Shown: one piece after another, positions 1 through 64,000 of the stretch
How the letters are laid out: each line of letters opens with the position of its first letter
Numbering within the stretch: position 1 is the stretch's first letter
From: Shigella phage JK32
Reading direction: 5' to 3' (one strand)
Length of the DNA stretch: 64,000 bases
Sequence record: MK962753.1
The notes under the pieces: generated by a model
The model's input: the letters and a program-made list of their open reading frames with translations, nothing else
Told to the model about the DNA's origin: nothing
Database searches by the model: none
Made by a program: the position numbers and the translations under genes

Positions 1-1733
1 TTTGGAACAACCGTTACATCGTCGGAGATCAACACCCTAACCGCTTCTGACATTTTAGAAACTCGATGTTCACCGAATCCAGCCGATACACGGCATGTAT
101 AAACGCCAGTAGATGTTAATTGTGCATGATCTTCGCCATATACATTTCGTTGTTCAATTCCTGCTGGGAAAAGATCCTCACCATCTTTAAACCAACGGTA
201 ACGAACTGGCAAAGCATCATTAGACGTTGCCTTGATGGTAAGCGCCCATTGTCCACCGGAGCGAACTTTAACTGCTTTCGGTTGTACAGTGATCTCTAAC
301 GTTGCCTTTGAGTTATCAACTGTCACCTGAACTGCATTAGACTCAGCCGAAATTCTGTGATTCTGGATACCCATAGAAACTTTACATTTATATTGACCTT
401 CGTCTGCTTTAGTGATTGAGGAAAAATGCAAAGTTTTAGATGTTTTTCCAGGAATCAACTCATCATTTTTATACCACTGATAATCAAGTTTATAATGTTC
501 GTAGTCTGTCTCTGCTTCACAAATAAGAGTTTGTGAGGAACTAACTCGAACATTGGTTAACTGCTGTGGTTGTTGAGTGATTCGAATTGTTGGCGCAGCA
601 CCGACAAGAAGATCCGCTTCTTGTGATTCTGAAACCATATTATCACCGTAAGTCACTTTTGCTTTATATTTCGCCTGATTTAATTCCGCAGTTGCTGGTG
701 CAATGTGGAGATCTTTATTAGTTGCGCCAACAATTGGTTTAAATTCATCTTCACCATTTTTCTTGATGTACCATTGAACTTTTACTGGTTCATAGTTTGT
801 TGCATAATCAACACTGAACAAACCTAAAGCACCAGCACCCACATTTATTGTGAGTGGTTGTTTAGTGAATCGAAAGAACGATCGACCTTCGACTGTAACG
901 TGACAATCTTTTGAATAGATCGTTGTTTCTGCTTGACGAACTTCAAGACGCCATACACCCTCGTCTTTTTTCGTGACGTGGGTTATAGTTAATGCAGTGC
1001 CGTCTTGATCCAACACCATCCTATCGTTGTGAATCCACACATATGATAAAGGACGAGTTTTGTCATCGGTTGTCACCTGTGCTTGTAGTTCAAGTCTTCC
1101 ATCTTCTGGAACTGTAACCGCTGATGGGTAATGTTCCTGAATATGAACTTTAGGAGCATCTTTATTTTGTTCCACTACTACAGGACTGATCCAATAGTGA
1201 GAACGTGCATCATCGGTAACAAATACCTTACAAGTATAGTTGCCAAAATCCTCATAACCAACTCGATCTACATGCACGTTTTTTTGACGGATTTTATCTG
1301 GATTTAACTGAATGTGGTTTTTATACCAAATAGTATCAAATTGCTTGTTATCTTCGATGAACGGAGTAACAAAAATATCCAATTCTTCGCCTAAACGCTT
1401 ATAAATGTAGGTCGGAGATTGATCCTGTGGTGCAAGGAAGGTGCGACGTTCAACAAGAATAGGCTTAATATCAACCGATTCAAGCGGATTATCTTTCAGC
1501 TTAACTTTCGCTGTATACGTGCCGAATTGATCTTGAGTCATTTCAGCAATATACAGAGATTGATCTGGTTCTGCAACCTGATCTGATGGTACGCTTTGAC
1601 CGTTTAGCTTCCATTCTACGATATAGTCTTTAAAATCTGCGGTACTTACTACGAGCTTAAGAACAAGTTCATGTCCTACAGACGCGTAGACCGGACCCAT
1701 AGTTTGATGTAAAATATTGATTTTATCAGACAT
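1..1733 (-). CDS. hoc: Hoc-like capsid decoration protein with tandem Ig-like domains (partial; C-terminus runs off window start)
   Basis: Open frame from ATG at 1733 to the window edge, SD AGAGGA upstream; repeated ~90-aa units with W-Y/F-K-N ... Y-x-C-x-V pattern; absent from ORF track because no stop in window; sits beside uvsW as in T4. Confidence 0.5.
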   Translation of the reverse strand, partial: MSDKINILHQTMGPVYASVGHELVLKLVVSTADFKDYIVEWKLNGQSVPSDQVAEPDQSLYIAEMTQDQFGTYTAKVKLKDNPLESVDIKPILVERRTFLAPQDQSPTYIYKRLGEELDIFVTPFIEDNKQFDTIWYKNHIQLNPDKIRQKNVHVDRVGYEDFGNYTCKVFVTDDARSHYWISPVVVEQNKDAPKVHIQEHYPSAVTVPEDGRLELQAQVTTDDKTRPLSYVWIHNDRMVLDQDGTALTITHVTKKDEGVWRLEVRQAETTIYSKDCHVTVEGRSFFRFTKQPLTINVGAGALGLFSVDYATNYEPVKVQWYIKKNGEDEFKPIVGATNKDLHIAPATAELNQAKYKAKVTYGDNMVSESQEADLLVGAAPTIRITQQPQQLTNVRVSSSQTLICEAETDYEHYKLDYQWYKNDELIPGKTSKTLHFSSITKADEGQYKCKVSMGIQNHRISAESNAVQVTVDNSKATLEITVQPKAVKVRSGGQWALTIKATSNDALPVRYRWFKDGEDLFPAGIEQRNVYGEDHAQLTSTGVYTCRVSAGFGEHRVSKMSEAVRVLISDDVTVVP

Positions 1734-1811
1734 GTAATATCCTCTTTTTTAATTGCATAACGGAACTACAATTAAAAACATAACAAATATTTCACAACTT
1801 TTACACTCTTA

Positions 1812-2537
1812 TTATTTAAGCGTGTGGAATTGGCTGTGTTTAGTCTCTCGCACCTTGACAGACCCATCGCGTTTGATATAATAGATCAGTGACTTGAGGG
1901 TGTCGTGTACATACGCGTGCGGGAAACGTTCTGGATACTTCTTCCAATCTGGAGTATTAACGATCCAGTCGAAAATCCACCACGGGCAGGAGTAGTAACC
2001 ACGACCGCCACCGATCAAGCAAATGGTCGGACGGAAACCAGTAAGATCGCAAAATGAGTCAGTGTCATGTGCTGGGGAACGATGCTCTGCTTCGTCAGAG
2101 AAAATGTTTGCTACCGGAGATTCCGCTTTAACTTCCGATGCTTCTTCAAAATCTAACTTAACTTCTTCGACCACTGGTTCAACTGCTGGAGATTCTTCTT
2201 TTGTTTCTTCAATGACGATCTCAGGTTCTTTCATTGCTTCAACCAGAGACGGATCAACTTCGTCGAATACCACTTTATCATCTGCGGTGTCTGCTGCCAG
2301 AATAAGATCGTTAATACTGGTTCCCTCTTCTGGGGTTTCTTCTTCCATTTCGGACGCCAGTTTAGTTAATTCGGTTTCTACGAACTCGATCATATTCTCT
2401 AGCGAGAGCGTCTTTTTGACCTTGATATCAAATTGTTTTGCGTAGTCCGCTAATTCTGTTTTAGCGGTTTTCTGTGCTTCTTTGTCGTCGGACGCCGCAA
2501 TAGCGCGGAGTTCTTCGAAATATTCTTTATCAAACAT
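1812..2537 (-). CDS. hypothetical protein, acidic central region and Cys/Trp-rich C-terminus (positional counterpart of T4 inh, unverified)
   Basis: 241-aa ORF, SD AGGAGAA 6 nt upstream of ATG. Confidence 0.5.
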   Translation of the reverse strand: MFDKEYFEELRAIAASDDKEAQKTAKTELADYAKQFDIKVKKTLSLENMIEFVETELTKLASEMEEETPEEGTSINDLILAADTADDKVVFDEVDPSLVEAMKEPEIVIEETKEESPAVEPVVEEVKLDFEEASEVKAESPVANIFSDEAEHRSPAHDTDSFCDLTGFRPTICLIGGGRGYYSCPWWIFDWIVNTPDWKKYPERFPHAYVHDTLKSLIYYIKRDGSVKVRETKHSQFHTLK

Positions 2538-2563
2538 GTTATTCTCCTGATTGGGGGTGTTTG

Positions 2564-2571
2564 TATAAATA
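2564..2571 (+). promoter_or_regulatory. T4-type late promoter box TATAAATA upstream of uvsW
   Basis: Exact TATAAATA ~37 nt upstream of uvsW ATG. Confidence 0.5.
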
Positions 2572-2607
2572 TTTGTATACTGTATTTATTGAGTGAGGCT
2601 ATTCGCT

Positions 2608-4110
2608 ATGCAAGATATTAAAATTCACTTTCTGAACTACTCTCATGTTCAAATTGAATGTAGCGATTCAATTTTATTAGAAATGCGAGATTATTTTAGT
2701 TTTGAAGTCGAGGGAGCGCGGTTTCAAAAAAGATTTAAGTATGGTGGATGGGATGGGCGTATTCGTCTTTTAGATTACAATGGAAAGCTGCCAATCGGCC
2801 TAACTAAAACCGTGGGAATCTTCGCTAAAAATATGGGCTATAGCGTATGGGTAGACCCTCGCTTATTCGAAAAAGAACAAGTTACAGAAGAAGAAATTAC
2901 AAAATGGTGTAATGATCTGGAATTATATTCCGGTGCTAACAGGATCACCCCGCATTGGTATCAATCAAAGGCTGTCTTTGAAGGTATTCATCATAAACGC
3001 CGTATGTTAGTTTTGCCTACGTCCGCTGGTAAATCTGCGATTGCTTGTATGTTGTCTCGCTGGTACTTAGAGAACTACGAAGGGAAAGTGCTGATCATCG
3101 TTCCTACCACGTCGCTAGTGCTGCAAATGCGTGATGATTTTGTTGATTATCGCCAGTTTCCTTATGAAGCAATTCATACTATCATGAGCGGTACTAGTAA
3201 ACACGTAGGTGATCGCCTGATCGTTGTTAGTACATGGCAATCTGCATGTAAACAGCCTCGTGAGTGGTTCCAACAATTTGGGATGGTAATTGTTGATGAA
3301 TGTCACAAGGCCACTGCTAAAAACCTGCTAAACATCGTTACTGATATGGATCATTGCCAATTTAAGATCGGCATGACTGGTTCCCCTCGTGACGGGAAAG
3401 CTAACATGATGCAGTATGTCGGGCTTTTCGGTGATATTTCTAAGATCGTGAGTATTGACCGCCTGATGGAAGAAGGTCAAGTGACAAAACTGAAAATTAA
3501 CTGTCTTTTCCTTCGTTATACCGATGAGGAATGTAGCGCGGTTAAGGGGAGAGAATATGCGGAAGAGATCAAGTATATTACATCTAACCCACGACGAAAT
3601 AAGTTTGCTTGCAATTTGGCGCTAAAACTCGCTAAGAAGGGCGAAAACGTATTCCTTATGTTCCGCAATACTAAGCACGGAAAACTTATGTATGACGCGT
3701 TACAGAAGGTACACGACAAGGTTTATTATATTGACGGTGGAGTTAAGACAGAAGAACGTGATGAATTTAAGAAAATGGCGGAGGGTGACACCGGGATCAT
3801 TTGTGTTGCGTCTTATGGTGTGTTCTCTACTGGTGTTTCCATCAAGAACTTGCACCATGTTATTTTCGGGCATCCAGTTAAAGAATCAACCATTGTTAGA
3901 CAGAGTATCGGTCGTGCATTGCGTAAACATGGTTCTAAGGATATTGCTACCGTTTGGGATCTTATCGATCATTTGGCGGTTAAGACAAAGAGCAAGAATG
4001 CTAAGAAACAGTTTAGCCACCTTAATTATGCTCTTAAACATGCGCTTTTGAGGATACAGCTTTACAATACCGATAAATTTGAGTATGCTACCAAGACTAT
4101 AGAAATCTAA
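2608..4110 (+). CDS. uvsW: UvsW DNA/RNA helicase (SF2)
   Basis: Strong similarity to remembered T4 UvsW along whole length (LPTSAGKS Walker A, DECH box); first ATG at 2608, track start 2593 is GTG. Confidence 0.9.
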   Translation: MQDIKIHFLNYSHVQIECSDSILLEMRDYFSFEVEGARFQKRFKYGGWDGRIRLLDYNGKLPIGLTKTVGIFAKNMGYSVWVDPRLFEKEQVTEEEITKWCNDLELYSGANRITPHWYQSKAVFEGIHHKRRMLVLPTSAGKSAIACMLSRWYLENYEGKVLIIVPTTSLVLQMRDDFVDYRQFPYEAIHTIMSGTSKHVGDRLIVVSTWQSACKQPREWFQQFGMVIVDECHKATAKNLLNIVTDMDHCQFKIGMTGSPRDGKANMMQYVGLFGDISKIVSIDRLMEEGQVTKLKINCLFLRYTDEECSAVKGREYAEEIKYITSNPRRNKFACNLALKLAKKGENVFLMFRNTKHGKLMYDALQKVHDKVYYIDGGVKTEERDEFKKMAEGDTGIICVASYGVFSTGVSIKNLHHVIFGHPVKESTIVRQSIGRALRKHGSKDIATVWDLIDHLAVKTKSKNAKKQFSHLNYALKHALLRIQLYNTDKFEYATKTIEI

Positions 4111-4158
4111 TGATACAAAAATACCCCGCGCTATGCGGGGTATGGAGGAAAGAAAATC

Positions 4159-5244
4159 ATGGAACTTGTATTTGCTAAAGATATAGAATTTGTAAAGAAA
4201 ACAAACAATAAGTCCCCTCAATATTATGAAGACCTTATTATCAAACGCTGTGCTGATCTGAAACTTAACTTTGATGGATTTATTCTTCCGTGGACTGGTG
4301 CTAAGACTAAATTAATTATATCAAATCCAGAAAACGGTTTGACACAGACAATAAATGTTAACAGAATGATAACTTCTACAAATCCAGGTGACAAACTAAA
4401 ACGAGCAAATGAATTGCACTACAAGTCAGAAGCAACAAAATATCTGTTAAACGCTGGTCTTGAATTTATTGGTTGGAATGGGGAATATAATAAAAGTAAT
4501 TCTCTGTCTACATGGTGCGACGCTAAATGTTTGATTCATGGAACTACTCATCGATATTTATTGCGAACTATAGTTCAGCATAAAGATATGGTAAAGACAA
4601 AATGTGTTGAATGTTATCGGATCAATGAATTGACGGAAAAATACGGTAGTGTTGATGCAGCAATAGAAGACCAAGAAAAGCGAGTTTTCGATATTGTTTC
4701 TAAGTTGGGGTATGAAATAAAACATTTCACTGGAGACCGATTGAGAGACAGCGAAACTGATGTAGTTCTATATTGCCCTAAACATGATGTTGAGTTTAGT
4801 CGAAATGTTTGCGACCTGGTTTATAAGAAATTTGTATACTGTCCTACATGCATTTCTGTTAATAAAGGAATGAGAAGTGGAATAATCCATTCCTCCAATA
4901 TAGGGGCATCTAAACCGACTTCAATCTATTTGCAAAATTTGAGCGATAAGTTTTGTAAGTTTGGCGTTAGCGTTCGCCCAAAAGTTAGGATGTATGAGCA
5001 ACAAAAAGTTTCTCAATATAACCACTCTCTTGTGTATGTTCACACTTTCGAAAAAGGCTGGATGGCTGCCGATGTGGAATATGGGATAAAACTTAACTTT
5101 AAAGGGCGTGGTGCTAGCCCTACAGCCGTTCCTGATGGGTATACGGAAACGAGAGATATTAGTATGCTCGATAGTATAAAACAGTTTATAGAAAACTATA
5201 TAAGAGAGAATCCAGAAAATCCTCTATACCTAACAGAAATTTAA
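4159..5244 (+). CDS. zinc-ribbon repeat protein with GIY-YIG/T5orf172-like C-terminus (putative homing-endonuclease-like accessory gene)
   Basis: 361-aa ORF, SD GGAGGAAAG; several CxxC...CxxC pairs; C-terminal PDGYTET motif shared with ORF 39536..40774. Confidence 0.7.
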   Translation: MELVFAKDIEFVKKTNNKSPQYYEDLIIKRCADLKLNFDGFILPWTGAKTKLIISNPENGLTQTINVNRMITSTNPGDKLKRANELHYKSEATKYLLNAGLEFIGWNGEYNKSNSLSTWCDAKCLIHGTTHRYLLRTIVQHKDMVKTKCVECYRINELTEKYGSVDAAIEDQEKRVFDIVSKLGYEIKHFTGDRLRDSETDVVLYCPKHDVEFSRNVCDLVYKKFVYCPTCISVNKGMRSGIIHSSNIGASKPTSIYLQNLSDKFCKFGVSVRPKVRMYEQQKVSQYNHSLVYVHTFEKGWMAADVEYGIKLNFKGRGASPTAVPDGYTETRDISMLDSIKQFIENYIRENPENPLYLTEI

Positions 5245-5249
5245 TAAAT

Positions 5250-5275
5250 AGGGGCATATAGCCCCTATATTTTTA
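5250..5275 (+). terminator. rho-independent terminator
   Basis: Hairpin AGGGGCATATAGCCCCT followed by T-rich run. Confidence 0.6.
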
Positions 5276-5289
5276 CGGAGATTAAAATA

Positions 5290-5529
5290 ATGAGTATTAG
5301 CTTTAAAAGATTCCTTGTAGAAGCGGTTATTGATGGTTTCATGAATAAAATCTATTCTTGTAATACTATGGAAGGTTTGGACGAGCTTGAAAAATATTAT
5401 GAAAAGCGCAAGAAAGAGACCGATCTCAAACCGTCAGATGATATCTCTATTCGTGATGCAATAGCAGGTCGGAGAAAACAGTTAGAGAGTGAAAACGAGC
5501 CGGAGGAGGAGCCGGAAGAGGATTTTTAA
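5290..5529 (+). CDS. small acidic protein (uvsW.1-like by position)
   Basis: 79-aa ORF with SD GGAG; acidic C-terminal tail. Confidence 0.55.
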   Translation: MSISFKRFLVEAVIDGFMNKIYSCNTMEGLDELEKYYEKRKKETDLKPSDDISIRDAIAGRRKQLESENEPEEEPEEDF

Positions 5530-5544
5530 TAAATCATCGGATAC

Positions 5545-5571
5545 AAAAAAAAGCCCCATCAATGATGGGGC
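5545..5571 (-). terminator. rho-independent terminator (bidirectional hairpin)
   Basis: Hairpin GCCCCATCAATGATGGGGC flanked by A8 on plus, giving a U-run on minus. Confidence 0.6.
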
Positions 5572-5609
5572 AAACAAAACCAATTAAAATCGGTTATCAA
5601 CAAATTCCT

Positions 5610-5783
5610 TTAGAGAATCAAAGTAGTTTCTACCAGTTGTTCTTGTTCTTCTGCACTTGATTCGCTCAAATGATTCCGGTTTGCAAATTCTTCGCAATAT
5701 CCCGGATGAACAACATGATTTTCGATTTTAACAGCCAACGCCATTTCGACTGGCTGTTTACATACAGCACAAATACAAGTCAT
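5610..5783 (-). CDS. small Cys-containing protein (uvsY.-2-like by position)
   Basis: ORF with strong SD AGGAGGAAGG before the second ATG (5783); track ORF extends to 5801. Confidence 0.5.
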   Translation of the reverse strand: MTCICAVCKQPVEMALAVKIENHVVHPGYCEEFANRNHLSESSAEEQEQLVETTLIL

Positions 5784-5813
5784 AAATCCTTCCTCCTGCA
5801 TATATTTAGTGTC

Positions 5814-6221
5814 TTACTTTCCAGACTCAAGCATACGCAACTCTATAGCATTCTTGATCGCGAATCCTCGCGATTTGATTATATCAAGAGCCTTGCCAGC
5901 AAAATCCATAACCATTTGATAATAAGCAATTTTTGTGTCCAATGGTAGGATATCATCATCTGCCGCCATCACAACTTTCAATTCTGATGTGGCGTACTCA
6001 ACTCTACACCATTCATCACTACGATTAGTGTAAAAGTCAAGTTTATTTTTTGTGGCTTTCTTTTTCTTTGCTTCCAGCGCAATGATCTCGCGCTTTGCTT
6101 CACTATACACACGAAGCCATTTAGAGTAAACTACAGGGTTATTAAGTGCTTCCCATTGTAGCTTTGTTGCGTCGATCTTGACGTCAGCGTCAAGCTGGTC
6201 TTTGAGTTCATTCAGGTCCAT
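5814..6221 (-). CDS. uvsY: UvsY recombination mediator
   Basis: Matches remembered T4 UvsY (KSRGFAIK C-terminus); first ATG at 6221 with SD GAGGTG, track start is TTG. Confidence 0.9.
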   Translation of the reverse strand: MDLNELKDQLDADVKIDATKLQWEALNNPVVYSKWLRVYSEAKREIIALEAKKKKATKNKLDFYTNRSDEWCRVEYATSELKVVMAADDDILPLDTKIAYYQMVMDFAGKALDIIKSRGFAIKNAIELRMLESGK

Positions 6222-6236
6222 AGTAAAACACCTCAA

Positions 6237-6623
6237 TCATTTAGACAATCTAACTCTAAGTTGTTCTAACTCATCTGGATTGTCTATAACAGAAAAATAA
6301 ACCGTTACGATAATCGAGTTCTCATCATACTGCGGAGTTACGTCTACGTCAAGCCTTTTTACTCGTGGTTCGTAGTTTCTTATCGATTCTGTGATATTCT
6401 TAGACAAGGTATCCACAGTCAATGGGTTGATGTTTTCGAATAGTGCGCGGTTTAGATCACATCCAAAGTTAGGATCAAACGGGCGAGATCCCTTAGCCGT
6501 GGTTATGATCAGCAATATGGAATCTTTAACCGCTTTAATCCCTGTGTTCTTTTTAATATCGTTGTTCCATGCTCGCTTAAACTCTAGATTTAAGTCAGTG
6601 TACATCTGGTTAACTGTTGTCAT
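6237..6623 (-). CDS. 25: baseplate wedge subunit gp25
   Basis: Matches remembered T4 gp25 (KGSRPFDP-FGCDL motif); 128 aa. Confidence 0.9.
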   Translation of the reverse strand: MTTVNQMYTDLNLEFKRAWNNDIKKNTGIKAVKDSILLIITTAKGSRPFDPNFGCDLNRALFENINPLTVDTLSKNITESIRNYEPRVKRLDVDVTPQYDENSIIVTVYFSVIDNPDELEQLRVRLSK

Positions 6624-6630
6624 AACTACC

Positions 6631-7260
6631 TCAAAGGATCGTCAGAAATTCATTAAGACCCCTGATCGAATGAATACCGGACTCCCCGCACTCACACTTG
6701 ATCGGCACTGCCAGTGTGATTTGTGGTCCTGTCAACTCATCGATGATAGTCTCTACATGTTCTGTTGTCAACATGCTTAGTATGGTGTCGAAGTCTTGCT
6801 CGTTTAGGTCATTAATATCAAATTCCTGATTATCTATGACAATATAATCAATACAAGCAATTACCATCTGCATGATATCGTCATCTTCTGTAAAACGCGG
6901 AGGACGGAATTTAATTTTAACCCCTCCTAAATCTAACAGATATGGTTCTGTGTCTGGGATCTGTGTCCGTTCAACGTTAAGATTGTATTCTTTCTCTTTG
7001 TTACATACTCCACACACCCACGTAGATTTGAAATTTTCTTTTGCTAGGCTATGACACCATAGCATAAGGAATAGATATTCAGCCTCGCACTTCTCTAGCT
7101 CTAATGCGTTAATTCCTGTACATTCATTGATAATGTCTAATACCGCTTCCTTAAGACGTCCAGTGCTCTTATATTCTACTAATTTTTGAAATTCTTCATA
7201 GGTGAATGCTCTAGCGGTGATCGTCTTATCACCTAACTTGATCTTGAAAATATGTTGCAT
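6631..7260 (-). CDS. 26: baseplate hub subunit gp26
   Basis: Size and position equal to T4 gene 26; ATG at 7260 with SD AAGAGGTG. Confidence 0.7.
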   Translation of the reverse strand: MQHIFKIKLGDKTITARAFTYEEFQKLVEYKSTGRLKEAVLDIINECTGINALELEKCEAEYLFLMLWCHSLAKENFKSTWVCGVCNKEKEYNLNVERTQIPDTEPYLLDLGGVKIKFRPPRFTEDDDIMQMVIACIDYIVIDNQEFDINDLNEQDFDTILSMLTTEHVETIIDELTGPQITLAVPIKCECGESGIHSIRGLNEFLTIL

Positions 7261-7301
7261 AGTATACACCTCTTATGATACATAGAAATTATTTAGTATT
7301 T

Positions 7302-7309
7302 TATAAATA
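7302..7309 (+). promoter_or_regulatory. late promoter box TATAAATA upstream of gene 51
   Basis: Exact TATAAATA ~21 nt upstream of ATG 7330. Confidence 0.5.
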
Positions 7310-7329
7310 CCCGAAAGGGGGATTGTATT

Positions 7330-8103
7330 ATGAATGTTATACGAATTAAAATGCCAGATGGCGGGGCTAAACGTTTTAAGCCATTCACTGTAAAAGATTA
7401 TCGTGATTTTCTTTTAGTTTCGGCTGATATGAAAGGCAATCCATCGGAGGAACAACTGATTCTGGATGAATTGCTGGAGGAATTATACCCTGATGTGGAC
7501 CCGATATTCCGAGAATATATTTTCCTGAACGTTTTTACTAGCTCAATAGGCAAAACAAAATTACCACTTTCTTTTAAGTGTCCAACCTGTGGTAAGGAAA
7601 AACGAATACTGTTAAACCTTGCTGTTCCGGCACTGCAACCAATCGTCCTAGAAACGGCTGGGCTTAAAATTAAGTTTAAGTATGTGAAACCATCAAGCGA
7701 CTACGCAAAAACGTTTCTAGAAGCTATTGAGAGCGTTTCTGACGGTGATCATGAGTATGTATGGACCGAATTGCCGGAGGAAGTGCGCGATCAGGTTATA
7801 GATTCGATATCCTTCGCAGAATTTGAAACCATAGTAAAGAAAATGCACACCATTTTGATTGAGCAGAAGATCAAATGTTGTGATACACACGAATTAAGAT
7901 ATACTGATTTGTTGGGGTTATATAAACTAATCCTTAATCCAGATGAGCTTTTTACTTTTTATAGGATTAATCATTTGCTTGTAAAAAGTAGTTATACGTT
8001 TGGTGATCTAATGGATATGTTGCCAGTAGAAAGAAATATCGCCCTAACATTAGTAGAAAAAGACGTTAAAGAGGCAAATAATGCAAAGACCCGGATTTCC
8101 TAA
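7330..8103 (+). CDS. 51: baseplate hub assembly protein gp51
   Basis: 257 aa, divergent from 26 as in T4; synteny and size. Confidence 0.7.
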   Translation: MNVIRIKMPDGGAKRFKPFTVKDYRDFLLVSADMKGNPSEEQLILDELLEELYPDVDPIFREYIFLNVFTSSIGKTKLPLSFKCPTCGKEKRILLNLAVPALQPIVLETAGLKIKFKYVKPSSDYAKTFLEAIESVSDGDHEYVWTELPEEVRDQVIDSISFAEFETIVKKMHTILIEQKIKCCDTHELRYTDLLGLYKLILNPDELFTFYRINHLLVKSSYTFGDLMDMLPVERNIALTLVEKDVKEANNAKTRIS

Positions 8104-9190
8104 CGTCTCTATAAAGCTATATCAGGACTATGAAGCATTTTTGGAAAATAGATTTGTTGAATTGGGAGCAACCTTCATTACAATGACATTACGAGATTCT
8201 CTTCGTGGTGTCAATGAAGGTCTACTACAGATCTATGATTCTAAGGCGCTTCATACGAAATTAGCAGGAACAGAGATTATACAAATTTCATTATCAACGG
8301 CTAATACTGAACAAGTATTCAACCGGATATATGGTATCGCGCATAGTAATGTGACCGTTGACTCTAAGGCCGATAATATAATAACCTTCCAGTTAAAGAG
8401 CTACCATGAAACGCTGAATCTAAAGTTTTCTCGCGCTACCGACACTAACGCGATGAATAACATCACCAGTATGATAGACGCGATCTATAAGAATGTTCCC
8501 TTGTGGAAACCTACCATTACAGGAGTAAACGTATTCATTCCTAAGTGTCCGTGGGTTAGTACCGTCAATGACTATTTTGAATATGTGAGAACACATGGTC
8601 AGAGTGTAGACAACGAATCGTTCGTTTACTGTTGGGAAGACTTTGACGGGATCAAGATCACCGATCATAAACTACTAATGCAGGGTGATCCAATTCCTGC
8701 TATCGTCACCGAGCCTACCCTAACAGGACAATTCATGGATATGAGCGAATATTTGATGGTGTTTAACTTTGAGTGGGATACTAAGAGTAATGCGGTAACA
8801 AAAAACTCATTCGCTAATGTCACTTACACAACAATTGATTTCATCACGAAGCAGTATAACAAGATTGTAGTGGGTAATGGTGATAACATAGCTCATTTTG
8901 CACATGGTGGTGCCTATGGTAATTTGACATATAAAAACGCGTATCTTGAAGGTTCTAAACTGGCAACTTTTGGACAATTTGATTCCTATGCCAGCGCGGT
9001 GTGTCATGGTAATTTCTCTCTACGTCCGGCACAAAAGCTAAGATTCTTTGATGCTAAACAGCAAATTCGCACCGACTTTATTGTCGATGAAGTTGTTCAT
9101 GAAATTTGTCGAGAACAATCATTAACACATATTCACATGTTTAGTCATAGTGAGATTTTGAAAGATGTACAATTTGAAGGTAAAATGTGA
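8081..9190 (+). CDS. 27: baseplate hub subunit gp27
   Basis: 369 aa; synteny and size (T4 gp27 391 aa). Confidence 0.7.
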   Translation: MQRPGFPNVSIKLYQDYEAFLENRFVELGATFITMTLRDSLRGVNEGLLQIYDSKALHTKLAGTEIIQISLSTANTEQVFNRIYGIAHSNVTVDSKADNIITFQLKSYHETLNLKFSRATDTNAMNNITSMIDAIYKNVPLWKPTITGVNVFIPKCPWVSTVNDYFEYVRTHGQSVDNESFVYCWEDFDGIKITDHKLLMQGDPIPAIVTEPTLTGQFMDMSEYLMVFNFEWDTKSNAVTKNSFANVTYTTIDFITKQYNKIVVGNGDNIAHFAHGGAYGNLTYKNAYLEGSKLATFGQFDSYASAVCHGNFSLRPAQKLRFFDAKQQIRTDFIVDEVVHEICREQSLTHIHMFSHSEILKDVQFEGKM

Positions 9191-9708
9191 TGACTGATAC
9201 TAAACCATCTCTAAAATTTGTTGTTCCTGTTAAAAATATTACCGTTAACGGGAAACATATCAAGATCCCTAAAATGGGGATCAAACAGCACAGATTATTA
9301 AAAGATGTTCGTAGCTGTGAAGAGACTTTAAAAATTCTACTTGATTCCATTCACCCAGGACTAAATGCAGCCGAAGCAGAATATGTTATGCTTCACTTAT
9401 GCTCTTTTAATGGCAAATGCCTAGAAGAAAAAGATGGTTTGCGATTGGATGATGTTTATATCTGTACAGAATCGGAGTTTGAATTTAATGGCGAGAAATT
9501 CAAGTTCACGCCTCCTATGCTCTCTTCTGAATATACACATGATGATGCAAATTTCCTAAGCAATCACTATCACGATCCTAGTGTAGACTTTCATAAATTC
9601 CCAGCGTTTATTATGAATTGGGCTACAGGATTAAGAAAAACCGTTGCCTTAGATACTCCAGAAGGTACTATCTATGGTGGCATTAACATATTGGATCGCC
9701 TATCATGA
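9190..9708 (+). CDS. 28: baseplate hub distal subunit gp28
   Basis: ~172 aa; ATG overlaps gp27 stop (TGATG). Confidence 0.65.
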   Translation: MTDTKPSLKFVVPVKNITVNGKHIKIPKMGIKQHRLLKDVRSCEETLKILLDSIHPGLNAAEAEYVMLHLCSFNGKCLEEKDGLRLDDVYICTESEFEFNGEKFKFTPPMLSSEYTHDDANFLSNHYHDPSVDFHKFPAFIMNWATGLRKTVALDTPEGTIYGGINILDRLS

Positions 9709-11384
9709 ATGACACATTAACATCATTTCGCGGAATGCGTAAAGACGCAGAAAATGATCCGCTTGATAAATTAGAAAAATTGGACAAACTAGATTCTATT
9801 GATAATCTTCAAGCTGCAAGCGAATTGGTAGCAGAGACAGTAGAACAAAAATCTAATGAAGTTATTGGAGCGGTGGAGGATAACACCGCCGCCAACGAAT
9901 TAACGGCAGAAAACACACAATCAACTGCTGGTAATACTCAAAAAACCTATGAAGAATTGCAGAAGTTGAACAGCTTTTCTTCTCAGATGAATGAGAAATT
10001 ACGCGGTTTTGGTGTTATGATGGAACGTAGATTCAGCGTAGTTTCTAAGATCACCAGTGGTCTTGATGCAATTGAAAAGGCCATCAAGGATGAGAAACAG
10101 CCGGAACAAACTATGCCATCACCGCAACCAGTTTTGCCGAGTGTACCGGAACAACAAAATAACGATAACTACCCTACGTTACCTAAGAAGCCTAAAGACG
10201 ATAAGAAAAAGAAAGATAAGAACAGCGACCGTGACAATAATATGCAAATGCTAATAAAAGCGGTTCGCGGTGGATTTAAAGAGACTGTTGGTGTATCCAA
10301 CAAGATATTCTCTATGCTGTTTAAAATGACCGTAACTGCATTGCTGGAAGTTGCCAAATGGGGAGCTATTCTTCTGGGGATCGTTGTTGCTATTGATACT
10401 CTTATGATTCATTTTAGATACTGGAGCACGCAGTTTAACGAGAACTTTGGCGGGTTTATGAAGAAGGCCGGAGGATGGGGTACATCACTAACAAGTATTT
10501 TAGCTAGTGTTGACGCGATTAAAGATTTTTGGGCTAAAAAACAATATGGTGATCTAGTTTGGGAAATTGTTAAAGGCATCGGTAAATCATTAAAAGATGC
10601 ATTCTTCCAGTTAGATAAAATTGTCACTCAAGGCGTAGCGTCTGTATTGCGAACTATTCCTATGATGGGTGATGTTGCTGATACTATGGAATATAACGCG
10701 CTAAAACAAGCTAAAGAGCATGGTGGATATAAACTTACACCAGAAGAAAATAAACTTTATCTTCGTAAGAAAAAAGAAGAAGATATGGAAAAAGGTAAAC
10801 TTGCTAAAGCTAAATTAGCCGTTGAGAAATATAATCAGCCTTTGGGGATGCAAACAGAAATTTTGTTGTCGCCCGAAGAACAAAATGCTGTAGATAGATA
10901 TGAAGAATTGAAGTCTGTGAGTGAGGAAAAATATTTGCGTAGTGGTGCTATTACTAGCGATGCAGAATCTGACTTAAAAAGAAATATTTCTATGTTGGAT
11001 TCGCTTAAGCCAAACTTACATGACAAACAGATTGCCGAACTTGATGCTAATGTAAATGAATATCGATCTTTGGTTAATGATGACTCATTGCTTTCTACTG
11101 ATCGCAGAATGATTCAGGATCTGCTTAATCGTTATGACAAACTTCGTGCGGATAAAAACGCTAAGGTAACAGTAACCGCGCCTCCACCGGATGAAACCGA
11201 TACAGCAAAACAAGCAACGGCAATAGAACAGGGGCAATTACAGAATATCAGGAATGATAATTCTATTTCTAATACAGCCAACGTTGCAAACACGCAGATC
11301 TATAACAATAATAGAACGGTGCAGATAACACGGCCTCAAACTAGTACGCCTTCTCCCGGCCTATTACAGAAAGGAATAGTTTAA
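9705..11384 (+). CDS. 29: baseplate hub / tail length determinator gp29
   Basis: 559 aa; ATGA overlap with gp28; synteny and size. Confidence 0.7.
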   Translation: MNDTLTSFRGMRKDAENDPLDKLEKLDKLDSIDNLQAASELVAETVEQKSNEVIGAVEDNTAANELTAENTQSTAGNTQKTYEELQKLNSFSSQMNEKLRGFGVMMERRFSVVSKITSGLDAIEKAIKDEKQPEQTMPSPQPVLPSVPEQQNNDNYPTLPKKPKDDKKKKDKNSDRDNNMQMLIKAVRGGFKETVGVSNKIFSMLFKMTVTALLEVAKWGAILLGIVVAIDTLMIHFRYWSTQFNENFGGFMKKAGGWGTSLTSILASVDAIKDFWAKKQYGDLVWEIVKGIGKSLKDAFFQLDKIVTQGVASVLRTIPMMGDVADTMEYNALKQAKEHGGYKLTPEENKLYLRKKKEEDMEKGKLAKAKLAVEKYNQPLGMQTEILLSPEEQNAVDRYEELKSVSEEKYLRSGAITSDAESDLKRNISMLDSLKPNLHDKQIAELDANVNEYRSLVNDDSLLSTDRRMIQDLLNRYDKLRADKNAKVTVTAPPPDETDTAKQATAIEQGQLQNIRNDNSISNTANVANTQIYNNNRTVQITRPQTSTPSPGLLQKGIV

Positions 11385-11385
11385 T

Positions 11386-12432
11386 ATGAAAATTAAAATT
11401 TTGGATGATGCTAATGACGCCTTAAAAAAAGGCGTCAAAGCGTCTGCTGGGTTTACTCAAAAACAAGACAAGTCAACTTTAACCGCTCAATTTCCATCTG
11501 AACGAGCTAGCGGTAATGATTCGTCTGGTATATACATAAATGACCTTTATAGTAATGGCTTGTTGTTTACTGCCTATGATTATAGAGAACGTGTTACTAG
11601 TTCTCTTCGTGATTTTAGAAATGAGCACAGTACATTACGTGGATTTGGTGCGAATGGGAAAATAGGGTCAAAAGATTTTTATAAAACATCGTTTGACCGT
11701 GATGCTGTTGCTAATATCCTGCTTCCTCGTAGTCAATCAGATGTTGATGCGGTAAGTCACAAGTTTAATGATGTTGGTGAATCTCTCGTTACTCGTGGTG
11801 GTGGTACTATTTCTGGTGCATTATCTGCTATGGCATCGACCGCAGTATTTGGTGGTTTGGAAAGTTTGACAGGTGGTTATCTTGCGGATAAAAACGAGCA
11901 GATCTATAATACCGCTCGTAGTATGTATGCTGGGGCAGATCCTAGAACTAAAAACTACGTCTGGCACTTAACCCCACGTAGTATTGAAGACCTGCGAAAT
12001 ATCCTGATTATCTATGAAACGTTTGTAGAATTGTCTTATGGATCTAGTGGTATTTCCAGTACCGCAAAACAATTAAAAGCGGAAGTTGATGCATGGTATA
12101 AAAAGACAATTCTTTCTAAAACGGTTCCAGAAGGTGCTGATACAACGGGTACTGTATTTGAGGGAATAACTGACTTTTTGACAAACGTAACCACTGTGTC
12201 GAATCCTACTATATGGATGGTCTCAAATTTCGGTAAGAGATCTGCTTATGAGGGACGTAATGACTCTTTCGGACCAGCGCAGATCACTAACGTAAGACTT
12301 GATAAATCACCAGATGGTAAATTTGGTGGCCTGGCAATATCTCCTAACTTACCGAGTACCTTTGTTTTGGAAGTATCGTTTAGGGAGATTCTTACTCTTT
12401 CCCGTGGTACTGTATTTGGGAGTCAATTATAA
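11386..12432 (+). CDS. 48: baseplate-tail tube junction protein gp48
   Basis: 348 aa; synteny and size. Confidence 0.7.
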   Translation: MKIKILDDANDALKKGVKASAGFTQKQDKSTLTAQFPSERASGNDSSGIYINDLYSNGLLFTAYDYRERVTSSLRDFRNEHSTLRGFGANGKIGSKDFYKTSFDRDAVANILLPRSQSDVDAVSHKFNDVGESLVTRGGGTISGALSAMASTAVFGGLESLTGGYLADKNEQIYNTARSMYAGADPRTKNYVWHLTPRSIEDLRNILIIYETFVELSYGSSGISSTAKQLKAEVDAWYKKTILSKTVPEGADTTGTVFEGITDFLTNVTTVSNPTIWMVSNFGKRSAYEGRNDSFGPAQITNVRLDKSPDGKFGGLAISPNLPSTFVLEVSFREILTLSRGTVFGSQL

Positions 12433-13361
12433 TGTTTGATTTAAATGATTTCAACGAACAAGCCGCTAATCTAGACTTTCAGCGATCTAATCTATTTTCG
12501 GTGGCGTTTGCCACCGTTCCTAGTAGCAAGACACAGCAAATTCTAGAAAATTTTGGTGGTGCTATTCATGATATTATACCTGGTAAATTAAATGATTATT
12601 TTGGTATTACAGAGGGTGATTATACCGATGCCGTAACAAATTTGGCTATACATGGAGTGCGTAGAGCCGTTACATCGTCCGGTGTCAAAAAGTATCTTTT
12701 AGGTGCAATGTCATCCCGCGTAGTTCAATCTCTTCTGGGGCAATTTGAAGTTGGTACATATGTCATGGATTGGTTCAATATGGCATATAAGACAAGCGGT
12801 TTGATGGTATATGCTGTTAAAGTTCCAGAAAACCGATTGAGTTATGAAATGGACAGAAACCACAATGCGCCTAACATTAGAATTACTGGACGTGATTATG
12901 ACCCGTTGATTCTTAGCTTTAGAATGGACGCTAGCGCGTCTAATTACAGGGCGATGCAGGATTGGGTTAACTCAGTAGAAGACCCCGTTACAGGGCTTCG
13001 TGCGCTTCCTGTTGACGTTGAAGCAGATATTCAGGTCAACTTACATAACCGAATGGGAGTTCCTCACACGATCATGATGTTTAATGGTTGTGTTCCTGTT
13101 GGTGTGAGTTCCCCTGAATTAAGCTATGAAAATAACAACGAAATCACAACATTCGATGTTACTTTTGCGTATAGGACTATGCAAACTGGTGCTGTAGGAG
13201 AGCAAGCCGCGCGAGAATGGATTGAGGATAAGGCAATAAACCTGATTCAAAATACTATTGGTGATGGTACATCTGGATCGTTGACCGCTGCTGGTAGTGC
13301 GTTATCTCGCCTACAGGGTGTTGGTGGTAGGATAGTTAATTCTATTACTAGGTTGTTTTAA
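12432..13361 (+). CDS. 54: baseplate tail tube initiator gp54
   Basis: 309 aa; TAATG coupling to gp48; synteny and size. Confidence 0.7.
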   Translation: MFDLNDFNEQAANLDFQRSNLFSVAFATVPSSKTQQILENFGGAIHDIIPGKLNDYFGITEGDYTDAVTNLAIHGVRRAVTSSGVKKYLLGAMSSRVVQSLLGQFEVGTYVMDWFNMAYKTSGLMVYAVKVPENRLSYEMDRNHNAPNIRITGRDYDPLILSFRMDASASNYRAMQDWVNSVEDPVTGLRALPVDVEADIQVNLHNRMGVPHTIMMFNGCVPVGVSSPELSYENNNEITTFDVTFAYRTMQTGAVGEQAAREWIEDKAINLIQNTIGDGTSGSLTAAGSALSRLQGVGGRIVNSITRLF

Positions 13362-13365
13362 TGTT

Positions 13366-13388
13366 AAAAGGGGCATTGCGCCCCTTTT
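13366..13388. terminator. bidirectional rho-independent terminator between convergent genes
   Basis: AAAAGGGGCATTGCGCCCCTTTT hairpin with A/T runs on both sides. Confidence 0.65.
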
Positions 13389-13390
13389 AA

Positions 13391-13903
13391 TTAATTTAGT
13401 ATATCTTCACACTGTTTACGCAGTTTATACCGGTATTCTTTAGAACTCAGCAATTGAACTTTTTCATAATCTCCAGACTCATATGCACTTGACAGGTCGT
13501 CTTGATATGCTGCCTCTACCCCGATTCGACAAATGTCATATTTTCGTGCTTTCTTCAAGTCCAATTGTTCTCGCTCAAACTCTTTTCTTCTTTTCTCTAA
13601 ATCTTCCTGATAGCTCTTATTTCTGCGATCTATCTTATCTTGAATCTCTGCGATTCTTTGTTGTGCTTCTTGTGGTAGTCCTATACGCGCTGCTGCCTCA
13701 TCTTTTTTCTGTAGCATATCAATCACGCAATGTTCAGGGTCTTGATATACAAATTGCTTGACTTGCGAATGATTGTACCATTGAACACAATATTCTTCAA
13801 CTTGCTGTATTGATGCTGTTGCGACTCGATAATCTTTTAACCCAGCGCACCCATTAAGCATAGCCACTAAAGCCGCAAGACCAATCAGTTTAATAATTTT
13901 CAT
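13391..13903 (-). CDS. predicted lipoprotein with coiled-coil region
   Basis: 170 aa; signal peptide with lipobox LNGC; ATGA overlap with upstream ART paralog; SD GGTGAGGTGA. Confidence 0.7.
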   Translation of the reverse strand: MKIIKLIGLAALVAMLNGCAGLKDYRVATASIQQVEEYCVQWYNHSQVKQFVYQDPEHCVIDMLQKKDEAAARIGLPQEAQQRIAEIQDKIDRRNKSYQEDLEKRRKEFEREQLDLKKARKYDICRIGVEAAYQDDLSSAYESGDYEKVQLLSSKEYRYKLRKQCEDILN

Positions 13904-14733
13904 TTAGTCACCTCACCGAAAATTGTAAATTGTCTACGATTCTCATCGCCGAAGGATTCTACTACGTCGTTTACCTTTATGCAAGTCCCGCGCGGTAAAA
14001 TTACTTCACATTCGCAAGGATTCCACGCAATCGACCCAACAACAAAACCTTTATGATCTTTTACATCAATTACCCATGATACATTACAAGAATGTTGCAT
14101 CTTTCCGGTCATCGATTCATATCGATTCTCACAATAAAGGCTAGTGCTGTTTGAAAGCCATCCTCCAAAAATGATCGGTGTCATGCTGGTCGACACAAAG
14201 TTTTTAAAGGTAAATTCCTTATCTTCAATAATACGCTCTATTGTTTGAATGTCAAGATGTTGACCACGATAAAGAGTACCGTTTAACTTTTCGGTTTTAT
14301 CCATGACACAATCCATCAAATCGACAATCTCTGATATCTCGTCGGTCATGTCTTCCTCGCCTAAGAGAGCACCATTTACCCATTCGTATTGTTCAGACAC
14401 ATAATCACAGATTGCATTATATTCTGCTGGGGTTATGTTGTTATGTTTGTAATATTTGAATACATTATCTCCAAAATCTTCGGAGTGTACTTCATACATC
14501 ACATTAATGATTTTCTTGACAAATCCATAATCTTGTGTCTCTCGCTCAAGGAAGCGGATAATCTTCACATAATCATCAAAGTTAATCTGATCGCTGATCA
14601 TCTCAGTGATCATGTAACCATTAATCCCCTCAATGCCATATGTTTCGATGTAATTATCCATACGTTCCATCATTGATTCGCGTGAATCTTCTGAAAGACG
14701 AAAATCCTGTAATTGTTTGAACATTTTGAACAT
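13900..14733 (-). CDS. ADP-ribosyltransferase paralog (Alt/Mod-like ART domain)
   Basis: 277 aa; C-terminal region parallels Alt (FKNFVSTSM..IFGGW..ECEVILPRG) with R / S-T-S / E-x-E triad; SD GGGAGG. Confidence 0.7.
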   Translation of the reverse strand: MFKMFKQLQDFRLSEDSRESMMERMDNYIETYGIEGINGYMITEMISDQINFDDYVKIIRFLERETQDYGFVKKIINVMYEVHSEDFGDNVFKYYKHNNITPAEYNAICDYVSEQYEWVNGALLGEEDMTDEISEIVDLMDCVMDKTEKLNGTLYRGQHLDIQTIERIIEDKEFTFKNFVSTSMTPIIFGGWLSNSTSLYCENRYESMTGKMQHSCNVSWVIDVKDHKGFVVGSIAWNPCECEVILPRGTCIKVNDVVESFGDENRRQFTIFGEVTK

Positions 14734-14746
14734 TTTAAACCTCCCA

Positions 14747-14778
14747 TATAACAGAAAACGGGGCTAGTATAAAACTAG
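14747..14778 (-). terminator. rho-independent terminator after alt
   Basis: AAACGGGGCTAGTATAAAACTAGTCCCCGTTT hairpin with U-run on minus. Confidence 0.55.
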
Positions 14779-14811
14779 TCCCCGTTTGAGTCAACCATTA
14801 TTTCTTAAAAA

Positions 14812-16863
14812 TTACATTTTAAATTTATCTGGCATTGCGTCTACAGATACCAGATCAGCGATAAGCTGACGTAGAGTTGCCTTATCTGCTTTCTTACGTT
14901 CGGTTTTAGCTTCGGTAATAAAGCTGGAGAAAGACAGGTCAGAAGCAGGTTTAACAACACCTTCACGGATGAATGCATCACCGTCCGCGATCATCTCGCC
15001 AGATTCTTGTAATGCTGCCAGTTCATTTTTGTTCATAATATGTGCCTCAATGTAATAAGTTTCTTGTGAATCCGTCGATGCCGTAGCACGAGTTACCGTA
15101 TCAAAGGATAACACAACACCGCGAGGAAGTAAAATCTCGCATTCTTTGTAAGCAAATGCTTTGTTACCTACTGGCAATACGGGGATGTTTTCCGCGCCAG
15201 CAATGGAGAAAGCAACATTAGCGCCACCTTCACCGCGAGATCCAGCCATAGAATCTACACCAGCAACGGCACTAGCCACGTTTGCATTCCAGCCGCCAAA
15301 AATGTTAGGTGCAAGGGAAGTGCTCACATAGTTTTTAAAGTAAAACGCTTTTTGCTTACGTGCAGTTTCCCACATTTGCGACCGGAAGTCCATACCACGA
15401 TACAGAATAGTACCAGGATCAAGTTTAACGCCATAGTTGGAGAAGGCATTATCCAGTGCATCGCACATCTTGACCAATTCTTCTGGATCTGCGATGCCTT
15501 CAAACTCTTCCAGCTTACGGTCGGTTAGGAAGTTGTTCATATTGATGTATGCTGCATCGGCATATTCGCTCAACACAAAACCTTCCGCGCCCGGCAGATC
15601 AAGATCAATATCTGCCATCATTTCACCCATGTTGCTAGCAATTGCTTCAAACATACCGGAAGCAACATTACGTAGGGCATCGGTTTTAATCTGTGTGATG
15701 TGACTACGCAGCATTTCAGCTTTTACATCTGCTGGCATAGACTGGTCTACTCGATCCATTGCCAGGGCGGTGATCTTGTTTTCGAATACTTCCTCGCTCA
15801 TGATTTCTTTTAAGCGTTTGATTGATGCTGCGATAACTTCCGCAGACAACGGATCATATTGATCCTGAACTTTTACCAGTTCGCTTACTGCATATTTTGC
15901 ATCGGCTTCGCTTTCAAAAATAGTACGCATGAAACCATAGCGAGTGATAATATCACTTGTCCAGTCATTCAGAGAACGAGCGGTTGAACGTTCTAAGGCT
16001 TGACGATCAATCAGAGTATTAAACTGTTTCTTAGGTTCGGCTTCGGTGATATCTTCTTCTGGTTTAAGATTAATTTTTTCTGGATGATTCACGTAGTCGC
16101 TGTTATATGTCGCTTGAGTTTTCAGCATTTCTTCTTTAGTCAAACGAGATTTAGCCGCTACGCGTTGTTCCGCTTCCGCGTTTCGTTCTTCTTCTGACAC
16201 AAGACTAGCCGCATACGCCTCATCTTTAGTCAGAGATTCACCAGTAGCCTTAGATACCCAGCGATCACCTAAATCACTTTCTACTTTAGTGAACAAGGAT
16301 TCATCAAGTTTAATCCCTTTAATCTTATCAATCGCCATCCCGCGACGCTTGACAACAACTAAAGCGATCTTTTTGCTGGTCATTACTTCCTGCTGGAATA
16401 CTTCAAACTTCGGTGTACGACGCACCAAACGCTCTATAACGCGCTTAACCAGTTCGGTCTTACCTTTCATGCGGGATACGTTAAAACGGAACATAACAGC
16501 GTCTAATTGCGCTTTACGGGCTGTTTCCATAACCACATCAAAAGCACTTGCCATAACTGCAATCGGGTTATCGCCTAGACCATTTTTAAGCTGTACAATA
16601 CGACCGCTTTTGTTCATTTCGCACAGTACAACATGTGCGGTCTTGTCACCCATACGAATGATTTTAGGTGTTTTGTTGGTGAAGTTACAAAGACGGACAA
16701 TCACATCTTTATCGCGTGTCTGTACTGCAAAAAGCTGTTTAGGATTCTGCTTAGGCTTTAAGCACTGTACCGGAGCAATACTGCCAAAGTTTTCTTCCTC
16801 TTCCGTCAACAGCCATTTCTCGAAAGATTCAATCATTAGATCGTCGATTTCTAAGTTAAACAT
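14812..16863 (-). CDS. alt: Alt ADP-ribosyltransferase (injected RNA polymerase-modifying enzyme)
   Basis: 683 aa (T4 Alt 682 aa); ART motifs LYRG / STS / ECEILLPRG near C-terminus; position after gene 54. Confidence 0.8.
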   Translation of the reverse strand: MFNLEIDDLMIESFEKWLLTEEEENFGSIAPVQCLKPKQNPKQLFAVQTRDKDVIVRLCNFTNKTPKIIRMGDKTAHVVLCEMNKSGRIVQLKNGLGDNPIAVMASAFDVVMETARKAQLDAVMFRFNVSRMKGKTELVKRVIERLVRRTPKFEVFQQEVMTSKKIALVVVKRRGMAIDKIKGIKLDESLFTKVESDLGDRWVSKATGESLTKDEAYAASLVSEEERNAEAEQRVAAKSRLTKEEMLKTQATYNSDYVNHPEKINLKPEEDITEAEPKKQFNTLIDRQALERSTARSLNDWTSDIITRYGFMRTIFESEADAKYAVSELVKVQDQYDPLSAEVIAASIKRLKEIMSEEVFENKITALAMDRVDQSMPADVKAEMLRSHITQIKTDALRNVASGMFEAIASNMGEMMADIDLDLPGAEGFVLSEYADAAYINMNNFLTDRKLEEFEGIADPEELVKMCDALDNAFSNYGVKLDPGTILYRGMDFRSQMWETARKQKAFYFKNYVSTSLAPNIFGGWNANVASAVAGVDSMAGSRGEGGANVAFSIAGAENIPVLPVGNKAFAYKECEILLPRGVVLSFDTVTRATASTDSQETYYIEAHIMNKNELAALQESGEMIADGDAFIREGVVKPASDLSFSSFITEAKTERKKADKATLRQLIADLVSVDAMPDKFKM

Positions 16864-16904
16864 TTTATATCCTCTAGTTGATAACCTATAAACCTATATT
16901 TATG

Positions 16905-16930
16905 AAAAAGGGGCTTAACGCCCCCTTTTT
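16905..16930. terminator. bidirectional hairpin terminator
   Basis: AAAAAGGGGCTTAACGCCCCCTTTTT. Confidence 0.6.
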
Positions 16931-16931
16931 A

Positions 16932-17144
16932 TTATAATGCACCATCAAGCAATTGCTCTAAGGTGTATCCTGAATAGTCTTTTTCAATCAGGATATATTT
17001 TCCTACTCGTTTAATCCAACCGCGCATTTCAACGTATTCTGCGTAGTTGATGGTACGAGTTGTTCCATCTTCCAGTAATGCAGTACCGATTTCGTTGATG
17101 CGGTCATAAGTTACGTCGGTAATGATGATTTCGATGTTAGCCAT
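16932..17144 (-). CDS. hypothetical small protein (70 aa)
   Basis: ORF with SD AAGGAG; own early promoter upstream. Confidence 0.6.
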   Translation of the reverse strand: MANIEIIITDVTYDRINEIGTALLEDGTTRTINYAEYVEMRGWIKRVGKYILIEKDYSGYTLEQLLDGAL

Positions 17145-17180
17145 TTGATACTCCTTAGTAGTTCGTTTCGGTATGTGTGC

Positions 17181-17209
17181 ATTATAGGGGATCGATGATC
17201 CCCTGTCAA
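17181..17209 (-). promoter_or_regulatory. early promoter with palindromic spacer
   Basis: TTGACA, spacer GGGGATCATCGATCCCC (17 nt, perfect palindrome), TATAAT. Confidence 0.7.
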
Positions 17210-17216
17210 CAACTTT

Positions 17217-17735
17217 TTAGTTATTTTTTAATTGCTCATCTTGCAATAAAGCAATCACATGCTGGCGATGTTCTTCCGATTGAGGCACACCGAAAAAGTT
17301 TGTTTTGTAGAAATACTCTAATCGGTCTTCTCGTGTGCTCTCTTCCATCATGATCGCGGGTAGTCCGAGATTTCGGAAACGTCGCTTTTCTGCTGGCGTA
17401 AAATCGCTGTAATACAGCATAGAATCATCATTACCAGCAATGCTAAACTCATCCTTCATGAAGGAGAATATTGCGTTTAAACGCTGTTTACCGTCCACTA
17501 TTTCGATTTCATAGCGAGAGCCATCATCAATCTTAGCCATTGCGATAGCACCAACCGGAAAATCATTAATCAGGTTTTCGATAAACATACGTTTGTTTTC
17601 TGTGTCCCATACTAAAGGACGCTGATAATCTGGGTTCATGTTGATATAGCCATCTTCTAACCATGCATCATAAACAGAGATGACAAAGTTTTTAGTATTG
17701 GTATAGTAACGGCGTTTAGGCGTTAAACGGTTCAT
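17217..17735 (-). CDS. DUF262 / ParB-like nuclease-NTPase domain protein
   Basis: NPDYQRPLVWD ... IVDGKQRL motifs (DGQQR-type); ATG at 17735 with SD AGGAGA; last gene of a four-gene operon. Confidence 0.7.
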   Translation of the reverse strand: MNRLTPKRRYYTNTKNFVISVYDAWLEDGYINMNPDYQRPLVWDTENKRMFIENLINDFPVGAIAMAKIDDGSRYEIEIVDGKQRLNAIFSFMKDEFSIAGNDDSMLYYSDFTPAEKRRFRNLGLPAIMMEESTREDRLEYFYKTNFFGVPQSEEHRQHVIALLQDEQLKNN

Positions 17736-17736
17736 G

Positions 17737-18069
17737 TTATAGTCTCCTGAATGGATCATCACGTAAATCAATATCTTTTAAGAACTCATCCCATGAATGG
17801 CGGATATTGTTCTTAATTCTCCAGATAAGCGCAGGGATTGAACGCTCTCCCATCTGGAAGTAAGGATCATATGATCCGTATGCCCAATATGCTACTACAA
17901 TTCCACAATCAGCGCAATAGTATTCTATTTCACTTGCTGGCGACCAAAGTCCATCAATATGATCGGTGATCTTGCTTTCGATGTTATGGCTATGGCAATC
18001 AGGGCAACGGATGCAATGACCTTGTTTATCGTAATTTGACGTTAGCGAATACTTAAACAATCTCATCAT
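17737..18069 (-). CDS. small Cys/His-rich putative zinc-binding protein
   Basis: 110 aa with CxxC-x2-H and CxxC motifs; start overlaps stop of upstream gene. Confidence 0.6.
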   Translation of the reverse strand: MMRLFKYSLTSNYDKQGHCIRCPDCHSHNIESKITDHIDGLWSPASEIEYYCADCGIVVAYWAYGSYDPYFQMGERSIPALIWRIKNNIRHSWDEFLKDIDLRDDPFRRL

Positions 18070-18782
18070 AGATCCTTATTGGCTTCAAATACTGCCTTTG
18101 CGAATCCTCGCGGGGTAAGTGACCTGATAGTCTTTGTTCTGGTTCCTTTTCCGCCTAGCTTAGAATGCTGTTTGCTGTACCCTTTATTAATCGGCAACGG
18201 TTTCTTTTCTGGCATTATAAAGCCTTGTCCGGTCCATAAGCAAGTCTTTTTCGGGTACATATCACGGGAGGCAATATACTCAGGAAACGTAGGATGTATA
18301 TCATCTTCCGGCAAATAACCGCCATATTCCCACGGATGGAACATGTAATCAGGCTTACGCCACATACTAGAGATAACGCTTACAGGATTCTCTATCATGT
18401 AGGGAACTCCTAGCCATTCACCCAAATAAGCGGTTATTTTAGCTGCCCGTACATCATGAACTTGAATCAATGGTCCTTGCTCTCGTTTCTTTCGTTCAAA
18501 GTGTGCAGCGCCACTAACAGCTAAATTGGTGCACGGTGGGAATGCAAATATAATATCCGGTTTCCCCCATTCAAGGTCCATTGCTCTTTCCAGCCAGTTC
18601 AAATCAATCCATGTGTTTACATAGGTAATGTTTGGATGTTCAAATCGGGTATTATACTTTTTGTATGTGCCGTGGTCGCCATCGTCAGCATTAAAGCAGA
18701 TCACCTTATGACCTGCTTTAGCCCATTCTAGCCCCATTATCCCCGATCCGTCAAAGTTGCAGAATATTAATTTTTGTTTCAC
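18066..18782 (-). CDS. truncated C5-cytosine methyltransferase-like protein (SAM-dependent MTase core, no obvious target-recognition domain)
   Basis: 238 aa; motif I-like FDGSG, motif IV-like FPPCTNLAVSG, motif VI-like ENP in canonical order; GTG start overlapping upstream stop (GTGA). Confidence 0.55.
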   Translation of the reverse strand: MKQKLIFCNFDGSGIMGLEWAKAGHKVICFNADDGDHGTYKKYNTRFEHPNITYVNTWIDLNWLERAMDLEWGKPDIIFAFPPCTNLAVSGAAHFERKKREQGPLIQVHDVRAAKITAYLGEWLGVPYMIENPVSVISSMWRKPDYMFHPWEYGGYLPEDDIHPTFPEYIASRDMYPKKTCLWTGQGFIMPEKKPLPINKGYSKQHSKLGGKGTRTKTIRSLTPRGFAKAVFEANKDL

Positions 18783-19030
18783 GCTGCCCCCATTGGTTTG
18801 ATAGTAACAGAATCTAAAAGACCTTTGTTAGCCAGTTCGCGGCAAGTTTTCAGATCCGTAACTTCCCAGCCAGCCGCAATCAGGTTATCGATGAGGATGT
18901 TAGCAACTTCCTCGCTCATGAAAGAGCACTGTTTGCCGATGGTGTAGCGTACACGCTGTAATTTCAGTTTACGGAAGCCTTTAACGTTCAGGTCTTTAGC
19001 GATTTTCTTTGCGGTTTCGATGTTAGCCAT
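18779..19030 (-). CDS. hypothetical small protein (83 aa), first gene of operon
   Basis: SD GGAGAA; early promoter directly upstream. Confidence 0.6.
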   Translation of the reverse strand: MANIETAKKIAKDLNVKGFRKLKLQRVRYTIGKQCSFMSEEVANILIDNLIAAGWEVTDLKTCRELANKGLLDSVTIKPMGAA

Positions 19031-19070
19031 TGTTTGATTCTCCTAAGTAGTATCTCGTCTTGATGTGTGT

Positions 19071-19098
19071 AGTATAGGGGATCTCCCGATCCCCGTCA
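19071..19098 (-). promoter_or_regulatory. early promoter with palindromic spacer
   Basis: TTGACG, spacer GGGGATCGGGAGATCCCC-type palindrome, TATACT. Confidence 0.65.
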
Positions 19099-19114
19099 AC
19101 AACTTTTTTTAAAA

Positions 19115-19396
19115 TTATTCGTGATTAGTTTCGATGTTGTACATTTTGCACCAGTTCAGCCAATCGCCCAGATCTTGATAGTTGATGCTTTTATCTGCTG
19201 CCATCGTTTTTGTCTTGATACCCATATGTGCGTTATGAGTAAGCATTTTTACAGTGAACTCAATTTTATCGCCTTTAGCTTTAACATCAACCAGTTTGGT
19301 CCACTGGCTACCAGCGCCGCGAATGTTCATACCAACGATGTTTCCGATGTATGCTTCTTTGTTTTTCAGGATTTCGGTTGCTTTGATGAATTTCAT
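19115..19396 (-). CDS. hypothetical small protein (93 aa)
   Basis: ORF with SD GGAGAG; early promoter upstream. Confidence 0.6.
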   Translation of the reverse strand: MKFIKATEILKNKEAYIGNIVGMNIRGAGSQWTKLVDVKAKGDKIEFTVKMLTHNAHMGIKTKTMAADKSINYQDLGDWLNWCKMYNIETNHE

Positions 19397-19429
19397 TTTT
19401 GACTCTCCAGTTCGTTTCGGTATGGGTGT

Positions 19430-19458
19430 ATTATGCTATGTTCTTACTTTGGTGTCAA
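19430..19458 (-). promoter_or_regulatory. early promoter
   Basis: TTGACA, 17 nt, CATAAT; inverted repeat flanks -10; conserved ACACCCATCGAAACGA downstream. Confidence 0.65.
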
Positions 19459-19466
19459 CAACTTTT

Positions 19467-19736
19467 TTAGATATTTTCAGAAATAAATTTTAAAACTTGA
19501 CGTAAATGCTTCTCATCTTTGATAGTCGCCGGAAGTTCTTCTTTTACTTCCTGTGCAAGATAGATATTGCCGTTCCAAGTGAAAGATCCGTCTTCGTTTA
19601 CGCGATAGCTGAACATCCATTCGCAATCATTTTCGATTTCATATACACACAGAAGGGTGTAATCTTCAAAGCTATTGATTTCAAGGTCGAGGCCGTGACG
19701 TTTTGCAAAGTTGGTAGTGGTTTTAGTCAATGCCAT
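19467..19736 (-). CDS. hypothetical small protein (89 aa)
   Basis: ORF with SD AGGAGAA. Confidence 0.6.
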   Translation of the reverse strand: MALTKTTTNFAKRHGLDLEINSFEDYTLLCVYEIENDCEWMFSYRVNEDGSFTWNGNIYLAQEVKEELPATIKDEKHLRQVLKFISENI

Positions 19737-19776
19737 TGTTTGATTCTCCTAAGTAGTATCTCGTTTCGATGGGTGT

Positions 19777-19805
19777 ATTATGATATAGGCGTGATCTGGT
19801 GTCAA
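19777..19805 (-). promoter_or_regulatory. early promoter
   Basis: TTGACA, 17 nt, CATAAT. Confidence 0.65.
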
Positions 19806-19828
19806 CAACTTTTTTAAAATTTAGGCAA

Positions 19829-19852
19829 TAAAAAGCCGACACTAAGGTCGGC
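19829..19852 (-). terminator. rho-independent terminator
   Basis: GCCGACCTTAGTGTCGGC hairpin plus U-run on minus strand. Confidence 0.65.
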
Positions 19853-19857
19853 ACATT

Positions 19858-20112
19858 TTAAAAATTCTTGCTATATATGCAAGCCTCATAATCTAGAGGA
19901 TGACCGCCAATCCTACCAGGCTTAATATTCCAACCGCATCGATATTTGCTGACCATGCTAACCGTTTCGGTTCTTAGAGCATTTCTTTGCAAATCATACC
20001 CCCTAAATTCTTGTCTATAAGGACAGTCCGCTTTGCAAGTTGGCGGTTCTACGTCATTTAGCGGGTCAGAAGCAGTTGGCTTTATTATCAATTCTTTGTT
20101 TGCAATAATCAT
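19858..20112 (-). CDS. hypothetical Cys-rich ORF overlapping 3' end of upstream gene
   Basis: Open frame between 59-aa gene and terminator; start uncertain (ATG at 20112 or 20142); no clear SD. Confidence 0.35.
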   Translation of the reverse strand: MIIANKELIIKPTASDPLNDVEPPTCKADCPYRQEFRGYDLQRNALRTETVSMVSKYRCGWNIKPGRIGGHPLDYEACIYSKNF

Positions 20113-20245
20113 AAGCACATCCCATTGAAGGCAATTTAACATCTTCGCAATAAGTGTTGAATCCGTCAAATACAATCACTTCGTATTTGACTCCATCGGC
20201 GATAGCTTTTACTTTATACCATCCATGCTTGTATAAAATCTTCAT
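20066..20245 (-). CDS. hypothetical small Cys-rich protein (59 aa)
   Basis: ATG at 20245 with SD GAGGGAAAT; track start is TTG. Confidence 0.5.
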   Translation of the reverse strand: MKILYKHGWYKVKAIADGVKYEVIVFDGFNTYCEDVKLPSMGCAYDYCKQRIDNKANCF

Positions 20246-20276
20246 CTTTATTTCCCTCAATCTCGTTTCGATGGGT

Positions 20277-20305
20277 GTATTATGCTATACACAGGATCTA
20301 GTGTC
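20277..20305 (-). promoter_or_regulatory. early promoter
   Basis: TTGACA, 17 nt, CATAAT. Confidence 0.65.
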
Positions 20306-20329
20306 AACAACTTTTTAAAATTTTATGCA

Positions 20330-20353
20330 ATAAAAAAGCCGACACTAAGGTCG
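20330..20353 (-). terminator. rho-independent terminator
   Basis: Same hairpin as 19829..19852 followed by U6 on minus. Confidence 0.65.
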
Positions 20354-20363
20354 GCTAATAAAA

Positions 20364-20669
20364 TCATTTAGACAAATAATCATTCTGTGCAATCCGGTCG
20401 GCATGTTCCGGCGTTACGTCAATTGCAATCACTTTAACGCGCGCTTTCTTGACTGAATTTTCTCGTAGCCAGTGCGTGTGACCGTGCACATTTTTATATT
20501 TTGATGCGGTTTCGAAGGTACGGATCGGACCTGGGTAATCAGCGTAAAGGATCTCTAGGTCATCGGTGATGTAAAAATATACGTTGTAATTACTGTTCTC
20601 TAGCTTAAGCAGAGACTTTCGGAACATTGGGAGATTTTCGCGGGTAAATTCAAAGATATTATCTTTCAT
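20364..20669 (-). CDS. HxHW-family small protein, paralog A
   Basis: 101 aa; motifs YFYITDDL ... HGHTHW ... VIAIDV..ADR shared with five neighbouring ORFs. Confidence 0.65.
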   Translation of the reverse strand: MKDNIFEFTRENLPMFRKSLLKLENSNYNVYFYITDDLEILYADYPGPIRTFETASKYKNVHGHTHWLRENSVKKARVKVIAIDVTPEHADRIAQNDYLSK

Positions 20670-20692
20670 AGTATTATCCTCAATAGTTGGAT

Positions 20693-20713
20693 GAAAAGGG
20701 GGCTTAACGCCCC
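20693..20713 (-). terminator. hairpin terminator (likely partial)
   Basis: GGGGGCGTTAAGCCCCC followed by TTTTC on minus. Confidence 0.45.
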
Positions 20714-20719
20714 CATATA

Positions 20720-21007
20720 TTAAAACAGTCCTTCCTGTACACCGTAGTAGAGTTCGTCGCTGATAATTTCATTAATGCGACGGTGTGCATATTCCTGATT
20801 TGCGAAGTTGTCAGCAAGTTCTACTTTAGTTTCGCCGTCATGAGTCCATTTAGTGATAACTTTACCGTCTGCAAATTTGAAGTTGAACTCTTTAGCTACT
20901 GCATCGCGTACCAGACGTGCAAACTTATTGTTGCGGATTGCATTATCGGTTTCGTGTGCAGCGTGAGCAAATTTGTTAACTTTCAGCGTGATAGTGATGT
21001 ATGCCAT
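20720..21007 (-). CDS. hypothetical small protein (95 aa)
   Basis: SD GGAGAA; early promoter upstream. Confidence 0.6.
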   Translation of the reverse strand: MAYITITLKVNKFAHAAHETDNAIRNNKFARLVRDAVAKEFNFKFADGKVITKWTHDGETKVELADNFANQEYAHRRINEIISDELYYGVQEGLF

Positions 21008-21053
21008 AATTTGATTCTCCTAGTTAGAAAGTGTATCTCGTTTCGATGGGTGT

Positions 21054-21082
21054 ATTATGCAATACACCCGATCTTATGTCAA
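21054..21082 (-). promoter_or_regulatory. early promoter
   Basis: TTGACA, 17 nt, CATAAT; upstream gene stop abuts the -35. Confidence 0.65.
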
Positions 21083-21088
21083 CACTTT

Positions 21089-21367
21089 TTATAAAATAAT
21101 TTTTTGATATTTTTCTATGATGTTCGTGTAATCCACATCAACCGCTATCACCGTTGCTTCGAATCCACCGTTTAGCCAATGGCTATGGTCATGATCGTGA
21201 AAGAAACCAAGACCAGTACGAAGACCTTCTTTATATTCGGCGCGTACATTTAGATCATCATCGATAAACAGATAAAACCATGAATTTTTACTAGGATTGA
21301 TGATACAACCTTTCAGATTAGGGAGAATATCACGACTAAGAATAAACTTATCACCTACTTTGAACAT
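21089..21367 (-). CDS. HxHW-family small protein, paralog B
   Basis: ATG at 21367 with SD GTGAGGA; motifs WFYLFIDDDL ... HDHSHW ... VIAVDV. Confidence 0.65.
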   Translation of the reverse strand: MFKVGDKFILSRDILPNLKGCIINPSKNSWFYLFIDDDLNVRAEYKEGLRTGLGFFHDHDHSHWLNGGFEATVIAVDVDYTNIIEKYQKIIL

Positions 21368-21371
21368 AATA

Positions 21372-21692
21372 TTAGTCCTCACTTATAAGGTCAAACCAAT
21401 TGTTTTTCGCATAATGCTTAATGCGTGCTTGATCTGCTTCCGCTGGTGATAGATTCCATGCAACCACTACAACTTCTGACGCATCGTCATCCGTTTCTGA
21501 TACCCAATGATTATGATTCATACAATTGTTTGCTATCGCGTGAGCAAATGATTTCATCACTGGAGACGTATAATCATAGTAACGGATTTTCAGATTTTCA
21601 TCAACGTACAAATAGATCGTATAAGGTTTATATTCAGTAACCAGTAACAGACAGTTACGCAATTCTGGGAAAATATTTTTAGTTAATTTCAT
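21372..21692 (-). CDS. HxHW-family small protein, paralog C
   Basis: 106 aa; YLYVDENL ... HNHW ... VVVAWNL..AEADQ; SD GGAGAA. Confidence 0.65.
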   Translation of the reverse strand: MKLTKNIFPELRNCLLLVTEYKPYTIYLYVDENLKIRYYDYTSPVMKSFAHAIANNCMNHNHWVSETDDDASEVVVVAWNLSPAEADQARIKHYAKNNWFDLISED

Positions 21693-21894
21693 ATTCTAGT
21701 TCTCCGTAATACACGGTAATCCATTTTTCTTCATACTTTGTATCTTTCCAACACACAATCCCGTTTACTGTGCAATCTTTGGAATTGACGAATGATTCAT
21801 ATTGTTCTGCATCTTCCATCATTGCATGAGCGGTCTTTTCATCGAATATATCGCAGATCGCTTTATATGCTCGATAATCTTTAAATTTGCTCAT
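21679..21894 (-). CDS. hypothetical small protein (71 aa), tandem duplicate 1 (MSKFKDY family)
   Basis: N-terminus MSKFKDYRAY, paralogous to adjacent 21897..22106; ATG at 21894. Confidence 0.55.
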   Translation of the reverse strand: MSKFKDYRAYKAICDIFDEKTAHAMMEDAEQYESFVNSKDCTVNGIVCWKDTKYEEKWITVYYGELEYEIN

Positions 21895-21896
21895 AA

Positions 21897-22106
21897 TTAA
21901 GACCACTCAAGAGTTTTTGAAAACACATCTATCCATTGTTGAGTATATGCGGTTTCTTTCCATGATACAATACCAGTCGAATAATGGTTTTTGTTTCCAG
22001 AAAAGGACGGGCATTTTGAGGCATCTTCCATCATCTTTTCGGCGAACTCTGGTTCGTATACTCGCAAGATCTGTTGATATGCTTTATAATCTTTAAATTT
22101 GCTCAT
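21897..22106 (-). CDS. hypothetical small protein (69 aa), tandem duplicate 2 (MSKFKDY family)
   Basis: N-terminus MSKFKDYKAY; SD AAGGTAG. Confidence 0.55.
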   Translation of the reverse strand: MSKFKDYKAYQQILRVYEPEFAEKMMEDASKCPSFSGNKNHYSTGIVSWKETAYTQQWIDVFSKTLEWS

Positions 22107-22371
22107 AATTGTTAACTACCTTATCAGCTTCTTTTATTGTTTTTACATCAACTGCGATAATCCGTAAAGGTTCGTCGAAGGTCCACCAATGATCGTGAAT
22201 ATCGGCTTGTGATTTATCACCAAAGGAATCACGAATATCATTTTTACATTTATAGCTAATGTGACCTTCATAGTCAACATAAAGGTAATTATCGAAAATC
22301 GGCGTTTTTAAGATCATACCGAAAAATCTTTCTTTGTGTGTCTTATCCAGTGTTGCAGTAATTCTCATCAT
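22093..22371 (-). CDS. HxHW-family small protein, paralog D
   Basis: 92 aa; YLYVDYEG ... HDHWW ... IIAVDV..EADK; SD AAGAGGAA. Confidence 0.65.
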   Translation of the reverse strand: MMRITATLDKTHKERFFGMILKTPIFDNYLYVDYEGHISYKCKNDIRDSFGDKSQADIHDHWWTFDEPLRIIAVDVKTIKEADKVVNNYEQI

Positions 22372-22383
22372 AATATATTCCTC

Positions 22384-22563
22384 TTAGAAAGGGATGGTCA
22401 TTTCTTGAGCTTGTACATTCTCGTTAGGATTAAACTTCATCCAACCGATATTGTCTACCAGCATATGCACATTTTTATCATATCCTACGTGAGTAGTCAA
22501 TACTGTATGTGCTTTACCTTCAACGATGATTTCCATGTACTTCTGAACTTCGATAGCTTTCAT
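22384..22563 (-). CDS. hypothetical small protein (59 aa, below track cutoff)
   Basis: Hand-translated ORF starting MKAIEVQKYMEI; SD GGAGAATC; early promoter upstream. Confidence 0.45.
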   Translation of the reverse strand: MKAIEVQKYMEIIVEGKAHTVLTTHVGYDKNVHMLVDNIGWMKFNPNENVQAQEMTIPF

Positions 22564-22595
22564 TTTGATTCTCCGTTTGTTGTCTTGATGGGAGT

Positions 22596-22624
22596 ATCTT
22601 ACTACTCCCTTTAATCATTGTCAA
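22596..22624 (-). promoter_or_regulatory. early promoter with inverted repeat around -10
   Basis: TTGACA, 17 nt, TAAGAT; GGGAGTA ... TACTCCC inverted repeat flanks the -10. Confidence 0.6.
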
Positions 22625-22627
22625 CGA

Positions 22628-22795
22628 TTATTTGTTAATTTCCGGTGCGTTGCTTGGATAGTAACCTTCTTTAACACCCAGATATTTTGCAACCATTCCG
22701 GTGATCTTCTGTGCTACTACGATATCGAATTTCAGGTAGTCTTCACCGTGGTTTGCTACAATGTATGCTTCGCATTCTGCTTTAGTCTGGAACAT
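22628..22795 (-). CDS. hypothetical small protein (55 aa)
   Basis: ATG at 22795 with SD AGGAGAATC; track ORF starts further upstream. Confidence 0.5.
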   Translation of the reverse strand: MFQTKAECEAYIVANHGEDYLKFDIVVAQKITGMVAKYLGVKEGYYPSNAPEINK

Positions 22796-22829
22796 TTTTG
22801 ATTCTCCTATATCTCGTTGGTATGTGTGC

Positions 22830-22859
22830 ATTATAGGGGATCGGTGACCCCCCTGTCAA
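22830..22859 (-). promoter_or_regulatory. early promoter with palindromic spacer
   Basis: TTGACA, spacer GGGGGGTCACCGATCCCC, TATAAT. Confidence 0.65.
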
Positions 22860-22866
22860 CAACTTT

Positions 22867-23169
22867 TTATTCTTCGTCTTTATCTTTATATGCGTATTTC
22901 ATAAATTTGTCTGCCACTTCGTCCGCGTTTTCAGGTTCTACGTCTGACGCTAGGACAACAGCTAGTTCGGTTTTGTCGTTTCCATCATACCAATGATTAT
23001 GAGTGTCGTTTTCTTCGATATAAAACGAATCATTTGGAGATGGGCGACAATATACGTCTAAATTCCCATCGATATAAAAGATCCAATCCGAATACAAAAT
23101 GATTGTTTTAGCCAGATTTTTATTGTCTCTTACAAAAGGTTCCGCGACAAATAGCTTAGTTTGTTCCAT
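22867..23169 (-). CDS. HxHW-family small protein, paralog E
   Basis: ATG at 23169 with SD GAGGAGA; IFYIDGNL ... HNHW ... AVVLASDV..ENADE. Confidence 0.6.
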   Translation of the reverse strand: MEQTKLFVAEPFVRDNKNLAKTIILYSDWIFYIDGNLDVYCRPSPNDSFYIEENDTHNHWYDGNDKTELAVVLASDVEPENADEVADKFMKYAYKDKDEE

Positions 23170-23185
23170 AGTAATCTCCTCAAAA

Positions 23186-23377
23186 TTATACAACTTCGTA
23201 AACTTCCCAATGTCCAACACCGGAACGCTTAACGAAAAGGTTTTCTTTGATGTTATTCATAAACGTCTGGATGGATTTAATGCGGTTGGAAGGTTTCCAG
23301 TCTTCGTTGGCATTGCGGCGATACATAATAACATTACCAGTTCTCTTATATTCAGCAACCATTTTAAGACCACACAT
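23186..23377 (-). CDS. hypothetical small protein (63 aa)
   Basis: SD GAGGA. Confidence 0.5.
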   Translation of the reverse strand: MCGLKMVAEYKRTGNVIMYRRNANEDWKPSNRIKSIQTFMNNIKENLFVKRSGVGHWEVYEVV

Positions 23378-23434
23378 AATATTATCCTCAATTTATGGGA
23401 GAGTATTACCCCTCCCAATGATTGTTATATTACA

Positions 23435-23755
23435 TCACATAAAATGGCGTTTCAATGCTTCTTTTGCGGTTCCGCTAAGACTTTCGATCTCGCCTGGCAT
23501 AACATCAACTGCCAGAACTTCTACAACATCCTCTGACCCCAACCAGTGAGTATGACCTTTGTAGAACTTGATAACCAGACTACCTTCCTCATCCCATTTA
23601 ACGCTATCGCTAGCCCACCACACATCACCGTCGATAAAGTTGATGTAAAGCACACTACGCCACATTGAATTAATTACTTTCAATACTGCGCCTTTCATAT
23701 CTTCCACGGTGTGGTCTTCCATTTTGAAGACCTCGCCTACCTGAACTTTTGCCAT
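23435..23755 (-). CDS. HxHW-family small protein, paralog F
   Basis: 106 aa; YINFIDGDV ... HTHW ... VLAVDV; SD GAGAGGTGA. Confidence 0.65.
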   Translation of the reverse strand: MAKVQVGEVFKMEDHTVEDMKGAVLKVINSMWRSVLYINFIDGDVWWASDSVKWDEEGSLVIKFYKGHTHWLGSEDVVEVLAVDVMPGEIESLSGTAKEALKRHFM

Positions 23756-23772
23756 TTAGTCACCTCTCTTTA

Positions 23773-23952
23773 TTACATAACAATCACGCCAGCCGTTGAA
23801 AGTTGATGTTTCAACTGAGCATTTTCTGCTACTGTCAAATCAATGATTTCTTGTGACGCTGCAATCATATAACCATTGGTGATATTGTTTTGCATCAGTT
23901 CAATGGTTTCTTCGTTGTAGCGGATTTTAGCGATGATTTCGTTGAAGTTCAT
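23773..23952 (-). CDS. hypothetical small protein (59 aa, below track cutoff)
   Basis: Hand-translated ORF starting MNFNEIIAKIRY; SD AGGAGAATC; promoter upstream. Confidence 0.45.
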   Translation of the reverse strand: MNFNEIIAKIRYNEETIELMQNNITNGYMIAASQEIIDLTVAENAQLKHQLSTAGVIVM

Positions 23953-23986
23953 GTTTGATTCTCCTAGTTCGTTTCGGTATGTGTGT

Positions 23987-24015
23987 AGTATAGGGGATCA
24001 CCGATCCCCTGTCAA
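23987..24015 (-). promoter_or_regulatory. early promoter with palindromic spacer
   Basis: TTGACA, spacer GGGGATCGGTGATCCCC, TATACT. Confidence 0.65.
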
Positions 24016-24028
24016 CAACTTTTTTGAA

Positions 24029-24505
24029 TTATTTTTCTTGATGCTCGCGCTCGTACTTTTCGAAATAAAATTCTACTGGCTGGTCGTGGATTGACAGTAA
24101 GCCAAAGCGTTTAGCCGCTCGCAACCCCATATTGCGCTGAATGTACTTCTGGAAGTTCTCGCGTATACACTTACGCCAGTATTCTAAGCCCATACAGCTT
24201 TTATAAAGATTGCATTGCACACACGCCGGATTCATGTTATCAAGTATATCATGCTCCGGTTTATGCATTCCTACAACCTTATACTTCCACGATCCATCAT
24301 CATTACGGGCAATTCGTCCATTTTCATCATAGACTACTTTTGAGCGTCGTAATACTGGTTTGATGTGGTCTGCGTGCCAGCGATCCCCTAGTTCCTCGCC
24401 ACAATAGGCACAACGTCCACCATATTTCATTTTCAGGATCTGGCGTTGCTCTTTCTTTGACAATTTTTTAGGTTTAGGGGCTTTCGCCCCTTCATTATCA
24501 CACAT
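24029..24505 (-). CDS. HNH endonuclease
   Basis: 158 aa; CxxC ... HADH ... N ... CxxC HNH-type motifs; start overlaps ligase stop (ATGTGTGA). Confidence 0.75.
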   Translation of the reverse strand: MCDNEGAKAPKPKKLSKKEQRQILKMKYGGRCAYCGEELGDRWHADHIKPVLRRSKVVYDENGRIARNDDGSWKYKVVGMHKPEHDILDNMNPACVQCNLYKSCMGLEYWRKCIRENFQKYIQRNMGLRAAKRFGLLSIHDQPVEFYFEKYEREHQEK

Positions 24506-26000
24506 CGAATACCTCTTTTACTGTATTTGCAGTGGTCTTGTCGTAGCGAATACGTTTGATGATCGGGAGAAATAAAGAGAACTCCGGTTCATCTTCTTTA
24601 CGTGATTTGCTGCGGATATACCCGTTGCATGTCATCTCAATGACTTTTCCAATCAGGTTATGACGGTCAGCCCATAACATTTCTCGGTCAAGTTCATTTC
24701 GACGATCGAACGGAATTACACGTTCGATACCATCATCACCTTTTTCGGTTGTAGTGTCGGTTAATCCCGATCCGGTGTTAGTCATCATTCGTCCACACGC
24801 ACTACGGACAGTAAAACCGCCTACCTTATTGGGGTCTTTACTATGCGGATATACATCAACAATTTCCGCGTCGAAGTCAATCACTTCTTTAAATTTAACC
24901 TGATCTTTACTACGGCGATCTTCAAATACACCATGCAGATTTTTAAGGATAATACCTTCTAAGCCCATGTTTACATAGCGATGATATACTTCGCGAGCTT
25001 CATCGATATTGTTAACTACAGTATTTTCGATTATCTGAACACGAGGATCGTTAAGTTCTTCAACAATCTGTTTTAGTTCTTCGAATCGATCTTTATATTG
25101 CTTCGTTGCTTTCTCGTTTCCGTAATACACATCACGGTCGATAACATCCCAGACAGTGTAAACAATACATTGGGCTTCTTCTTTTGGAATAGTTCCTTTC
25201 AGTGATTTGTTGAGGATACCATTTCCGGTCTGACGATCTGCAACAACGGATTCTTTCACTGCTTCCGCTACTGGCGTTAATGGCATTTCCTCTTCTTCAA
25301 ATATCCATGACAGAGTACCATCATAAACGCTCTCAACGAAGTTCTGCGCTGGTGTTTGCGAAAGGGTAGGCATATATACCAATTCGCCATCTAGAACAAT
25401 TCCACGGCCTCGTAGACGCTCTAAAACCGCAAACAAATCATCAAGCCCCTGATAGGTATTACCTGAACGGGTATAGATTGCTAATGTTTCCCCGTCAATA
25501 TCAGCCATACCACGAGCGCCATCGCTTTTAAGTTGTGCATATGCAGGATATTTGATATTAGCAATGGCCTTATCAGAATATGACGATGCAAGGTGGCACG
25601 GCTGCTGGGGGATCAGTTTCTTCCATACCTTGTTTGCAGTGGTAGCGGAACAACCGCATTCCAGATCACGATTCAGGACCATCATTGCAACTTTAGCATC
25701 ATCTTCTGACAAGCAAGTCAGAGTATCGGTAACTAGCTGTAATGCTGCATTACCAGTTACTTGACGCGTGGCAAGTTTATTTTTAAAGACCTGTAATGCA
25801 CCGGATAAAGACAATACAGACGAATAACGCGATGGTTTATCGTATTTCTTTACGCCAAACGTAACCTGTTTGCAATATGCCAGATAAAAGCATTCTTTCA
25901 GCGTTTCATTGCTTGCAGATTCTTTCAGAATCTTTTCTTTCAGCGATGTTTTGTCTGTTGCTGCAAGCTGATTAATGATATTAAGAATTGACATTTTCAC
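24498..26000 (-). CDS. 30: ATP-dependent DNA ligase gp30
   Basis: 500 aa (T4 487 aa); adenylation motif KSDGAR; position after alt region as in T4. Confidence 0.9.
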   Translation of the reverse strand: MKMSILNIINQLAATDKTSLKEKILKESASNETLKECFYLAYCKQVTFGVKKYDKPSRYSSVLSLSGALQVFKNKLATRQVTGNAALQLVTDTLTCLSEDDAKVAMMVLNRDLECGCSATTANKVWKKLIPQQPCHLASSYSDKAIANIKYPAYAQLKSDGARGMADIDGETLAIYTRSGNTYQGLDDLFAVLERLRGRGIVLDGELVYMPTLSQTPAQNFVESVYDGTLSWIFEEEEMPLTPVAEAVKESVVADRQTGNGILNKSLKGTIPKEEAQCIVYTVWDVIDRDVYYGNEKATKQYKDRFEELKQIVEELNDPRVQIIENTVVNNIDEAREVYHRYVNMGLEGIILKNLHGVFEDRRSKDQVKFKEVIDFDAEIVDVYPHSKDPNKVGGFTVRSACGRMMTNTGSGLTDTTTEKGDDGIERVIPFDRRNELDREMLWADRHNLIGKVIEMTCNGYIRSKSRKEDEPEFSLFLPIIKRIRYDKTTANTVKEVFDV

Positions 26001-26460
26001 CTCGTTTTGTTAAACGTTCACGAATATCATTGAGGATACTACAAAATTCCGATTCGGTCAATATGGTCTTTAACGGATCTGATCCACCTATGCTATGACG
26101 TAATTTCTTATTTCCGGTAGCGAGTAATGCTTTACAAAATTCTGGGTTATTCCGTGCCATCGTAACAAATGCCAGATGTACCAGTCTGTAATAATGCTCA
26201 CTCATTCGATGAATCTGGCGACCCTGAAAATATAACATGTGATTCTCAACCTTTTCAGTCCTTCCGGTTCTTTTTGCTTTGCCACCGTGCATCAAAAAGA
26301 TTTCTCTTTGTCTCTGAGGGTTCTTAAATCTTAGACCCTGTAAAAATCCTTCTGTGCTGTTAATATCGCAACCAAATAGACGGAATGGTCTTTTATTGAA
26401 GTTGCTCAATTCACCCGATGGATAAGGTCCACCCGCATAGATATCAATTTCAGAAGTCAT
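25981..26460 (-). CDS. NADAR-domain (YbiA/DUF1768-like) protein, putative ADP-ribose-processing enzyme
   Basis: 159 aa; N-terminal GGPYPSGELSNF ... FRLFG ... STEGFLQGLRF resembles NADAR signature; 3' end overlaps ligase start by 20 nt. Confidence 0.65.
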   Translation of the reverse strand: MTSEIDIYAGGPYPSGELSNFNKRPFRLFGCDINSTEGFLQGLRFKNPQRQREIFLMHGGKAKRTGRTEKVENHMLYFQGRQIHRMSEHYYRLVHLAFVTMARNNPEFCKALLATGNKKLRHSIGGSDPLKTILTESEFCSILNDIRERLTKRGENVNS

Positions 26461-26614
26461 TGAAACTAATCTCGCTAATCAGAGAGAACGGATCATAATC
26501 GTCATTAGGAATATCGATAGTAATCGAGTGAGGATTTACCCATACACCAAACTGGTCTTCTTCGGTGAATACTTCGGTATGGATTTCGTGGATGTTTACA
26601 TTCATAGTTTTCAT
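26450..26614 (-). CDS. hypothetical small protein (54 aa, below track cutoff)
   Basis: Hand-translated ORF starting MKTMNVNIHEIH; SD AAGGAA; 3' end overlaps NADAR start. Confidence 0.35.
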   Translation of the reverse strand: MKTMNVNIHEIHTEVFTEEDQFGVWVNPHSITIDIPNDDYDPFSLISEISFNDF

Positions 26615-26656
26615 AATAAAATTCCTTAATAATCAATAACTTACAAAATCATATAG

Positions 26657-26685
26657 CCAAAATATAGGCGGGATTATTTCCCGCC
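26657..26685 (-). terminator. rho-independent terminator after gene 31
   Basis: GGCGGGAAATAATCCCGCC hairpin then T-rich run on minus. Confidence 0.55.
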
Positions 26686-26695
26686 GTTTAAATCA

Positions 26696-27019
26696 TTAAC
26701 CGTAAACTACCACAATATTCTGTTTGTGTGTTACAGTCCATTTCAGGTCGATCTCTTCTTCCTTCTTAACGCCGTTAATAACGTCTGGATGAGGAACTTT
26801 ATTAAGTTTCCCATGAGGAAGCAATACAGTCTTGCCCAGCAATTCTTTATCTACAGTTTCACCAATATCAATAATCTTACCTACCAGCGGAATCTCGCCC
26901 ATAGTGCGCTTTTGCTCAATAATGATCCCCATAGAGCTTTTTACTTCGGTCCCTGCGCTTTCTGCTTTAGCTTCGATAATTACATAATCACCAAGTGCTT
27001 TAGGAGTTTTAACGGTCAT
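26696..27019 (-). CDS. 31: co-chaperonin gp31 (GroES analogue)
   Basis: 107 aa; resembles remembered T4 gp31 including NKVPHP motif. Confidence 0.8.
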   Translation of the reverse strand: MTVKTPKALGDYVIIEAKAESAGTEVKSSMGIIIEQKRTMGEIPLVGKIIDIGETVDKELLGKTVLLPHGKLNKVPHPDVINGVKKEEEIDLKWTVTHKQNIVVVYG

Positions 27020-27060
27020 AATTTTATTACCTCTTCAAATCAATACAGTTTAATGATGAA

Positions 27061-27381
27061 TTATTTATAAATTTCGACGATCTGCGCTGGAGTCAGCCCG
27101 TCTACATTAATCAGACTATCAAGCCCAAAACTACGGAAACCTTCAACTGCAATTTCATATACTGGCAAAGATGTTTCTGATTCTTTACGCGGTTTTTCAA
27201 CATTCGGAACTAACCACTTTTCGTATGTTTCAAACGGCATCAGTGCCGGATCTCTCGTAGCGATCATCTCGCGGACAGTACCATCTTTCTTAGTAAACTG
27301 CAAAGAGTGAGTACCGACCGAAAACATTTTCTTTAGTGCTTCACGAAGTGCGATATTATCAATTTGTTCGGTCATTATCAA
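27061..27381 (-). CDS. hypothetical protein (106 aa)
   Basis: ORF between cd and 31. Confidence 0.55.
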   Translation of the reverse strand: MIMTEQIDNIALREALKKMFSVGTHSLQFTKKDGTVREMIATRDPALMPFETYEKWLVPNVEKPRKESETSLPVYEIAVEGFRSFGLDSLINVDGLTPAQIVEIYK

Positions 27382-27874
27382 TACCCTTCAAATCAGTCAA
27401 TAATGCTTTTGGAATACGCGTGATCGTAATATCTGCATTATTAAGAATATCAGCCCAATCACGCCCACCATTTCGATCATATGTGTCGCAATAGTATAGA
27501 TGTTTAATTCCACTGTTTGCAATTGCTTTAGCGCAATCTGGACACGGTGAAGCAGTACACCACATACTAGCACCTTCAATCGATACACCGCTACGGGCAG
27601 CAAACAAAATAGCATTTAATTCAGCATGGATCTCGTTTTTCTGTGACCATGCACTATGTTCTGGTCGTTTTTCTGGGATCATTTTGCCGTCATCATCCAG
27701 CCAACCGCTTTTATGTGCATGACAGCTACAATTTACTTGCCCTGCTGGAGTGCCGTTAAATCCAGTAGAAATGATTCGCCCGTCTTTTTCAATTAGTGCG
27801 CCTACCTTCCACGAAACGCATTTAGAGTTCTTTGCGATTAGATAGGCGATCTGCATGTAAGTTTGTGACAACAT
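27359..27874 (-). CDS. cd: dCMP deaminase
   Basis: 171 aa; zinc-binding deaminase motifs HAELNAI and PCPDCAK. Confidence 0.9.
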   Translation of the reverse strand: MLSQTYMQIAYLIAKNSKCVSWKVGALIEKDGRIISTGFNGTPAGQVNCSCHAHKSGWLDDDGKMIPEKRPEHSAWSQKNEIHAELNAILFAARSGVSIEGASMWCTASPCPDCAKAIANSGIKHLYYCDTYDRNGGRDWADILNNADITITRIPKALLTDLKGIDNDRTN

Positions 27875-27895
27875 AATATAATCCTCACATATTAA

Positions 27896-28099
27896 TTAAC
27901 CGTATACGCGAAAGTATTCTACTGATCCGTCGCTATACTGTTTTACATTGAATGTATTCACACCATGATCATTGCTCATAATGACATATACACTACGACG
28001 CTCATCACCAAACGGGTTAACTGGTGCGGGTTCAATTTCAACATTAAAACCACGTTTAGCAAGTGCTTCGCCTAATTGCTTGAGTTTATCGGTAAACAT
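27896..28099 (-). CDS. hypothetical small protein (67 aa)
   Basis: ORF abutting pseT stop. Confidence 0.5.
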   Translation of the reverse strand: MFTDKLKQLGEALAKRGFNVEIEPAPVNPFGDERRSVYVIMSNDHGVNTFNVKQYSDGSVEYFRVYG

Positions 28100-28998
28100 T
28101 AAAAGTCTCCGTAGTTAACCTGAAAACATTCTACACCAATTGATCGGTACATGTCAACCACTTGATCACGGTCATCTACTGCCAACACAACATGATAACG
28201 CGGTGCAATTTCAGAGAAGAAAATCTCTTTCTTCACTTCATGATCAGGACGACGATCATTAGTTTCACGTTGAAAGTGATCACTAGGTTCGATACCTTGT
28301 TCACGCAACCATTGCAGCGTATCTTCCTCGCAAACATCCTCACGTCCTGAGCACGTAATGATACGATAGCCATTATCACGATACAGTTTAAGCATTTCGA
28401 TCACTTGCGGACGCGGTTTATCTTCTTTGACCTTTGTCCAGTCAAACGGATGACGACCGCCCTTATCCGCTAATGTTCCATCAATATCAAAGATCACTGC
28501 CTTCGGCAGCATGGTATTCGGTTTGTATACTTCTTGACCCATATATTCCTGCATCAGATAAAATTGGTTACGCAAATGAGAAAGTGGAATTGCTTTCTCG
28601 CCGCGATAGAAATTACGTTTCTTTAGTGTCTCAAATGATTCATTGAACACCTGTTCAGTATACACCGCGTTAAATTCTTTTGCAAGTTCTTTGTAGAATA
28701 CACGATGTTTTTCTTTCAGGTTAGTATCAGAGACAATGATACTCAATCCGCGTGATAGAGTCTCACGAGCAATCATTCTCTGAATAGACTCTACCAGCTT
28801 TTCTTTTTCCTTAGTATACTTGTATTTCAAAAGTGAGTCAACACCAAACAACATAAGACGAAGATCATCGCGATTCACATTACGATAATTACTAAACCGT
28901 TTACATGTTTCCATAGCCCATGTAGTTTTACCAGACCCAGAACAACCAACGGTTAAAATCACTTCACATTTCGGCATTATTTCTCCTTCGGTTTGCAC
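28099..28998 (-). CDS. pseT: polynucleotide 5'-kinase / 3'-phosphatase
   Basis: 299 aa; P-loop GCSGSGKT at N-terminus and HAD-type DIDGT phosphatase motif; matches T4 PseT architecture. Confidence 0.9.
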   Translation of the reverse strand: MQTEGEIMPKCEVILTVGCSGSGKTTWAMETCKRFSNYRNVNRDDLRLMLFGVDSLLKYKYTKEKEKLVESIQRMIARETLSRGLSIIVSDTNLKEKHRVFYKELAKEFNAVYTEQVFNESFETLKKRNFYRGEKAIPLSHLRNQFYLMQEYMGQEVYKPNTMLPKAVIFDIDGTLADKGGRHPFDWTKVKEDKPRPQVIEMLKLYRDNGYRIITCSGREDVCEEDTLQWLREQGIEPSDHFQRETNDRRPDHEVKKEIFFSEIAPRYHVVLAVDDRDQVVDMYRSIGVECFQVNYGDF

Positions 28999-29429
28999 CG
29001 TTCCTCATTAAGTTCTTTGCGATAATAACACATGATCAACTTACTTTCAAGTGTATATCTCTTGATATCCGCAAGCCAGACTCTGAATTTTTGGGAGTCC
29101 TCCCACGACATAGAAACTCTAGGTTTACCGTCTATTGTATCCACTTTCAGGTCAATGTCAACTTTTTCTATTGGTGCTGGTAGTGGAGGATGTAATTTCG
29201 GTTCCTGTGAATAATGGTCCATTGTACACGAAGAAAGAGCAAATACAATAGGTACAGCGAAGACATGGATTATGGCGGTCTGAAAATTCTTATGTGCTTT
29301 CTTAAACATCCAGTGTATCACGAAAATTGAAAACACCATCAGGATAATAATGCTTGCACCTATCCCCAGATAATCAACCAGATTAAAATTGCTTATCTGC
29401 TCTTGCGTAGGCAATATTTCTATGCTCAT
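28977..29429 (-). CDS. hypothetical membrane protein (two predicted TM segments)
   Basis: 150 aa with hydrophobic stretches; ATGA coupling to upstream gene. Confidence 0.55.
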   Translation of the reverse strand: MSIEILPTQEQISNFNLVDYLGIGASIIILMVFSIFVIHWMFKKAHKNFQTAIIHVFAVPIVFALSSCTMDHYSQEPKLHPPLPAPIEKVDIDLKVDTIDGKPRVSMSWEDSQKFRVWLADIKRYTLESKLIMCYYRKELNEERCKPKEK

Positions 29430-29749
29430 TTAGTAGCCTCCTTTAATTCTTCGGTAAACTCCTTAAATGAATCATTAAGCTGTTTCTCTACCAACTTGGG
29501 TTTTTGTGCTACTACATAGCCTCGTGTAGCGTCTTTCATTGCTTTGTTTTGTTCTTCGGCAAACTTAGTTCTTATTCCGTACATCTCCTTTTGTAGCGAG
29601 TCTACAATCTTCATCTTCTCATCTGTCTTTTTCTTATACTCTGTAAATTCCTGATTCAGTCGATCTACCTCCTTTTTATTTTCCCACCACATATTGCCAC
29701 CTATCCCCAACAACACAGATATGATAACAATGTATATCAGCTTTGACAT
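29426..29749 (-). CDS. hypothetical membrane-anchored coiled-coil protein
   Basis: ATG at 29749 (MSKLIYIVIISVLLGIGG, N-terminal TM) followed by Lys/Glu-rich helix. Confidence 0.55.
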   Translation of the reverse strand: MSKLIYIVIISVLLGIGGNMWWENKKEVDRLNQEFTEYKKKTDEKMKIVDSLQKEMYGIRTKFAEEQNKAMKDATRGYVVAQKPKLVEKQLNDSFKEFTEELKEATK

Positions 29750-29764
29750 ATTACCCCCAACGAC

Positions 29765-29789
29765 AAAAGGCGGGGAACTAGCCCCGCTT
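29765..29789 (-). terminator. rho-independent terminator
   Basis: GCGGGGCTAGTTCCCCGCC hairpin then TTTTG on minus. Confidence 0.55.
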
Positions 29790-29793
29790 ATTA

Positions 29794-30963
29794 TTACCAA
29801 TCAATCTTATCAGCCGGAATTAGTTTCTTATAATTCCGTAGATAGTAAGTTTTCATTGAAGCCAGAATACGGTCATAATCAAGACCATCAAATGCAATCA
29901 TCAGACACATGAAAATATATGCTTGTGCATCACCATGTTTACGTGATTCGATAGTCGCATTGGATGCATATGTCTTTCTGTCTTCTCCCGCGTGTGCGTT
30001 ATAAAATTCTGTTGCTGTCGTGAAGGCATTGCGAAGAATAGACCTGAATGCTTCCTCGAATAGCTCGATTCGTTCCAGTGCTTCCGGTTCGCCTTCATAT
30101 GCAGCACGCAAATCATCGGTTTCACTTTCTACGACATAGTAGATCAGGTTATTAGGAAACATCGATGTGTTTTTAATGTTATGCACACCAATATACCATT
30201 CACTCTTCACCTTGAACATTTGACCGTCTTTAGTGCGTGCAACAATTCCTTCGATACCTTCTGCGGTCCGAACTTCATCAAGAATATTGCTAAAACGCGC
30301 TGAATCAACCTGTAACGCATTTACCAGATGAGGACGTAGGATTGCATCAGCAAATAGCATTTGATGCGGTACATACTCTCCTGTGACGTTATGGCGTACA
30401 TTCAGAAGTGTTAGCGACGGTTCAGAATATTCTACAACAATTCGGTTGCTGGGTGCTGTATATTCAAAGTTGAAAGTATAATCAGACCCGATATCGGCGA
30501 TCTTAGCGCGTAGATCCGCATACTTCTCTGAATACAGAAGACCGTTTGCTCTCTCCGCTTGGCTTGAGTACAAGGCCGCTTTAGACTTCAACTGAACATA
30601 GCCGTTATCAATGTATGTGCTTACTAGACTACCGTCCATTTTGTCCATGACCATTTCCACATCTTCCGGCTTAAAGCGAGAGCGTTCATTCTCACCTAAA
30701 TTAAAAAACTTCTCCATAGGACGAGATGCAATGCGGACAGGTCGGTCTTTATCATCGATTTCAAACATGATCCCGCGACACTCTAACGCATCTGGTTTAT
30801 TCCACATTTCCGGTTTGCTCAAGTACAAATAACTAAAAATGCGCATACGGGTTTGCATCGCCGTAATTTCATCTTTGTAATAGAACGTATCAGATCCGTC
30901 ACATAGTGTCATCAGATTTTTGAACAATGCTAAAACTTTTTTGTTGTTTTCTTTTGTTGACAT
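29794..30963 (-). CDS. rnlA: RNA ligase 1
   Basis: 389 aa; ligase motif KMDGSL and LECRGIMFE block as in T4 RnlA. Confidence 0.85.
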   Translation of the reverse strand: MSTKENNKKVLALFKNLMTLCDGSDTFYYKDEITAMQTRMRIFSYLYLSKPEMWNKPDALECRGIMFEIDDKDRPVRIASRPMEKFFNLGENERSRFKPEDVEMVMDKMDGSLVSTYIDNGYVQLKSKAALYSSQAERANGLLYSEKYADLRAKIADIGSDYTFNFEYTAPSNRIVVEYSEPSLTLLNVRHNVTGEYVPHQMLFADAILRPHLVNALQVDSARFSNILDEVRTAEGIEGIVARTKDGQMFKVKSEWYIGVHNIKNTSMFPNNLIYYVVESETDDLRAAYEGEPEALERIELFEEAFRSILRNAFTTATEFYNAHAGEDRKTYASNATIESRKHGDAQAYIFMCLMIAFDGLDYDRILASMKTYYLRNYKKLIPADKIDW

Positions 30964-31360
30964 AATTTGTGTTCCATTCTGGTTTAAATTTGGTGATCAA
31001 AACAGGTTCTTCGATATCGGCAGTGCTTATAATATCTTTACCCGTTGGATTCTCTATGTACAACTCAAAGCACTGGCGGTAATAGAATGTTACTGTCTTC
31101 CCTTCCTCTAGCGCCTTATGAATATTCTTACTCTTGCGAGTATCCGCCGTTGGTGTCTGTCTGTTAATGCTAGTCCGGTAATAGTTGATCCGCTTTCTGA
31201 GATTAACAGTCTGACCAATGTATACCAGTTCATCATCAACCGCAATAGCGTAAAGAACATTTAAACGGTTCTTCTGAGGCGGTAGAATCACATCACCATC
31301 TTTACACTCTAAACATGAATATTTAACGAATCCATAGTTTTCTATTAGCTCATTAATCAT
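30899..31360 (-). CDS. denA: endonuclease II (GIY-YIG family)
   Basis: Strong match to remembered T4 DenA (NVLYAIAVDDELVYIGQTVNLRKRINYYRT); SD GAGGAAAGGA. Confidence 0.85.
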   Translation of the reverse strand: MINELIENYGFVKYSCLECKDGDVILPPQKNRLNVLYAIAVDDELVYIGQTVNLRKRINYYRTSINRQTPTADTRKSKNIHKALEEGKTVTFYYRQCFELYIENPTGKDIISTADIEEPVLITKFKPEWNTNYVNKRKQQKSFSIVQKSDDTM

Positions 31361-31380
31361 TATCCTTTCCTCACGTCACA

Positions 31381-31403
31381 ACAAAGGCGGGATTTCTCCC
31401 GCC
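31381..31403 (-). terminator. rho-independent terminator
   Basis: GGCGGGAGAAATCCCGCC hairpin then TTTGTTG on minus. Confidence 0.55.
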
Positions 31404-31410
31404 CACCTTA

Positions 31411-31809
31411 TTAACTTTCCAGAATATCGCGAGCTTCGTTACGCTCCTTGATGATTTTCAGGACAAATTCCAGTTTTTCTTTGTTCAGTGTTCCGTTTTC
31501 CATTGCTTCTTTGACGGTAAGCACTCCGCCACCTTGCCCGTATACAGTGACAGTGATTTCACCTAACATCGTGGTATGAAAACCGCCAATTTTCGGTGAT
31601 TCGAAAGAAACAATCACCTCACGGATAGTATTGCCATCGTTGATTTCTTCCAGCGTAATATCGCTTTTGTAAGCGGTTGCTTTAACCATACGGATCAGCA
31701 TAGTCTGATCTGGGGAGATGGTCATTTTGTCCATTGCATGTTGCAATGCAGCGTAACCGAAAACTTTAACGAAGTCCAGAACGTCTTTGCGAGTTTGAAA
31801 TTTAATCAT
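31411..31809 (-). CDS. hypothetical protein (132 aa)
   Basis: SD AAGGAG; early promoter upstream. Confidence 0.6.
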   Translation of the reverse strand: MIKFQTRKDVLDFVKVFGYAALQHAMDKMTISPDQTMLIRMVKATAYKSDITLEEINDGNTIREVIVSFESPKIGGFHTTMLGEITVTVYGQGGGVLTVKEAMENGTLNKEKLEFVLKIIKERNEARDILES

Positions 31810-31850
31810 CTTGATACTCCTTAGTAAGTTAGTTTCGTTTCGATGGGGGT

Positions 31851-31879
31851 ATATTACTACCCCCGTTTCAGGCTGTCAA
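31851..31879 (-). promoter_or_regulatory. early promoter with inverted repeat around -10
   Basis: TTGACA, 17 nt, TAATAT; GGGGGTA ... TACCCCC inverted repeat. Confidence 0.6.
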
Positions 31880-32101
31880 CTACTTTTTAATGACAAGTTC
31901 GAATTTTGCTACCTTACGTCCTCGTTTATTGAAAGCAACCCACGGACGGTTTTCAATGTAGAACAATTCTTCACCAATAATGAATACTGGCTGATTGTAA
32001 AGGCGACCCATCAGGTCACGCTGGCGAATGGTAGTAGATTCGTATACTTCGCCTACTACAAAGTGTTTGCTGATAGAGTCGGTGCAGATAAATTTCATTT
32101 T
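31880..32101 (-). CDS. hypothetical small protein (73 aa), MK-x2-C family
   Basis: ATG at 32101 with SD GGAGAATC; paralogous to 34471..34638 and 59493..59699. Confidence 0.55.
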   Translation of the reverse strand, partial: KMKFICTDSISKHFVVGEVYESTTIRQRDLMGRLYNQPVFIIGEELFYIENRPWVAFNKRGRKVAKFELVIKK

Positions 32102-32126
32102 GATTCTCCTTTGTTTCGATGGGGGT

Positions 32127-32155
32127 ATATTACTACCCCCGCTATTCAGTGTCAA
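32127..32155 (-). promoter_or_regulatory. early promoter with inverted repeat around -10
   Basis: TTGACA, 17 nt, TAATAT; near-duplicate of promoter at 31851..31879. Confidence 0.6.
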
Positions 32156-32162
32156 CTACTTT

Positions 32163-32381
32163 TTACTTGTTGTATTCATTCCACCATTGGGTTAGCTTAT
32201 CAATTATTTTTGTGTTTCTATCCAACTTCTCCCACCGTTTTCGAGGGTTTATCAACCGGAATAGGTAAGGTGTACTTGTTAAGTGAACTCGGTCAATGTA
32301 GTGATTGATGTACTGCTTTTCAATTCTAAGTTTCATCTTTTTACGATGAAAATATGCAATGACTTGTTCTTCTGTTTCCAT
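32163..32381 (-). CDS. hypothetical small basic protein (72 aa)
   Basis: SD GGAGGA. Confidence 0.55.
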   Translation of the reverse strand: METEEQVIAYFHRKKMKLRIEKQYINHYIDRVHLTSTPYLFRLINPRKRWEKLDRNTKIIDKLTQWWNEYNK

Positions 32382-32405
32382 ATGTTCCTCCGTTTCGATG
32401 TGCGT

Positions 32406-32434
32406 ATTATGCTATGGTAAGATCCGATTGTCAA
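32406..32434 (-). promoter_or_regulatory. early promoter
   Basis: TTGACA, 17 nt, CATAAT. Confidence 0.65.
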
Positions 32435-32444
32435 CACCCAATAA

Positions 32445-32470
32445 CAAAAAAGTCGCCACTATGGGCGACT
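32445..32470 (-). terminator. rho-independent terminator
   Basis: AGTCGCCCATAGTGGCGACT hairpin then U6 on minus. Confidence 0.65.
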
Positions 32471-32481
32471 TTGAACAAACA

Positions 32482-32958
32482 TTAATCATGACCGTGATTT
32501 GCAATATCCGCTCGCGTCTTGTCTTTGTGATTTCCTACGTCAAAGACACGATAGCCGTTTTCTCTAAGAACTTTAATCACTTCTGGGTTATCCTCAAAGA
32601 CTCCGACAACTTCATCTTTATCAAAGGATTTAATTACCTCTAATTTGATGTGATAGTCTTTACGGGAATCGGTACGGCCTCTCATAAAGATTTTATCAAA
32701 ACACACTCCGTTAGAAATTAACCAATCAATTGTTTCCATGTAAGCATGTGAACTTCGTCCGGTGAGGATGTAAATCAAATGACCGTTGTCAGAAAGAGCA
32801 TTGATAACACGAATTACATCGTAAATGGGGGAATCTCCCCCACATGCCTTGTTATATTCGATCCATGACTCGACTTTATCAAGATTTTCGGTTGGCATCT
32901 TTGCTAGTCGATGCGTTGGATCTGTGATCGTAAAATCTAAATCGACAAAATATATCAT
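32482..32958 (-). CDS. HAD-superfamily phosphatase-like protein
   Basis: 158 aa; DLDFT motif I, LTGR motif II, Lys and FEDNPE motifs; ATGA coupling to nrdB. Confidence 0.55.
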   Translation of the reverse strand: MIYFVDLDFTITDPTHRLAKMPTENLDKVESWIEYNKACGGDSPIYDVIRVINALSDNGHLIYILTGRSSHAYMETIDWLISNGVCFDKIFMRGRTDSRKDYHIKLEVIKSFDKDEVVGVFEDNPEVIKVLRENGYRVFDVGNHKDKTRADIANHGHD

Positions 32959-34115
32959 AGATATTTCCCGAATCGGTTGTAGTCGTCGTCTGTTAAATCG
33001 GTATTAACCTGAGATACCAGATACATAATCTCTACTTCTTGCGCCGCGTTTTGAACTTCGTCAGAGTTCAACCATTTACGCATCCACGGTAAAGGATGAC
33101 GACGAACACTAAACGGGCTTTTCAGTCCGGCAGCACGCATACGGGAATCTGCCAGGTATTCTACATAGGTTTTCAGAATTTCCGGTGACAGGTTAGGAAT
33201 TGCCCCCATTGCGAATAGGTGGTCTACCCATTCTTTTTCTTGCTCGACAACATCCAGAAAGATTTTCGTTGCTTCGTCTTCAAGTTCTTCCGCAATCTGT
33301 TTCCACTCATCACCGTCAGCCCCCGTTTGCCATTGACGAATAATGTATTGTGTGCCTTTTAAGTGAAGTTGTTCATCACGCGCAATAAATTTCATGATCT
33401 TCGCGTTACCTTCCAGTAAACCACGTTCGGCAAAGCTGAAAGTACATGCAAAGGACACATAAAAACGGATTGCTTCCAAAGCATTAACGCAGTGTGCACA
33501 CAGATAAATCGACGCCATCAGATCTCGTTTTGTATCTTCAAAAAATCTTCTTGCATCATCTAATGCTGTCTGGTCTTCTCGGTCTTCCCAATAGCGGAGA
33601 TCTTCTTTTGCATTCTCATACTTACGAATCCAATAAAGAACATCATCATAATATTGCCCGATAGATTCCGCTCGCTTCATGATAGCAGGGTTATCGATGA
33701 TCTGGTCAAACTCACTAGCCGGATCAATGAAACAGTTACGCATAATGTGAGTATAACTGCGGCTATGAATTGTCTCGCTGAATGTCCATGTTTGCAACCA
33801 TGTATCGAGAGTCGGATCAGATACAATTGGACCAAATGCTGCGGACGGTGCGCGACCTTGAATAGAATCAAGTAATGTCTGATACTTCAAGTTTTCTGTA
33901 AAGAAACGTTTTTCAACATCGCCCATATTAAGATATTGAATACGGTCGGTTGCAAGTGAAATCTCTTCTGGACGCCAGAAAAATGACAGAGATTTTTCAA
34001 TTAATTCTTCAAATACTTGATGACGCTGAATATCATAGCGAGCGATACCCAACCCACTACCCAGAAACATTGGTTCGTTCATAATATCAACATGTTCGCG
34101 GTTAAATACGCTCAT
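32955..34115 (-). CDS. nrdB: ribonucleotide reductase small subunit
   Basis: 386 aa; diiron/tyrosyl-radical R2 fold features; SD GAGGTGA. Confidence 0.9.
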   Translation of the reverse strand: MSVFNREHVDIMNEPMFLGSGLGIARYDIQRHQVFEELIEKSLSFFWRPEEISLATDRIQYLNMGDVEKRFFTENLKYQTLLDSIQGRAPSAAFGPIVSDPTLDTWLQTWTFSETIHSRSYTHIMRNCFIDPASEFDQIIDNPAIMKRAESIGQYYDDVLYWIRKYENAKEDLRYWEDREDQTALDDARRFFEDTKRDLMASIYLCAHCVNALEAIRFYVSFACTFSFAERGLLEGNAKIMKFIARDEQLHLKGTQYIIRQWQTGADGDEWKQIAEELEDEATKIFLDVVEQEKEWVDHLFAMGAIPNLSPEILKTYVEYLADSRMRAAGLKSPFSVRRHPLPWMRKWLNSDEVQNAAQEVEIMYLVSQVNTDLTDDDYNRFGKYL

Positions 34116-34130
34116 TAATTCACCTCACTA

Positions 34131-34298
34131 TCACTTTTTAACACAAAAGAACTTAGTATTTCTGTTTATTTCTCTATCCTGTTGCAATTCCTGCATGGCT
34201 TCAAAACAACTTTGATGTGATGAAAACTCTACGCTGGTAACAGTTCCTTTATTATATACCCCGACACTAACGGAAAGCAATAACCATAATGTAGCCAT
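34131..34298 (-). CDS. hypothetical small protein (55 aa, below track cutoff), tandem paralog 1
   Basis: Hand-translated, starts MATLWLLLSVSVGVYNKG; start overlaps stop of upstream paralog (TAATGGCTAC junction). Confidence 0.4.
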   Translation of the reverse strand: MATLWLLLSVSVGVYNKGTVTSVEFSSHQSCFEAMQELQQDREINRNTKFFCVKK

Positions 34299-34471
34299 TA
34301 GTTCACCTTCTGCTTTTCAATGCAATACAGATTCATAAAGCGTTTATTGTCTTCGCGGATAATCTCGCGAGCTTTAACGCAATCCTGCTTTGTTGCAAAT
34401 TCAATGCTTGACATGTTTCCGTAATTATACATTGAATTGCTTATTGCAATCAATAACCATACAGTAGCCAT
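34298..34471 (-). CDS. hypothetical small protein (57 aa, below track cutoff), tandem paralog 2
   Basis: Hand-translated, starts MATVWLLIAISNSMYNYG; same TAATGGCTAC junction. Confidence 0.4.
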   Translation of the reverse strand: MATVWLLIAISNSMYNYGNMSSIEFATKQDCVKAREIIREDNKRFMNLYCIEKQKVN

Positions 34472-34638
34472 TATCCGACAACCTCAAAACATTTATCATC
34501 AGGAAGAATAGCCCATTCTACGCCGTATTCATCCTCAACGTAGTAGCAAGTCCCATCATGTCGAGCATCATATACATCACCGACAACAAAGCTATCAGCT
34601 AGCTCAAAATCTACAGCAACACATTTTAATTTTGCCAT
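34471..34638 (-). CDS. hypothetical small protein (55 aa), MK-x2-C family
   Basis: ATG at 34638 with SD GAGGA. Confidence 0.5.
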   Translation of the reverse strand: MAKLKCVAVDFELADSFVVGDVYDARHDGTCYYVEDEYGVEWAILPDDKCFEVVG

Positions 34639-34669
34639 AATAAAATCCTCATTTGTTTTTGATGGTTGT

Positions 34670-34698
34670 ATTATAGCGGGGATTTCTCCCCGCGTCAA
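34670..34698 (-). promoter_or_regulatory. early promoter with palindromic spacer
   Basis: TTGACG, spacer CGGGGAGAAATCCCCGC, TATAAT. Confidence 0.65.
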
Positions 34699-34706
34699 CA
34701 CTTATT

Positions 34707-36950
34707 TTACAGTTTGCAAGATGAACATTCGCTAGCGTCTTCCGTACCATCAGCACCATCACGCACGTTAGCGTAATACAGTGTCTTGAGACCGTAATAT
34801 TGAGCAAACAACATATCATCTAATACATCAGCAATATCGACTTTACCAGTCTTATAAGTGCTTGGATCGTAGGATGTATTGGAACTAATCGCCTGATCTA
34901 CAAACTTCTGCATGATCGCTGCCAGTGTCAGATAAGGCTTGTTACCTTTCTTGATCAGTGTCCAAAGCAGGTCAATAACATCAGCATTATTCTCTACGTT
35001 CGGAATAACCTGATTAAATTGCCCTTCTTTCGATCCTTTAACCGATACAATCCCGCGAGGCGGTTCAATACCGTTTGTGCTGTTAGACACCTGAGAAGAC
35101 GACTCACAAGGCATCAGAGCCGAAAGCGTACTGTTACGAATGCCATATTTTTTCAGGTCTTCGCGCAGTTCTTCCCAATCCATCTCATACACCGGATCAA
35201 CCAGTTCATCTACTGTCTTTTTGTACCAGTCGATAGGCAGTTCACCGCGACCATAACGTGTTTCGTGCATCAGTTCGCAAGCACCCTTCTCTTTAGCCAG
35301 TTGCACACTAGCCTTAATCAGAGCATATTGCAAGCGTTCAAACGTTTTATGCGTAAACTCGTTAGCGTCTTCATATGTGAAGAAATTATCCGCCAGATAC
35401 GATGCAAAGTTAGTCACGCCAACACCCAGAGAGCGACGTTTTTTGGCTGTCAGAGCTTGTTCTACAGGATAATCCTGATAATCTAACAGGTTGTCAAGTG
35501 CACGCACCATAACCATAGCAATGCGTTCTACTTCTTCCATGTTTTCGATATCGAAATTACCTAAAACATATGCTGCCAAAGTACATAGGCTGATCTCTGA
35601 ATCATCACGCCCCATTGGTTTAGTAGGCAGTGCAATTTCGCAACACAGGTTAGATTGTTTAATCGGTGCTACATTGCGAATAAACGCCCCGTGATTGTTC
35701 ATGTTGTCTGTGAATGCTGGATAGATTCGACCAGTGTTAAAACGTTCAATCGCCACCGCTAAAAATAGGTCTTCGGCTTTAACACGAGTTTTACGAACAC
35801 TCGGATCTTTTTCCAGTTTTTCGTAAAGCTGGCGGAAACCTTCCTCATCTCGGAAGTACAGATCCCACAACAAGCCACCCGCAACATCTGGACTAAACAG
35901 AGTAATGTAATCCCGTTTAAGGAATCGCTCTACCATCAGGTTATTAATCTGTACGCCGTAATCAAGATGACGAATGCGGTTATCTTCTACCCCTTTGTTA
36001 TTCTTCAACACAATAAGACTTTCAAATTCTAAATGCCACATTGGGTAATAGAGAGTCGCTGCCCCGCCACGAATACCGCCTTGTGAGCATGACTTAACGG
36101 CAGTCTGAAAATGTTTCCAGAATGGGATAACGCCAGTATGACGAACTTCACCATGCCCGATCTTAGATCCTTCCGCGCGAATCATGCCAGCGTTGATACC
36201 GATACCAGCACGCTTGCTAATATACTTGATGATTGCATTTGCGGTTTCATTAATACCCTGCAATGAATCATCAGATTCGATCACCACACACGAACTAAAT
36301 TGTCGTGTTGGAGTACGCACACCCGCCATAATCGGAGTAGGCAGAGAGATTTGCTTATTCGCAACAGCATTATAAAAATCAATCACATGTTCAAGTCGAT
36401 TTTCTGTCTCTTCTTGATGTAAGCACATACCGATCAACATATACGCAAATTGCGGTGTTTCAATGATTTTCTTAGTGCTGCGATCCTGAACAAGATATTT
36501 CTCTTTTAACTGCATCGCACCCGCATAGGTCATTTTAAAATCAAGTTTATGGTCGATAAATTTCTCCAAATATTCCACTTCTTCACGGGAATACTTTTGC
36601 AGAATTTCACGATCATATTTTCCGGTTGCAATATTACGCTCAATATGGCTGTAAAAATCACTCGGTTGGAATTGACCGTATACTGATTTACGAAGCGCGA
36701 ACATTGCAAGGTTACTTGCTACATATTGATAATCAGGAGTTTCTACAGTGATGTTATCTGCGGCGACCTTAATCAATACTTTCTGGATATCATTGGTAGA
36801 CATACCTTCTGTCAGAAGTGGTTCAACCATATCAAACAATTCATATGGATCAACGTTATGACCTTCGGCTGCCGCTTCCAAAATTTTCATTACTTTTTCT
36901 TTTTCAAACGGAACAGTCAGACCGGAAGACTTAACAACATTTTTAATCAT
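34707..36950 (-). CDS. nrdA: ribonucleotide reductase large subunit
   Basis: 747 aa; N-terminal ATP-cone and catalytic Cys-containing blocks (NLCCEI, PCESS) typical of class Ia R1. Confidence 0.9.
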   Translation of the reverse strand: MIKNVVKSSGLTVPFEKEKVMKILEAAAEGHNVDPYELFDMVEPLLTEGMSTNDIQKVLIKVAADNITVETPDYQYVASNLAMFALRKSVYGQFQPSDFYSHIERNIATGKYDREILQKYSREEVEYLEKFIDHKLDFKMTYAGAMQLKEKYLVQDRSTKKIIETPQFAYMLIGMCLHQEETENRLEHVIDFYNAVANKQISLPTPIMAGVRTPTRQFSSCVVIESDDSLQGINETANAIIKYISKRAGIGINAGMIRAEGSKIGHGEVRHTGVIPFWKHFQTAVKSCSQGGIRGGAATLYYPMWHLEFESLIVLKNNKGVEDNRIRHLDYGVQINNLMVERFLKRDYITLFSPDVAGGLLWDLYFRDEEGFRQLYEKLEKDPSVRKTRVKAEDLFLAVAIERFNTGRIYPAFTDNMNNHGAFIRNVAPIKQSNLCCEIALPTKPMGRDDSEISLCTLAAYVLGNFDIENMEEVERIAMVMVRALDNLLDYQDYPVEQALTAKKRRSLGVGVTNFASYLADNFFTYEDANEFTHKTFERLQYALIKASVQLAKEKGACELMHETRYGRGELPIDWYKKTVDELVDPVYEMDWEELREDLKKYGIRNSTLSALMPCESSSQVSNSTNGIEPPRGIVSVKGSKEGQFNQVIPNVENNADVIDLLWTLIKKGNKPYLTLAAIMQKFVDQAISSNTSYDPSTYKTGKVDIADVLDDMLFAQYYGLKTLYYANVRDGADGTEDASECSSCKL

Positions 36951-37018
36951 ATTACCTCACTTCATATTTTAGCAGGAACAAGTTTATCCTCCATATTGGG
37001 GGCTTTCGCCCCCTTTGT

Positions 37019-38239
37019 TTATACTGCCATTTGAGCGGTGATCGCTGGATGGCTTTGATAGTTGTGAATTTTAAAGTCTTTCGGAGTCTTTGTCAATACC
37101 TCATCTAAAGACTTAAATTCCGGCAACTCAATTGTTGGTTTATCAAACGGAACACGGTTTAATTGTTCCATAACTTGATCAAAGTGGTTTTTGTAAATGT
37201 GAGTATCTCCACCAGAGAAAATCAGTTCTCCTACCTCAAGATCACACATTTTCGCTATGATGTGGGTTAAAAGTGCATAGCTGGCAACATTAAAGGGCAA
37301 GCCCAAAAAGCTGTCTACGCTTCTCTGAAACCACATACAAGACAGTTTACCTTCATTGACGTAGAATTGCACGAAAGGATGACATACACCTAACACAGCA
37401 TTATGTGTTCCTTGTACGTTCCATGAGTCAATAATGATCCGGCGATCCGTTGGATTGTTTTTAATTTGTTCAATCACGTTTTGTAACTGGTCTTCCCAAA
37501 TCTTCGGTCGATAGATATATTCTTCATCGTCTTTAGGGCTTGATGTGTCTACGTCCATATTAACAAAGATCGTGGTATCCGGTGCGAACATATCCCCACC
37601 CAGATAATCACTATCAAGCAGATAACCGAAATAACCATCATCTACCCATTCCTGGAATCCCCACAAGCAATATGCATCATTAACAAAATTAGATTGAGTC
37701 TTCCAGTGGTCTGCTACCAGAATATAATCAAACTCTTCATAACGCATACCACGCCAGATAGCACATAAACGGTCTTCTGTGTCATTGGTTGGCGTAAAGT
37801 CTTCTACCCACGGGTGCTTAAATGTATGTGTATATTTGCTCTTAACGCGCTTAATTTTGATTTCACCGTGTGGATGAATCGGTTTGCGTCGCCAAGCCAT
37901 ACCATACATATTGCCGACATTATAACCATTGAATCGCAAAGGATTCTTTTCTTTCATATCAAGACAGTTGCCGCGCCAAATGTCGAAGGCTTCTTCGTCA
38001 AACTTACCGCGTGTAATTTCCTGTAAGCGACGGCGGTCAAGTGATCCCTCCATAAACCATAGCAACTCGCCAATTACAGAGGCTGTAGCCATCTTTTTAG
38101 TGGTCAGTAAGGGGAAACCCTTGCTTAAATCGATTCGCATCTCTGCGCCGAATTTAGAGAGCGTACCTACCCCCGTGCGGTCTTCACGAGGCCAGCCATT
38201 ATCAAGAACATCACGCAACAGTTTCAAATATTCTTTCAT
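37019..38239 (-). CDS. td: thymidylate synthase with ~120-aa internal insertion
   Basis: N-terminal RTGTGT and C-terminal catalytic blocks conserved; 406 aa versus 286 aa in T4; insertion after the YG-x-WR block. Confidence 0.85.
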   Translation of the reverse strand: MKEYLKLLRDVLDNGWPREDRTGVGTLSKFGAEMRIDLSKGFPLLTTKKMATASVIGELLWFMEGSLDRRRLQEITRGKFDEEAFDIWRGNCLDMKEKNPLRFNGYNVGNMYGMAWRRKPIHPHGEIKIKRVKSKYTHTFKHPWVEDFTPTNDTEDRLCAIWRGMRYEEFDYILVADHWKTQSNFVNDAYCLWGFQEWVDDGYFGYLLDSDYLGGDMFAPDTTIFVNMDVDTSSPKDDEEYIYRPKIWEDQLQNVIEQIKNNPTDRRIIIDSWNVQGTHNAVLGVCHPFVQFYVNEGKLSCMWFQRSVDSFLGLPFNVASYALLTHIIAKMCDLEVGELIFSGGDTHIYKNHFDQVMEQLNRVPFDKPTIELPEFKSLDEVLTKTPKDFKIHNYQSHPAITAQMAV

Positions 38240-38480
38240 CCCACTTCACCTTTTTCTTATTGATTGCTTTCTTACGCAGTTTTGCTACTGTCTCGTCAAT
38301 ATCGATAAAGACAACGCCCGGATCGAATACAGTAACAGGTCTTGAAATGTCGCTATTTTCCTGTACTGGAAGCCATGACGCTTTAGCTTCATCATAGAGA
38401 TATTGTAAACCGTAATAATCTACGGCTACTGCGTAGTTTTCACTGGTAGCTGACCATAATTGAATAATGGTTATTTTCAT
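38211..38480 (-). CDS. hypothetical small protein (89 aa)
   Basis: First ATG at 38480 (track start is GTG); overlaps td start. Confidence 0.45.
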   Translation of the reverse strand: MKITIIQLWSATSENYAVAVDYYGLQYLYDEAKASWLPVQENSDISRPVTVFDPGVVFIDIDETVAKLRKKAINKKKVKWDERIFETVA

Positions 38481-38572
38481 TATTGTTCCCGTCCGCAATG
38501 TAAACACCGACTACCAGCAAACATCAAAGATTCACCACAATGTTTGCACTCATAATCTGTCAGAATTTTCAT
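38480..38572 (-). CDS. putative 30-aa zinc-ribbon micro-protein
   Basis: Hand-translated MKILTDYECKHCGESLMFAGSRCLHCGREQ; SD AAGGTG 5 nt upstream; TAATG coupling to next gene. Confidence 0.3.
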   Translation of the reverse strand: MKILTDYECKHCGESLMFAGSRCLHCGREQ

Positions 38573-38573
38573 G

Positions 38574-39143
38574 TTACACCTTCTTACGTTCTAAAATTTG
38601 TTCGCTGATCAGGTAATCATCAAGGAAGTAATTATGTTCTTCTTTTGTTGCAAAGTCAAAATATAATTCCTGAATCATTTCCTTAGAGATACCAACATCA
38701 TATTCAAATGGATCGTTGATTCCTGAACGTTGAACATACGTTAACACAATACGATCCGCAAAGTCAACCGCTTTTTCAATCAGGGAAGGTCCACCGATAA
38801 CACTTACCAAACCTTGCGTTTTCTCTAGGGCTTTTAACAGATCCTTCAATTCAATTCCAGTGTACACATCAGGTTGGTCGCCGTTTTTGGCTTTAGGTGT
38901 CGGTTTGCTGGCATCGGTACTAATAACCACATTAAGACGACCTTCCAGTGCTTTAGGCAGACTTTCAAAGGTATTACGTCCCATTACTACCGCCGCAAGA
39001 TCAACATCTCCCATAGTGCGCATTTTAAAGTTTTCCATGTCCTTTTTGATTGGACGACCCCACGGTAAACCGCCTTTAAAACCAAAAGCCCAGTTTTCAT
39101 CTGACATTTTAGTGTCACCAATCGCAAATACACATTGAATCAT
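38574..39143 (-). CDS. frd: dihydrofolate reductase
   Basis: 189 aa; DHFR-like GLPWGRP motif; adjacent to td as in T4. Confidence 0.85.
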   Translation of the reverse strand: MIQCVFAIGDTKMSDENWAFGFKGGLPWGRPIKKDMENFKMRTMGDVDLAAVVMGRNTFESLPKALEGRLNVVISTDASKPTPKAKNGDQPDVYTGIELKDLLKALEKTQGLVSVIGGPSLIEKAVDFADRIVLTYVQRSGINDPFEYDVGISKEMIQELYFDFATKEEHNYFLDDYLISEQILERKKV

Positions 39144-39158
39144 AATATAAATCTCCCA

Positions 39159-39488
39159 TCAAATCAGTTTGAAATAGTTTTCGTTTACATTTTCTTCTGT
39201 GATTGCTGTCTTAAATTCTTGACCGTTATCCGGTGTGATGAAATAACGGTCAGAATAATCACGAAAACGTTTTAAGTGAGATACCCCAACATTAACACCA
39301 TTTTCCCAGAAACGAAAGGTAATCATTTTTGGTTCATATCGATAGTCGCTGGTTAACACAGTACCATCCCCGCGACGGGCTTCATAAACCGTAATACATT
39401 CACGATTGGCGGCTTTTAGGCATTCTTCAATAGTGCCACATGAGATAATACTTACTTTTTCATCTACGATTTGTTCTACAGTCCACAT
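39159..39488 (-). CDS. hypothetical protein (109 aa)
   Basis: ATG at 39488 with SD AGAGAGGA. Confidence 0.55.
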   Translation of the reverse strand: MWTVEQIVDEKVSIISCGTIEECLKAANRECITVYEARRGDGTVLTSDYRYEPKMITFRFWENGVNVGVSHLKRFRDYSDRYFITPDNGQEFKTAITEENVNENYFKLI

Positions 39489-39519
39489 AATATAATCCTC
39501 TCTTTGTTTCGATATGTAC

Positions 39520-39548
39520 ATTATACACTATTGCGTTACGCTGTCAAC
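39520..39548 (-). promoter_or_regulatory. early promoter
   Basis: TTGACA, 17 nt, TATAAT. Confidence 0.6.
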
Positions 39549-40774
39549 TCTTTTTCAAAAGTTTTTACGATATACATGATAGTGCTCAATTCTGACGGCG
39601 CTACTGTTTCTGTGTAGCCATCCGGCATATCTTCTTTTGAGATATAGGAAGTTTTACCTTTCATCGCTTCCTTGATCTTGTTCTCTAATTCTAAGATCTT
39701 TTGACCATCTTGTAAAGTCAATTCATAAAAGATCTCGTGATCGAATTTAGATTTTGCTGATTGGTTTCTCATACGTTCTCTTGTTGTCAAATTGGTTATT
39801 CCAAATTTAACACCTTCAAAAACGTCTCGTCTTAACAATTTTTGAATATATAATGTTCCTTGTTTTAAACGTTTGTAACCAGATTTCGTACACGAAGGAC
39901 ATCTCTTATGCGTTCTTGTTATGCTATGTATAGTTGGTGTCCAGACGCTACCACATCCACATAACATTGATATTCTTGTTGATGACCCGTTATACTCATC
40001 GATAATTCCATTATATTTGATGTTTTCGGATTTACATATAGAGTATATTATTTTTTCATAGTGCTCTAATGGTTTAATTCTAAGACTTGAATTATTTTTA
40101 TATGCACATATTCTGCAATTATAACCTCTAAGAAAACTAGTTACATCAGTTGTATATGCGTGACCTCCGGTGCATTGTATAGTAAGTTTGGTATCATGTG
40201 TGATATCGTTATCAAGTAAAGTTATTATTTTGTAATTAATTGCTGAACATCTTTTCAAGATTTCTGATTTGTAATACGTTGATTTTTTATTCGTCTCTTG
40301 TATATTTTTTGTGTGACATTGTGGACATCTAGTTCCTTTCTTGGTGAAATGTGTTACTGTTGGTGTATATATGTGTCCATCTAAACATTCAATCATTATT
40401 TTTGTTTTTAATTTATTCGAAGTCCATTCACCAACAACGCCACGATATTTCAACTTTTCGGATTTACATATTTCTATAATTTGTTTCTCTTGTTGTTCTT
40501 TTGTTATATATTCTCGCTTCTTGCTTTTTTGTTTTGCACATTTTGGGCATCTACTGCCTTGTTTTATACTAGATACGATAGGTTCCCAATAATGACCGCA
40601 CTTACAAAGTAAGGCCGTGCGAGTTCTATTCCCGATACATTCACCAATAAACCCCAAAAAGTTTATATCATCGGAAGAACACACATCGTGCATAAATTTT
40701 TCATGTTCTAACATCTTTTTAATTTTGCTGGTGGATAGCATATTGACTATATCTTTAACGAAATATGTTTTCAT
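39536..40774 (-). CDS. zinc-ribbon repeat protein with GIY-YIG/T5orf172-like C-terminus (putative homing-endonuclease-like accessory gene)
   Basis: ATG at 40774 with SD GGAGGA; four ~60-aa repeats C-x-C-G-H ... CPxC; C-terminal KFGITN ... R ... PDGYTET; paralog of 4159..5244. Confidence 0.7.
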   Translation of the reverse strand: MKTYFVKDIVNMLSTSKIKKMLEHEKFMHDVCSSDDINFLGFIGECIGNRTRTALLCKCGHYWEPIVSSIKQGSRCPKCAKQKSKKREYITKEQQEKQIIEICKSEKLKYRGVVGEWTSNKLKTKIMIECLDGHIYTPTVTHFTKKGTRCPQCHTKNIQETNKKSTYYKSEILKRCSAINYKIITLLDNDITHDTKLTIQCTGGHAYTTDVTSFLRGYNCRICAYKNNSSLRIKPLEHYEKIIYSICKSENIKYNGIIDEYNGSSTRISMLCGCGSVWTPTIHSITRTHKRCPSCTKSGYKRLKQGTLYIQKLLRRDVFEGVKFGITNLTTRERMRNQSAKSKFDHEIFYELTLQDGQKILELENKIKEAMKGKTSYISKEDMPDGYTETVAPSELSTIMYIVKTFEKELTA

Positions 40775-40802
40775 TTTTATCCTCCGTTGTTTCGATGAGT
40801 GC

Positions 40803-40830
40803 ATTATACATTATCTCGGATCGGTGTCAA
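40803..40830 (-). promoter_or_regulatory. early promoter
   Basis: TTGACA, 16 nt, TATAAT. Confidence 0.6.
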
Positions 40831-40855
40831 TACCTTTTCATAAAATTTTAGGCAA

Positions 40856-40881
40856 TAAAAAGCCTTCCCGAAGGAAGGCTT
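40856..40881 (-). terminator. rho-independent terminator after gene 32
   Basis: AAGCCTTCCTTCGGGAAGGCTT hairpin then T-run on minus. Confidence 0.65.
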
Positions 40882-40900
40882 AAAATTACTTATAAATCAA

Positions 40901-41848
40901 TCACATAGCCAACAAGCTATCAAGGTCATCCAGATCAGAAGCGGAGGAACTACCGCCACCCAGATCCAGAGATGTCATCAGATCATCAGCGGAAGAACTC
41001 GACGCGGTGCTCATTGCGCTAGTTCCTGCATCGAATGCATTCATCTGAGCATCAAAATCATCAAGCTGGCTGTTAATCGCTGCCGCAGCACCAGAAGCCG
41101 AAGCACCAGCTACCAGACTTACACCTTTAACTTTCTTAAATTTAGCATCCAGTTCCTCGAAAGATTTAAACTGGTCTTTTGCTACGATAACATCAATATC
41201 TACCATGTTTTCGAACAGATATTTCTGGAATGCTTCATCTTCGATGTTCGGAATCGCTGATTGCTGCATGAAACGTGAATCATCGTAGTTCAGGAATTTA
41301 TCTACTTTCTTAGCTTTCAGAAGGAAGTTAGCGCCTTCGAACGGACATACGATGTTTACAGGTTTTTCGCCCAATTCCGTGTTTACGTTGCTCATTGCCA
41401 GAATCTTGTCATAAATTTTCTTACCGAAGCGGAATTTAAATACTTTACCTTCGTTTTCCGGCGCTTTCGGATCTTTCATGACCAGAATGTTTGCGAAGTA
41501 AGAAGATTTACGCTTAACATCTTGATATTCTTTATTGTTGGTGTTGTACAGGTCATTTTCGCTAATGTATTTGCACACAGGGCAAGAATCAAAATCACCG
41601 TGGGTGCTAGGGCAGTTTTCCCAATAATACTTACCATTTACTTTGAAAGAATGGTTTACAAGGTTGATGATCGGTAAACCGTCTTCGGTGCGTGCTGGAA
41701 GAAAACGAATCACCGCTTCACCGTTACCCGCCGCGTCAGTTTTAATCTTCCACTCTTTCGGATCTTCTTTGGAGAAACCGTTGCTACCTTTCAGTGCTGC
41801 CAGTTGAGCTTGCAGTTTGGAAGAATCTTGACGACGAAAAATGTTCAT
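40901..41848 (-). CDS. 32: single-stranded DNA-binding protein gp32
   Basis: Matches remembered T4 gp32 (GNG-AVIRFLP, acidic Ser/Asp-rich C-terminus); ATG at 41848 with SD AAGAGGT. Confidence 0.9.
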
Positions 41849-41890
41849 AATTATACCTCTTTTATACATTAACTATTAATTTGCTAGACT

Positions 41891-41918
41891 ATTATACAGA
41901 TTTAAATTTACTTGTCAA
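41891..41918 (-). promoter_or_regulatory. sigma70-type promoter upstream of gene 32
   Basis: TTGACA, 16 nt, TATAAT. Confidence 0.55.
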
Positions 41919-42595
41919 CTATTTGTTTCGGCTTTTAATTGAGATATTTCTTTACACTCTTTAACTACTTTAACAAATAATGCTCTTGCTTTTGCGGCGT
42001 CAATAACAAGTAGTTTCTTGTACGCCTTCATTTTAACACTATAAGTTTGCCAAATCAAGTCTTTGGCTACCTTGTCGTGTTCGTCGATTATATTTAGAAA
42101 GCTATCTAACAACATAAACGACTCAAACGATATAATCCGATTTTGCAGTAGTTTAAAGATACCGCTAGTTTCGGTTGCGGGATTGTATGTAATTAGCTCT
42201 TTAAGAGTAACCCCGCGTTTCTCGGAGAAGTATACCAGACTTTTAATGTCATCGTCAAATCTTGTTGCTGCATCGGTTATCTTTCCTATGTATTCCATAT
42301 AAAAGCCGTATGCGTCAACATCAGTGATTTCACCTACCCATGCATCGGTATTGGCTACCAGATTGCTTAGGAATAGAAAGTATAATTCTCTTAGATTGTA
42401 CTTTTCCGCTAATTTTGCGAAATAATACTTATCTCTGCGTTTATTGAATGCGGCATCAGACAACCGCATCCTCCAATTGTATTTTACGCAATCATAACGC
42501 CCGTTCATATGAGCTTTCATCATGCAATATAACATATACACAGATTTAGCATTAATTCGCATATCTGGATCTGGAGGAAGACGGTTTCTGATCAT
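41915..42595 (-). CDS. 59: helicase loader gp59
   Basis: Strong match to remembered T4 gp59 (KSVYMLY..HMNG..KYNW..RRDKYYF). Confidence 0.9.
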   Translation of the reverse strand: MIRNRLPPDPDMRINAKSVYMLYCMMKAHMNGRYDCVKYNWRMRLSDAAFNKRRDKYYFAKLAEKYNLRELYFLFLSNLVANTDAWVGEITDVDAYGFYMEYIGKITDAATRFDDDIKSLVYFSEKRGVTLKELITYNPATETSGIFKLLQNRIISFESFMLLDSFLNIIDEHDKVAKDLIWQTYSVKMKAYKKLLVIDAAKARALFVKVVKECKEISQLKAETNS

Positions 42596-42604
42596 ACATA
42601 CCCC

Positions 42605-42874
42605 TTAAATATCGAGAGTGTTGGTCGGTTCGTCGATCACTCCCTTCCTGAGCGTTCTATTTACTATACATTCTTGTGTGATCTTGTCAATAATGGACAC
42701 CGGAATATACTTCTGATAGTGACCATATTCGATAGAGTTTTCCTCTACAAACTGAGTTGTCGCTTCAAGATAAGTCAATCCCTCTTCAACAACCAGTTTT
42801 TCGATTGCAAGACCGTTTGCTGTTTTGTTCGCGGCTTTTACCGCATGTTCATTAAGCATTGAACACCCGATCAT
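42605..42874 (-). CDS. 33: late transcription accessory protein gp33
   Basis: Resembles T4 gp33 core (LEATTQFVEENSI, C-terminal TNTLD); start ambiguous (42874 or 42859). Confidence 0.65.
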   Translation of the reverse strand: MIGCSMLNEHAVKAANKTANGLAIEKLVVEEGLTYLEATTQFVEENSIEYGHYQKYIPVSIIDKITQECIVNRTLRKGVIDEPTNTLDI

Positions 42875-43127
42875 AGAGTTCTACTGCTTCGTCGCGTTCT
42901 GCTTCGAAGGTTTCGCGCTGTTGTTGGTGATACAGTTTAAACAGAATGCCCCACATTTTACCGTCTACGCCTAATTCTTCTTTAGCACGCTGCTTGATCT
43001 CTTTGATCTTATCGCCGTATGCTTCTTGAATGGTTTTCTGATCGCTGGCTTCTTTAATCAGTTGTGCCAGGGTATTTCCGTGCACTGCTTCATCAAATAC
43101 TACTTTTTCTTTTTTCTGTTCAGTCAT
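42852..43127 (-). CDS. dsbA: double-stranded DNA-binding protein DsbA
   Basis: 91 aa, size and position as T4 dsbA; SD AAGAGGG. Confidence 0.75.
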   Translation of the reverse strand: MTEQKKEKVVFDEAVHGNTLAQLIKEASDQKTIQEAYGDKIKEIKQRAKEELGVDGKMWGILFKLYHQQQRETFEAERDEAVELYDRVFNA

Positions 43128-43131
43128 AATA

Positions 43132-43728
43132 TTAACCCTCTTTAATCATTAATTGAAAACCACGTTCAGCTTTTGAGATTTCGCTAGGACTTAAATCATC
43201 GCTGACATATTCTAGCATCATTTCTCTGATAATGTCAAGTGCTTTTTCATCACCTGATTTTAACTCGAACTCAAGTTCATAGTGGGCATCGCCCATTCCT
43301 TCGTCTAAACGTCGATAATAGAAAGTGTCTTTGCACATTTCCACTATACCACAACCCATATCTAGAGTCAATGACTTGCGATGTGTCATTATCTGCATTA
43401 GAGGAATGACATGTTCTGAGTTCACCCCTAGACTATCAACAAAATGGGCGAACTCATCCCATTTTGAAAACGTCACTTCCTCACGGTTGAACAGTCCAGA
43501 TTCACTATCTCCAATTTTGACCATGACTAATGTTCTGTAAACGTCAAGTCGTGCATAAATTCCTTTTCGACGTAGTGCATGGTCTTCGGTGTCATAATAA
43601 AACTCGTGTTTTAATATGTTATCTCTGTCTACGAGATTGTACCCGTCATACATTGCTACCCACACATCATGGATTGTTTCTACACCTTCCTGTGAGTGTG
43701 CATAGTATTTTAATTCAAGTTCTTTCAT
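43132..43728 (-). CDS. CYTH-like (triphosphate tunnel metalloenzyme-like) protein
   Basis: 198 aa; N-terminal ELELKYY (ExExK-type) and further acidic beta-strand motifs (YELEFEL). Confidence 0.5.
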   Translation of the reverse strand: MKELELKYYAHSQEGVETIHDVWVAMYDGYNLVDRDNILKHEFYYDTEDHALRRKGIYARLDVYRTLVMVKIGDSESGLFNREEVTFSKWDEFAHFVDSLGVNSEHVIPLMQIMTHRKSLTLDMGCGIVEMCKDTFYYRRLDEGMGDAHYELEFELKSGDEKALDIIREMMLEYVSDDLSPSEISKAERGFQLMIKEG

Positions 43729-43738
43729 GTGTCAACCC

Positions 43739-44686
43739 TTAGAACTCACCAATTTTCTGCAACATTTTAACTAACGCATTTGTTACAAAATAGTTATAAA
43801 TCTTACCGCGTGGTGCTGGTTTAGATTTTTCCCATTCTAACAAAATTTCATATTCGATGTTATCGGGAATAAATTCAAAATCAATAAGTTCGCGGTTTTC
43901 GTCAAAACGTCGTGCTTCTTCCTCTGTCATCAAAGACTTTGGATCTTCGGCATTGAAAATTTGCTCTAACCATTTGGTTGCAATTGGTTTAGCTCGTTCC
44001 CCTTCCAGTCGTGAGATAATGAAATCACTACGGCACTTGATAGAAGCTACACCGTCTTTTGCGTCACCCTTAACACATTTTACCATAAGGTCTTTGTAAG
44101 GGCTACCATATTTGCATTTCTTCCATGCTTTCTGTACTGGCGCCCACTGTTTCACGTTTTTGTATTTGTGCAACTGTGTGTAGTCACCATCGCCGGAGTT
44201 GATTAGCACCTGGCGACCTTCTACAGAAAACTTTTTAGTTAACACAGCGATTATATCATCCGCTTCAACTTTGTCAACCTTAATAACGTGATAAGGCATG
44301 TTCTCTTTAAACTCTTCGGTGATCTTATTGATCGCAGCAAAGATCATCTCCCAATCACGCGGATCTGCGTCTCGTTTTTCCTTACGGTTACGCTTGTAAT
44401 AAGGTGCGATATCACGTCGCCAGTAACCTTTGCTTGAATCAAAAGCAAGTACCGTGATTGGGTATTGCTCTTTGAATTTTGTCATATTATAACGCATGGT
44501 GTCAAGAATAAGATGACGGATCATGCCTTCACTAATAGGATCTTCCGGTTTAAAGGTATGCGAGATAGTAGCAATCATAAGCTGCGACATATCAATCAAA
44601 TGCACACCTTCCGGTAGTTTATCTTCTGGATCATCGAAGAAATCATTAAGTGTAGCGGTAGTTTTTGTAAACGGGTTATACGTCAT
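43739..44686 (-). CDS. rnh: RNase H / FEN-family 5'-3' exonuclease
   Basis: 315 aa; matches T4 RNase H blocks (SGYWRRD..YYKKNR, KYEADD). Confidence 0.85.
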   Translation of the reverse strand: MTYNPFTKTTATLNDFFDDPEDKLPEGVHLIDMSQLMIATISHTFKPEDPISEGMIRHLILDTMRYNMTKFKEQYPITVLAFDSSKGYWRRDIAPYYKRNRKEKRDADPRDWEMIFAAINKITEEFKENMPYHVIKVDKVEADDIIAVLTKKFSVEGRQVLINSGDGDYTQLHKYKNVKQWAPVQKAWKKCKYGSPYKDLMVKCVKGDAKDGVASIKCRSDFIISRLEGERAKPIATKWLEQIFNAEDPKSLMTEEEARRFDENRELIDFEFIPDNIEYEILLEWEKSKPAPRGKIYNYFVTNALVKMLQKIGEF

Positions 44687-44688
44687 AA

Positions 44689-44874
44689 TTAAGTTCTCTC
44701 CACTCTCACAACAACATATTCGCCAAACGAGTTAGATACTTCACGATCATACCCGTATTTCTCCATAACTCGCAGAATTGCATTGTTTAATTCGGCACGG
44801 AAATAATTGTAATCCTTATCAGGGATTCTGTCAACTATCCATTTTGCACCGTCTGACAAATCAACTTTAACCAT
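44689..44874 (-). CDS. hypothetical small protein (61 aa)
   Basis: SD AAGAGGA. Confidence 0.5.
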   Translation of the reverse strand: MVKVDLSDGAKWIVDRIPDKDYNYFRAELNNAILRVMEKYGYDREVSNSFGEYVVVRVERT

Positions 44875-44912
44875 AATATATCATCCTCTTTTGTTTCTAT
44901 CAAGCCTCATTT

Positions 44913-44920
44913 TATAAATA
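44913..44920 (+). promoter_or_regulatory. late promoter box TATAAATA upstream of gene 34
   Basis: Exact TATAAATA ~29 nt upstream of ATG 44949. Confidence 0.55.
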
Positions 44921-44948
44921 TGAACATACTATAAAAGGAGACCCAATA

Positions 44949-47900
44949 ATGGCAGATTTTTCTCAACATTTCAAGGCCACATTTGGCTTTGACGCTGGTA
45001 ATGAAAAGGTCGTCAATGTAGCATTGGCTGATAAGAATGTCAACACCGATGCGGTCAACGTTGAATTTTTCAATTACCATAATGGTATTACTCAGTATGA
45101 CACAACTCGCGGTTATGATCAATACGGAACTACAATCTATCAAAACCGTCCGTATTATGCAAAAGAAGATATCACAAAGCCAGCAGGTGATTTTGACCCG
45201 ACTAAATGGCAAGCACTGCGCACGGACCCACGTTGGGATTATATTGCAGCAACTTCCGGTGATACTCCTTTAAAGTCTGGTGATTATATCGCAGCAGATG
45301 GTCAATTTGCAAACTTGACTTTCTCTATGCCAAATAAACCAGCCGAGGGAGACACTATAACAGTAAAAGATATCGGTGGCAAGTGTGGTGTTAACGAATT
45401 ATCGTTCTTGAGTTCAGGACATGAGTTTTACCATAACGGTAATGTGTATAACCGAAAATGGTATTGCACTACCCCGTATGCAATGAACTATTTCATCTTT
45501 GTTCGTAATCGTTGGCATGTTTATCAGACAGGAACAGAGCCACGCGGTGTGTACGCACAACCAGCGATTGATGCTATTCAAATGCAGAATGGTGATCAGG
45601 TATTTCGTCGTAGTTCATTGGGTAATATTACCTTAGTGCTTCCTAAGTTTGCCAACAATGGCGACATGATCCAGACTACAGATCTTGACGGGTTAACCGC
45701 AACCAACCACGTTACGGTTAAAGTTCATGAGCACGCAGAAGAACAATCAATTGGCACGTTCGGTCTAAAAGAGATTATCGGTAAGCGTAGCGGTCATGGT
45801 GTATTCATCTTTGATAAGCCTGAAAACTTATGGCGTGTGTGGGATGGTGATCAGTCTGTTCGTCTTAAACCGATCATCGATGACACTCGCTTGCAACCTA
45901 ATAGTTATGTTGCTGTATTTGGTGATCATGATGTTACTCTGACGCTACCGACCAATGTCGAGCCGGGTGATCGTATTCAAGTTTCTATGCAGTATATGCA
46001 CGGAAACCAGAATTGCCGTATTATCACCGCCGCAGAGGATACAAAAATCCTTATGCAGAAAAACATGGTTCAGTTTCCTAAGCGTAGCGAGTACCCATTC
46101 AACGGGACCGAGACGTGGAAGGAAGTGTCTGAATTGTCGTTCAATGCAGCTAGTGATTATGTTCCTTATCTGGAGTTCTCTTATTCAGAAGGTGATGATG
46201 GTAAGAAACATTGGTTGGTAGCACATGCTCACCCAATCGTAGAACGGGTAGATCCGACTCGTAAAGCGCGTGTTGGTGTAATTGCACTGGCTACCCAGAA
46301 TGAAACGAATAAAAACCATGAAGAGAATCCTAGCGACGAAGTTGCAGTAACGCCAAAAATGCTGGCTAATAAAACAGCCAACGAAACTCGACGCGGTATT
46401 GCTCGTATTGCTACTCAGGCGGAAACGCATCAAGATACTGGTTCCAGCTTCCTGGATGATGTTATCGTTACACCTAAAAAGTTAAATGACTGTGTTGCTA
46501 CCGAAGCCCGTCGTGGTGTGATGGAAATTGCAACCCAGCACGAAACCAATGAAGGTTTAGATGATACCCGCGCTATTACTCCTAAGAAATTAGAAGAACG
46601 TCGCGCATCCGAGGATCTCGCTGGTATTGCTGAAATTGTTCAGGCTGGCGGTAGTGCTGCCGATCGACGTGGCGAAGCTGGTACAGGAATCTATAACATC
46701 AATGACCATGCTAAAATTGTTACGCCACAAAACATCAACGAAGTCAAGGCGACCGAAACTTCCCGTGGTGTTGGCTATCTGGCAACTGACGCGGAAGTGC
46801 AAGGTGCTACAGAATCAACCCCGCAAGATGCTTTACTAATCACGACTCGCACGCTAACGAAACGTACTGCTACCGAATCGCGTACTGGTATCGCTGAAAT
46901 TGCAACTCAGGAAGAAACAAACTTAGGTCAAAGTGATAACCATATCATCACGCCTAAAAAGCTGCATACTCGCCGCGCAACGGAAACTTTACACGGTTTA
47001 GCAGAAATTGCAACTCAGCCGGAATTTGACGCAGGTCGTGACGACGCTCGCATTTCTACCCCGTTGAAGATTAAAACCTTCTTTGAGAATGCACAGCGTT
47101 TGAAAGTAGATCCGACTCAGGGGCTTAACCTTACTGGTGATTTGTGGCAAGGTATCATGATCAGCGGTCTGGATGCAACCGAAGACACAAAAGGTGTCGC
47201 GAAAGTTGCAACTACTCAGCTTACGGACGCTGGTCAAGATGATACTACAATCATTACTCCTAAAAAGCTGCAAGGCAAAAAGGCCACCGAAGGTAAAGAA
47301 GGTATTATCCGAGTTGGTACTCAAGCCGAAACCGTGGCTGGTGCACTGGCTAATGTAGCAATTTCTCCGAAGAACTTCAAATATGTTGTTCAGACAGAGG
47401 ATACATGGAAAGCAACCGAAGCGCGTCGTGGTTTCTTGAAAGTTGCTACTCAGGAAAACTGTTTTGTTGGTGATAATCTACAAGGTTCTACTCAAGAGCT
47501 AGGAAACTACCAGCATGACGGAATTGCTGTTACCCCGAAAGGATTAAACTACGCACTTGCTAATTTCTTGCCTAAGATGGCAACCGCTCAGAATAGTTTG
47601 AAATTGGGTAACGTAGAGGCCGCTAAATGGGCGCGTAGAGACATTGACCAGACCATTGAGAGCAATTACACGTTTAATAAAAACGTTAACGTGAAGGGCG
47701 ATTTAGAGTGCTTAAAATCTGGTTCCTTTGAAACGCTGTTTGTGACTAAGAACTCAACCGACGATCCGAGTAATGGTCATCTGGTGTTGGGTGAGCGTGG
47801 AGTTGATGGTCACACCGGAATTACTCTGCATGGCACAACCGCATCGGAAGGCATGGAAAACTCATGGTCTATTATCGTTGGTGGTACTGGAACAGCGCAA

Positions 47901-48689
47901 GTTGTTGATAGTGATGCTATCGCTTTCGGTAAGATTAACGATTCTGGATTCGTCGAGCATTACGCCTTTGCTATGGAACACAATGGCGACGCGGCAGCAT
48001 ATAGAGACTTTATTGCAGGTCGTAACCTGTATGCGAAACAAGGCGGTTTATACATTGTTGACCAGTCTAATCCGGCAATGACTCGTTCCCCAGATGGTAT
48101 GCTGAATATCGGTCACGGTGGAAGTGTTAACATCAAGGCAGGTTATCAAACGTTAACTACAGAGATCGCCGGACAGAAATATCAGATCGTACACGCAGGA
48201 AACGCTGACGAAGTTCTTAACCGTCAGTTTGTTAAAAATGCTGGCGATACAATGGTTGGTAAGCTGATTATGGATAATGCGCCTATTGTTTCTGTTAAGC
48301 ATGAAGCTAGCGCGGCAACCGCTCCGGCAATCGGTAATATCGGCTTCTGGAACATGCGCGTTACTACCCAGAACATCAAAGAAACTTATCCAGAGAAGAA
48401 AAACGGTACTCTGATGCAATGGGGTACTGACGAGGACGGGCTTACCCAGCTTTGGTCCCCTGATGGTACTCATAAACATTATATCCGTTCCGGTACTGGT
48501 GGTCAATGGACCGCATGGGGTGAAATTTACACCAAACAGAATAAGCCTACCGCTCAGGAAATCGGGGCAGTAGTTGCAGAAGGTGGTTTAATGAACTCTA
48601 TGACGGTTCGTGATTGGATCAAAGTTGGTAATGTTAAAATCATCGCCAATAATCTGACTCGTACCGTAGACTTTATCTGGGAAGACTAA
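44949..48689 (+). CDS. 34: long tail fibre proximal subunit gp34
   Basis: 1246 aa; N-terminus and repeated ...ATE.RRG.AEIATQ.E.. units match remembered T4 gp34. Confidence 0.9.
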   Translation: MADFSQHFKATFGFDAGNEKVVNVALADKNVNTDAVNVEFFNYHNGITQYDTTRGYDQYGTTIYQNRPYYAKEDITKPAGDFDPTKWQALRTDPRWDYIAATSGDTPLKSGDYIAADGQFANLTFSMPNKPAEGDTITVKDIGGKCGVNELSFLSSGHEFYHNGNVYNRKWYCTTPYAMNYFIFVRNRWHVYQTGTEPRGVYAQPAIDAIQMQNGDQVFRRSSLGNITLVLPKFANNGDMIQTTDLDGLTATNHVTVKVHEHAEEQSIGTFGLKEIIGKRSGHGVFIFDKPENLWRVWDGDQSVRLKPIIDDTRLQPNSYVAVFGDHDVTLTLPTNVEPGDRIQVSMQYMHGNQNCRIITAAEDTKILMQKNMVQFPKRSEYPFNGTETWKEVSELSFNAASDYVPYLEFSYSEGDDGKKHWLVAHAHPIVERVDPTRKARVGVIALATQNETNKNHEENPSDEVAVTPKMLANKTANETRRGIARIATQAETHQDTGSSFLDDVIVTPKKLNDCVATEARRGVMEIATQHETNEGLDDTRAITPKKLEERRASEDLAGIAEIVQAGGSAADRRGEAGTGIYNINDHAKIVTPQNINEVKATETSRGVGYLATDAEVQGATESTPQDALLITTRTLTKRTATESRTGIAEIATQEETNLGQSDNHIITPKKLHTRRATETLHGLAEIATQPEFDAGRDDARISTPLKIKTFFENAQRLKVDPTQGLNLTGDLWQGIMISGLDATEDTKGVAKVATTQLTDAGQDDTTIITPKKLQGKKATEGKEGIIRVGTQAETVAGALANVAISPKNFKYVVQTEDTWKATEARRGFLKVATQENCFVGDNLQGSTQELGNYQHDGIAVTPKGLNYALANFLPKMATAQNSLKLGNVEAAKWARRDIDQTIESNYTFNKNVNVKGDLECLKSGSFETLFVTKNSTDDPSNGHLVLGERGVDGHTGITLHGTTASEGMENSWSIIVGGTGTAQVVDSDAIAFGKINDSGFVEHYAFAMEHNGDAAAYRDFIAGRNLYAKQGGLYIVDQSNPAMTRSPDGMLNIGHGGSVNIKAGYQTLTTEIAGQKYQIVHAGNADEVLNRQFVKNAGDTMVGKLIMDNAPIVSVKHEASAATAPAIGNIGFWNMRVTTQNIKETYPEKKNGTLMQWGTDEDGLTQLWSPDGTHKHYIRSGTGGQWTAWGEIYTKQNKPTAQEIGAVVAEGGLMNSMTVRDWIKVGNVKIIANNLTRTVDFIWED

Positions 48690-48722
48690 TTAAAGGGGGC
48701 GAAAGCCCCCTATGGGGTTATT

Positions 48723-49862
48723 ATGACACAAGAGATAGAATTACGCAACACTGGAATTAAGTTTGCGCATTTCGACGAAGACTCCGCGACATTTACCAGC
48801 ATTTCAGAAAACAACTCTGTGATGTATAAACTTGAGGTTAGAGGATCTAATGCGGATTCTACCAAACCAGCAAGAATTAGATTTAATGGAGTGGAGATCG
48901 TTGGCACTGGCTATGAAAATGGCCTAAATTTTAAAGTTCTTACTCCAACTGGACGACTACACGAAGAAAAGGTATTCTATGGTCGCGGTGCTGTTTTGGC
49001 AATGCGTGATTATCTTTCTTTACTGAAAGGTGATTATATCATTGCGATGGCAACGCATGGAGAATTGTTTGCAGATCCGGTAAGTGATGATGTATTCTCT
49101 AAGCTGGGATCTGTATCATTCCCGAATCACATTTTGTTACAGCAAATGCCTCGTGTATCCTATGCAGCGATTTATTCTACTAAAATGGGTAAAATTGTGT
49201 GCGAAGGGATGCAAGCAACTCACGGGGAAGGACAAGATTCATCTATACAAATTGAGAAAGTCTATGATACTATAGATGATCTTGCTATAACAGGAACACC
49301 ACAACGATTTTTAGATTATCCGGTTGAGTATGTTAGCGAAGATGCCGAACATTTCGAGCTAATACAATGGCCTCATGATGAGATCAGCGCACCACTTGAA
49401 GATTTTAACATAAAGGCAGGTGACAAACTATCAATATCTTTTGAATTGTTCCGTGATAGTGCCGCAGCCGCAGCCAACGTAACAGCGCGTTTCTATCACA
49501 ACTATTTTACTGACGGACAATATAAAACTGGTGTTCGATACAATGCCAGCAAAAAAGATCAATGGGAAAAGTTTGAAGCAGTCTATACCGTACCGGAAGG
49601 AGTTGATAGTGTGGTAACTGGTTGCGTTAGATATCCAACCAACTCCAATGAAGGTATTGTTAAAGTTAGAAACATATTAATAACACCGATCAGTGGAGTT
49701 GTCAAAACGACTGGTCCTACTTCCTTTGGTGTTAACGGTGTTAGAACAACTCATATTCAAGATAACGGTGATTTTACTAACCCTGTAATGAGTCTTCTTA
49801 AGCTGCCTAGAGACAATAAACATATCACATCCAACAACTTTAAAGAGTTCGATGTTGATTAA
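48723..49862 (+). CDS. 35: long tail fibre hinge protein gp35
   Basis: 379 aa (T4 372 aa), between 34 and 36. Confidence 0.7.
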   Translation: MTQEIELRNTGIKFAHFDEDSATFTSISENNSVMYKLEVRGSNADSTKPARIRFNGVEIVGTGYENGLNFKVLTPTGRLHEEKVFYGRGAVLAMRDYLSLLKGDYIIAMATHGELFADPVSDDVFSKLGSVSFPNHILLQQMPRVSYAAIYSTKMGKIVCEGMQATHGEGQDSSIQIEKVYDTIDDLAITGTPQRFLDYPVEYVSEDAEHFELIQWPHDEISAPLEDFNIKAGDKLSISFELFRDSAAAAANVTARFYHNYFTDGQYKTGVRYNASKKDQWEKFEAVYTVPEGVDSVVTGCVRYPTNSNEGIVKVRNILITPISGVVKTTGPTSFGVNGVRTTHIQDNGDFTNPVMSLLKLPRDNKHITSNNFKEFDVD

Positions 49863-49873
49863 CATTTTTAACA

Positions 49874-49903
49874 AGCCGATCCATGTGGTCGGCTTTATTT
49901 TTA
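49874..49903 (+). terminator. rho-independent terminator after gene 35
   Basis: AGCCGATCCATGTGGTCGGCT hairpin followed by TTTATTTTTAT. Confidence 0.65.
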
Positions 49904-50023
49904 TACAGTTGGTTAAAATGTAACCAAAACGAAGAAAGATCTTTAGAATATAGAAAAGTTTGTTTCGGTTAAAAATTAGTCAGTGCCTACGGCACGTCGC
50001 GAAGCGATATTTTGTTAACATTC

Positions 50024-50031
50024 TATAAATA
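50024..50031 (+). promoter_or_regulatory. late promoter box TATAAATA upstream of gene 36
   Basis: Exact TATAAATA ~34 nt upstream of ATG 50065. Confidence 0.55.
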
Positions 50032-50064
50032 CTCGGAACTATAACTAATTTTTGAGGTTACTTT

Positions 50065-51555
50065 ATGGCAGATTTGAAACATGGATCTACTGTAGGCGGA
50101 TCTCCCATTTGGACGCAAGGAAACTTGACGATCCAGCCAGCGGGGGACCAGCTTTTCTACAAAGGTCATAAAATCTATACCGCTTTTGATAGACCTTCGG
50201 CTACCGATTTTGATGCTGTTAGTGCATCCGAAGGTGGCACATTTCAAAAGCAAGTTCATTTCGAGGAAGGTTTAAGCGTAGGTAGCGCATCGGCTGGAGA
50301 AACCAAAAAGAATGGTATCTTTAAAGGTCAGAGTGACGCTGCTAATTTTGACGGTGTAAGCTGGGGTTTGCATTCATGGAAATCAATCGGCTTTGTTAAT
50401 GCCCGTGATGGCGTTATCATGGCGTATATTGACACCACAACGGGCGAATTTAAGTCTAAAGGGACTATCGAAGGGACAACCATTAAAGACACAGGTCAAC
50501 GCGTCTATAGCCCTGTTAATAAACCAACGAATAATGATTTAGATTTGGTGTCTCGTCGCGGTGATACTCTCACAGGAACATATAATTTAAACACTGTCAC
50601 TGTTAAACTATCGGTTGATTCGAAATTAATTGCAAGGGAACGTGATTTAATTAATTTTGATGCGACTAAGATCTATTATGGTAACGTTCTTGACACGTTG
50701 GTCTTCCGAAGTAAAGATGAGCCTACCATTTTTGTTAATGGCAAAGAAGGTCGTTTTTATCACACCAACAATAAACCAACTAAAGCCGATGTTGGACTAG
50801 GCAATGTCACCAATGATGCACAGGTTAAACGTGCTGGTGATATTATGGAAGGTAACTTACAAGCGCCTAGAATGTTGGCGACAAACGATCCTGCTGGTCC
50901 TAATGAATTGGTTCGTTTGAGCTACTTTGAGAAAAAATCAATGGTAGCAAATCCAACCATCATTGGAAATGTTGATTGGAACACTCTTATTAATCGCGGT
51001 ATCTATCGTGTGGAAAATGCTGGATCAGGTACTAATAAACCGTCTGATAGCTATTATAACGGCGTTTTGATGGTATATCGCCCAGAAGATGCGGTCGGTA
51101 CTCGTCGAATTGTTCAGGTGTATTATCCTGAATCTATTGACCATCCGATGTGCTGGCGTTCGTGTTCTAATGAATCATGGACTGCATGGAACTATGTAGA
51201 TCACCGTAAATTGGCTGATATTCGCTATGTTAACGTCACTGGCGATACCATGACAGGACCGTTAACTGTTCCGGCTGCAAACGGTGTTAGAACAGCTAAA
51301 ACTAACTATAACGGGGATAACTGTTATGCGGCGTTAAGCGGTGCTGATGGCACTGCTATGATTCACCGCATTAGTGATATTAAAGGGACCGAAAAGCTGG
51401 GGATCACCCACGACTCAAAGGTCGTGTTTTTCCGTTCTAGAAACAATACTCAAACCGTGGACCGCTATCAGCTTTATCATGAAGGTAATAAACCTACTCC
51501 GGCTGATGTTGGCGCGGTTCCACTTAATGCGGTGATTGATTTCGGTACTTTCTAA
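50065..51555 (+). CDS. 36: long tail fibre distal connector gp36 (expanded, 496 aa)
   Basis: N-terminus MADLKHGSTVGGSPIWTQGN parallels T4 gp36 MADLKVGSTTGGSVIWHQGN. Confidence 0.75.
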   Translation: MADLKHGSTVGGSPIWTQGNLTIQPAGDQLFYKGHKIYTAFDRPSATDFDAVSASEGGTFQKQVHFEEGLSVGSASAGETKKNGIFKGQSDAANFDGVSWGLHSWKSIGFVNARDGVIMAYIDTTTGEFKSKGTIEGTTIKDTGQRVYSPVNKPTNNDLDLVSRRGDTLTGTYNLNTVTVKLSVDSKLIARERDLINFDATKIYYGNVLDTLVFRSKDEPTIFVNGKEGRFYHTNNKPTKADVGLGNVTNDAQVKRAGDIMEGNLQAPRMLATNDPAGPNELVRLSYFEKKSMVANPTIIGNVDWNTLINRGIYRVENAGSGTNKPSDSYYNGVLMVYRPEDAVGTRRIVQVYYPESIDHPMCWRSCSNESWTAWNYVDHRKLADIRYVNVTGDTMTGPLTVPAANGVRTAKTNYNGDNCYAALSGADGTAMIHRISDIKGTEKLGITHDSKVVFFRSRNNTQTVDRYQLYHEGNKPTPADVGAVPLNAVIDFGTF

Positions 51556-51559
51556 TTTT

Positions 51560-51585
51560 AGCGGGGATTATCTCCCCGCTTTTCT
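51560..51585 (+). terminator. rho-independent terminator (probably partial) after gene 36
   Basis: AGCGGGGATTATCTCCCCGCT hairpin then TTTTCT. Confidence 0.5.
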
Positions 51586-51625
51586 AAATAATATTATTCT
51601 AATAACCGTTTAAGGATTTTATAAA

Positions 51626-54394
51626 ATGGCAGATTTAAACAGAATCCAATTTAAACGCACTAGCACTAAAGGTCGTCGACCTGATGCTAGTACGATGAAT
51701 CCGGGGGAATTGGCAATCAACCTTGCGGATCAATACATGCTCACTAAAAATGATTCCGGTGCTATTATCAATTTAAGTTGTCCTCCGGTTTATGACCGCG
51801 ATGTTACAATGGCTGGTAAAGTTAAAGGTAATAATTATATCTTAAGTAAAACCGCTAACTATCTGGAAGATCAGACAGCGCGAGATCTTAACTACTTTGG
51901 TGCTTTCCGTACCAATGGTCTTGATGGTTTTCTTGAACTCACGCTAAACGTTCCTCATTCTTCTGGTGTTCAGCATGGTCGAGGATTTACTTTCCAGTAT
52001 GGACACACTGGATCGCGTGTAGAAACTTATGGATATAATAGAGAAGGTCAAAAAGCATTTAGCTATAAAATGTATCACGAAGGTGATAAACCAACTCCAG
52101 GAGAATTGAACGTTTATAGCAAACAAGAAATTGACCGTATGTTTGTTAAAAACGTTAAACTTGCTACAGTTCCTGGTGATACAGTTGAAGGCTATTTTAA
52201 ATTAGCAACTGCAATGATTCCACAAAACGGTCGTAGTGTATTTTTCCGTATTCATGGTGGTAACGGATATAACGTTACTGCATACGATCAAGTTGATATT
52301 GTAGAAATTGTTATTCGCAGTGGAAATAATCGCCCTAAAGGTGTTAACGTTATTGCATATCGCCGAAATACAAACAAATCATTTGATGTTTTGGCTGTTA
52401 ATACTTCTGGTGATAACTATGATATCTATGTTAAATATCAGCGTTACACTGATAACGTTATTGTTGAATTTGGTAAAAGTGTTGATGTTAATCTGGTAGT
52501 TCATGACGTTCCAGATTTTGTTGCTGAACGTCCTGCTGGCGATAATGTTATTGGCGGTCGTGCTGTAACTCTTTTTAACACAGAAAATAAGCGTGGTGTG
52601 TTGAGTTTTGACGATAACACACAAAACAGCTATGATATTGTTCATATGAGTAATGATAAAGGTACTGGTCGGAAATATATTCGTAAATTCCGTAGTAACT
52701 ATAATGAAATGATCTGGCATGAGACGGTTCAAGGTTCCAGTTATCGTCTGGCTACTGGTAGCACTGATGCTCAGGAAATTATAACTATTGAATCTAGTAG
52801 CTCAATTGCTGGAACTCATAAAGGTAATATTATTTCTGGTCGTATGCTGTTAAATGGCGGATCTAATGCCATTACACTACGCCGACCTGCTGGTCAGTCT
52901 AATCATATTGCGTTTCAAGATAATCGTACTGGAGATATTACCCGTCAAGGATGGATCGGTTATGCAAACGCCGATACTGACGTTTTTGAATGGTATAGTG
53001 ATGTAGGTGGCAGTTCTATTCGTCAACATATCGACGGACAGATCGAATTTCAGACAGGTAACATGAAGCGAGTCTATACCAACGGTCAATTCATTTCTTT
53101 ATATGCTGATGGCTTCCGTACTGTATATGGTAACTATGGTTCATGGTGGCGAAATGACGGTAGTAACGTTTATCTGATGAGCACAAAATCAGGCGACACT
53201 ATGGGTCCGTGGAATACCTTTAGGCCGTTCATCTATAGCCTAGCCAATGGTAACGTTACATTGGGGGGTAGTGATGCTGGCAACCATTTAATGCGTCTCA
53301 ATAATGAAAATCGTCAAGTAGAAATAAATGCAACAACACATTTAGGGTCTCGATTATATTGGGAACGTAGCGAAGGATCGGCATCTAGATTTTTTATTAA
53401 GAATTGGGGTAATGGAACTTCTCGCGCTCAAGTGTGGGAACTTGCTGACGAGACAGGTTATCATGTATATTCTCAGCGAAACGACGCGGGTGTTCTTCAA
53501 TTCCGTACTGCTGGTAATTTTGAGACTGGTGGTGATGCTCAAGTAAACGGGACTTTACTTGTCACCAATGTTCTTCGTACAAATAACCAAATACAGATTT
53601 ATCGCGATAACAACAAAGAACTCTGGTTTAAGGATGCTAATGGTACTAACCGTGGTGTTATCTGGGGTGATAGCACAGGTCAAATGCGCATTCGAAACTA
53701 TAACAGCGGAGAATTTGACCATGTTTTCCAGACTGGTATGATTCGCTTAGAACGTGGGTCTGCAAACGGTAGCGACCGTGGTTTGATTCGCGGAGAAGTA
53801 CAAGGTGGTGCATGGTCAGACTGGAAAATTCGTGCGGCTGGATTGTTGGTTGATTGTCCTAATGCTCAAACTTCCGCATATAACGTATGGAAAGCGACCA
53901 AATGGGGTTTAGACCACATCGCGGCAATGGGCGTTCATGTTCCTAGTGGTGTTATTACTAATGCTATGGCACGTCTTCATATTCATACCACAAACTTTGA
54001 CTTTAACGCCTCCGGTGATTTCCAAGCAGGTCGTAATGGTAATTTTAACGATGTGTACATTCGTTCTGATGCTCGCCTTAAAATCAATAAGGAAGAGTAT
54101 AAAGAGAATGCCACTGATAAAGTTAATCGCTTGACGGTATACACCTATGACAAGGTTAAATCTTTAACCGACCGTACTGTCATTGCTCATGAAGTTGGTA
54201 TTATTGCACAGGATCTTGAGAAAGAATTGCCGGAAGCCGTAACAACTTCTAAGATCGGCGATCCAGATAAACCAGAAGAGATCTTAACAATTTCTAACTC
54301 TGCTGTCAACGCTCTTTTAATTAAGGCGTTTCAGGAAATGAGCGAAGAATTGAAAGCCGTTAAAGCTGAACTAGCGGAACTTAAAAAGAATTAA
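51626..54394 (+). CDS. 37: long tail fibre distal subunit gp37 with C-terminal intramolecular chaperone-like domain
   Basis: N-terminus MADLNRIQFKRT..RRPDAS..GELAINL matches T4 gp37 start; C-terminal ~120 aa carries IRSDARLKINKEEY and a terminal coiled coil. Confidence 0.85.
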   Translation: MADLNRIQFKRTSTKGRRPDASTMNPGELAINLADQYMLTKNDSGAIINLSCPPVYDRDVTMAGKVKGNNYILSKTANYLEDQTARDLNYFGAFRTNGLDGFLELTLNVPHSSGVQHGRGFTFQYGHTGSRVETYGYNREGQKAFSYKMYHEGDKPTPGELNVYSKQEIDRMFVKNVKLATVPGDTVEGYFKLATAMIPQNGRSVFFRIHGGNGYNVTAYDQVDIVEIVIRSGNNRPKGVNVIAYRRNTNKSFDVLAVNTSGDNYDIYVKYQRYTDNVIVEFGKSVDVNLVVHDVPDFVAERPAGDNVIGGRAVTLFNTENKRGVLSFDDNTQNSYDIVHMSNDKGTGRKYIRKFRSNYNEMIWHETVQGSSYRLATGSTDAQEIITIESSSSIAGTHKGNIISGRMLLNGGSNAITLRRPAGQSNHIAFQDNRTGDITRQGWIGYANADTDVFEWYSDVGGSSIRQHIDGQIEFQTGNMKRVYTNGQFISLYADGFRTVYGNYGSWWRNDGSNVYLMSTKSGDTMGPWNTFRPFIYSLANGNVTLGGSDAGNHLMRLNNENRQVEINATTHLGSRLYWERSEGSASRFFIKNWGNGTSRAQVWELADETGYHVYSQRNDAGVLQFRTAGNFETGGDAQVNGTLLVTNVLRTNNQIQIYRDNNKELWFKDANGTNRGVIWGDSTGQMRIRNYNSGEFDHVFQTGMIRLERGSANGSDRGLIRGEVQGGAWSDWKIRAAGLLVDCPNAQTSAYNVWKATKWGLDHIAAMGVHVPSGVITNAMARLHIHTTNFDFNASGDFQAGRNGNFNDVYIRSDARLKINKEEYKENATDKVNRLTVYTYDKVKSLTDRTVIAHEVGIIAQDLEKELPEAVTTSKIGDPDKPEEILTISNSAVNALLIKAFQEMSEELKAVKAELAELKKN

Positions 54395-54435
54395 GGAAAA
54401 ATCCCAGGGAAGGGAACTACTAAGGAGAAACGGCT

Positions 54436-54675
54436 ATGGTCTATAATATCGTCATTGGTGCTTTGTCTAGTTTCGGAATGAAATTATTGTCAAAGTTAAT
54501 TAGTGAAAAGATGCTCACTAAAATTTTCTTCTACTGCGCTCGTCGTCTTGCGGCGTATACCAATACGCCAATTGATGATCGTTTTGTGGAAGAACTTTAT
54601 AAGGAGTTTAATAAAGATCAATCAGAAGATAGCAACGAGCAAGATAAACCTAGTGATAGTCAACTACCTAAATAA
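54436..54675 (+). CDS. hypothetical small protein (79 aa) in the position of gene 38
   Basis: SD AAGGAGA; hydrophobic N-terminal segment, acidic C-terminus. Confidence 0.5.
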   Translation: MVYNIVIGALSSFGMKLLSKLISEKMLTKIFFYCARRLAAYTNTPIDDRFVEELYKEFNKDQSEDSNEQDKPSDSQLPK

Positions 54676-54708
54676 GAGTACACTGTCATAGTTATCTTAG
54701 GGCATTAT

Positions 54709-55365
54709 ATGCAAGTTTCTGAAAAAGAGAAAGACTTTGCTATCTCAAATGTCCTGCGCGCTATTTTCACAACTAAAAGCACGGAGTTGCTCGTACTTCG
54801 TGTTTTTGCTGCCGTCGTGTTGTCCATATTAGCATTTGTCGTTTATAGCAAAAACGAGTTATTTGCCTTGTATAAAGAGACTCGTTATGAGACTTATGCT
54901 CACGTTCTCCAGGTAGAGAAAGACCGCAATTTTGATAATGCAGCACAGGAGCAGTTACAGATAGTTCATGTGTCGGCTGATGCCGATTTTTCTGCTGTTT
55001 TTAGTTTTCGTCCGAAAAACCTAAACTATTTTGTTGATTTGGTGGCATATGAAGGAAAGCTGCCGCATACAATCGATGAAAAGAATTTAGGCGGATTCCC
55101 TATCAATAAAACGAGTGAAGAATATCGTAGGCATCTTTTAGGTAAATCATATTTTACCGATAAAGATTTCCAGTATATTCCATCGAGGGAGAAAAAATTA
55201 GAGACTATCGATATAGGGTTTATGTATTCTTGTCCTATATTCAATCTCGATAATGTCTATTCTGGTAGTATCGCCATTGCATGGAAGAATAAACCGGATA
55301 TTGACATTGAGAATTTAGATACTCTTTGCAATCAATCTGCCAGAATCCTCGGAAGGATTAGATAA
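54709..55365 (+). CDS. t: holin
   Basis: 218 aa; strong match to remembered T4 holin T (LQIVH.S.ADFSAV.SFRPKNLNYFVD..AYEGKLP, C-terminal ARILGR). Confidence 0.85.
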   Translation: MQVSEKEKDFAISNVLRAIFTTKSTELLVLRVFAAVVLSILAFVVYSKNELFALYKETRYETYAHVLQVEKDRNFDNAAQEQLQIVHVSADADFSAVFSFRPKNLNYFVDLVAYEGKLPHTIDEKNLGGFPINKTSEEYRRHLLGKSYFTDKDFQYIPSREKKLETIDIGFMYSCPIFNLDNVYSGSIAIAWKNKPDIDIENLDTLCNQSARILGRIR

Positions 55366-55370
55366 CTTAA

Positions 55371-55404
55371 AGGGGAAGCCTTTCGGCCTCCCCTTCTTTT
55401 TTAT
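55371..55404 (+). terminator. rho-independent terminator after t
   Basis: AGGGGAAGCCTTTCGGCCTCCCCT hairpin then TTCTTTTTTATT. Confidence 0.7.
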
Positions 55405-55649
55405 TGGCGCATAGAAGCCCCTGAATCACATTTTGACGCTGTATGATGAAAACAGGTAGCGTACCAGTCATCTGCTTGTTTGTCTTCGTCAGAAAACGCG
55501 TAATTTCGTTGTACGCCGTTTTCTACTTTGACCAGCGCAATAGCTGTTTCTGGAAGATCAATCAATCGGACAAAATCGCCATCTTCCCACTCTACACGAG
55601 CAATATCATAGCCCATCTCAAAGTATACAATCGCTTGTTCTAATTTCAT
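55401..55649 (-). CDS. hypothetical small protein (82 aa)
   Basis: ATGA coupling to upstream gene. Confidence 0.5.
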   Translation of the reverse strand: MKLEQAIVYFEMGYDIARVEWEDGDFVRLIDLPETAIALVKVENGVQRNYAFSDEDKQADDWYATCFHHTASKCDSGASMRQ

Positions 55650-55969
55650 TCTGGAAACTTCCCGTAAACATTCTCTGCCAGCTTACGTGCATCTTTTACA
55701 ATATCTTTCATGTAATGACTATAATTTTTAGCTAGATCAATGATGCAATCAACAAAGAAGTAATAGCGTCGCAGTGCTACCAGCTCAACATCTTCGAGAT
55801 GACCATTTTCTCCAATCGCTGAAATATGTTTAAATTCCTTTCGGATCGCGTCCATCGCTACATTAACTTCTTTTATAATATCTTTCGTATTATATGCACC
55901 TCGACTAATCAAAATTTTGGTTAGGTCTTCTGCTTTTTCGTGAAAGTTGTCAATTTCAAACTCGATCAT
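55646..55969 (-). CDS. hypothetical protein (107 aa), tandem paralog pair member 1
   Basis: ATG at 55969; C-terminus ARKLAENVYGKF parallels ARIMTENIFGRF of 56084..56416. Confidence 0.55.
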   Translation of the reverse strand: MIEFEIDNFHEKAEDLTKILISRGAYNTKDIIKEVNVAMDAIRKEFKHISAIGENGHLEDVELVALRRYYFFVDCIIDLAKNYSHYMKDIVKDARKLAENVYGKFPE

Positions 55970-56081
55970 AATCACCTCTCATAATTTCACGCTGTTGTGT
56001 CAACATTTTTTCGTGGTTTGCTAATTCTATACATTGTAATAGCATAACCAGTGCAATTTTCAATGATTCATCATCTTTCAT
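55956..56081 (-). CDS. possible 41-aa micro-ORF
   Basis: Hand-translated MKDDESLKIALVMLLQCIELANHEK...; starts 2 nt after stop of upstream gene; weak SD. Confidence 0.25.
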   Translation of the reverse strand: MKDDESLKIALVMLLQCIELANHEKMLTQQREIMRGDYDRV

Positions 56082-56083
56082 AA

Positions 56084-56416
56084 TCAAAATCTACCGAAAA
56101 TATTCTCTGTCATAATTCTTGCTTCGTCGATTATTTTCGTCATGTTCATGGTGTAGTTATGATCATTTAGTGCCTTAATGACAACGAGCAAGGAATCTAA
56201 AAACACTCGATAACGGGTATATTCTACGCTATTTGTGAATACCGATGTTTTCTCTACTTTATCGATCAGATAGCCTAAAACCGATAGCGCCTCGTTTACT
56301 TCCCTTGTTACTTTATCGGCGCTAAACAGCACCGGATAAAGACGCGGTGTGATTAACCGCGCTGCCTCTTTCAATTCGGTCGCTTTCCATGATTCATATT
56401 TGTCATAGTTAAACAT
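56084..56416 (-). CDS. hypothetical protein (110 aa), tandem paralog pair member 2
   Basis: SD AAGGA; see pair member 1. Confidence 0.55.
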   Translation of the reverse strand: MFNYDKYESWKATELKEAARLITPRLYPVLFSADKVTREVNEALSVLGYLIDKVEKTSVFTNSVEYTRYRVFLDSLLVVIKALNDHNYTMNMTKIIDEARIMTENIFGRF

Positions 56417-56428
56417 TGTATAATGTCC

Positions 56429-56761
56429 TTACAGATGAAAACCTGTTACAATTACCGCATCGATTGTACCGCTAGGAATAAACGGTTCGCCCTCTTTTAT
56501 TTCAACTTTGAATTGATGCCATTTTGCTAATACTTCTTCCGGTACACCCAGCGATTCGGCGTCTGCTTTAGTTTCATCCATAATCCAACTAGGCTGCATG
56601 AGAGCATAGTTTACATAGTCCATTTCTGGGGTCATGTCATCAATGTTAATATATTTGCAGTTGACTCGTTTCAGAATTTCAAATTCTTTATTGTCAACCT
56701 GTACCATGTATAATTCAGTAGTTTCTGGAATCAGTTCCCACACAATCAGTACATTTTTCAT
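56429..56761 (-). CDS. hypothetical protein (110 aa)
   Basis: SD GAGGTGA. Confidence 0.55.
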   Translation of the reverse strand: MKNVLIVWELIPETTELYMVQVDNKEFEILKRVNCKYINIDDMTPEMDYVNYALMQPSWIMDETKADAESLGVPEEVLAKWHQFKVEIKEGEPFIPSGTIDAVIVTGFHL

Positions 56762-56769
56762 AGTTCACC

Positions 56770-57138
56770 TCACTTAACAAAGATTTTCTTTAATGCTTTC
56801 AGGATCGTTGCCTCCGGCGCTTCTTCCGGTGGAGGAAGCAATTCTACCACTTCATCCTCCAACTCGATATAGTCTACCAGATATTCTACATAGAATGCAA
56901 GTGCTTCCATGAAATTAAATGCTACATCCGATTCACCACAAGCGCCTACATGCATTGTATAAACATCACTGCGATCAAGTTTGTGGATACTTCCTAGATA
57001 GTTTCTGTTATACCAGACTTCCCACACTTTCAGCTTTCCGGTTTTGGTTGCTGTTTTATAATCGGTTTCGTAGTTGTGCAATTGACGTTGCAGATCATTG
57101 ATAATAACACATTTTTCGTAATTGTTTTGAATTTCCAT
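56770..57138 (-). CDS. hypothetical protein (122 aa)
   Basis: SD GAGGA. Confidence 0.55.
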   Translation of the reverse strand: MEIQNNYEKCVIINDLQRQLHNYETDYKTATKTGKLKVWEVWYNRNYLGSIHKLDRSDVYTMHVGACGESDVAFNFMEALAFYVEYLVDYIELEDEVVELLPPPEEAPEATILKALKKIFVK

Positions 57139-57148
57139 GATGTAATCC

Positions 57149-57340
57149 TCACTTATCGTTAAGAAGTTCTAAAACTTTCTGTCGTACTTTGTCAATATTA
57201 GTTGATTCAAAAACTGTACGGTATCCCCAGCTTTGACCGTATGATCGCGAGCAATCCCCATATCCCCATTGTTCAACCTGATAGTATTCAAGGAATGGGT
57301 GTTGCCGAACTATGATACCATCACGATTAAAAATTACCAT
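57149..57340 (-). CDS. hypothetical small protein (63 aa)
   Basis: SD GAGGA. Confidence 0.5.
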   Translation of the reverse strand: MVIFNRDGIIVRQHPFLEYYQVEQWGYGDCSRSYGQSWGYRTVFESTNIDKVRQKVLELLNDK

Positions 57341-57363
57341 AATATAATCCTCAAGTCAACAAC

Positions 57364-57645
57364 TTATTTTCGGTTGTACTTCTGCCACTTTCGGTAATAC
57401 TGCTTGTAAACCTGTTTTGCGTTTTCACCATCTTTACTATACATGTTATCTACCATCAAGTCAATAAGACCTTCCGGTGTCTGGTAGTTCCCCGCTCGAA
57501 TAAGTTCTTTAATTAAAGTGTCCTGATGATCTTTGTATACTACGTTAATGATGGTCTTTTCTGCTTTCTTCGTCCCGATCATCCGGTGATTAGCTTTCAT
57601 CGCATCCCACCAATCTTTTGTGATCTTCATGTTATTGAATTGCAT
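57364..57645 (-). CDS. hypothetical basic protein (93 aa)
   Basis: SD AAGAGG. Confidence 0.55.
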   Translation of the reverse strand: MQFNNMKITKDWWDAMKANHRMIGTKKAEKTIINVVYKDHQDTLIKELIRAGNYQTPEGLIDLMVDNMYSKDGENAKQVYKQYYRKWQKYNRK

Positions 57646-57656
57646 AATTTAACCTC

Positions 57657-58415
57657 TTACTTGCACACGTATTGATCTACATCAATTGCGCCACCGAATG
57701 TAGGATGACGTTTTTCAAATCGAATAGTTCCGTCGTTTGGTTCGAAAACGGAGTATTCATATAGATCTTTCTTGCCAACATTCTTATAAAACCCGCCTTT
57801 AGTCATAACGGTTTCTTGTACGTTTGCTTTGTGTACGTTGTATTCGTCAATGTATACAAAATCAACCATCTTCCCATTTTTAATGGTTACTTTAAGATCT
57901 CCTGGTTGGTTTCCATATTTTGCATACAGTGGAGCTTCTTTAATTTTGGTGGAAATTCCATCTTTCATACTCCACTCATAACGAACGGTGCATTGATAGG
58001 TAAAAGTTTCGACCTTCGGTTCTTCCACCACTTTTTCTTCCTGTTTCGGTTGTTCTTCGTCAACCTTCACGGAAGTCTCTGAATCGCTTTCTGACGCGGT
58101 TTCTTCTTTAGGTAATACATTCATCAAGTTTTGGATTTGAGCGTTGTATACAGCCTCCAGTGGCTGAATCTGCCCGATATTGATCATTGTATCACGAACA
58201 GTTTTATTCCAGTTGCGTTGCTCTTGTTTCAGAGACGGATCAATCTTAACAGCCTTAACATATACTTCATGAAGTTTCGAATCCAGTGCGGAGATTGACT
58301 CATTAGCACAAATAAACTTCTCTGATTTGGTAGTGGCTTTAGCGCAATCAAAGGACGCAGCATTAGCACCGAAAGCAGTAGCGGAAAGAACGATAGCAGC
58401 GATAATGTTTTTCAT
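57657..58415 (-). CDS. secreted DUF1311-like (LprI/YecT N-terminal domain-like) protein
   Basis: 252 aa; signal peptide with AxA site; SFDCAKA ... FICANESISALD ... QRNW matches DUF1311 signature; SD GAGGAA. Confidence 0.65.
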   Translation of the reverse strand: MKNIIAAIVLSATAFGANAASFDCAKATTKSEKFICANESISALDSKLHEVYVKAVKIDPSLKQEQRNWNKTVRDTMINIGQIQPLEAVYNAQIQNLMNVLPKEETASESDSETSVKVDEEQPKQEEKVVEEPKVETFTYQCTVRYEWSMKDGISTKIKEAPLYAKYGNQPGDLKVTIKNGKMVDFVYIDEYNVHKANVQETVMTKGGFYKNVGKKDLYEYSVFEPNDGTIRFEKRHPTFGGAIDVDQYVCK

Positions 58416-58449
58416 AATATATTCCTCAGTGTTTTGTCTTGATTGGAGT

Positions 58450-58478
58450 ATCTTACTACTCCATTAATCTGGTGTCAA
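58450..58478 (-). promoter_or_regulatory. early promoter with inverted repeat around -10
   Basis: TTGACA, 17 nt, TAAGAT; GGAGTA ... TACTCC inverted repeat. Confidence 0.6.
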
Positions 58479-58485
58479 CTATTTT

Positions 58486-58641
58486 TTAAATTTCTTCTAC
58501 ACTAAAGTCTTCAATGTTGTTGTGCTCGGAGAACGTTGCCAGACCAGCATTCCATGCATCATCCTCAGAGAAGAATACACCGTAACGTTCATATCCTTTA
58601 GCGCCTTCAAATTTAATCATTAATTTGTGAGTATGTTTCAT
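58486..58641 (-). CDS. hypothetical small protein (51 aa)
   Basis: ATG at 58641 with SD GGAGAATC; track ORF extends upstream into the promoter. Confidence 0.45.
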   Translation of the reverse strand: MKHTHKLMIKFEGAKGYERYGVFFSEDDAWNAGLATFSEHNNIEDFSVEEI

Positions 58642-58672
58642 TTTGATTCTCCTTCGTTGTCTTGATGGGTTT

Positions 58673-58701
58673 AGTATAGGGGATCGCCGATCCCCTGTCA
58701 A
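58673..58701 (-). promoter_or_regulatory. early promoter with palindromic spacer
   Basis: TTGACA, spacer GGGGATCGGCGATCCCC, TATACT. Confidence 0.65.
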
Positions 58702-58712
58702 CAACTATTTTT

Positions 58713-58925
58713 TTAATTTTTACCCGCTCGTGCATTAATACGCATTTTCTGCATAGCCATGATCTGGCTTACTGCTTCTTCTTTACGTTCTTGCGTGATA
58801 ACGTGACCAGATTCCGCAAACTCTCCCGCAACTTCTTCTACGATCTCGCGAACTTGAGAACGTCCAAAGATGCGGTTTCCTTCGTAGCTCATAAACTCGG
58901 TTACTACTTGCTCGATAGATTTCAT
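58713..58925 (-). CDS. hypothetical small protein (70 aa)
   Basis: SD GGAGAATC. Confidence 0.55.
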   Translation of the reverse strand: MKSIEQVVTEFMSYEGNRIFGRSQVREIVEEVAGEFAESGHVITQERKEEAVSQIMAMQKMRINARAGKN

Positions 58926-58955
58926 GTGATTCTCCTTTCGTTTCGGTGTGGGAGT

Positions 58956-58984
58956 ATGTTAATACTCCCATTTCTTTACGTCAA
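58956..58984 (-). promoter_or_regulatory. early promoter with inverted repeat around -10
   Basis: TTGACG, 17 nt, TAACAT; GGGAGTAT ... ATACTCCC inverted repeat. Confidence 0.55.
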
Positions 58985-58987
58985 CAA

Positions 58988-59149
58988 CTATTTTAAATTA
59001 TTTTCGACCTTCATCCATTCCGCGTATTCTTGCGCGGCTACTTTCGGATTTAGTCCGTCTTCGTACATTGCTTCAAGTAATTCTTCGTCGGTGGGCTTAT
59101 ACCCTAGATAAGCCTCCACCTGATTTTTCCAAATTTTATACCAGTTCAT
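58988..59149 (-). CDS. hypothetical small protein (53 aa)
   Basis: ATG at 59149; SD GGTGA; coupled to upstream gene stop. Confidence 0.45.
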   Translation of the reverse strand: MNWYKIWKNQVEAYLGYKPTDEELLEAMYEDGLNPKVAAQEYAEWMKVENNLK

Positions 59150-59153
59150 ATTA

Positions 59154-59426
59154 TCACCAGTCAAGAGCGCGTGTCTCTGCGTCTTCCCATGCTTGGTCCA
59201 TAACAGCCTTGAAAACATATTCTAAAGTATCATCTTTAGAGAATCCGAAGACCTTAGACGGAATATCTTCAATTGCTACTCCAGCAACTTCTGCATTACG
59301 CGCTTGGCAATAATGCAACTCTAAGTTATCGAGATAGCGACCGCCTAATTTCTCCATATCATCCCAGCATTTCCAGTAACCTACTTTATCTGCAATTGCC
59401 AACACTTTGCTGTTTTTGTTGCTCAT
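59154..59426 (-). CDS. hypothetical protein (90 aa)
   Basis: ATG at ~59426 with SD GGAGAATC; track start is TTG. Confidence 0.55.
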   Translation of the reverse strand: MSNKNSKVLAIADKVGYWKCWDDMEKLGGRYLDNLELHYCQARNAEVAGVAIEDIPSKVFGFSKDDTLEYVFKAVMDQAWEDAETRALDW

Positions 59427-59455
59427 CTTTGATTCTCCTTTTGTTTGATATGGGA

Positions 59456-59484
59456 GTATATTACTACTCCCATTATTCACTGTC
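59456..59484 (-). promoter_or_regulatory. early promoter with inverted repeat around -10 (approximate coordinates)
   Basis: TTGACA, ~17 nt, TAATAT; GGGAGTA ... TACTCCC inverted repeat. Confidence 0.55.
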
Positions 59485-59492
59485 AATAGATT

Positions 59493-59699
59493 TTATTCGA
59501 TTATTTCAAATTTTGCTACCGGATCACCGTTTCGTTTGGTTGCAGTAAGTTTCTGTTTGTCAAAGTAAAACCAAATATAGTCACCATGAACTACATCAAA
59601 TGTGTTTCCGCTATTGTCCGTGAATACATCAACATCATAATCACACCCAACACTAAAGCTATAATTGATGTGATCGGTTTCAATGCAACGTACTTTCAT
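59493..59699 (-). CDS. hypothetical small protein (68 aa), MK-x2-C family
   Basis: ATG at 59699 with SD AGGAGATTC; resembles 31880..32101 (MKVRCIETD... versus MKFICTDS..., C-terminal VAKFE). Confidence 0.5.
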   Translation of the reverse strand: MKVRCIETDHINYSFSVGCDYDVDVFTDNSGNTFDVVHGDYIWFYFDKQKLTATKRNGDPVAKFEIIE

Positions 59700-59730
59700 T
59701 TTTGAATCTCCTTTTTGTTTCACTGTGTGT

Positions 59731-59759
59731 ATTATGCAATGCTGGATTATGGAAGTCAA
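59731..59759 (-). promoter_or_regulatory. early promoter
   Basis: TTGACT, 17 nt, CATAAT. Confidence 0.6.
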
Positions 59760-59772
59760 ACAACTTTTCAAA

Positions 59773-59799
59773 TAAAAAAGCCGACCACAAGGATCGGCT
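59773..59799 (-). terminator. rho-independent terminator
   Basis: AGCCGATCCTTGTGGTCGGCT hairpin then U6 on minus. Confidence 0.65.
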
Positions 59800-59809
59800 T
59801 AATAGTCAG

Positions 59810-60205
59810 TTACTTACTAAATTTCTTTTTGGCTTCGTCTACTGCATGAGATGCCAGCACCGCTGCCGCATGTGCACTTTTATCTGTGTTGCATAGAACA
59901 CCCAGATAAACATCACGCCAAAGTTTAATCATCTCGTAGATCATATCAATATCATTTTCTTGTTTGTTGGCGATGCTATTCGTCGTTATCTGGTAAGGCA
60001 ACGGCTTGATCTGTACTGGTTCCGCCATCGGGCTAATCGGTTTCGGATCGGTCATAATAGGTGCTGTTGTTGGTGATGTTTTCCATACGTCATTATTCCA
60101 CGGTTTAACGGTTGTACCGTATATTTTATAAGGATTTTTGTCTGGATTAACCATCCAGGCATGATGAGTACCCAAACCATTTGAAGTAATGCGTCGTTCA
60201 GTCAT
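59810..60205 (-). CDS. hypothetical protein (131 aa), Pro-rich
   Basis: SD GGAGGG; overlaps stop of upstream gene. Confidence 0.55.
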   Translation of the reverse strand: MTERRITSNGLGTHHAWMVNPDKNPYKIYGTTVKPWNNDVWKTSPTTAPIMTDPKPISPMAEPVQIKPLPYQITTNSIANKQENDIDMIYEMIKLWRDVYLGVLCNTDKSAHAAAVLASHAVDEAKKKFSK

Positions 60206-60401
60206 ACTTTCCCTCCAAAAATTCTTTCATCAAATAATCTATCGTTGCTCTGTGTTCTGGTGTGTTTGTTATCTCTGCTAACTTGTTCAGAGATTCAATA
60301 GTGATCCGGTTGGCTTCTTCCATAGTCTCAACGACCATTGGTACAATCTTTTCATTGTTGTACACGAAAGCCATATAACCACCTACGGGATATTCTTTCA
60401 T
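60198..60401 (-). CDS. hypothetical small protein (67 aa)
   Basis: ATG at 60401, 2 nt after gp52 stop. Confidence 0.5.
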   Translation of the reverse strand: MKEYPVGGYMAFVYNNEKIVPMVVETMEEANRITIESLNKLAEITNTPEHRATIDYLMKEFLEGKYD

Positions 60402-60403
60402 AA

Positions 60404-61750
60404 TCAACCCTTCTTAAGTTCTTTAAGATCTTTCTTATATTCCTTCATTGCGGTCGTCTTTGTCCAATACTCATATTCACTATGATGTTTATCGGCATCT
60501 TTGACCAGTCGATCATACTCTTCTTGGGTAACGCTGTACAATGGCATAGAAACGAGCTTATCGGCGTATGGACGCAGTTTTTCATGTCCATTGATGGATT
60601 GCATTACCTCGACCTTTTTCTTGCCCTGTAGCTCGATTTCGCCCTTAATTACGCGATCGATAAATTCAGCTTTAGCCATTGCATAATTGTATGCTTCCAG
60701 TGTTTCCGCTTGCATCAATTCAATGCGTTTATCGACATACCCTAATCGGATTTCGACGAATCGACGGATCAGATCGCTCGCTTTCTCGAATACTTCTACT
60801 AAACCACGTTCATTAACCACTACGATATTCTGGGCTACTAACTGCGTTAGTTTAAAATCCTTCATGATTTGCTCATGTCGAGCGGATTCATCTTCGCTTT
60901 TGAAATAATCGCGTTTCAGTGTTACTTCAAATCTGAATCCGTCCTTAGAGCAACGGTCATTATATGAGACAATCAGATCTTTTTCTTCCAGTGCATCCAG
61001 TACCGCTACATATTCTTCACGGTCGAACTTATAAGGAACTTCTGATATTGTCAGTTTAGTCTTGCCGTTTAGTTCATATGTACCCTCAAGAATCACACCA
61101 TCGCGATCATCTCGCGGGATAACTTTACCAGTGAATTTCGGGAATTGAACATTAGGTTCTTTATCCAGTTTTCCGGCAAGTGCTAGCTCTGTGCATTCAA
61201 TGAGGCTTTCCAGTGAATGCGGTAAAATGTCAGTTTTATACCCTGTAGCAATACCACTAATACCATTAGCCAATACCATTGGCACAACTGGCAAGTAGAA
61301 CGCTGGCGGGATGTGTTCCAGGTCTTCGTGCTTAGGTGCGCAATTCATATCTTTATAGATTTTAAAGAAGTTTTCATGCACACGAGCAAAGATATAACGT
61401 GCCGCACCTGCTTTCTGGACTAAACGCGATCCGAAGTTACCTTGACCGTCAAGCAGTGGAGTATTATTGCTCCATGTATTCGCCATGAGTGATCCAGCTT
61501 CTACGGCATTGGTTTCCCCGTGGTGATACCCCAACTCAGCAACACCAGATCCAATATCTGCCATCTTACGGAATTTCTTACGGTCGCCTTTACTCTTTTG
61601 AAGTGCGCACTCCATAACAAAGCGTTGTACTGGTTTAAGACCATCGACTAATTGAGGAATCCCGCGTTCCTCGGCAGAATAGATCGCATATTCCTTAGCT
61701 TCATTATGTACAATGCTTTCAAGGCTGCGGTAAGTAACTGATTTATTCAT
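60404..61750 (-). CDS. 52: DNA topoisomerase II medium subunit gp52
   Basis: Strong match to remembered T4 gp52 (KPVQRFV, LLDGQGNFGSR, AARYIFARV, EHIPPAFYLP); ATG at 61750 with SD GAGGTGA. Confidence 0.9.
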   Translation of the reverse strand: MNKSVTYRSLESIVHNEAKEYAIYSAEERGIPQLVDGLKPVQRFVMECALQKSKGDRKKFRKMADIGSGVAELGYHHGETNAVEAGSLMANTWSNNTPLLDGQGNFGSRLVQKAGAARYIFARVHENFFKIYKDMNCAPKHEDLEHIPPAFYLPVVPMVLANGISGIATGYKTDILPHSLESLIECTELALAGKLDKEPNVQFPKFTGKVIPRDDRDGVILEGTYELNGKTKLTISEVPYKFDREEYVAVLDALEEKDLIVSYNDRCSKDGFRFEVTLKRDYFKSEDESARHEQIMKDFKLTQLVAQNIVVVNERGLVEVFEKASDLIRRFVEIRLGYVDKRIELMQAETLEAYNYAMAKAEFIDRVIKGEIELQGKKKVEVMQSINGHEKLRPYADKLVSMPLYSVTQEEYDRLVKDADKHHSEYEYWTKTTAMKEYKKDLKELKKG

Positions 61751-61757
61751 CTTCACC

Positions 61758-62120
61758 TCATACACGCTTACAAATCACATTCTTTACTTTATCAGATTTA
61801 TCAGCCCAATCCAATAGCCATTTTAACGGAAGGATTGAAACAATAAACGGGGCAGCAATCAAAGCAAACATCATACACCGGATAATCAAGAAAACGCAAG
61901 TAACAAAGCTAGCGATAGTGATCCCGACAAAACAAAATACCATAGAAAACAGAGTAATGATATAGAAAGGCCAGAATACCCACTCCCGCATCTTAACACC
62001 TTTGTATTCCCTGAATTGCTTAAAATCTACAAACAACTCTCGGATAGACGCATACAGGACCGAAAAATCATCTTTCATTGCTCGAAATGAGCAATCTTCT
62101 ATTTTAGAATGACCTAGCAT
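61758..62120 (-). CDS. hypothetical membrane protein (120 aa)
   Basis: Two long hydrophobic segments. Confidence 0.55.
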   Translation of the reverse strand: MLGHSKIEDCSFRAMKDDFSVLYASIRELFVDFKQFREYKGVKMREWVFWPFYIITLFSMVFCFVGITIASFVTCVFLIIRCMMFALIAAPFIVSILPLKWLLDWADKSDKVKNVICKRV

Positions 62121-62122
62121 TA

Positions 62123-62416
62123 TTAACCGCCTTTAACCATTGATACCGGAATTGTTTTCTGATTTGTGTATAAGTGGCCTACTTCAAATTTTTCCTGAAT
62201 CACCACAACGTTACAATATCCACTGTCTTTAAGTTTTCTGATAATGTCTCGCTTTTGTTCGTCGGTGATAGGATTGACGGTTCTCACCAATTCACCGCAA
62301 ATAATAGCACCATCTTTACAATTACCAGTAACTTTCATGCTACGACCGTGAACAACAACCACATCACCGTAAATCACATTTTCGTCGTCGTATTTGGTAA
62401 TAATCGTGACCGTCAT
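62123..62416 (-). CDS. hypothetical protein (97 aa)
   Basis: SD AGAGGGAA. Confidence 0.55.
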   Translation of the reverse strand: MTVTIITKYDDENVIYGDVVVVHGRSMKVTGNCKDGAIICGELVRTVNPITDEQKRDIIRKLKDSGYCNVVVIQEKFEVGHLYTNQKTIPVSMVKGG

Positions 62417-62430
62417 AATGTATTCCCTCT

Positions 62431-62454
62431 AAGAAAGGCCGCGCAAAGCGGCCT
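62431..62454 (-). terminator. possible weak terminator hairpin
   Basis: AGGCCGCTTTGCGCGGCCT hairpin, poor U-run. Confidence 0.3.
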
Positions 62455-62461
62455 ATGTTTA

Positions 62462-62788
62462 TTATTGTTCTACAGTATAGCCGTTGTTTTCAAGCCATGC
62501 AATAACAATCTTTTCACCAATTTCATCGAGCATTTCATCAGCGCCATATTCTTTAATGAAAGTCGATGGATCATTATTGCTTACTACGTGCTGGATCACA
62601 ACATGTTCAGGGATTGCATCTAACAGTTCGCTATGATCATACTCATTAACGATATCTTCAACACTAACATTATTAACCAAATCAACATCATCCATAGTCA
62701 CAGTAACGCGACCGGACGGACGAAGTGAATATTGGCTACTTTCAACTTCAACATGTGCACTTTCGCAAGTAACTTTCATATCAACCAT
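62462..62788 (-). CDS. hypothetical acidic protein (108 aa)
   Basis: SD GAGGAA. Confidence 0.55.
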   Translation of the reverse strand: MVDMKVTCESAHVEVESSQYSLRPSGRVTVTMDDVDLVNNVSVEDIVNEYDHSELLDAIPEHVVIQHVVSNNDPSTFIKEYGADEMLDEIGEKIVIAWLENNGYTVEQ

Positions 62789-62802
62789 AATTAATTCCTC
62801 TG

Positions 62803-63795
62803 TTAGTAATGGCTAAACCCTTCGGTTACATCTTCAACCACATAGTAACGATGACAGCGCATTTTGGCATTCGCATAATCTTTCGGGATACTTACAACGT
62901 GACGCGGATCAACTTTGCATTTAATGATTCGTCCTCGTCCACCGCCATAGTGCGGAATATAGTGTTTCGCTGCAACATGGAGGCCATTAGAGCAAGTGCG
63001 ATCATCATCTGGGTCCACGTCTTTACGCTTCATTTTAACCGTGCGCCCTGGGCTATTATCAAACGTATGCGTAAAGAAATCTTTATAATCAACATCAACA
63101 CGTTTCCATGCATAGAAACAACCATCTTCCCCGATCTCAATGTCGTTGTGCTCTAAGAAGTCAAACAGACGATCTACCGCCTTACGGCTAGGGTTTTTCT
63201 TGCACTTCTCAAAGAAGTTCAGATAGTGCGTATATGGCTTATTCTCTTTAATCGACTCCACAACTCGACGAGTCAGATTATTATCAAGAACAATATTATG
63301 ATAATACACAATACCATTTTCGATACGGAAAGCACCGTGATAATATACTTCAACCGCTTTCTTAATGTCAATCAGCGTAATTGCTTTAATGAAATCATTC
63401 TGCTTAACCGCTTCCAGTGCTTCATTAAAGTTAACATGTGATGGATCAGCAGTATAAACAATGTCACCGCATGTAATAGTAATAAATTTAGATGAGGCTA
63501 TTGCTACGATTTTTGAGGAAGTAGTCACGGGCTTTTTTGCGCGTTCACCGCCTTTTCCTTTACTGGTTTTACGGCGTGCTTTACGTTTTTCTAGTGCCTT
63601 GCGGCCTTCCGCTACTGCGTCTTTCTGAATCAGTAATACACGGGAAGCAGTACGACGAGATACACCAAATGCTGCCGCAAGTGCTTCGCGGGTAGTAAAC
63701 TTACCTTCGCCCCACTGTTTAGCCAGTTTGATTTGTTTCGCAGAATCCAGGCATTGAACGTTACGGTCAGAGATGGTGATTTTTGCTTTAGTCAT
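62803..63795 (-). CDS. rIIB: rIIB lysis-inhibition / membrane integrity protein
   Basis: C-terminal two-thirds matches remembered T4 rIIB (SRKAVDRLFDFL, FYAWK, FDNSPG, CSNGLHV, VVEDVTE); N-terminal HTH; ATG at 63795 preferred (SD AGAGGAA), track start 63804. Confidence 0.8.
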   Translation of the reverse strand: MTKAKITISDRNVQCLDSAKQIKLAKQWGEGKFTTREALAAAFGVSRRTASRVLLIQKDAVAEGRKALEKRKARRKTSKGKGGERAKKPVTTSSKIVAIASSKFITITCGDIVYTADPSHVNFNEALEAVKQNDFIKAITLIDIKKAVEVYYHGAFRIENGIVYYHNIVLDNNLTRRVVESIKENKPYTHYLNFFEKCKKNPSRKAVDRLFDFLEHNDIEIGEDGCFYAWKRVDVDYKDFFTHTFDNSPGRTVKMKRKDVDPDDDRTCSNGLHVAAKHYIPHYGGGRGRIIKCKVDPRHVVSIPKDYANAKMRCHRYYVVEDVTEGFSHY

Positions 63796-63845
63796 AGTAT
63801 TCATTCCTCTATTAGTTGGGCGACTATCGCCGCCCGATTCACATC

Positions 63846-63874
63846 ATTATACCAGAATTATTTTTCTTCGACAA
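63846..63874 (-). promoter_or_regulatory. candidate sigma70 promoter with extended -10 upstream of rIIB
   Basis: TGGTATAAT extended -10 with TTGTCG 17 nt upstream; hairpin GGGCGGCGATAGTCGCCC in the leader. Confidence 0.4.
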
Positions 63875-63989
63875 CCTTGCGGATTGTGCGGTCTGATACA
63901 TTATAGATTCGTGCCAGTTCGCCTTTAGTCAAGCCGCGAGCGTATTGTTTACGGATGGTTTCTTTCTGGATAGCGGTCAGTTTAGTCAT
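63858..63989 (-). CDS. 43-aa helix-turn-helix mini-protein upstream of rIIB
   Basis: Hand-translated MTKLTAIQKETIRKQYARGLTKGELARIYNVSDRTIRKVVEEK; strong SD GAGGTGA; frame is open upstream so could be part of a longer ORF beyond the window. Confidence 0.4.
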   Translation of the reverse strand: MTKLTAIQKETIRKQYARGLTKGELARIYNVSDRTIRKVVEEK

Positions 63990-64000
63990 AATATCACCTC

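Follow-up and report, generated by a model that had tools for sequence, protein, structure and literature searches.

Gene content and organization of the locus

The window analyzed in this study is a stretch of 64,000 nucleotides from Shigella phage JK32 (MK962753.1), an RB49-like phage of the T4 type that belongs to the genus Krischvirus. At 43132..43728, the ORF listing contains a single long open reading frame, which runs on the minus strand from 43728 to 43132; the plus-strand ORFs found within the same interval (56-71 aa) have no support. The encoded protein (QEG05552.1) is named "hypothetical protein" in the JK32 record. An earlier note on this DNA had described a 198-aa ORF starting with MKELELKYY and lying between dsbA and rnh in the 33-dsbA-rnh cluster. 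The ORF listing reproduces this reading frame, and Pfam and PHROGs assignments of the neighboring genes confirm its location. All of these genes, including the one under study, are encoded on the minus strand, which the earlier note had left unstated (Table 1).

Table 1. Genes, sequence signals and protein motifs at the rnh-dsbA locus of phage JK32, in order of position.
Feature	Position	Strand	Remarks
gp32	40901-41869	minus	downstream; confirmed by Pfam and PHROGs
gp59	41915-42595	minus	downstream; confirmed by Pfam and PHROGs
gp33	42605-42874	minus	downstream of dsbA; confirmed by Pfam and PHROGs
dsbA (late-transcription dsDNA-binding protein)	42852-43127	minus	downstream neighbor; Pfam Phage_DsbA
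CYTH / triphosphate tunnel metalloenzyme gene	43132..43728	minus	198 codons plus TAA stop (43132-43134); ATG start; protein begins MKELELKYY
Start of C-terminal plug helix, S185-K186-A-E-R189-G190	43159..43176	minus	corresponds to YgiF SKAARG, with K191 and R194
Strand β8, E151-L-E153-F-E155-L-K157	43258..43278	minus	E153, metal 1 (YgiF E160); E155, metal 2 (YgiF E162)
Allelic cassette, codons 8-146	43291..43707	minus	diverges between Krischvirus genomes far more than the flanks do; sharp bounds
Strand β3, Y58-A-R60-L-D62	43543..43557	minus	R60, catalytic Arg (YgiF R56); D62 replaces second Arg of RxR
ExExK motif, E3-L-E5-L-K7	43708..43722	minus	E3 and E5, metal 2 ligands (YgiF E4, E6)
AAGGG ribosome-binding site	43736-43740	minus	read from the sequence; 7 nt before the CYTH ATG; overlaps rnh stop
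rnh (T4-type RNase H / 5′-3′ exonuclease)	43739-44686	minus	upstream neighbor; Pfam RNaseH_C and 5_3_exonuc_N

The stop codon of rnh that is overlapped by the AAGGG of the CYTH gene is the TAA at 43739-43741, and at the other end of the gene only 4 nt separate its stop codon from the ATG of dsbA. The base composition of the gene resembles that of its neighbors, and searches of the surrounding region against Rfam (E ≤ 1) and for repeats yielded no RNA family and no repeat overlapping it. In T4, rnh directly abuts dsbA with nothing in between, which identifies the CYTH gene as a lineage-specific member of an otherwise conserved cluster.

Family assignment and predicted fold

A Pfam search placed residues 1-190 of the protein on positions 1-178/179 of the CYTH profile (PF01928) with 29.6 bits, compared to a gathering threshold of 23.2 (E = 7.3e-7). 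No CHAD domain was matched in Pfam at E ≤ 1, and the protein stops at residue 198, just past the plug helix. Other Pfam domains were not matched either, and a search of the protein against NCBIfam yielded no match of any kind. When a profile of 13 phage homologs was compared with the sequences of the PDB, the only match was Escherichia coli YgiF (5a60), which was covered by residues 3-195, and an hhalign comparison of the phage clade with 146 YgiF-like proteins gave a probability of 100% (E = 2.3e-39) over 182 aligned columns. The AlphaFold model (pLDDT 90.5, pTM 0.84) consists of a run of long β-strands followed by a C-terminal helix, so that the predicted structure contains both the eight-stranded antiparallel β-barrel tunnel of this fold and its C-terminal plug helix. 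A BFVD model of this same protein, obtained independently, superimposes on it with a TM score of 0.95. Profile comparisons (Pfam, hhalign) and structure prediction thus both give the CYTH fold, as had been proposed in the earlier note, and the protein is a member of this family.

The assignment as such is not new. The GenBank record of RB49 already notes "similar to ... ygiF", RB49ORF244c was entered as "CYTH domain" by Nolan et al. (2006), precomputed Pfam matches exist for most homologs, and some GenBank records even say "inorganic triphosphatase". The CYTH annotation is therefore correct but has been known since 2003-2006, and taken by itself it is an ordinary annotation of an RB49-like accessory gene. 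New details are the corrected motif analysis, a clade-specific tunnel signature, the universality and positional fixation of the gene in the genus, and the allelic cassette.

By sequence profile as well as by fold, the best match among known systems is YgiF (PDB 5A60/5A61), an inorganic triphosphatase of the CYTH-CHAD type; YgiF-type CYTH-CHAD proteins make up SSN cluster 1 in Vogt et al. (2021). The two proteins have ExExK, the glutamate ligands of metals 1 and 2, the catalytic arginine, K71, R82, E84, R117 and the SKxxRG motif of the plug helix in common. However, they are only 23-24% identical, and the phage protein lacks CHAD and comprises 198 aa compared to the 433 aa of YgiF. In addition, its β3-β4 hairpin is two residues shorter. 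A recent capture of the host ygiF does not appear to be the origin of the phage gene. YgiF acts specifically on PPPi in an Mg-dependent manner and does not hydrolyze ATP, GTP, PPi or polyP; its physiological role in E. coli is not known, and a knockout had no detectable effect on PPPase activity.

Conservation of the catalytic residues

In YgiF, the metal that activates the water for the attack (metal 2) is held by E4, E6 and E162, metal 1 is held by E160, and R56 was proposed to act as proton donor (Martinez et al., 2015, PMC4641920). Every one of these residues is conserved in the phage protein (Table 1). The acidic strand motifs pointed out in the earlier note are indeed present as E3-x-E5-x-K7 and E151-x-E153-x-E155-x-K157. 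The first of them, the ExExK motif, is invariant in the phage clade and occurs in 138-141 of 147 relatives, whereas the second contains an ExE of the hydrolase type, with E153 and E155 aligned with YgiF E160 and E162. The plug helix spans residues 186-196 in the model, and its lysine and arginine are found in 146 and 130 of the 147 relatives, respectively. Further conserved tunnel residues are K7, K71, R82, E84, R117, D134, K186 and R189.

The register of strand β3 was fixed by hhalign and by a MAFFT alignment of 151 sequences. A pairwise HMMER alignment and a MAFFT alignment of 10 sequences had placed Tyr58 opposite YgiF R56, as would be expected for an inactive or cyclase-like enzyme; this register, which had been anchored on a glycine specific to YgiF, was rejected. 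In the adopted register, G56-I-Y58-A-R60-L-D62 aligns with the family consensus g-x-a-l-R-i-R and fits the family pattern G-[VI]-x-x-R. Counted from the YYD motif, the spacing between D46 and R60 amounts to 14 residues and is, free of gaps, identical to the one between E42 and R56 of YgiF. Since the 151-sequence alignment, hhalign, the gap-free spacing and the family pattern all agree, R60 is identified as the catalytic arginine, and together with the other metal ligands the full catalytic set is therefore present.

The RxR motif on β3 is nevertheless incomplete, with R60 kept and the second position, occupied by Arg in nearly all relatives (Table 2), replaced by Asp62, or by Asn in the distant clade member P0045. 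A complete RxR does not define the superfamily, because cyclases lack the first arginine. Asp62 in place of the second arginine could lower or redirect the activity.

Atypical tunnel lining

The lining of the tunnel was compared with that of the 147 nearest CYTH representatives, and eight positions of the phage clade were found to be atypical (Table 2). With regard to YgiF, the exchanges are Asp62 for the second arginine of RxR, Tyr58 for Gly54, Lys40 for Leu36, Phe136 for a glycine and His149 for an isoleucine. Judged from strand parity with known lining residues in the predicted strands, the atypical residues probably face the tunnel.

Table 2. Residues at the atypical, probably tunnel-facing positions of the phage clade and their counterparts in its 147 closest CYTH relatives.
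Position	Phage clade	147 relatives
9	Tyr	variable
40	Lys	Leu in 84
42	Glu	mostly Asn, Asp or Ala
58	Tyr	small residue in 127; W/Y otherwise a thiamine-triphosphatase signature
62 (second Arg of RxR)	Asp	Arg in 142, Asp in none
136	Phe	Gly in 112
138	Tyr	mostly Ile or Val
149	His	mostly Ile, Leu or Phe

Across 10 allele classes, the tunnel lining is essentially invariant, while the remaining cassette sequence of these classes falls to 23-43% identity. This indicates that the distinctive lining is selected and not a result of drift. The clade-specific combination of Y58, D62, K40, E42, F136, Y138, H149 and Y9 suggests a specificity unlike that of YgiF.

Stand-alone CYTH/TTM proteins of about 200 aa are also known from bacteria, examples being Bacillus halodurans BH2851 (PDB 2GFG) and the metagenomic sequences P0046 and P0049-P0066. 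They are likewise single-domain proteins of similar length and with the same catalytic set, but the phage clade stands isolated from them; Asp at the position of the second arginine is found in 0 of the 147 relatives. The mammalian 25-kDa thiamine triphosphatase (PDB 3BHD/5A64) is 13% identical to the phage protein and has a full W/YxRxR, compared to YxRxD in the phage. Y58-x-R60 with Asp at the last position is found in the Krischvirus alleles, and the tyrosine is replaced by Val or Ile in the distant clade members P0044, P0045 and P0192. The only other widespread viral enzymes of the TTM fold are Cet1-type and giant-virus mRNA-capping RNA triphosphatases. These have the same acidic metal site on two strands, but belong to another Pfam family (PF02940, to which the phage protein gave no match), are 10-14% identical and occur within large capping enzymes of viruses that infect eukaryotes.

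Distribution, positional fixation and allelic variation

Searches with tblastn found the CYTH gene in 58 of 58 phage records, all of them RB49-like. The rnh backbone occurs in exactly these 58 records, so that no sampled member of the genus lacks the gene. An HMM search of 1.84 billion representatives returned only six clusters at E ≤ 1e-10, behind which bacterial CYTH proteins, both stand-alone and fused to CHAD, form a long tail; a pattern scan of viral contigs added at least two loci. In the clade members with a readable contig (P0043, P0044, P0045 and P0192), the gene lies directly upstream of dsbA and gp33, down to an identity of 34%, and rnh is found upstream of clade CYTH genes wherever the contig extends that far. 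Two copies are interrupted. In a metagenomic copy (L008, 6759-7361), a single nonsense change has turned codon 106 from CAA into TAA, and in phage G2494 (MK327935.1) the CYTH match falls into two pieces corresponding to two annotated ORFs. These copies are either null alleles or sequencing errors; they imply that the gene may be dispensable and its loss tolerated. Its expected role is that of a metabolic accessory in infection, not essential to the phage.

The protein diverges faster than its neighbors, its identity to the JK32 sequence being 83, 57, 51, 41, 34 and 37% in genomes whose dsbA products are 100, 99, 82, 78, 70 and 81% identical, respectively. The divergence is concentrated in a cassette with breakpoints on the conserved motifs MKELELKYY and HYELEFELKSG. 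The DNA of the cassette is 70-90% identical to RB49 and 48-60% identical to Skers, compared to 95-100% for the flanks (rnh, dsbA). Its dS values of 0.61 and 2.4, compared to 0.04-0.18 in the flanks, correspond to 3-14 times the synonymous divergence of the latter. At a threshold of 80% identity, the cassette falls into at least 10 allele classes. Its dN/dS is about 0.2 (0.15-0.22), which shows that the sequence is under purifying selection. Positive selection as the cause of this divergence island was rejected, as dS rises together with dN; instead, the combination of an elevated dS with a dN/dS of about 0.2 indicates that old alleles have been exchanged by recombination. In conjunction with the Pfam E-value and the homologs in 58 phage genomes, the dN/dS places the ORF far beyond chance.

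Proposed activity and alternative interpretations

Considering its sequence, the product is probably a catalytically competent, single-domain triphosphate tunnel metalloenzyme that corresponds to the CYTH tunnel domain of YgiF without CHAD. The presence of the two-metal residues, the absence of the cyclase motifs discussed below and the lack of CHAD point to an Mg/Mn-dependent triphosphate phosphohydrolase as the most likely activity. By homology with the crystal structures of YgiF, AtTTM3 and SaTTM, the triphosphate group would be bound at the center of the eight-stranded β-barrel by K7, R60, K71, R82, R117, K186 and R189. Metal 1 would bridge E153 and the triphosphate, whereas metal 2, held by E3, E5 and E155, would activate a water molecule that attacks the terminal phosphate in line, with R60 aiding the leaving group. 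The expected products are orthophosphate and the diphosphate form of the substrate, with no cyclic nucleotide being formed. In this scheme, homology lends good support to triphosphate binding and to two-metal hydrolysis of the terminal phosphate, whereas the activity itself and the substrate are inferred. Inorganic triphosphate is a tentative candidate, a nucleoside or other organic triphosphate is an equally tentative one, and a substrate of some other kind is only slightly less likely. Scavenging of PPPi would be one possible role. A literature search found no paper giving the biochemistry of, or a role for, any phage CYTH protein.

Several Krischvirus orthologs in GenBank are labeled "adenylate cyclase" (e.g., MK573636.1, OR352938.1 and OR525698.1), and class IV adenylate cyclases (CyaB; PDB 2FJT/3N0Y) do share the Pfam family and the fold with the phage protein. 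One rival interpretation is a CyaB-type adenylate or nucleotidyl cyclase producing cAMP or another cNMP for the manipulation of the host. Such cyclases are characterized by an HF motif before ExExK, an alanine for the second glutamate of ExE and a small residue for the first arginine of RxR (Vogt et al., 2021, PMC8233210). In the phage protein, however, only Met1 and Lys2 precede E3, leaving no HF motif four residues upstream of ExExK, the second glutamate of ExE is retained as E155, and the gatekeeper arginine is retained as R60. With all three motif tests failing, no NCBIfam match and YgiF, which has no cyclase activity, as nearest relative, the cyclase was rejected as a very improbable activity. 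The "adenylate cyclase" product names in these phage records are probably wrong and inherited from the name of the CYTH family. Hardly any likelihood at all is assigned to a clearing of canonical NTPs that would allow modified nucleotides to be incorporated. This role was proposed for phage CYTH triphosphatases, in jumbo phages together with MazG enzymes, by Iyer et al. (2021), the sole published suggestion found. YgiF does not hydrolyze ATP, GTP or ITP, though, and RB49 has no hydroxymethylase; the idea was rejected because the DNA of RB49 was experimentally found to be unmodified.

Two roles directed at other triphosphates appear rather improbable, both to the same degree. One is an RNA or primer 5′-triphosphatase, encoded next to the RNase H gene, that would take the γ-phosphate off the 5′-ppp ends of transcripts or of the pentaribonucleotide primers removed by RNase H. 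Adjacency is a weak indicator of function in T4-like genomes, however, and T4 itself has no such gene. Moreover, the protein has no Pfam mRNA_triPase match at E ≤ 1, its sequence is far less similar to RNA triphosphatases than to YgiF, and its model contains a C-terminal plug helix, as small-molecule TTMs typically do. The enzyme might instead serve in counter-defense or host manipulation by destroying a triphosphorylated signal or alarmone, such as pppGpp, (p)ppApp or a ppp-oligonucleotide intermediate, in which case its diversity would reflect an arms race. In agreement with this, the gene far exceeds all others in variability within a block that is otherwise 95-100% identical, its many allele classes are exchanged by recombination, and its tunnel lining is atypical yet strictly conserved. 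On the other hand, the low dN/dS and the parallel rise of dS speak against positive selection and for old alleles having been exchanged, and none of the variable positions falls within the catalytic tunnel, a pattern to be expected of any enzyme that has few partners. Furthermore, the protein matched no PADLOC family at E ≤ 1, and no link to counter-defense was found in the literature.

A broader interpretation of the tunnel lining would be that the Krischvirus clade forms a distinct TTM subfamily with a tunnel remodeled to accept an organic triphosphate (a 5′-ppp primer or RNA end, an alarmone or the precursor of a nucleotide immune signal) rather than PPPi, and with an allelic cassette that reflects host conflict. 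This is an unlikely scenario, which draws on Tyr58 at the stacking position of ThTPase, Asp62 in place of the arginine on the γ-side, the gained Lys40 and Glu42 and the aromatic cluster Tyr9/Phe136/Tyr138/His149. For the triphosphate phosphohydrolase favored here, an ortholog group that is universal in one genus, has an unusual but constrained active site and comes in many exchangeable alleles could reveal what purpose a triphosphatase has during infection.

Expression signals and variable genes in the neighborhood

No T4-type late promoter (TATAAATA) was found on the strand of the CYTH gene. The only TATAAATA motif near the locus is located on the plus strand at 44913-44920, 29 nt upstream of the start of gene 34 (44949). 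Within rnh, a site at 44277-44250 on the minus strand matches the sigma-70 consensus at all 12 of 12 positions (TTGACA, 16 nt, TATAAT, with the TG of an extended -10 element); this site, recognized by its consensus match, points toward CYTH, dsbA and gp33. The minus strand carries several further sigma-70-like sites upstream, and 20 promoter-like sites were counted in the region compared to 7.8 expected, all of them being consensus matches. Transcription of the CYTH gene together with rnh and dsbA is probable, as is translational coupling to both, and the simplest assumption is that the common transcript also covers gp33.

Other parts of the surrounding region differ between genomes as well. 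Between gene 34 and rnh, a small ORF of 61 aa is present on the minus strand (44689-44874), which belongs to phrog_3594, a family with no assigned function; it is conserved in RB49, Skers and the metagenomic contig L008 and absent from T4. Downstream of gp32, a 422-aa ORF (39536-40804, minus strand) contains four zinc-ribbon-like C-x-C-G-H...C-P-x-C repeats, and relatives of its C-terminal part (RB49p240, SKERS_100) are annotated as endonuclease or GIY-YIG family; this is probably a homing-endonuclease-like gene. HNH homing-endonuclease genes vary in presence (5802-6398 in L002; 5043-5606 and 8562-9158 in L008). Their sites are the gp59/gp32 junction in Skers and L008 and the junction of gene 34 with the small ORF in L008; the JK32 stretch has neither insertion, and T4 carries segG at its 59/32 junction. 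Finally, gp32 of JK32 is a diverged allele, with 63-90% DNA identity per 60-nt bin to both RB49 and Skers. The latter two are about 100% identical to each other across gp32, which makes this gene another mosaic segment in the same cluster.

What the first reader, a model, noticed from the sequence alone, without database searches (positions are those of the whole stretch)
54023..54675. gp37 ends in an intramolecular chaperone-like self-cleaving domain and no gp38-sized gene follows
The last ~120 residues of gp37 contain YIRSDARLKINKEEYKENATDK followed by a helical segment and a terminal coiled coil (LKAVKAELAELKKN). The S-D-x-R-L-K motif resembles the autoproteolytic site of the C-terminal intramolecular chaperone domains of tail spikes and fibres (endosialidase, T5 pb1). 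The gene before holin t is only 79 aa, too small to be a T4 gp38 chaperone or a T2-type gp38 adhesin. This would mean fibre-tip folding is self-chaperoned and receptor binding is by gp37 itself.
Basis: partly seen in the sequence, partly recalled or inferred. Interest (0 to 1): 0.55.

Follow-up and report, generated by a model that had tools for sequence, protein, structure and literature searches.

The report
Self-cleaving chaperone on RB49-type gp37
This is the known T2/S16-type arrangement, in which a separate gp38 adhesin, encoded far away in these phages, caps the cut fibre tip, so the finding is ordinary.

Summary
gp37 (51626-54394, 922 aa) ends in a Peptidase_S74 intramolecular chaperone domain (aa 814-922; Pfam E 9e-12, above the curated cut-off). 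It has the DVYIR|SDARLK cleavage motif, with Ser814 and Lys819 at +5. Only a 79-aa ORF (54436-54675) lies between gp37 and holin t.

The window is a Krischvirus (RB49-like; closest match GEC-3S, 95.8%). In RB49 and GEC-3S, a T2-type gp38 adhesin gene lies about 105 kb from g37, at a position the window does not cover. Most of the other close relatives listed also carry this gp38, apart from g37. Published work already states three things:
- RB49 g38 is displaced and a small ORF sits in its place.
- RB49 gp37 has a self-cleaving chaperone whose removal lets gp38 dock.
- RB49 host-range mutations map to gp38.

The chaperone domain here is about 70% identical to that of phage Ox2 gp37, where g38 and t follow directly. 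So folding is chaperone-assisted, but receptor binding is most likely by gp38, not gp37.

The 79-aa ORF does not replace gp38. In Krischvirus FL04 it sits between g38 and t. It belongs to a widespread small phage family of unknown function (phrog_402).

Verdict: already known, low interest.

The parts
51626..54394 (+). gene 37, long tail fibre distal subunit precursor (922 aa)
   Evidence: ORF. phrog_1699 'long tail fiber protein distal subunit', E 1.8e-180. 95.8% nucleotide identity to the GEC-3S gene 37-t region. 61% amino-acid identity to RB49 gp37, with a conserved N-terminus and chaperone domain and a variable middle.
54050..54064 (+). DVYIR (aa 809-813), predicted last five residues of mature gp37 and the gp38-docking tip
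   Evidence: Identical to the DVYIR^SDGRLKI junction described for the fPS phages and aligned there to S16 DLNVS^SDRRIKK (PMC7917993). Conserved in Ox2 and RB49 gp37 and in 13 other homologues.
54065..54067 (+). Ser814 codon (TCT), predicted autoproteolytic nucleophile. The predicted scissile bond is Arg813|Ser814.
   Evidence: Position. Aligned with the S of 'SSDRRIKK' in S16 gp37 (6f45_A). Equivalent to T5 pb1 Ser1264, whose S1264A mutant does not cleave (PMC4690869).
54080..54082 (+). Lys819 codon, predicted general base at Ser+5
   Evidence: Same spacing as T5 Ser1264/Lys1269 (PMC4690869). K is conserved in the alignments.
54065..54391 (+). C-terminal intramolecular chaperone domain (aa 814-922, 109 aa), predicted to be released after trimerisation
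   Evidence: Pfam PF13884 Peptidase_S74 on aa 814-873, E 9.2e-12, 45.5 bits against cut-off 22. Profile match to 6f45_A, E 7.6e-8, and weakly to the MyRF ICA domain 7dc3. Foldseek top hits are 7dc3 and 3gw6, from a low-confidence model. About 70% identical to the C-termini of Ox2, RB32 and RB10 gp37.
54296..54388 (+). Terminal helix (aa 891-921), predicted central coiled coil of the chaperone trimer
   Evidence: AlphaFold2 helix H115-145 of the 146-aa model. [quoted passage not shown]
54422..54427 (+). Ribosome-binding site AAGGAG for the 79-aa ORF
   Evidence: Read directly; 8 nt upstream of the ATG at 54436.
54436..54675 (+). 79-aa ORF (RB49 'Dc5' / RB49p252 homologue), phrog_402 family, function unknown. 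Not a gp38 substitute.
   Evidence: phrog_402, E 5.5e-20. Homologues carry a precomputed PF26925 label. RB49 annotation. 95% identical ORF lies between g38 and t in Krischvirus FL04. Family members occur in Felixounavirus, Kolesnikvirus, Grimontviridae, Lahexavirus and Vibrio phages.
54709..55365 (+). Gene t, holin T
   Evidence: Pfam PF11031 Phage_holin_T, E 1.3e-60. phrog_860 holin, E 3e-88.
50024..50031 (+). T4-type late promoter-like TATAAATA upstream of gene 36, a candidate promoter for g36-g37-ORF79-t
   Evidence: Exact-match scan. The match count in the window is no higher than chance, so the assignment rests on position only. No terminator-like site was found between g37 and t.

Best explanation
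gp37 of this RB49-like Krischvirus is a T2/Ox2/S16-type distal long-tail-fibre subunit.

Proposed mechanism:
1. The last 109 residues (Ser814-Asn922) form a Peptidase_S74 intramolecular chaperone. Three copies associate through a terminal coiled coil and template trimerisation of the fibre tip.
2. Once the tip is folded, Ser814, activated by Lys819, cleaves the Arg813|Ser814 bond. The chaperone then leaves, taking the Ser with it.
3. This exposes a flat trimeric tip ending in DVYIR.
4. One gp38 adhesin docks onto that tip through its tryptophan-bearing N-terminal domain. gp38, not gp37, makes the specific receptor contact.

In this lineage g38 has moved about 105 kb away, into a cluster of mostly unnamed genes transcribed in the opposite direction. 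As a result g37 is followed only by a 79-aa ORF and holin t.

Shown here: domain membership, motif register, gene order, homology to Ox2 and S16 gp37, and the presence and position of gp38 in relatives.

Inferred: actual cleavage, gp38 docking, and the presence of gp38 in this particular genome, because its expected position lies outside the window.
For: - Pfam S74 hit above the curated cut-off.
- Ser814 and Lys819 are in register with S16 gp37 (6f45_A, E 1.1e-4 single sequence, 7.6e-8 profile) and with T5 Ser1264/Lys1269 (PMC4690869).
- The junction DVYIR^SD is identical to the one described as the gp38-docking tip (PMC7917993).
- The chaperone domain is about 70% identical to that of Ox2 gp37, whose record X05675 has g37-g38-t.
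- RB49 gene 38 lies at 45367-46143 and GEC-3S gp38 at 45726-46505. Both are far from g37. The RB49 protein matches Pfam GP38 (E 7e-72) and Gp38_N (E 6e-18). Both align end to end with Ox2 gp38, including the N-terminal GW.GSS..ETGQRWMS.
- gp38 is present in GEC-3S, JEP8, Ec_Makalu_001/002/003, ELT4, E26, Sf20, ECD7, Brandy, JSE, W115 and other closest relatives.
- Literature: RB49 g38 is displaced and a small ORF sits in its place (PMC3157838). RB49 gp37 carries a self-cleaving chaperone, gp38 attaches after its removal, and E230K/Y231S host-range mutations lie in gp38 (PMC9569957).
Against: - The window does not contain gp38, so its presence in this genome is inferred from synteny with relatives, not seen.
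- Cleavage and docking have not been demonstrated for any Krischvirus in the sources I read.
- The structure model of the domain is low-confidence (pLDDT 60, a monomer model of a trimeric domain), and the fold matches are weak.
- gp37 just upstream of the tip is only 30-60% identical to RB49, so a contribution of the gp37 shaft to binding is not excluded.
Confidence: 0.85

Rival explanations
1. The chaperone domain folds the tip and is cleaved off, the phage has no gp38, and the unmasked gp37 tip itself binds the receptor.
For: An S74 chaperone domain is present. No gp38 is adjacent or anywhere in the 64-kb window. In T5 pb1, cleavage unmasks a receptor-binding tip of the fibre itself (PMC4690869). 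The distal shaft of gp37 varies between relatives.
Against: RB49 and GEC-3S encode gp38 at a displaced locus, and the other close relatives listed also carry it. RB49 host range maps to gp38 (PMC9569957). The tip ends in the DVYIR docking sequence shared with gp38-using phages. There is no T5-like bullet domain or other receptor-binding domain hit before the cleavage site.
Confidence: 0.05
2. The 79-aa ORF has taken over the gp38 role, either as a mini-adhesin or as a dedicated fibre chaperone, since it occupies the g38 slot.
For: Its position is immediately after g37, with a strong ribosome-binding site. Homologues also follow the last tail fibre or tail gene in Felixounavirus and Kolesnikvirus.
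Against: In Krischvirus FL04 the same ORF (95% identical) lies between an adjacent g38 and t, so the two co-exist. It has no glycine-rich motifs and no similarity to gp38. The Felixounavirus fibre that precedes its homologue has no S74 domain. In two Vibrio phages it follows a GH108 endolysin, not a fibre gene.
Confidence: 0.03
3. The S74 domain is an inactive relic. gp37 is not cleaved and the domain stays on the virion.
For: Cleavage has not been shown experimentally for this protein.
Against: The catalytic Ser and Lys and the surrounding NDVYIRSDxRLK motif are conserved in all homologues that span the junction. The domain is 97% identical to RB49's, while the shaft has diverged to about 30-60%, which points to strong purifying selection. 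An uncleaved chaperone domain would cover the tip, as the uncleaved T5 mutant no longer competes for adsorption (PMC4690869).
Confidence: 0.04

Closest known systems
RB49 / GEC-3S (Krischvirus) long tail fibre locus: g37 - small ORF (Dc5) - t, with g38 displaced
   Same: Identical gene order and orientation. The chaperone domain is 97% identical to RB49's and the 79-aa ORF is 98.7% identical to GEC-3S's. The published description matches (PMC3157838; PMC9569957).
   Different: The central and distal shaft of gp37 (aa ~160-805, most strongly ~280-725) is a different mosaic from RB49's, at 61% identity overall with several indels. The gp38 locus itself is not in the window.
T2/T6/Ox2-type fibre tip (Tequatrovirus) and Salmonella phage S16 gp37-gp38 complex (PDB 6F45)
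   Same: gp37 ends in an S74 chaperone domain that is autocleaved, after which the gp38 adhesin caps the tip. The junction and chaperone domain are homologous. Krischvirus gp38 is homologous along its full length to Ox2 gp38.
   Different: In those phages g38 lies directly between g37 and t. Here it does not. The S16 junction reads DLNVS^SDRRIKK rather than DVYIR^SDARLK.
[quoted passage not shown]
   Same: Same Pfam family. The Ser nucleophile and Lys at +5 are present. The domain is a C-terminal trimeric coiled coil with an alpha/beta body, and it is released after folding. The T5-like L-shaped fibre chaperone domains are about 43% identical.
   Different: In T5 and K1F the unmasked protein is itself the receptor-binding or enzymatic part. 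Here the unmasked tip is expected to be a socket for a separate adhesin.
T4 gp37 / gp38
   Same: Same position in the fibre, same N-terminal attachment to gp36, and a shared Gp34_trimer-like shaft domain.
   Different: T4 gp37 carries its own receptor-binding tip and needs the unrelated T4 gp38 chaperone (PMC3157838). Here Pfam finds a C-terminal S74 domain and no T4-type tip domain.

Membership tests
Peptidase S74 / C-terminal intramolecular chaperone domain (Pfam PF13884) | Profile match above the curated gathering score | tested here: met
   45.5 bits against cut-off 22, E 9.2e-12, aa 814-873. 49.3 bits on the isolated C-terminus.
Peptidase S74 / C-terminal intramolecular chaperone domain (Pfam PF13884) | Catalytic Ser at the start of the domain, with Lys five residues downstream | tested here: met
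   Ser814 and Lys819 in S-D-A-R-L-K. Aligned with S16 gp37 SDRRIK. Same spacing as T5 Ser1264/Lys1269.
Peptidase S74 / C-terminal intramolecular chaperone domain (Pfam PF13884) | Located at the extreme C-terminus of a trimeric fibre or spike protein, ending in a helix that forms a trimeric coiled coil | tested here: met
   The domain is the last 109 aa of gp37. A terminal helix is predicted for aa 891-921 (low confidence). The trimeric state was not modelled.
Peptidase S74 / C-terminal intramolecular chaperone domain (Pfam PF13884) | Fold like the solved chaperone domains (3GW6, 4UW8, 7DC3) | tested here: inconclusive
   The monomer model has pLDDT 60. Foldseek ranks 7dc3 (E 8.5e-3, TM 0.32) and 3gw6 (E 0.09) first, but the scores are weak.
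Peptidase S74 / C-terminal intramolecular chaperone domain (Pfam PF13884) | Autoproteolytic release demonstrated | not testable with these tools
   Needs virion mass spectrometry or expression of wild type against S814A.
T2/S16-type gp37-gp38 adhesin system | gp37 ends in the conserved docking junction followed by the chaperone domain | tested here: met
   GNFNDVYIR|SDARLK matches Ox2, RB49 and the fPS phages.
T2/S16-type gp37-gp38 adhesin system | The genome encodes a gp38 with the Gp38_N attachment domain and a glycine-rich-motif adhesin domain | not testable with these tools
   The expected locus (RB49 about 45 kb) lies outside the 64-kb window, and there is no hit in the window. The feature is met in RB49. 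gp38 is present in GEC-3S and in at least 20 close relatives.
T2/S16-type gp37-gp38 adhesin system | g38 immediately downstream of g37 | tested here: not met
   Only a 79-aa ORF lies between g37 and t. This is the known RB49 arrangement. It is a gene-order feature, not a mechanistic one. Krischvirus FL04 keeps g38 adjacent.
T4-type gp37 (self-adhesin with gp38 chaperone) | C-terminal T4-type receptor-binding tip on gp37, with no S74 domain | tested here: not met
   Pfam gives Gp34_trimer plus Peptidase_S74 only, with no T4-type tip domain. The gp37_trimer and Gp10_C domains found in the Felixounavirus fibre are absent here.

The most novel reading that the evidence does not exclude
The 79-aa ORF that always sits just upstream of holin t in Krischvirus (phrog_402 / PF26925) may be an uncharacterised lysis-associated small membrane protein, such as a holin or antiholin partner.

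Its features are a weakly hydrophobic N-terminal helix pair, an invariant F..E..FF..T.T..DD.F motif and an acidic tail. It is shared with Felixounavirus, Kolesnikvirus, Grimontviridae, Lahexavirus and Vibrio siphophages.

The reading rests on three independent adjacencies:
- to holin T in Krischvirus;
- to a GH108 endolysin in two Vibrio phages;
- to a TM-plus-coiled-coil, i-spanin-like ORF in Ounavirinae.
Probability: 0.15. Interest if true: 0.4.

Novelty: already known. Interest (0 to 1): 0.1.

Why it matters
For annotation and host-range prediction, the practical point is a caution. An S74 domain on gp37 and the lack of an adjacent g38 do not mean that gp37 is the adhesin. In RB49-like phages the host-range determinant gp38 is encoded about 105 kb away. 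Engineering or predicting specificity must therefore target that gene. Nothing here changes the current understanding of T-even fibre assembly. The only open item is the function of the conserved 79-aa ORF next to the holin.

Tried and rejected
- I searched the window for gp38 by tblastn with RB49 and GEC-3S gp38 and found nothing (best E 1.3). A crude glycine-motif screen of all ORFs of 150 aa or more also found nothing.
- I first guessed that RB49ORF143w (279 aa, between genes 8 and 9) or ORF164c was the displaced gp38. Pfam shows a methyltransferase and a weak DprA-like hit instead. The real gene 38 was then found at RB49 45367-46143.
- The AlphaFold2 model of aa 777-922 came out at low confidence (pLDDT 60). 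The Foldseek matches to 7dc3 and 3gw6 are therefore used only as weak support.
- The tool cannot predict trimers.
- For the 79-aa ORF, Pfam and NCBIfam gave no hit. The homologue search returned only close relatives labelled PF26925, a family absent from the local Pfam copy.
- The all-against-representatives HMM search found only 20 clusters, nearly all 61-87 aa, and no informative fusion. One 196-aa hit is a tandem-repeat protein that matches only the TDTPxD motif and is probably spurious.
- A literature search for PF26925 / phrog_402 found nothing.
- I tested the idea that the small ORF is tied to S74-bearing fibres and rejected it. The Felixounavirus fibre upstream of its homologue has no S74 domain.
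- The PeSL paper (PMC4122927) was checked for an account of how g38 moved. It says nothing specific.
Full report
**What is in the sequence**

The region holds a co-directional run of long-tail-fibre genes on the + strand:
- gp34: 44949-48689
- gp35: 48723-49862
- gp36: 50065-51555
- gp37: 51626-54394 (922 aa)
- a 79-aa ORF: 54436-54675
- holin T: 54709-55365

The Ser is residue 814 (nt 54065-54067) and the Lys of S-D-A-R-L-K is residue 819. The protein ends in ...LKAVKAELAELKKN. The 79-aa ORF has a good AAGGAG ribosome-binding site 8 nt upstream of its start codon. No other ORF of meaningful size lies between gp37 and t on either strand.

**Is the C-terminus an S74-type intramolecular chaperone?**

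Yes, on several lines of evidence.
- Pfam PF13884 (Peptidase_S74, 'chaperone of endosialidase') matches aa 814-873 at E 9.2e-12 and 45.5 bits, against a curated cut-off of 22. On the isolated C-terminal 123 aa the match is E 5.9e-13.
- Against PDB sequences, the C-terminal 282 aa hit only the distal long-tail-fibre subunit of Salmonella phage S16 (6f45_A, E 1.1e-4). The alignment puts DVYIRSDARLK against DLNVSSDRRIK.
- A profile of 17 homologues raises that hit to E 7.6e-8 and adds a marginal hit to the MyRF ICA domain 7dc3 through the G(I/V)IAQ(D/E)...LPEAV motif.
- All homologues that span the junction keep NDVYIRSDxRLK.
- An AlphaFold2 monomer model of aa 777-922 is low-confidence (pLDDT 60). 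It shows beta elements followed by one long terminal helix at aa 891-921.
- Foldseek ranks the MyRF ICA domain (7dc3) and the K1F endosialidase intramolecular chaperone (3gw6) first, but with weak scores. I treat this only as consistent, not as proof.

The T5 pb1 structure paper (PMC4690869) gives the mechanism. The Thr1263-Ser1264 bond is cut. Ser1264 is activated by Lys1269, which is Ser+5. The S1264A mutant does not cleave. The Ser leaves with the chaperone. The chaperone is a trimeric coiled coil flanked by an alpha/beta body.

For S16 and related T-even phages the site is DLNVS^SDRRIKK, equivalent to DVYIR^SDGRLKI (PMC7917993). By homology, the window's gp37 should be cut between Arg813 and Ser814. 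That would release a 109-aa chaperone and leave an 813-aa mature subunit ending in DVYIR. Cleavage itself is inferred, not shown.

**What phage is this, and where is gp38?**

The gp37-t segment matches 58 phage records, essentially all of them RB49-like Krischvirus. The best is GEC-3S, at 95.8% identity over 100% of the query. Gene sizes and order at both ends of the window line up with RB49 from about 99 kb (inh, uvsW) to about 164 kb (rIIB).

RB49 has exactly the arrangement g37 - 79-aa ORF ('Dc5') - t. Its gene 38 is annotated at 45367-46143 on the other strand, 'similar to T2 and RB69 gp38 adhesin'. That protein matches Pfam GP38 (E 7e-72) and Gp38_N (E 6e-18).

GEC-3S has the same gene at 45726-46505. 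tblastn with either gp38 finds one copy, located apart from g37 where positions can be compared, in these relatives: GEC-3S, E26, Sf20, JEP8, ELT4, Ec_Makalu_001/002/003, 011D4, PHB13, SSG23, SFHK24, ECD7, Brandy, Cognac, JSE, W115, AV108, Delraymugoa and Aragogtheria.

The window has no gp38 (best tblastn E 1.3). That is expected, because the syntenic position lies outside it.

**What the literature already says**

- Trojet et al. [quoted passage not shown]' [quoted passage not shown]
- Efimov et al. [quoted passage not shown] ' They also isolated RB49 host-range mutants with E230K and Y231S in gp38.

Both halves of the observation are therefore published for this phage group.

**Direct comparison with a classical gp38-using phage**

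The chaperone domain is about 70% identical to the gp37 C-termini of Ox2, RB32 and RB10. It is about 43% identical to those of T5-like L-shaped fibres. In the Ox2 record X05675, gene 37 is followed directly by gene 38 ('receptor-recognizing protein', 266 aa) and then t.

Window gp37 aligns with Ox2 gp37 through GNGNF(N/S)DVYIRSD(A/G)RLKINK and the whole chaperone domain. RB49 and GEC-3S gp38 align end to end with Ox2 gp38 at 50% identity. The alignment includes the N-terminal GW(V/I)GSS.V.ETGQRWMS segment that carries the docking tryptophans (role of the tryptophans from PMC7917993).

So this is the same fibre-tip module, with g38 relocated.

**Verdict on the interpretation**

The domain assignment and the gene-order statement are right. 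The conclusion 'receptor binding is by gp37 itself' does not follow and is contradicted for the closest relatives. 'Self-chaperoned' is also only partly right, because RB49 keeps gp57A (61192-61452). gp57A is the general fibre chaperone; its requirement for T2-type gp37 is from my own knowledge of the field and was not tested here.

**The 79-aa ORF**

It belongs to phrog_402 (E 5.5e-20, function unknown). Its close homologues carry a precomputed PF26925 label that is absent from the local Pfam copy.

It is not a stand-in for gp38. In Krischvirus FL04 the order is g37 - g38 - 79-aa ORF (95% identical) - t. That paper (PMC12032242) notes that some Krischvirus phages have g38 near the holin and others do not.

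The family consists of 61-87-aa proteins. They have a weakly hydrophobic N-terminal helix (Kyte-Doolittle 19-residue maximum 1.3-1.9) and an invariant F..E..FF..T.T..DD.F pattern.

Family members occur in these contexts:
- after the last tail fibre or tail gene in Felixounavirus and Kolesnikvirus. The Felixounavirus fibre has no S74 domain. The next ORF there is a TM-plus-coiled-coil protein;
- directly after a GH108 endolysin in two Vibrio phages;
- between the head or needle genes and the adaptor or tail-tube genes in Salmonella phage 7-11, Cronobacter phage A24 and Aeromonas phage LAh_6.

Its function remains unknown. A lysis-associated role is a low-confidence guess based on these adjacencies.

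**Novelty and score**

Everything central to the finding is already described for RB49-like phages, so I rate it 'already known', with low interest. There are two small additions. First, the small ORF co-exists with an adjacent g38 in FL04, so it is not a slot replacement. Second, the family is widespread and often sits next to lysis genes.

Noticed in passing
window 51626-54394 (gp37 aa ~160-805): gp37 is a mosaic relative to RB49. The first 160 aa and the chaperone domain (aa 806-922) are at least 95% identical. Residues ~280-725 fall to about 30-60% identity with several indels, including a 30-aa and a 23-aa gap. The chaperone domain, the small ORF and t look like a conserved recombination anchor.
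   Followed up: partly
L004 7727-8506 (GEC-3S gp38), outside the window: GEC-3S-type Krischvirus gp38 is 87-90% identical over aa 6-259 to gp38 of many Tequatrovirus phages (slur02/04, teqsoen, FriedrichMiescher, JK38). It is only about 83% identical to RB49 gp38, which implies recent exchange of the adhesin between genera.
   Followed up: no
L013 1145-5757 (Escherichia phage FL04): A Krischvirus with the canonical order g37 - g38 - 79-aa ORF - t. Its gp37 is only about 37% identical to the window's over the distal half, but the chaperone domain is conserved. Two fibre-tip gene arrangements therefore co-exist within one genus.
   Followed up: partly
L005 5187-5558 and L010 3701-4036: In Felixounavirus VpaE1 and Kolesnikvirus, the phrog_402 ORF is followed by a 111-123-aa protein (phrog_4038 in VpaE1; the Kolesnikvirus ORF was not scanned). 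It has an N-terminal TM helix and a long coiled-coil-like tail (weak Pfam DivIC hit in VpaE1). This topology resembles an i-spanin and hints at a cryptic lysis cassette after the tail fibre genes.
   Followed up: partly
window 50065-51555 (gp36): gp36 is 496 aa, far longer than the roughly 220 aa quoted for T4-type gp36 (PMC3157838). Its Pfam Phage_T4_gp36 hit is sub-threshold (21.4 bits against 26). Its N-terminal ~60-80 aa match the N-terminal positions of several distal-subunit (gp37-type) PHROG profiles.
   Followed up: no
window 48723-49862 (gp35): gp35 has a sub-threshold Pfam hit to the ILEI (interleukin-like EMT inducer / FAM3) domain at aa 66-134 (E 3.3e-4, 21.5 bits against 27).
   Followed up: no
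window 52925-53236 (gp37 aa 434-537): The gp37 shaft contains a Gp34_trimer domain (Pfam E 6e-22). It is similar to the T4 gp34 C-terminal region (4uxe, 5nxf) and to phage Mu tail fibre protein S (5yvq). This is an example of fibre modules shared between proximal and distal subunits.
   Followed up: no
window 44913-44920 and 50024-50031: Exact T4-type late-promoter boxes TATAAATA lie just upstream of gp34 and gp36. The total count in the window (5) is no higher than chance, so only their positions are suggestive.
   Followed up: no
P0038 (from the representative search): A 196-aa protein with six tandem YKYTDTPADKRSVDDLHKR repeats matched only the TDTPxDD motif of the 79-aa family. It is probably a chance or low-complexity match rather than a relative.
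   Followed up: partly

What the first reader, a model, noticed from the sequence alone, without database searches (positions are those of the whole stretch)
55646..56416. Tandem paralog pair of ~108-aa proteins downstream of holin t
ORFs 55646..55969 and 56084..56416 share length and C-terminal blocks (IDLAKNYSHYMKDIVKDARKLAENVYGKF versus VIKALNDHNYTMNMTKIIDEARIMTENIFGRF); a 41-aa micro-ORF may lie between them. T4 has asiA/arn/motA in this region; none is obviously present, so this region appears remodelled.
Basis: partly seen in the sequence, partly recalled or inferred. Interest (0 to 1): 0.4.

Follow-up and report, generated by a model that had tools for sequence, protein, structure and literature searches.

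The report
Orphan paralog pair beside Tad2-like gene
Two diverged copies of a small four-helix protein known only from RB49-like (Krischvirus) coliphages sit in an early accessory operon, directly coupled to a Tad2-like anti-defence gene, at a spot where near-identical phages carry alternative versions. Their function is untested, and this is a fairly ordinary case of accessory-gene turnover in T4-type phages.

Summary
ORF A (55646..55969) and ORF B (56084..56416), both on the minus strand, are true paralogs. Both match PHROG 9457, an A-only HMM finds B, and both AlphaFold models are four-helix bundles.

The window is a Krischvirus (RB49-like) genome. No homolog of asiA, motA or arn was found between t and gene 52, or in RB49 1-100 kb plus the window. 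The lack of motA and asiA in RB49 is already published.

The family is an orphan. It has five 50%-identity representatives among 1.84 billion proteins, no Pfam, PDB or fold match, and no relative in bacterial genomes.

New here:
- A is always translationally coupled to a nearly invariant Tad2-like gene.
- A and B behave as exchangeable cassettes. There are at least six deeply diverged A alleles and two B alleles, and 10 of 58 records lack B. Flanks stay 93-100% identical, and each allele is under purifying selection.
- The 41-codon micro-ORF is kept open but evolves as if unconstrained.

Most likely role (about 0.35-0.4, inferred): a non-enzymatic early counter-defence or host-interaction protein, possibly sponge-like. 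Interest is low to moderate.

The parts
56084..56416 (-). Paralog B, 110 aa, four-helix bundle (PHROG 9457). Present in 48 of 58 Krischvirus records, in two allele classes about 70% identical.
   Evidence: dN/dS 0.19-0.33
55956..56081 (-). Micro-ORF, 41 aa (PHROG 17009). Its ATG lies 2 nt after B's TGA, and its 3' end overlaps A's Shine-Dalgarno and start by 14 nt. Coding status is uncertain.
   Evidence: Found in 45 records, only at this locus. 2 synonymous-only versus 5 amino-acid-changing variable codons, spread evenly over codon positions. Not a relic of the A/B family. No RNA structure, z = -0.66.
55646..55969 (-). Paralog A, 107 aa, four-helix bundle (PHROG 9457). Present in all 58 Krischvirus records as at least 4 deeply diverged alleles, plus 2 more in metagenomes. 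Its stop overlaps the start of the Tad2-like gene (ATGA).
55401..55649 (-). Tad2-like gene (82 aa, PF11195, 28.4 bits against a gathering score of 25). Translationally coupled to A. 96-100% identical in all 58 records.
55370..55395 (.). GC-rich stem-loop between the convergent t and Tad2-like genes. It is annotated as a bidirectional terminator in relatives and marks the end of the early operon.
   Evidence: sequence; annotation of GEC-3S, TB34 and Makalu_003
58450..58478 (-). Sigma-70-type early promoter (TTGACA, 17 nt spacer, TAAGAT) ahead of the nine-gene operon 58415..55401 that ends with B, the micro-ORF, A and the Tad2-like gene.
   Evidence: the equivalent promoter is annotated in GEC-3S
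56429..56761 (-). Conserved upstream gene (110 aa, PHROG 4658). It forms the left homology arm of the variable cassette block.
   Evidence: dS 0.07-0.08 against kvi and ECD7

Best explanation
SHOWN. A and B are two anciently diverged paralogs of an orphan protein of about 105-115 aa that folds as a four-helix bundle. The family was found only in RB49-like (Krischvirus) phages and in metagenomic contigs that share their gene order at this locus. Both genes lie at the promoter-distal end of an operon that runs from a sigma-70-type promoter to a terminator and sits in the hyperplastic region between t and gene 52. The gene order is B, then the micro-ORF, then A, then the Tad2-like gene, each closely abutting or overlapping the next. 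The A slot and the B slot behave as exchangeable cassettes: genomes that are 93-100% identical on both sides carry A alleles only 46-54% identical in protein to the window's A. B is present in one of two forms or absent. A and B alleles reassort freely, and every allele is under purifying selection.

INFERRED (probability about 0.35-0.4). The proteins are non-enzymatic early accessory factors that act by stoichiometric binding in counter-defence or host interaction. The family-invariant residues (N36, F72, Y83, R95, E99, N100, G103) lie in helices 2-4 and the C-terminal cap, and helix 4 plus the cap is the most conserved segment. I infer that these residues make up the core or a common binding site. 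Helix 1, helix 2 and the loop between helices 2 and 3 are hypervariable, and I infer that they set specificity. Two sub-versions are possible. In one, the protein is a signal-sequestering 'sponge' working alongside the Tad2-like protein, by analogy with the helical sponge families that are often fused to Tad2 domains. In the other, it inhibits or decoys a polymorphic host defence protein.
For: - Paralogy and fold.
- Restricted distribution: 5 representatives among 1.84 billion; 58 and 48 phage records, all Krischvirus; nothing in 185,579 species genomes within the limits of the search pattern.
- Early operon: promoter; annotated promoters and terminators.
- Coupling to the Tad2-like gene: seen in every locus inspected, including the diverged metagenomic contig L007, and in the coordinate pairs.
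- Cassette behaviour: identity falls to 30-75% exactly across A (about 55975 to 55690) while flanks stay at 93-100%. B is cleanly absent in ECD7 and Makalu_003.
- Depth of divergence: between allele classes dS runs from 0.45 to saturation with dN/dS 0.11-0.33, against dS 0.07-0.26 in the flanking genes.
- Constraint within one allele class: A shows 11 synonymous and 0 non-synonymous variable codons across 8 genomes.
- Reassortment: the RB49-type B occurs with A1, A3 and A5. The kvi-type B' occurs with A3 and A4. No B accompanies A2.
- Conservation map.
- Literature: Tad2 (PF11195) is frequently fused to other sponge families, including the short alpha-helical Sequestin family PF21825 (bioRxiv 10.1101/2025.07.12.664507).
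Against: - There is no functional evidence of any kind.
- The 'Tad2-like' label rests on one Pfam hit just above the gathering score, with no sequence match in the PDB.
- Adjacency inside a long operon of unrelated ORFans is weak guilt by association.
- A is mildly acidic (net charge -4) and B is about neutral, whereas the cited paper's search pipeline looks for positively charged pockets.
- Deep allelic diversity is typical of T4-type hyperplastic regions in general (PMC2839356), so it is not specific to arms-race genes.
- Oligomeric state and pockets could not be modelled.
Confidence: 0.4

Rival explanations
1. Dedicated partner of the Tad2-like protein. A, and perhaps B, would be a chaperone, regulator or co-subunit that binds the invariant Tad2-like protein through A's conserved helix 4 and C-terminal tail. 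A would have no target of its own.
For: A's stop and the Tad2-like start overlap by 4 nt (ATGA) in every genome inspected, including the diverged contig L007. The last 15 or so codons of A lie in the same conserved block as the Tad2-like gene. Helix 4 and the tail are the most conserved parts of the family.
Against: The Tad2-like protein is 96-100% identical across records, while two thirds of A varies down to about 40% identity. A pure partner would not be expected to diversify like this. B carries the same conserved motifs but is dispensable in 10 records. None of the Tad2 papers looked at here was seen to mention a required partner (not searched for specifically). The fused A-Tad2 model could not be run.
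Confidence: 0.15
2. Functional replacement of AsiA/MotA. A and/or B would be small helical early proteins that bind host RNA polymerase or sigma-70 and reprogramme transcription in a phage lineage that lacks asiA and motA.
For: The genomic position matches. T4 asiA is the first gene after t on the opposite strand, and the pair lies within 300-700 nt of that spot. The proteins are small, helical and encoded in a transcription unit behind an early-type (sigma-70) promoter. RB49 has no known middle-mode system (PMC1524935).
Confidence: 0.06
3. Generic hyperplastic-region ORFans whose role is unrelated to host defence, for example phage-phage competition, metabolism tuning or a niche-specific function. 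Their diversity would reflect only the high recombination and gene flux of T4-type hyperplastic regions.
For: The t-to-52 interval is made entirely of ORFans in narrow PHROGs of unknown function. RB49 and phi1 differ mainly by ORFan insertion, deletion and replacement in such regions (PMC2839356). No known functional domain was found.
Against: The flanking ORFans in the same operon are not hypervariable (dS 0.07-0.26), so the turnover is specific to the A and B slots. Strong purifying selection within alleles, together with the persistence of several old alleles, points to selection maintaining diversity rather than neutral flux.
Confidence: 0.3
4. The ORFs are not real genes, and the similarity is a non-coding duplication or chance.
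For: None beyond the lack of annotation. The micro-ORF alone does show a near-neutral substitution pattern.
Against: dN/dS is 0.1-0.3 across deeply diverged alleles. A shows 11 synonymous and 0 non-synonymous changes. Both fold predictions are confident. The Shine-Dalgarno and start context is conserved.
Confidence: 0.02

Closest known systems
Helical sponge partners of Tad2: Sequestin (PF21825) and Acb4 (PF13876), often fused to Tad2 (bioRxiv 10.1101/2025.07.12.664507)
   Same: A small phage-only protein, predicted all-alpha, genetically welded to a PF11195 (Tad2-like) unit and expressed together with it.
   Different: No sequence match to PF21825 or PF13876 for any of 19 members at E <= 10. 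The protein is 105-115 aa rather than 60-80 aa. It is a separate, overlapping ORF rather than a fusion. No oligomer or pocket model is available. A is mildly acidic.
T4 AsiA (anti-sigma-70 factor, PF09010 / PHROG 1166)
   Same: A small all-helical protein encoded just beyond holin t on the opposite strand; AsiA is an early T4 protein, and early expression of A and B is inferred here from the promoter.
   Different: No sequence similarity at any level. The fold is four long helices, and AsiA does not appear among the structural neighbours. The family is hypervariable and B is partly dispensable.
ORFan cassettes of RB49/phi1 hyperplastic regions shuffled via PeSL promoter/stem-loop elements (Arbiol et al. 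2010, PMC2839356)
   Same: Same phage lineage and the same kind of region. ORFans of unknown function are inserted, deleted or replaced between otherwise near-identical genomes.
   Different: There is no promoter/stem-loop element between these genes. The exchange boundaries lie inside an operon: at the conserved GAGAGGT(T)GATTATG Shine-Dalgarno/start junction, within the last 15 or so codons of A, and in the 12-nt spacer ahead of B.
Acb2 / T4 Vs.4 (small helical cyclic-nucleotide sponge; from my own knowledge)
   Same: A helical T-even-type phage protein of about 90-110 aa with no enzymatic motif that acts by sequestration.

Membership tests
PHROG 9457 (uncharacterised Krischvirus family) | Full-length match to the family HMM | tested here: met
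   A scores 8e-57 over 1-107 of 107 positions. B scores 1e-42 over 1-105 of 107. The metagenomic alleles P0029 and P0031 score 1e-19 and 1e-17.
AsiA (PF09010 / PHROG 1166) | Sequence match to the AsiA profile or to T4 AsiA | tested here: not met
   No Pfam hit at E <= 0.1 for the ORFs or at E <= 10 for 19 family members. No PHROG 1166 hit, while T4 AsiA scores 1e-41 against it. tblastn and phmmer found nothing significant.
AsiA (PF09010 / PHROG 1166) | AsiA-like fold | tested here: not met
AsiA (PF09010 / PHROG 1166) | Binding to sigma-70 region 4 | not testable with these tools
Two-hybrid or pull-down experiments are needed.
MotA (PHROG 1345) and Arn (PHROG 3151) | Sequence match anywhere between t and gene 52, or in the genome proxy | tested here: not met
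   The literature agrees for motA (PMC1524935).
Tad2 (PF11195), for the neighbouring gene 55401..55649 | Pfam match above the gathering score | tested here: met
   28.4 bits against a cut-off of 25, E = 2.4e-6, covering 1-71 of 73 profile positions. The precomputed PF11195 label on P0032 and on the L007 neighbour agrees.
Tad2 (PF11195), for the neighbouring gene 55401..55649 | Tad2 fold, tetramer and gcADPR-binding pocket | not tested
   No sequence hit in the PDB. The alignment has only 3 sequences, so no model was attempted.
Sequestin (PF21825) / Acb4 (PF13876) sponges | Sequence match to the family profile | tested here: not met
   No hit for 19 members at E <= 10.
Sequestin (PF21825) / Acb4 (PF13876) sponges | Homo-oligomer with a ligand pocket at the protomer interfaces | not testable with these tools
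PeSL-flanked ORFan cassette (Arbiol 2010) | Early promoter plus stem-loop element directly flanking the exchanged ORF | tested here: not met
   No promoter or terminator site lies between 56761 and 55401 on the minus strand apart from a weak 9-of-12 match at 55649. The spacers are 12 nt, 2 nt, an overlap and an overlap.

The most novel reading that the evidence does not exclude
A and B found a new family of phage counter-defence proteins. They would be either an immune-signal sponge that teams up with the Tad2-like protein, as a split analogue of the Tad2-Sequestin and Tad2-Acb4 fusions, or direct inhibitors of a polymorphic E. coli defence protein. The six or more A alleles and two B alleles would then be specificity variants maintained by balancing selection.
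Probability: 0.25. Interest if true: 0.6.

Novelty: new member of a known kind. Interest (0 to 1): 0.3.

Why it matters
If the pair is a counter-defence module, it would add a new helical family to the known phage anti-defence proteins. It would also come with a ready-made natural allele series (A1 to A6, B and B', or no B) in otherwise isogenic therapeutic-type coliphages, which is convenient for mapping host-range determinants.

If not, it remains one more lineage-restricted ORFan family. Its main value would be to illustrate exchange of a single gene inside an operon without PeSL elements. The absence of asiA and motA is already known and adds nothing new.

Tried and rejected
1. Micro-ORF as a decayed third copy of the family. 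The A/B HMM scores it 0.4 bits, no better than 500 shuffles. Rejected.
2. The B-to-A spacer as a structured RNA. Folding gives z = -0.66, and the two sub-threshold Rfam matches in 55300-58600 both lie at the t/Tad2-like terminator, not in the spacer. Rejected.
3. A as the detached N-terminal half of longer Tad2-family proteins. The window's Tad2-like protein matches only positions 110-210 of the 211-position PHROG 1048 profile. However, A and B show no PHROG 1048 signal even at E <= 10. Not supported.
5. The afdb50 fold library was not available.
6. Scans of IMG/VR and of GTDB genomes with family patterns found no relatives. A scan with the broader alignment was impossible.
7. The word-index search with the Tad2-like protein returned only close relatives, so contexts of distant Tad2 homologs could not be compared.
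8. Conservation of A's C-terminal block as a mere recombination boundary. This holds only for the last 15 or so codons. Codons 67-107 have pS 0.50-0.58 with dN/dS 0.17-0.25, so they are truly constrained.
9. Literature searches for Krischvirus or RB49 with anti-defence or Tad2 found nothing. The Desplats 2002 paper is not held.

Full report
**What the window is.** The 1.9 kb around the finding is 97.7-98.4% identical to the best-matching Krischvirus genomes (RB49, phi1, JSE, GEC-3S, kaaroe and others). All 58 matching phage records belong to that genus-level group. The local gene order is gp37 (51626..54394, +), a small 'Dc5' ORF (+) and holin t (54709..55365, +). A convergent minus-strand gene string then runs from 58415 down to 55401 and ends at a GC-rich stem-loop (55370..55395) shared with t. 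Relatives annotate that stem-loop as a bidirectional terminator. A sigma-70-type promoter (TTGACA, 17 nt, TAAGAT) lies at 58478..58450 on the minus strand, and GEC-3S annotates an early promoter at the same place. The finding's ORFs are therefore the promoter-distal genes of an early polycistronic unit, in this order:
- an LprI-like secreted protein
- a 93-aa ORF
- a 63-aa ORF
- a 122-aa ORF
- a 110-aa ORF (PHROG 4658)
- B
- the micro-ORF
- A
- the Tad2-like gene

**Checking the observation.** Both ORFs exist at the stated coordinates, on the minus strand. A starts at ATG 55969, 6 nt after a GAGAGG Shine-Dalgarno. A and B share 35% identity over the C-terminal 43 residues (BLASTP E = 2e-7), and the relationship is full-length:
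- Both match PHROG 9457 end to end, at 8e-57 and 1e-42.
- An 18-sequence alignment has 14 invariant columns spread along the protein.
- An HMM built only from A-type alleles aligns B residues 13-110 at 32.7 bits, against 12 bits for the best of 1000 shuffles.
- AlphaFold models are both up-down four-helix bundles. A has pLDDT 86 and pTM 0.80. B has pLDDT 91.6 and pTM 0.85.
- In the BFVD library the only significant neighbours of the A model are the ECD7 A allele (TM 0.93) and the JEP8 B copy (TM 0.75, E = 9e-4).

**The T4 comparison.** T4 carries asiA, asiA.1, arn, arn.1-4, motA and motA.1 between t and gene 52. None of these has a detectable counterpart here:
- tblastn against the window found nothing.
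- tblastn and phmmer against RB49 1-100 kb plus the window, which together stand in for a whole genome, found nothing significant.
- Pfam scans of all ORFs from t to gene 52 found nothing.
- PHROG assignments show none in 1166 (AsiA), 3151 (Arn) or 1345 (MotA).

This agrees with the literature. No motA ortholog or middle-promoter consensus could be found in RB49, and asiA orthologs are reported for RB69, 44RR, Aeh1 and KVP40 but not RB49 (PMC1524935). The only trace of T4 synteny is at profile level: the 122-aa ORF (56770..57138) and T4 Arn.4 both hit PHROG 1594, although BLASTP sees nothing between them.

**How isolated the family is.** A profile search of 1.84 billion cluster representatives returned five proteins. 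Four are A-type or B-type proteins. The fifth is a 528-aa repetitive protein that is almost certainly spurious. Word-indexed searches found 4 clusters for A and 24 for B. Most are unnamed metagenomic or assembly-derived proteins, several on contigs the size of T4-type genomes. The negative results were consistent:
- Pfam: none for 19 members even at E <= 10.
- NCBIfam and PADLOC: no significant match.
- PDB sequence searches: nothing meaningful.
- Foldseek against the PDB: best E of 0.67.
- A pattern scan of 185,579 bacterial and archaeal species genomes: none.

**Comparative anatomy.** This is the main new result. tblastn finds an A-type gene in all 58 Krischvirus records, 43 at >= 95% identity and 15 at < 60%. 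It finds a B-type gene in 48 records, 45 at >= 95% and 3 at about 70%. It finds the micro-ORF in 45. The Tad2-like gene is in all 58 at 96-100%. These counts include a few GenBank/RefSeq duplicates. The loci I inspected show five architectures:
- B, micro-ORF, A1, Tad2-like: this window, RB49, GEC-3S and TB34.
- B, micro-ORF (36 aa), A3, Tad2-like: SSG23.
- B', A4 (115 aa), Tad2-like, with no micro-ORF: kvi.
- A2, Tad2-like, with no B: ECD7 and Makalu_003.
- Metagenomic contigs with B plus A5 (L008), B' plus A3 (L010), and an intermediate A6 followed by a diverged Tad2-like gene and holin (L007).

A alleles are 27-54% identical between classes, with the A2/A3 subgroup at 71-83%. B and B' are about 69% identical, and A against B is about 25%. 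A 30-nt sliding comparison shows flanks at 93-100% identity. Identity collapses to 30-75% precisely across A, from its Shine-Dalgarno and start at about 55975 to about 55690, some 15 codons before its stop. The B block is bounded at 56426 and 56086. B and A alleles occur in several different combinations, so they are not co-adapted pairs. The exchange junctions are a conserved GAGAGGT(T)GATTATG motif and the 3' end of A, not the PeSL promoter/stem-loop elements described for RB49 and phi1 (PMC2839356).

**Selection.** Between allele classes dS runs from 0.45 to saturation, while dN/dS stays at 0.11-0.33 for both A and B. This includes A's C-terminal 41 codons (pS 0.50-0.58, dN/dS 0.17-0.25), so that block is truly constrained and is not just a recombination arm. 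The flanking genes show dS of 0.07-0.26 in the same genome pairs. Variable codons across eight RB49-type genomes were as follows:

| Gene | Synonymous-only | Amino-acid-changing |
|---|---|---|
| A | 11 | 0 |
| B | 11 | 4 |
| Tad2-like | 14 | 3 |
| Micro-ORF | 2 | 5 |

The micro-ORF's variable sites are spread evenly over the three codon positions. A and B are therefore real genes under purifying selection, present as old alleles that move between young backbones. The micro-ORF stays open in all nine genomes inspected, sits only at this locus and is flanked by a GATTATGA repeat. It has no convincing Shine-Dalgarno and evolves as if unconstrained. It is neither a relic of the family nor a structured RNA.

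**Sequence features.** The family-invariant residues, in A numbering, are A13, N36, F72, Y83, R95, E99, N100 and G103. Helix 4 and the C-terminal cap (..AR..(A/T)EN(I/V)(Y/F/H)G..) are the most conserved parts. Helix 1, helix 2 and the loop between helices 2 and 3, which carries indels, are the most variable. I saw no signal peptide, membrane segment or Cys/His metal-binding motif in the two sequences. A is mildly acidic (pI 5.6) and B is about neutral.

**Mechanism.** Nothing computational assigns a function, so what follows is inference. The proteins are small and show no recognisable catalytic motif. They are encoded in an operon driven by an early-type promoter and are restricted to one phage lineage. 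Their slots turn over far faster than neighbouring genes, while each allele is conserved. A is always welded, through an ATGA overlap, to a PF11195 Tad2-like gene (28.4 bits against a gathering score of 25). Tad2 domains are often found fused to other immune-signal sponges, including the short alpha-helical Sequestin family. That association has been used successfully to discover sponges (bioRxiv 10.1101/2025.07.12.664507).

I therefore favour, at about 0.35-0.4, a stoichiometric binding role in counter-defence or host interaction. This could be a sponge acting alongside the Tad2-like protein or an inhibitor of a polymorphic host factor.

The rivals are:
- A dedicated partner of the Tad2-like protein (0.15).
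- A generic hyperplastic-region ORFan unrelated to defence (0.3).
- A functional AsiA analogue (0.06). This fits poorly with hypervariability against an invariant sigma-70, and with the absence of any sequence or fold resemblance.
- Non-coding sequence (0.02, refuted for A and B).

**Verdict.** The pair is a lineage-restricted orphan paralog family, already binned as PHROG 9457. Its cassette polymorphism and coupling to a Tad2-like gene have, as far as I could find, not been reported. It is a reasonable but unproven anti-defence candidate. Interest is 0.3.

Noticed in passing
window 55401..55649 (-): An 82-aa Tad2-like (PF11195, Thoeris anti-defence 2-like) gene lies immediately after holin t on the opposite strand. 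It is present at 96-100% identity in all 58 Krischvirus records. It has no sequence hit in the PDB, and I found no literature on it for this genus.
   Followed up: partly
window 57657..58415 (-): The first gene of the same early operon encodes a 252-aa protein with an apparent N-terminal signal peptide and an LprI (lysozyme-inhibitor-like) domain (PF07007, E = 3e-5). This looks like a secreted or periplasmic early protein of unknown role.
   Followed up: no
window 56770..57138 (-): This 122-aa ORF and T4 Arn.4 both match PHROG 1594 (7e-25 and 1e-26), and the L010 homolog carries PF26821 'Phage_T4_Y16F'. It is the only trace of T4 gene content between t and gene 52. Pairwise BLASTP finds no alignment.
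   Followed up: partly
window 55950..56095 (-): The 114-nt micro-ORF module is bracketed by a GATTATGA direct repeat. Every A allele is preceded by the same GAGAGGT(T)GATTATG junction. A single extra T in SSG23 shortens the micro-ORF from 41 to 36 codons.
   Followed up: partly
window 54395..54708 (+); locus L005 4579..5358: In this window only the small 'Dc5' ORF (79 aa, PHROG 402) lies between gp37 and t. Phage kvi carries an extra receptor-recognition (gp38-like) gene there, and RB49 annotates its gp38-like adhesin far away (RB49p079, about 45 kb). The tail-fibre adhesin locus is therefore also polymorphic in this genus.
   Followed up: no
protein P0022: An 81-aa fragment 98% identical to B is deposited at NCBI as a hypothetical protein of Bacillus atrophaeus. 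It is most likely coliphage contamination of that assembly.
   Followed up: no
locus L010 3488..3739: The Tad2-like protein on this metagenomic contig diverges abruptly over its last 22 or so residues, right at the contig end. This may be an assembly chimera rather than a real variant.
   Followed up: no
window 57436..57464 (-): A 10-of-12 sigma-70-like promoter match (TTGACT, 17 nt, TATAGT) lies inside the 93-aa ORF. It could be an internal promoter for the distal half of the operon.
   Followed up: no
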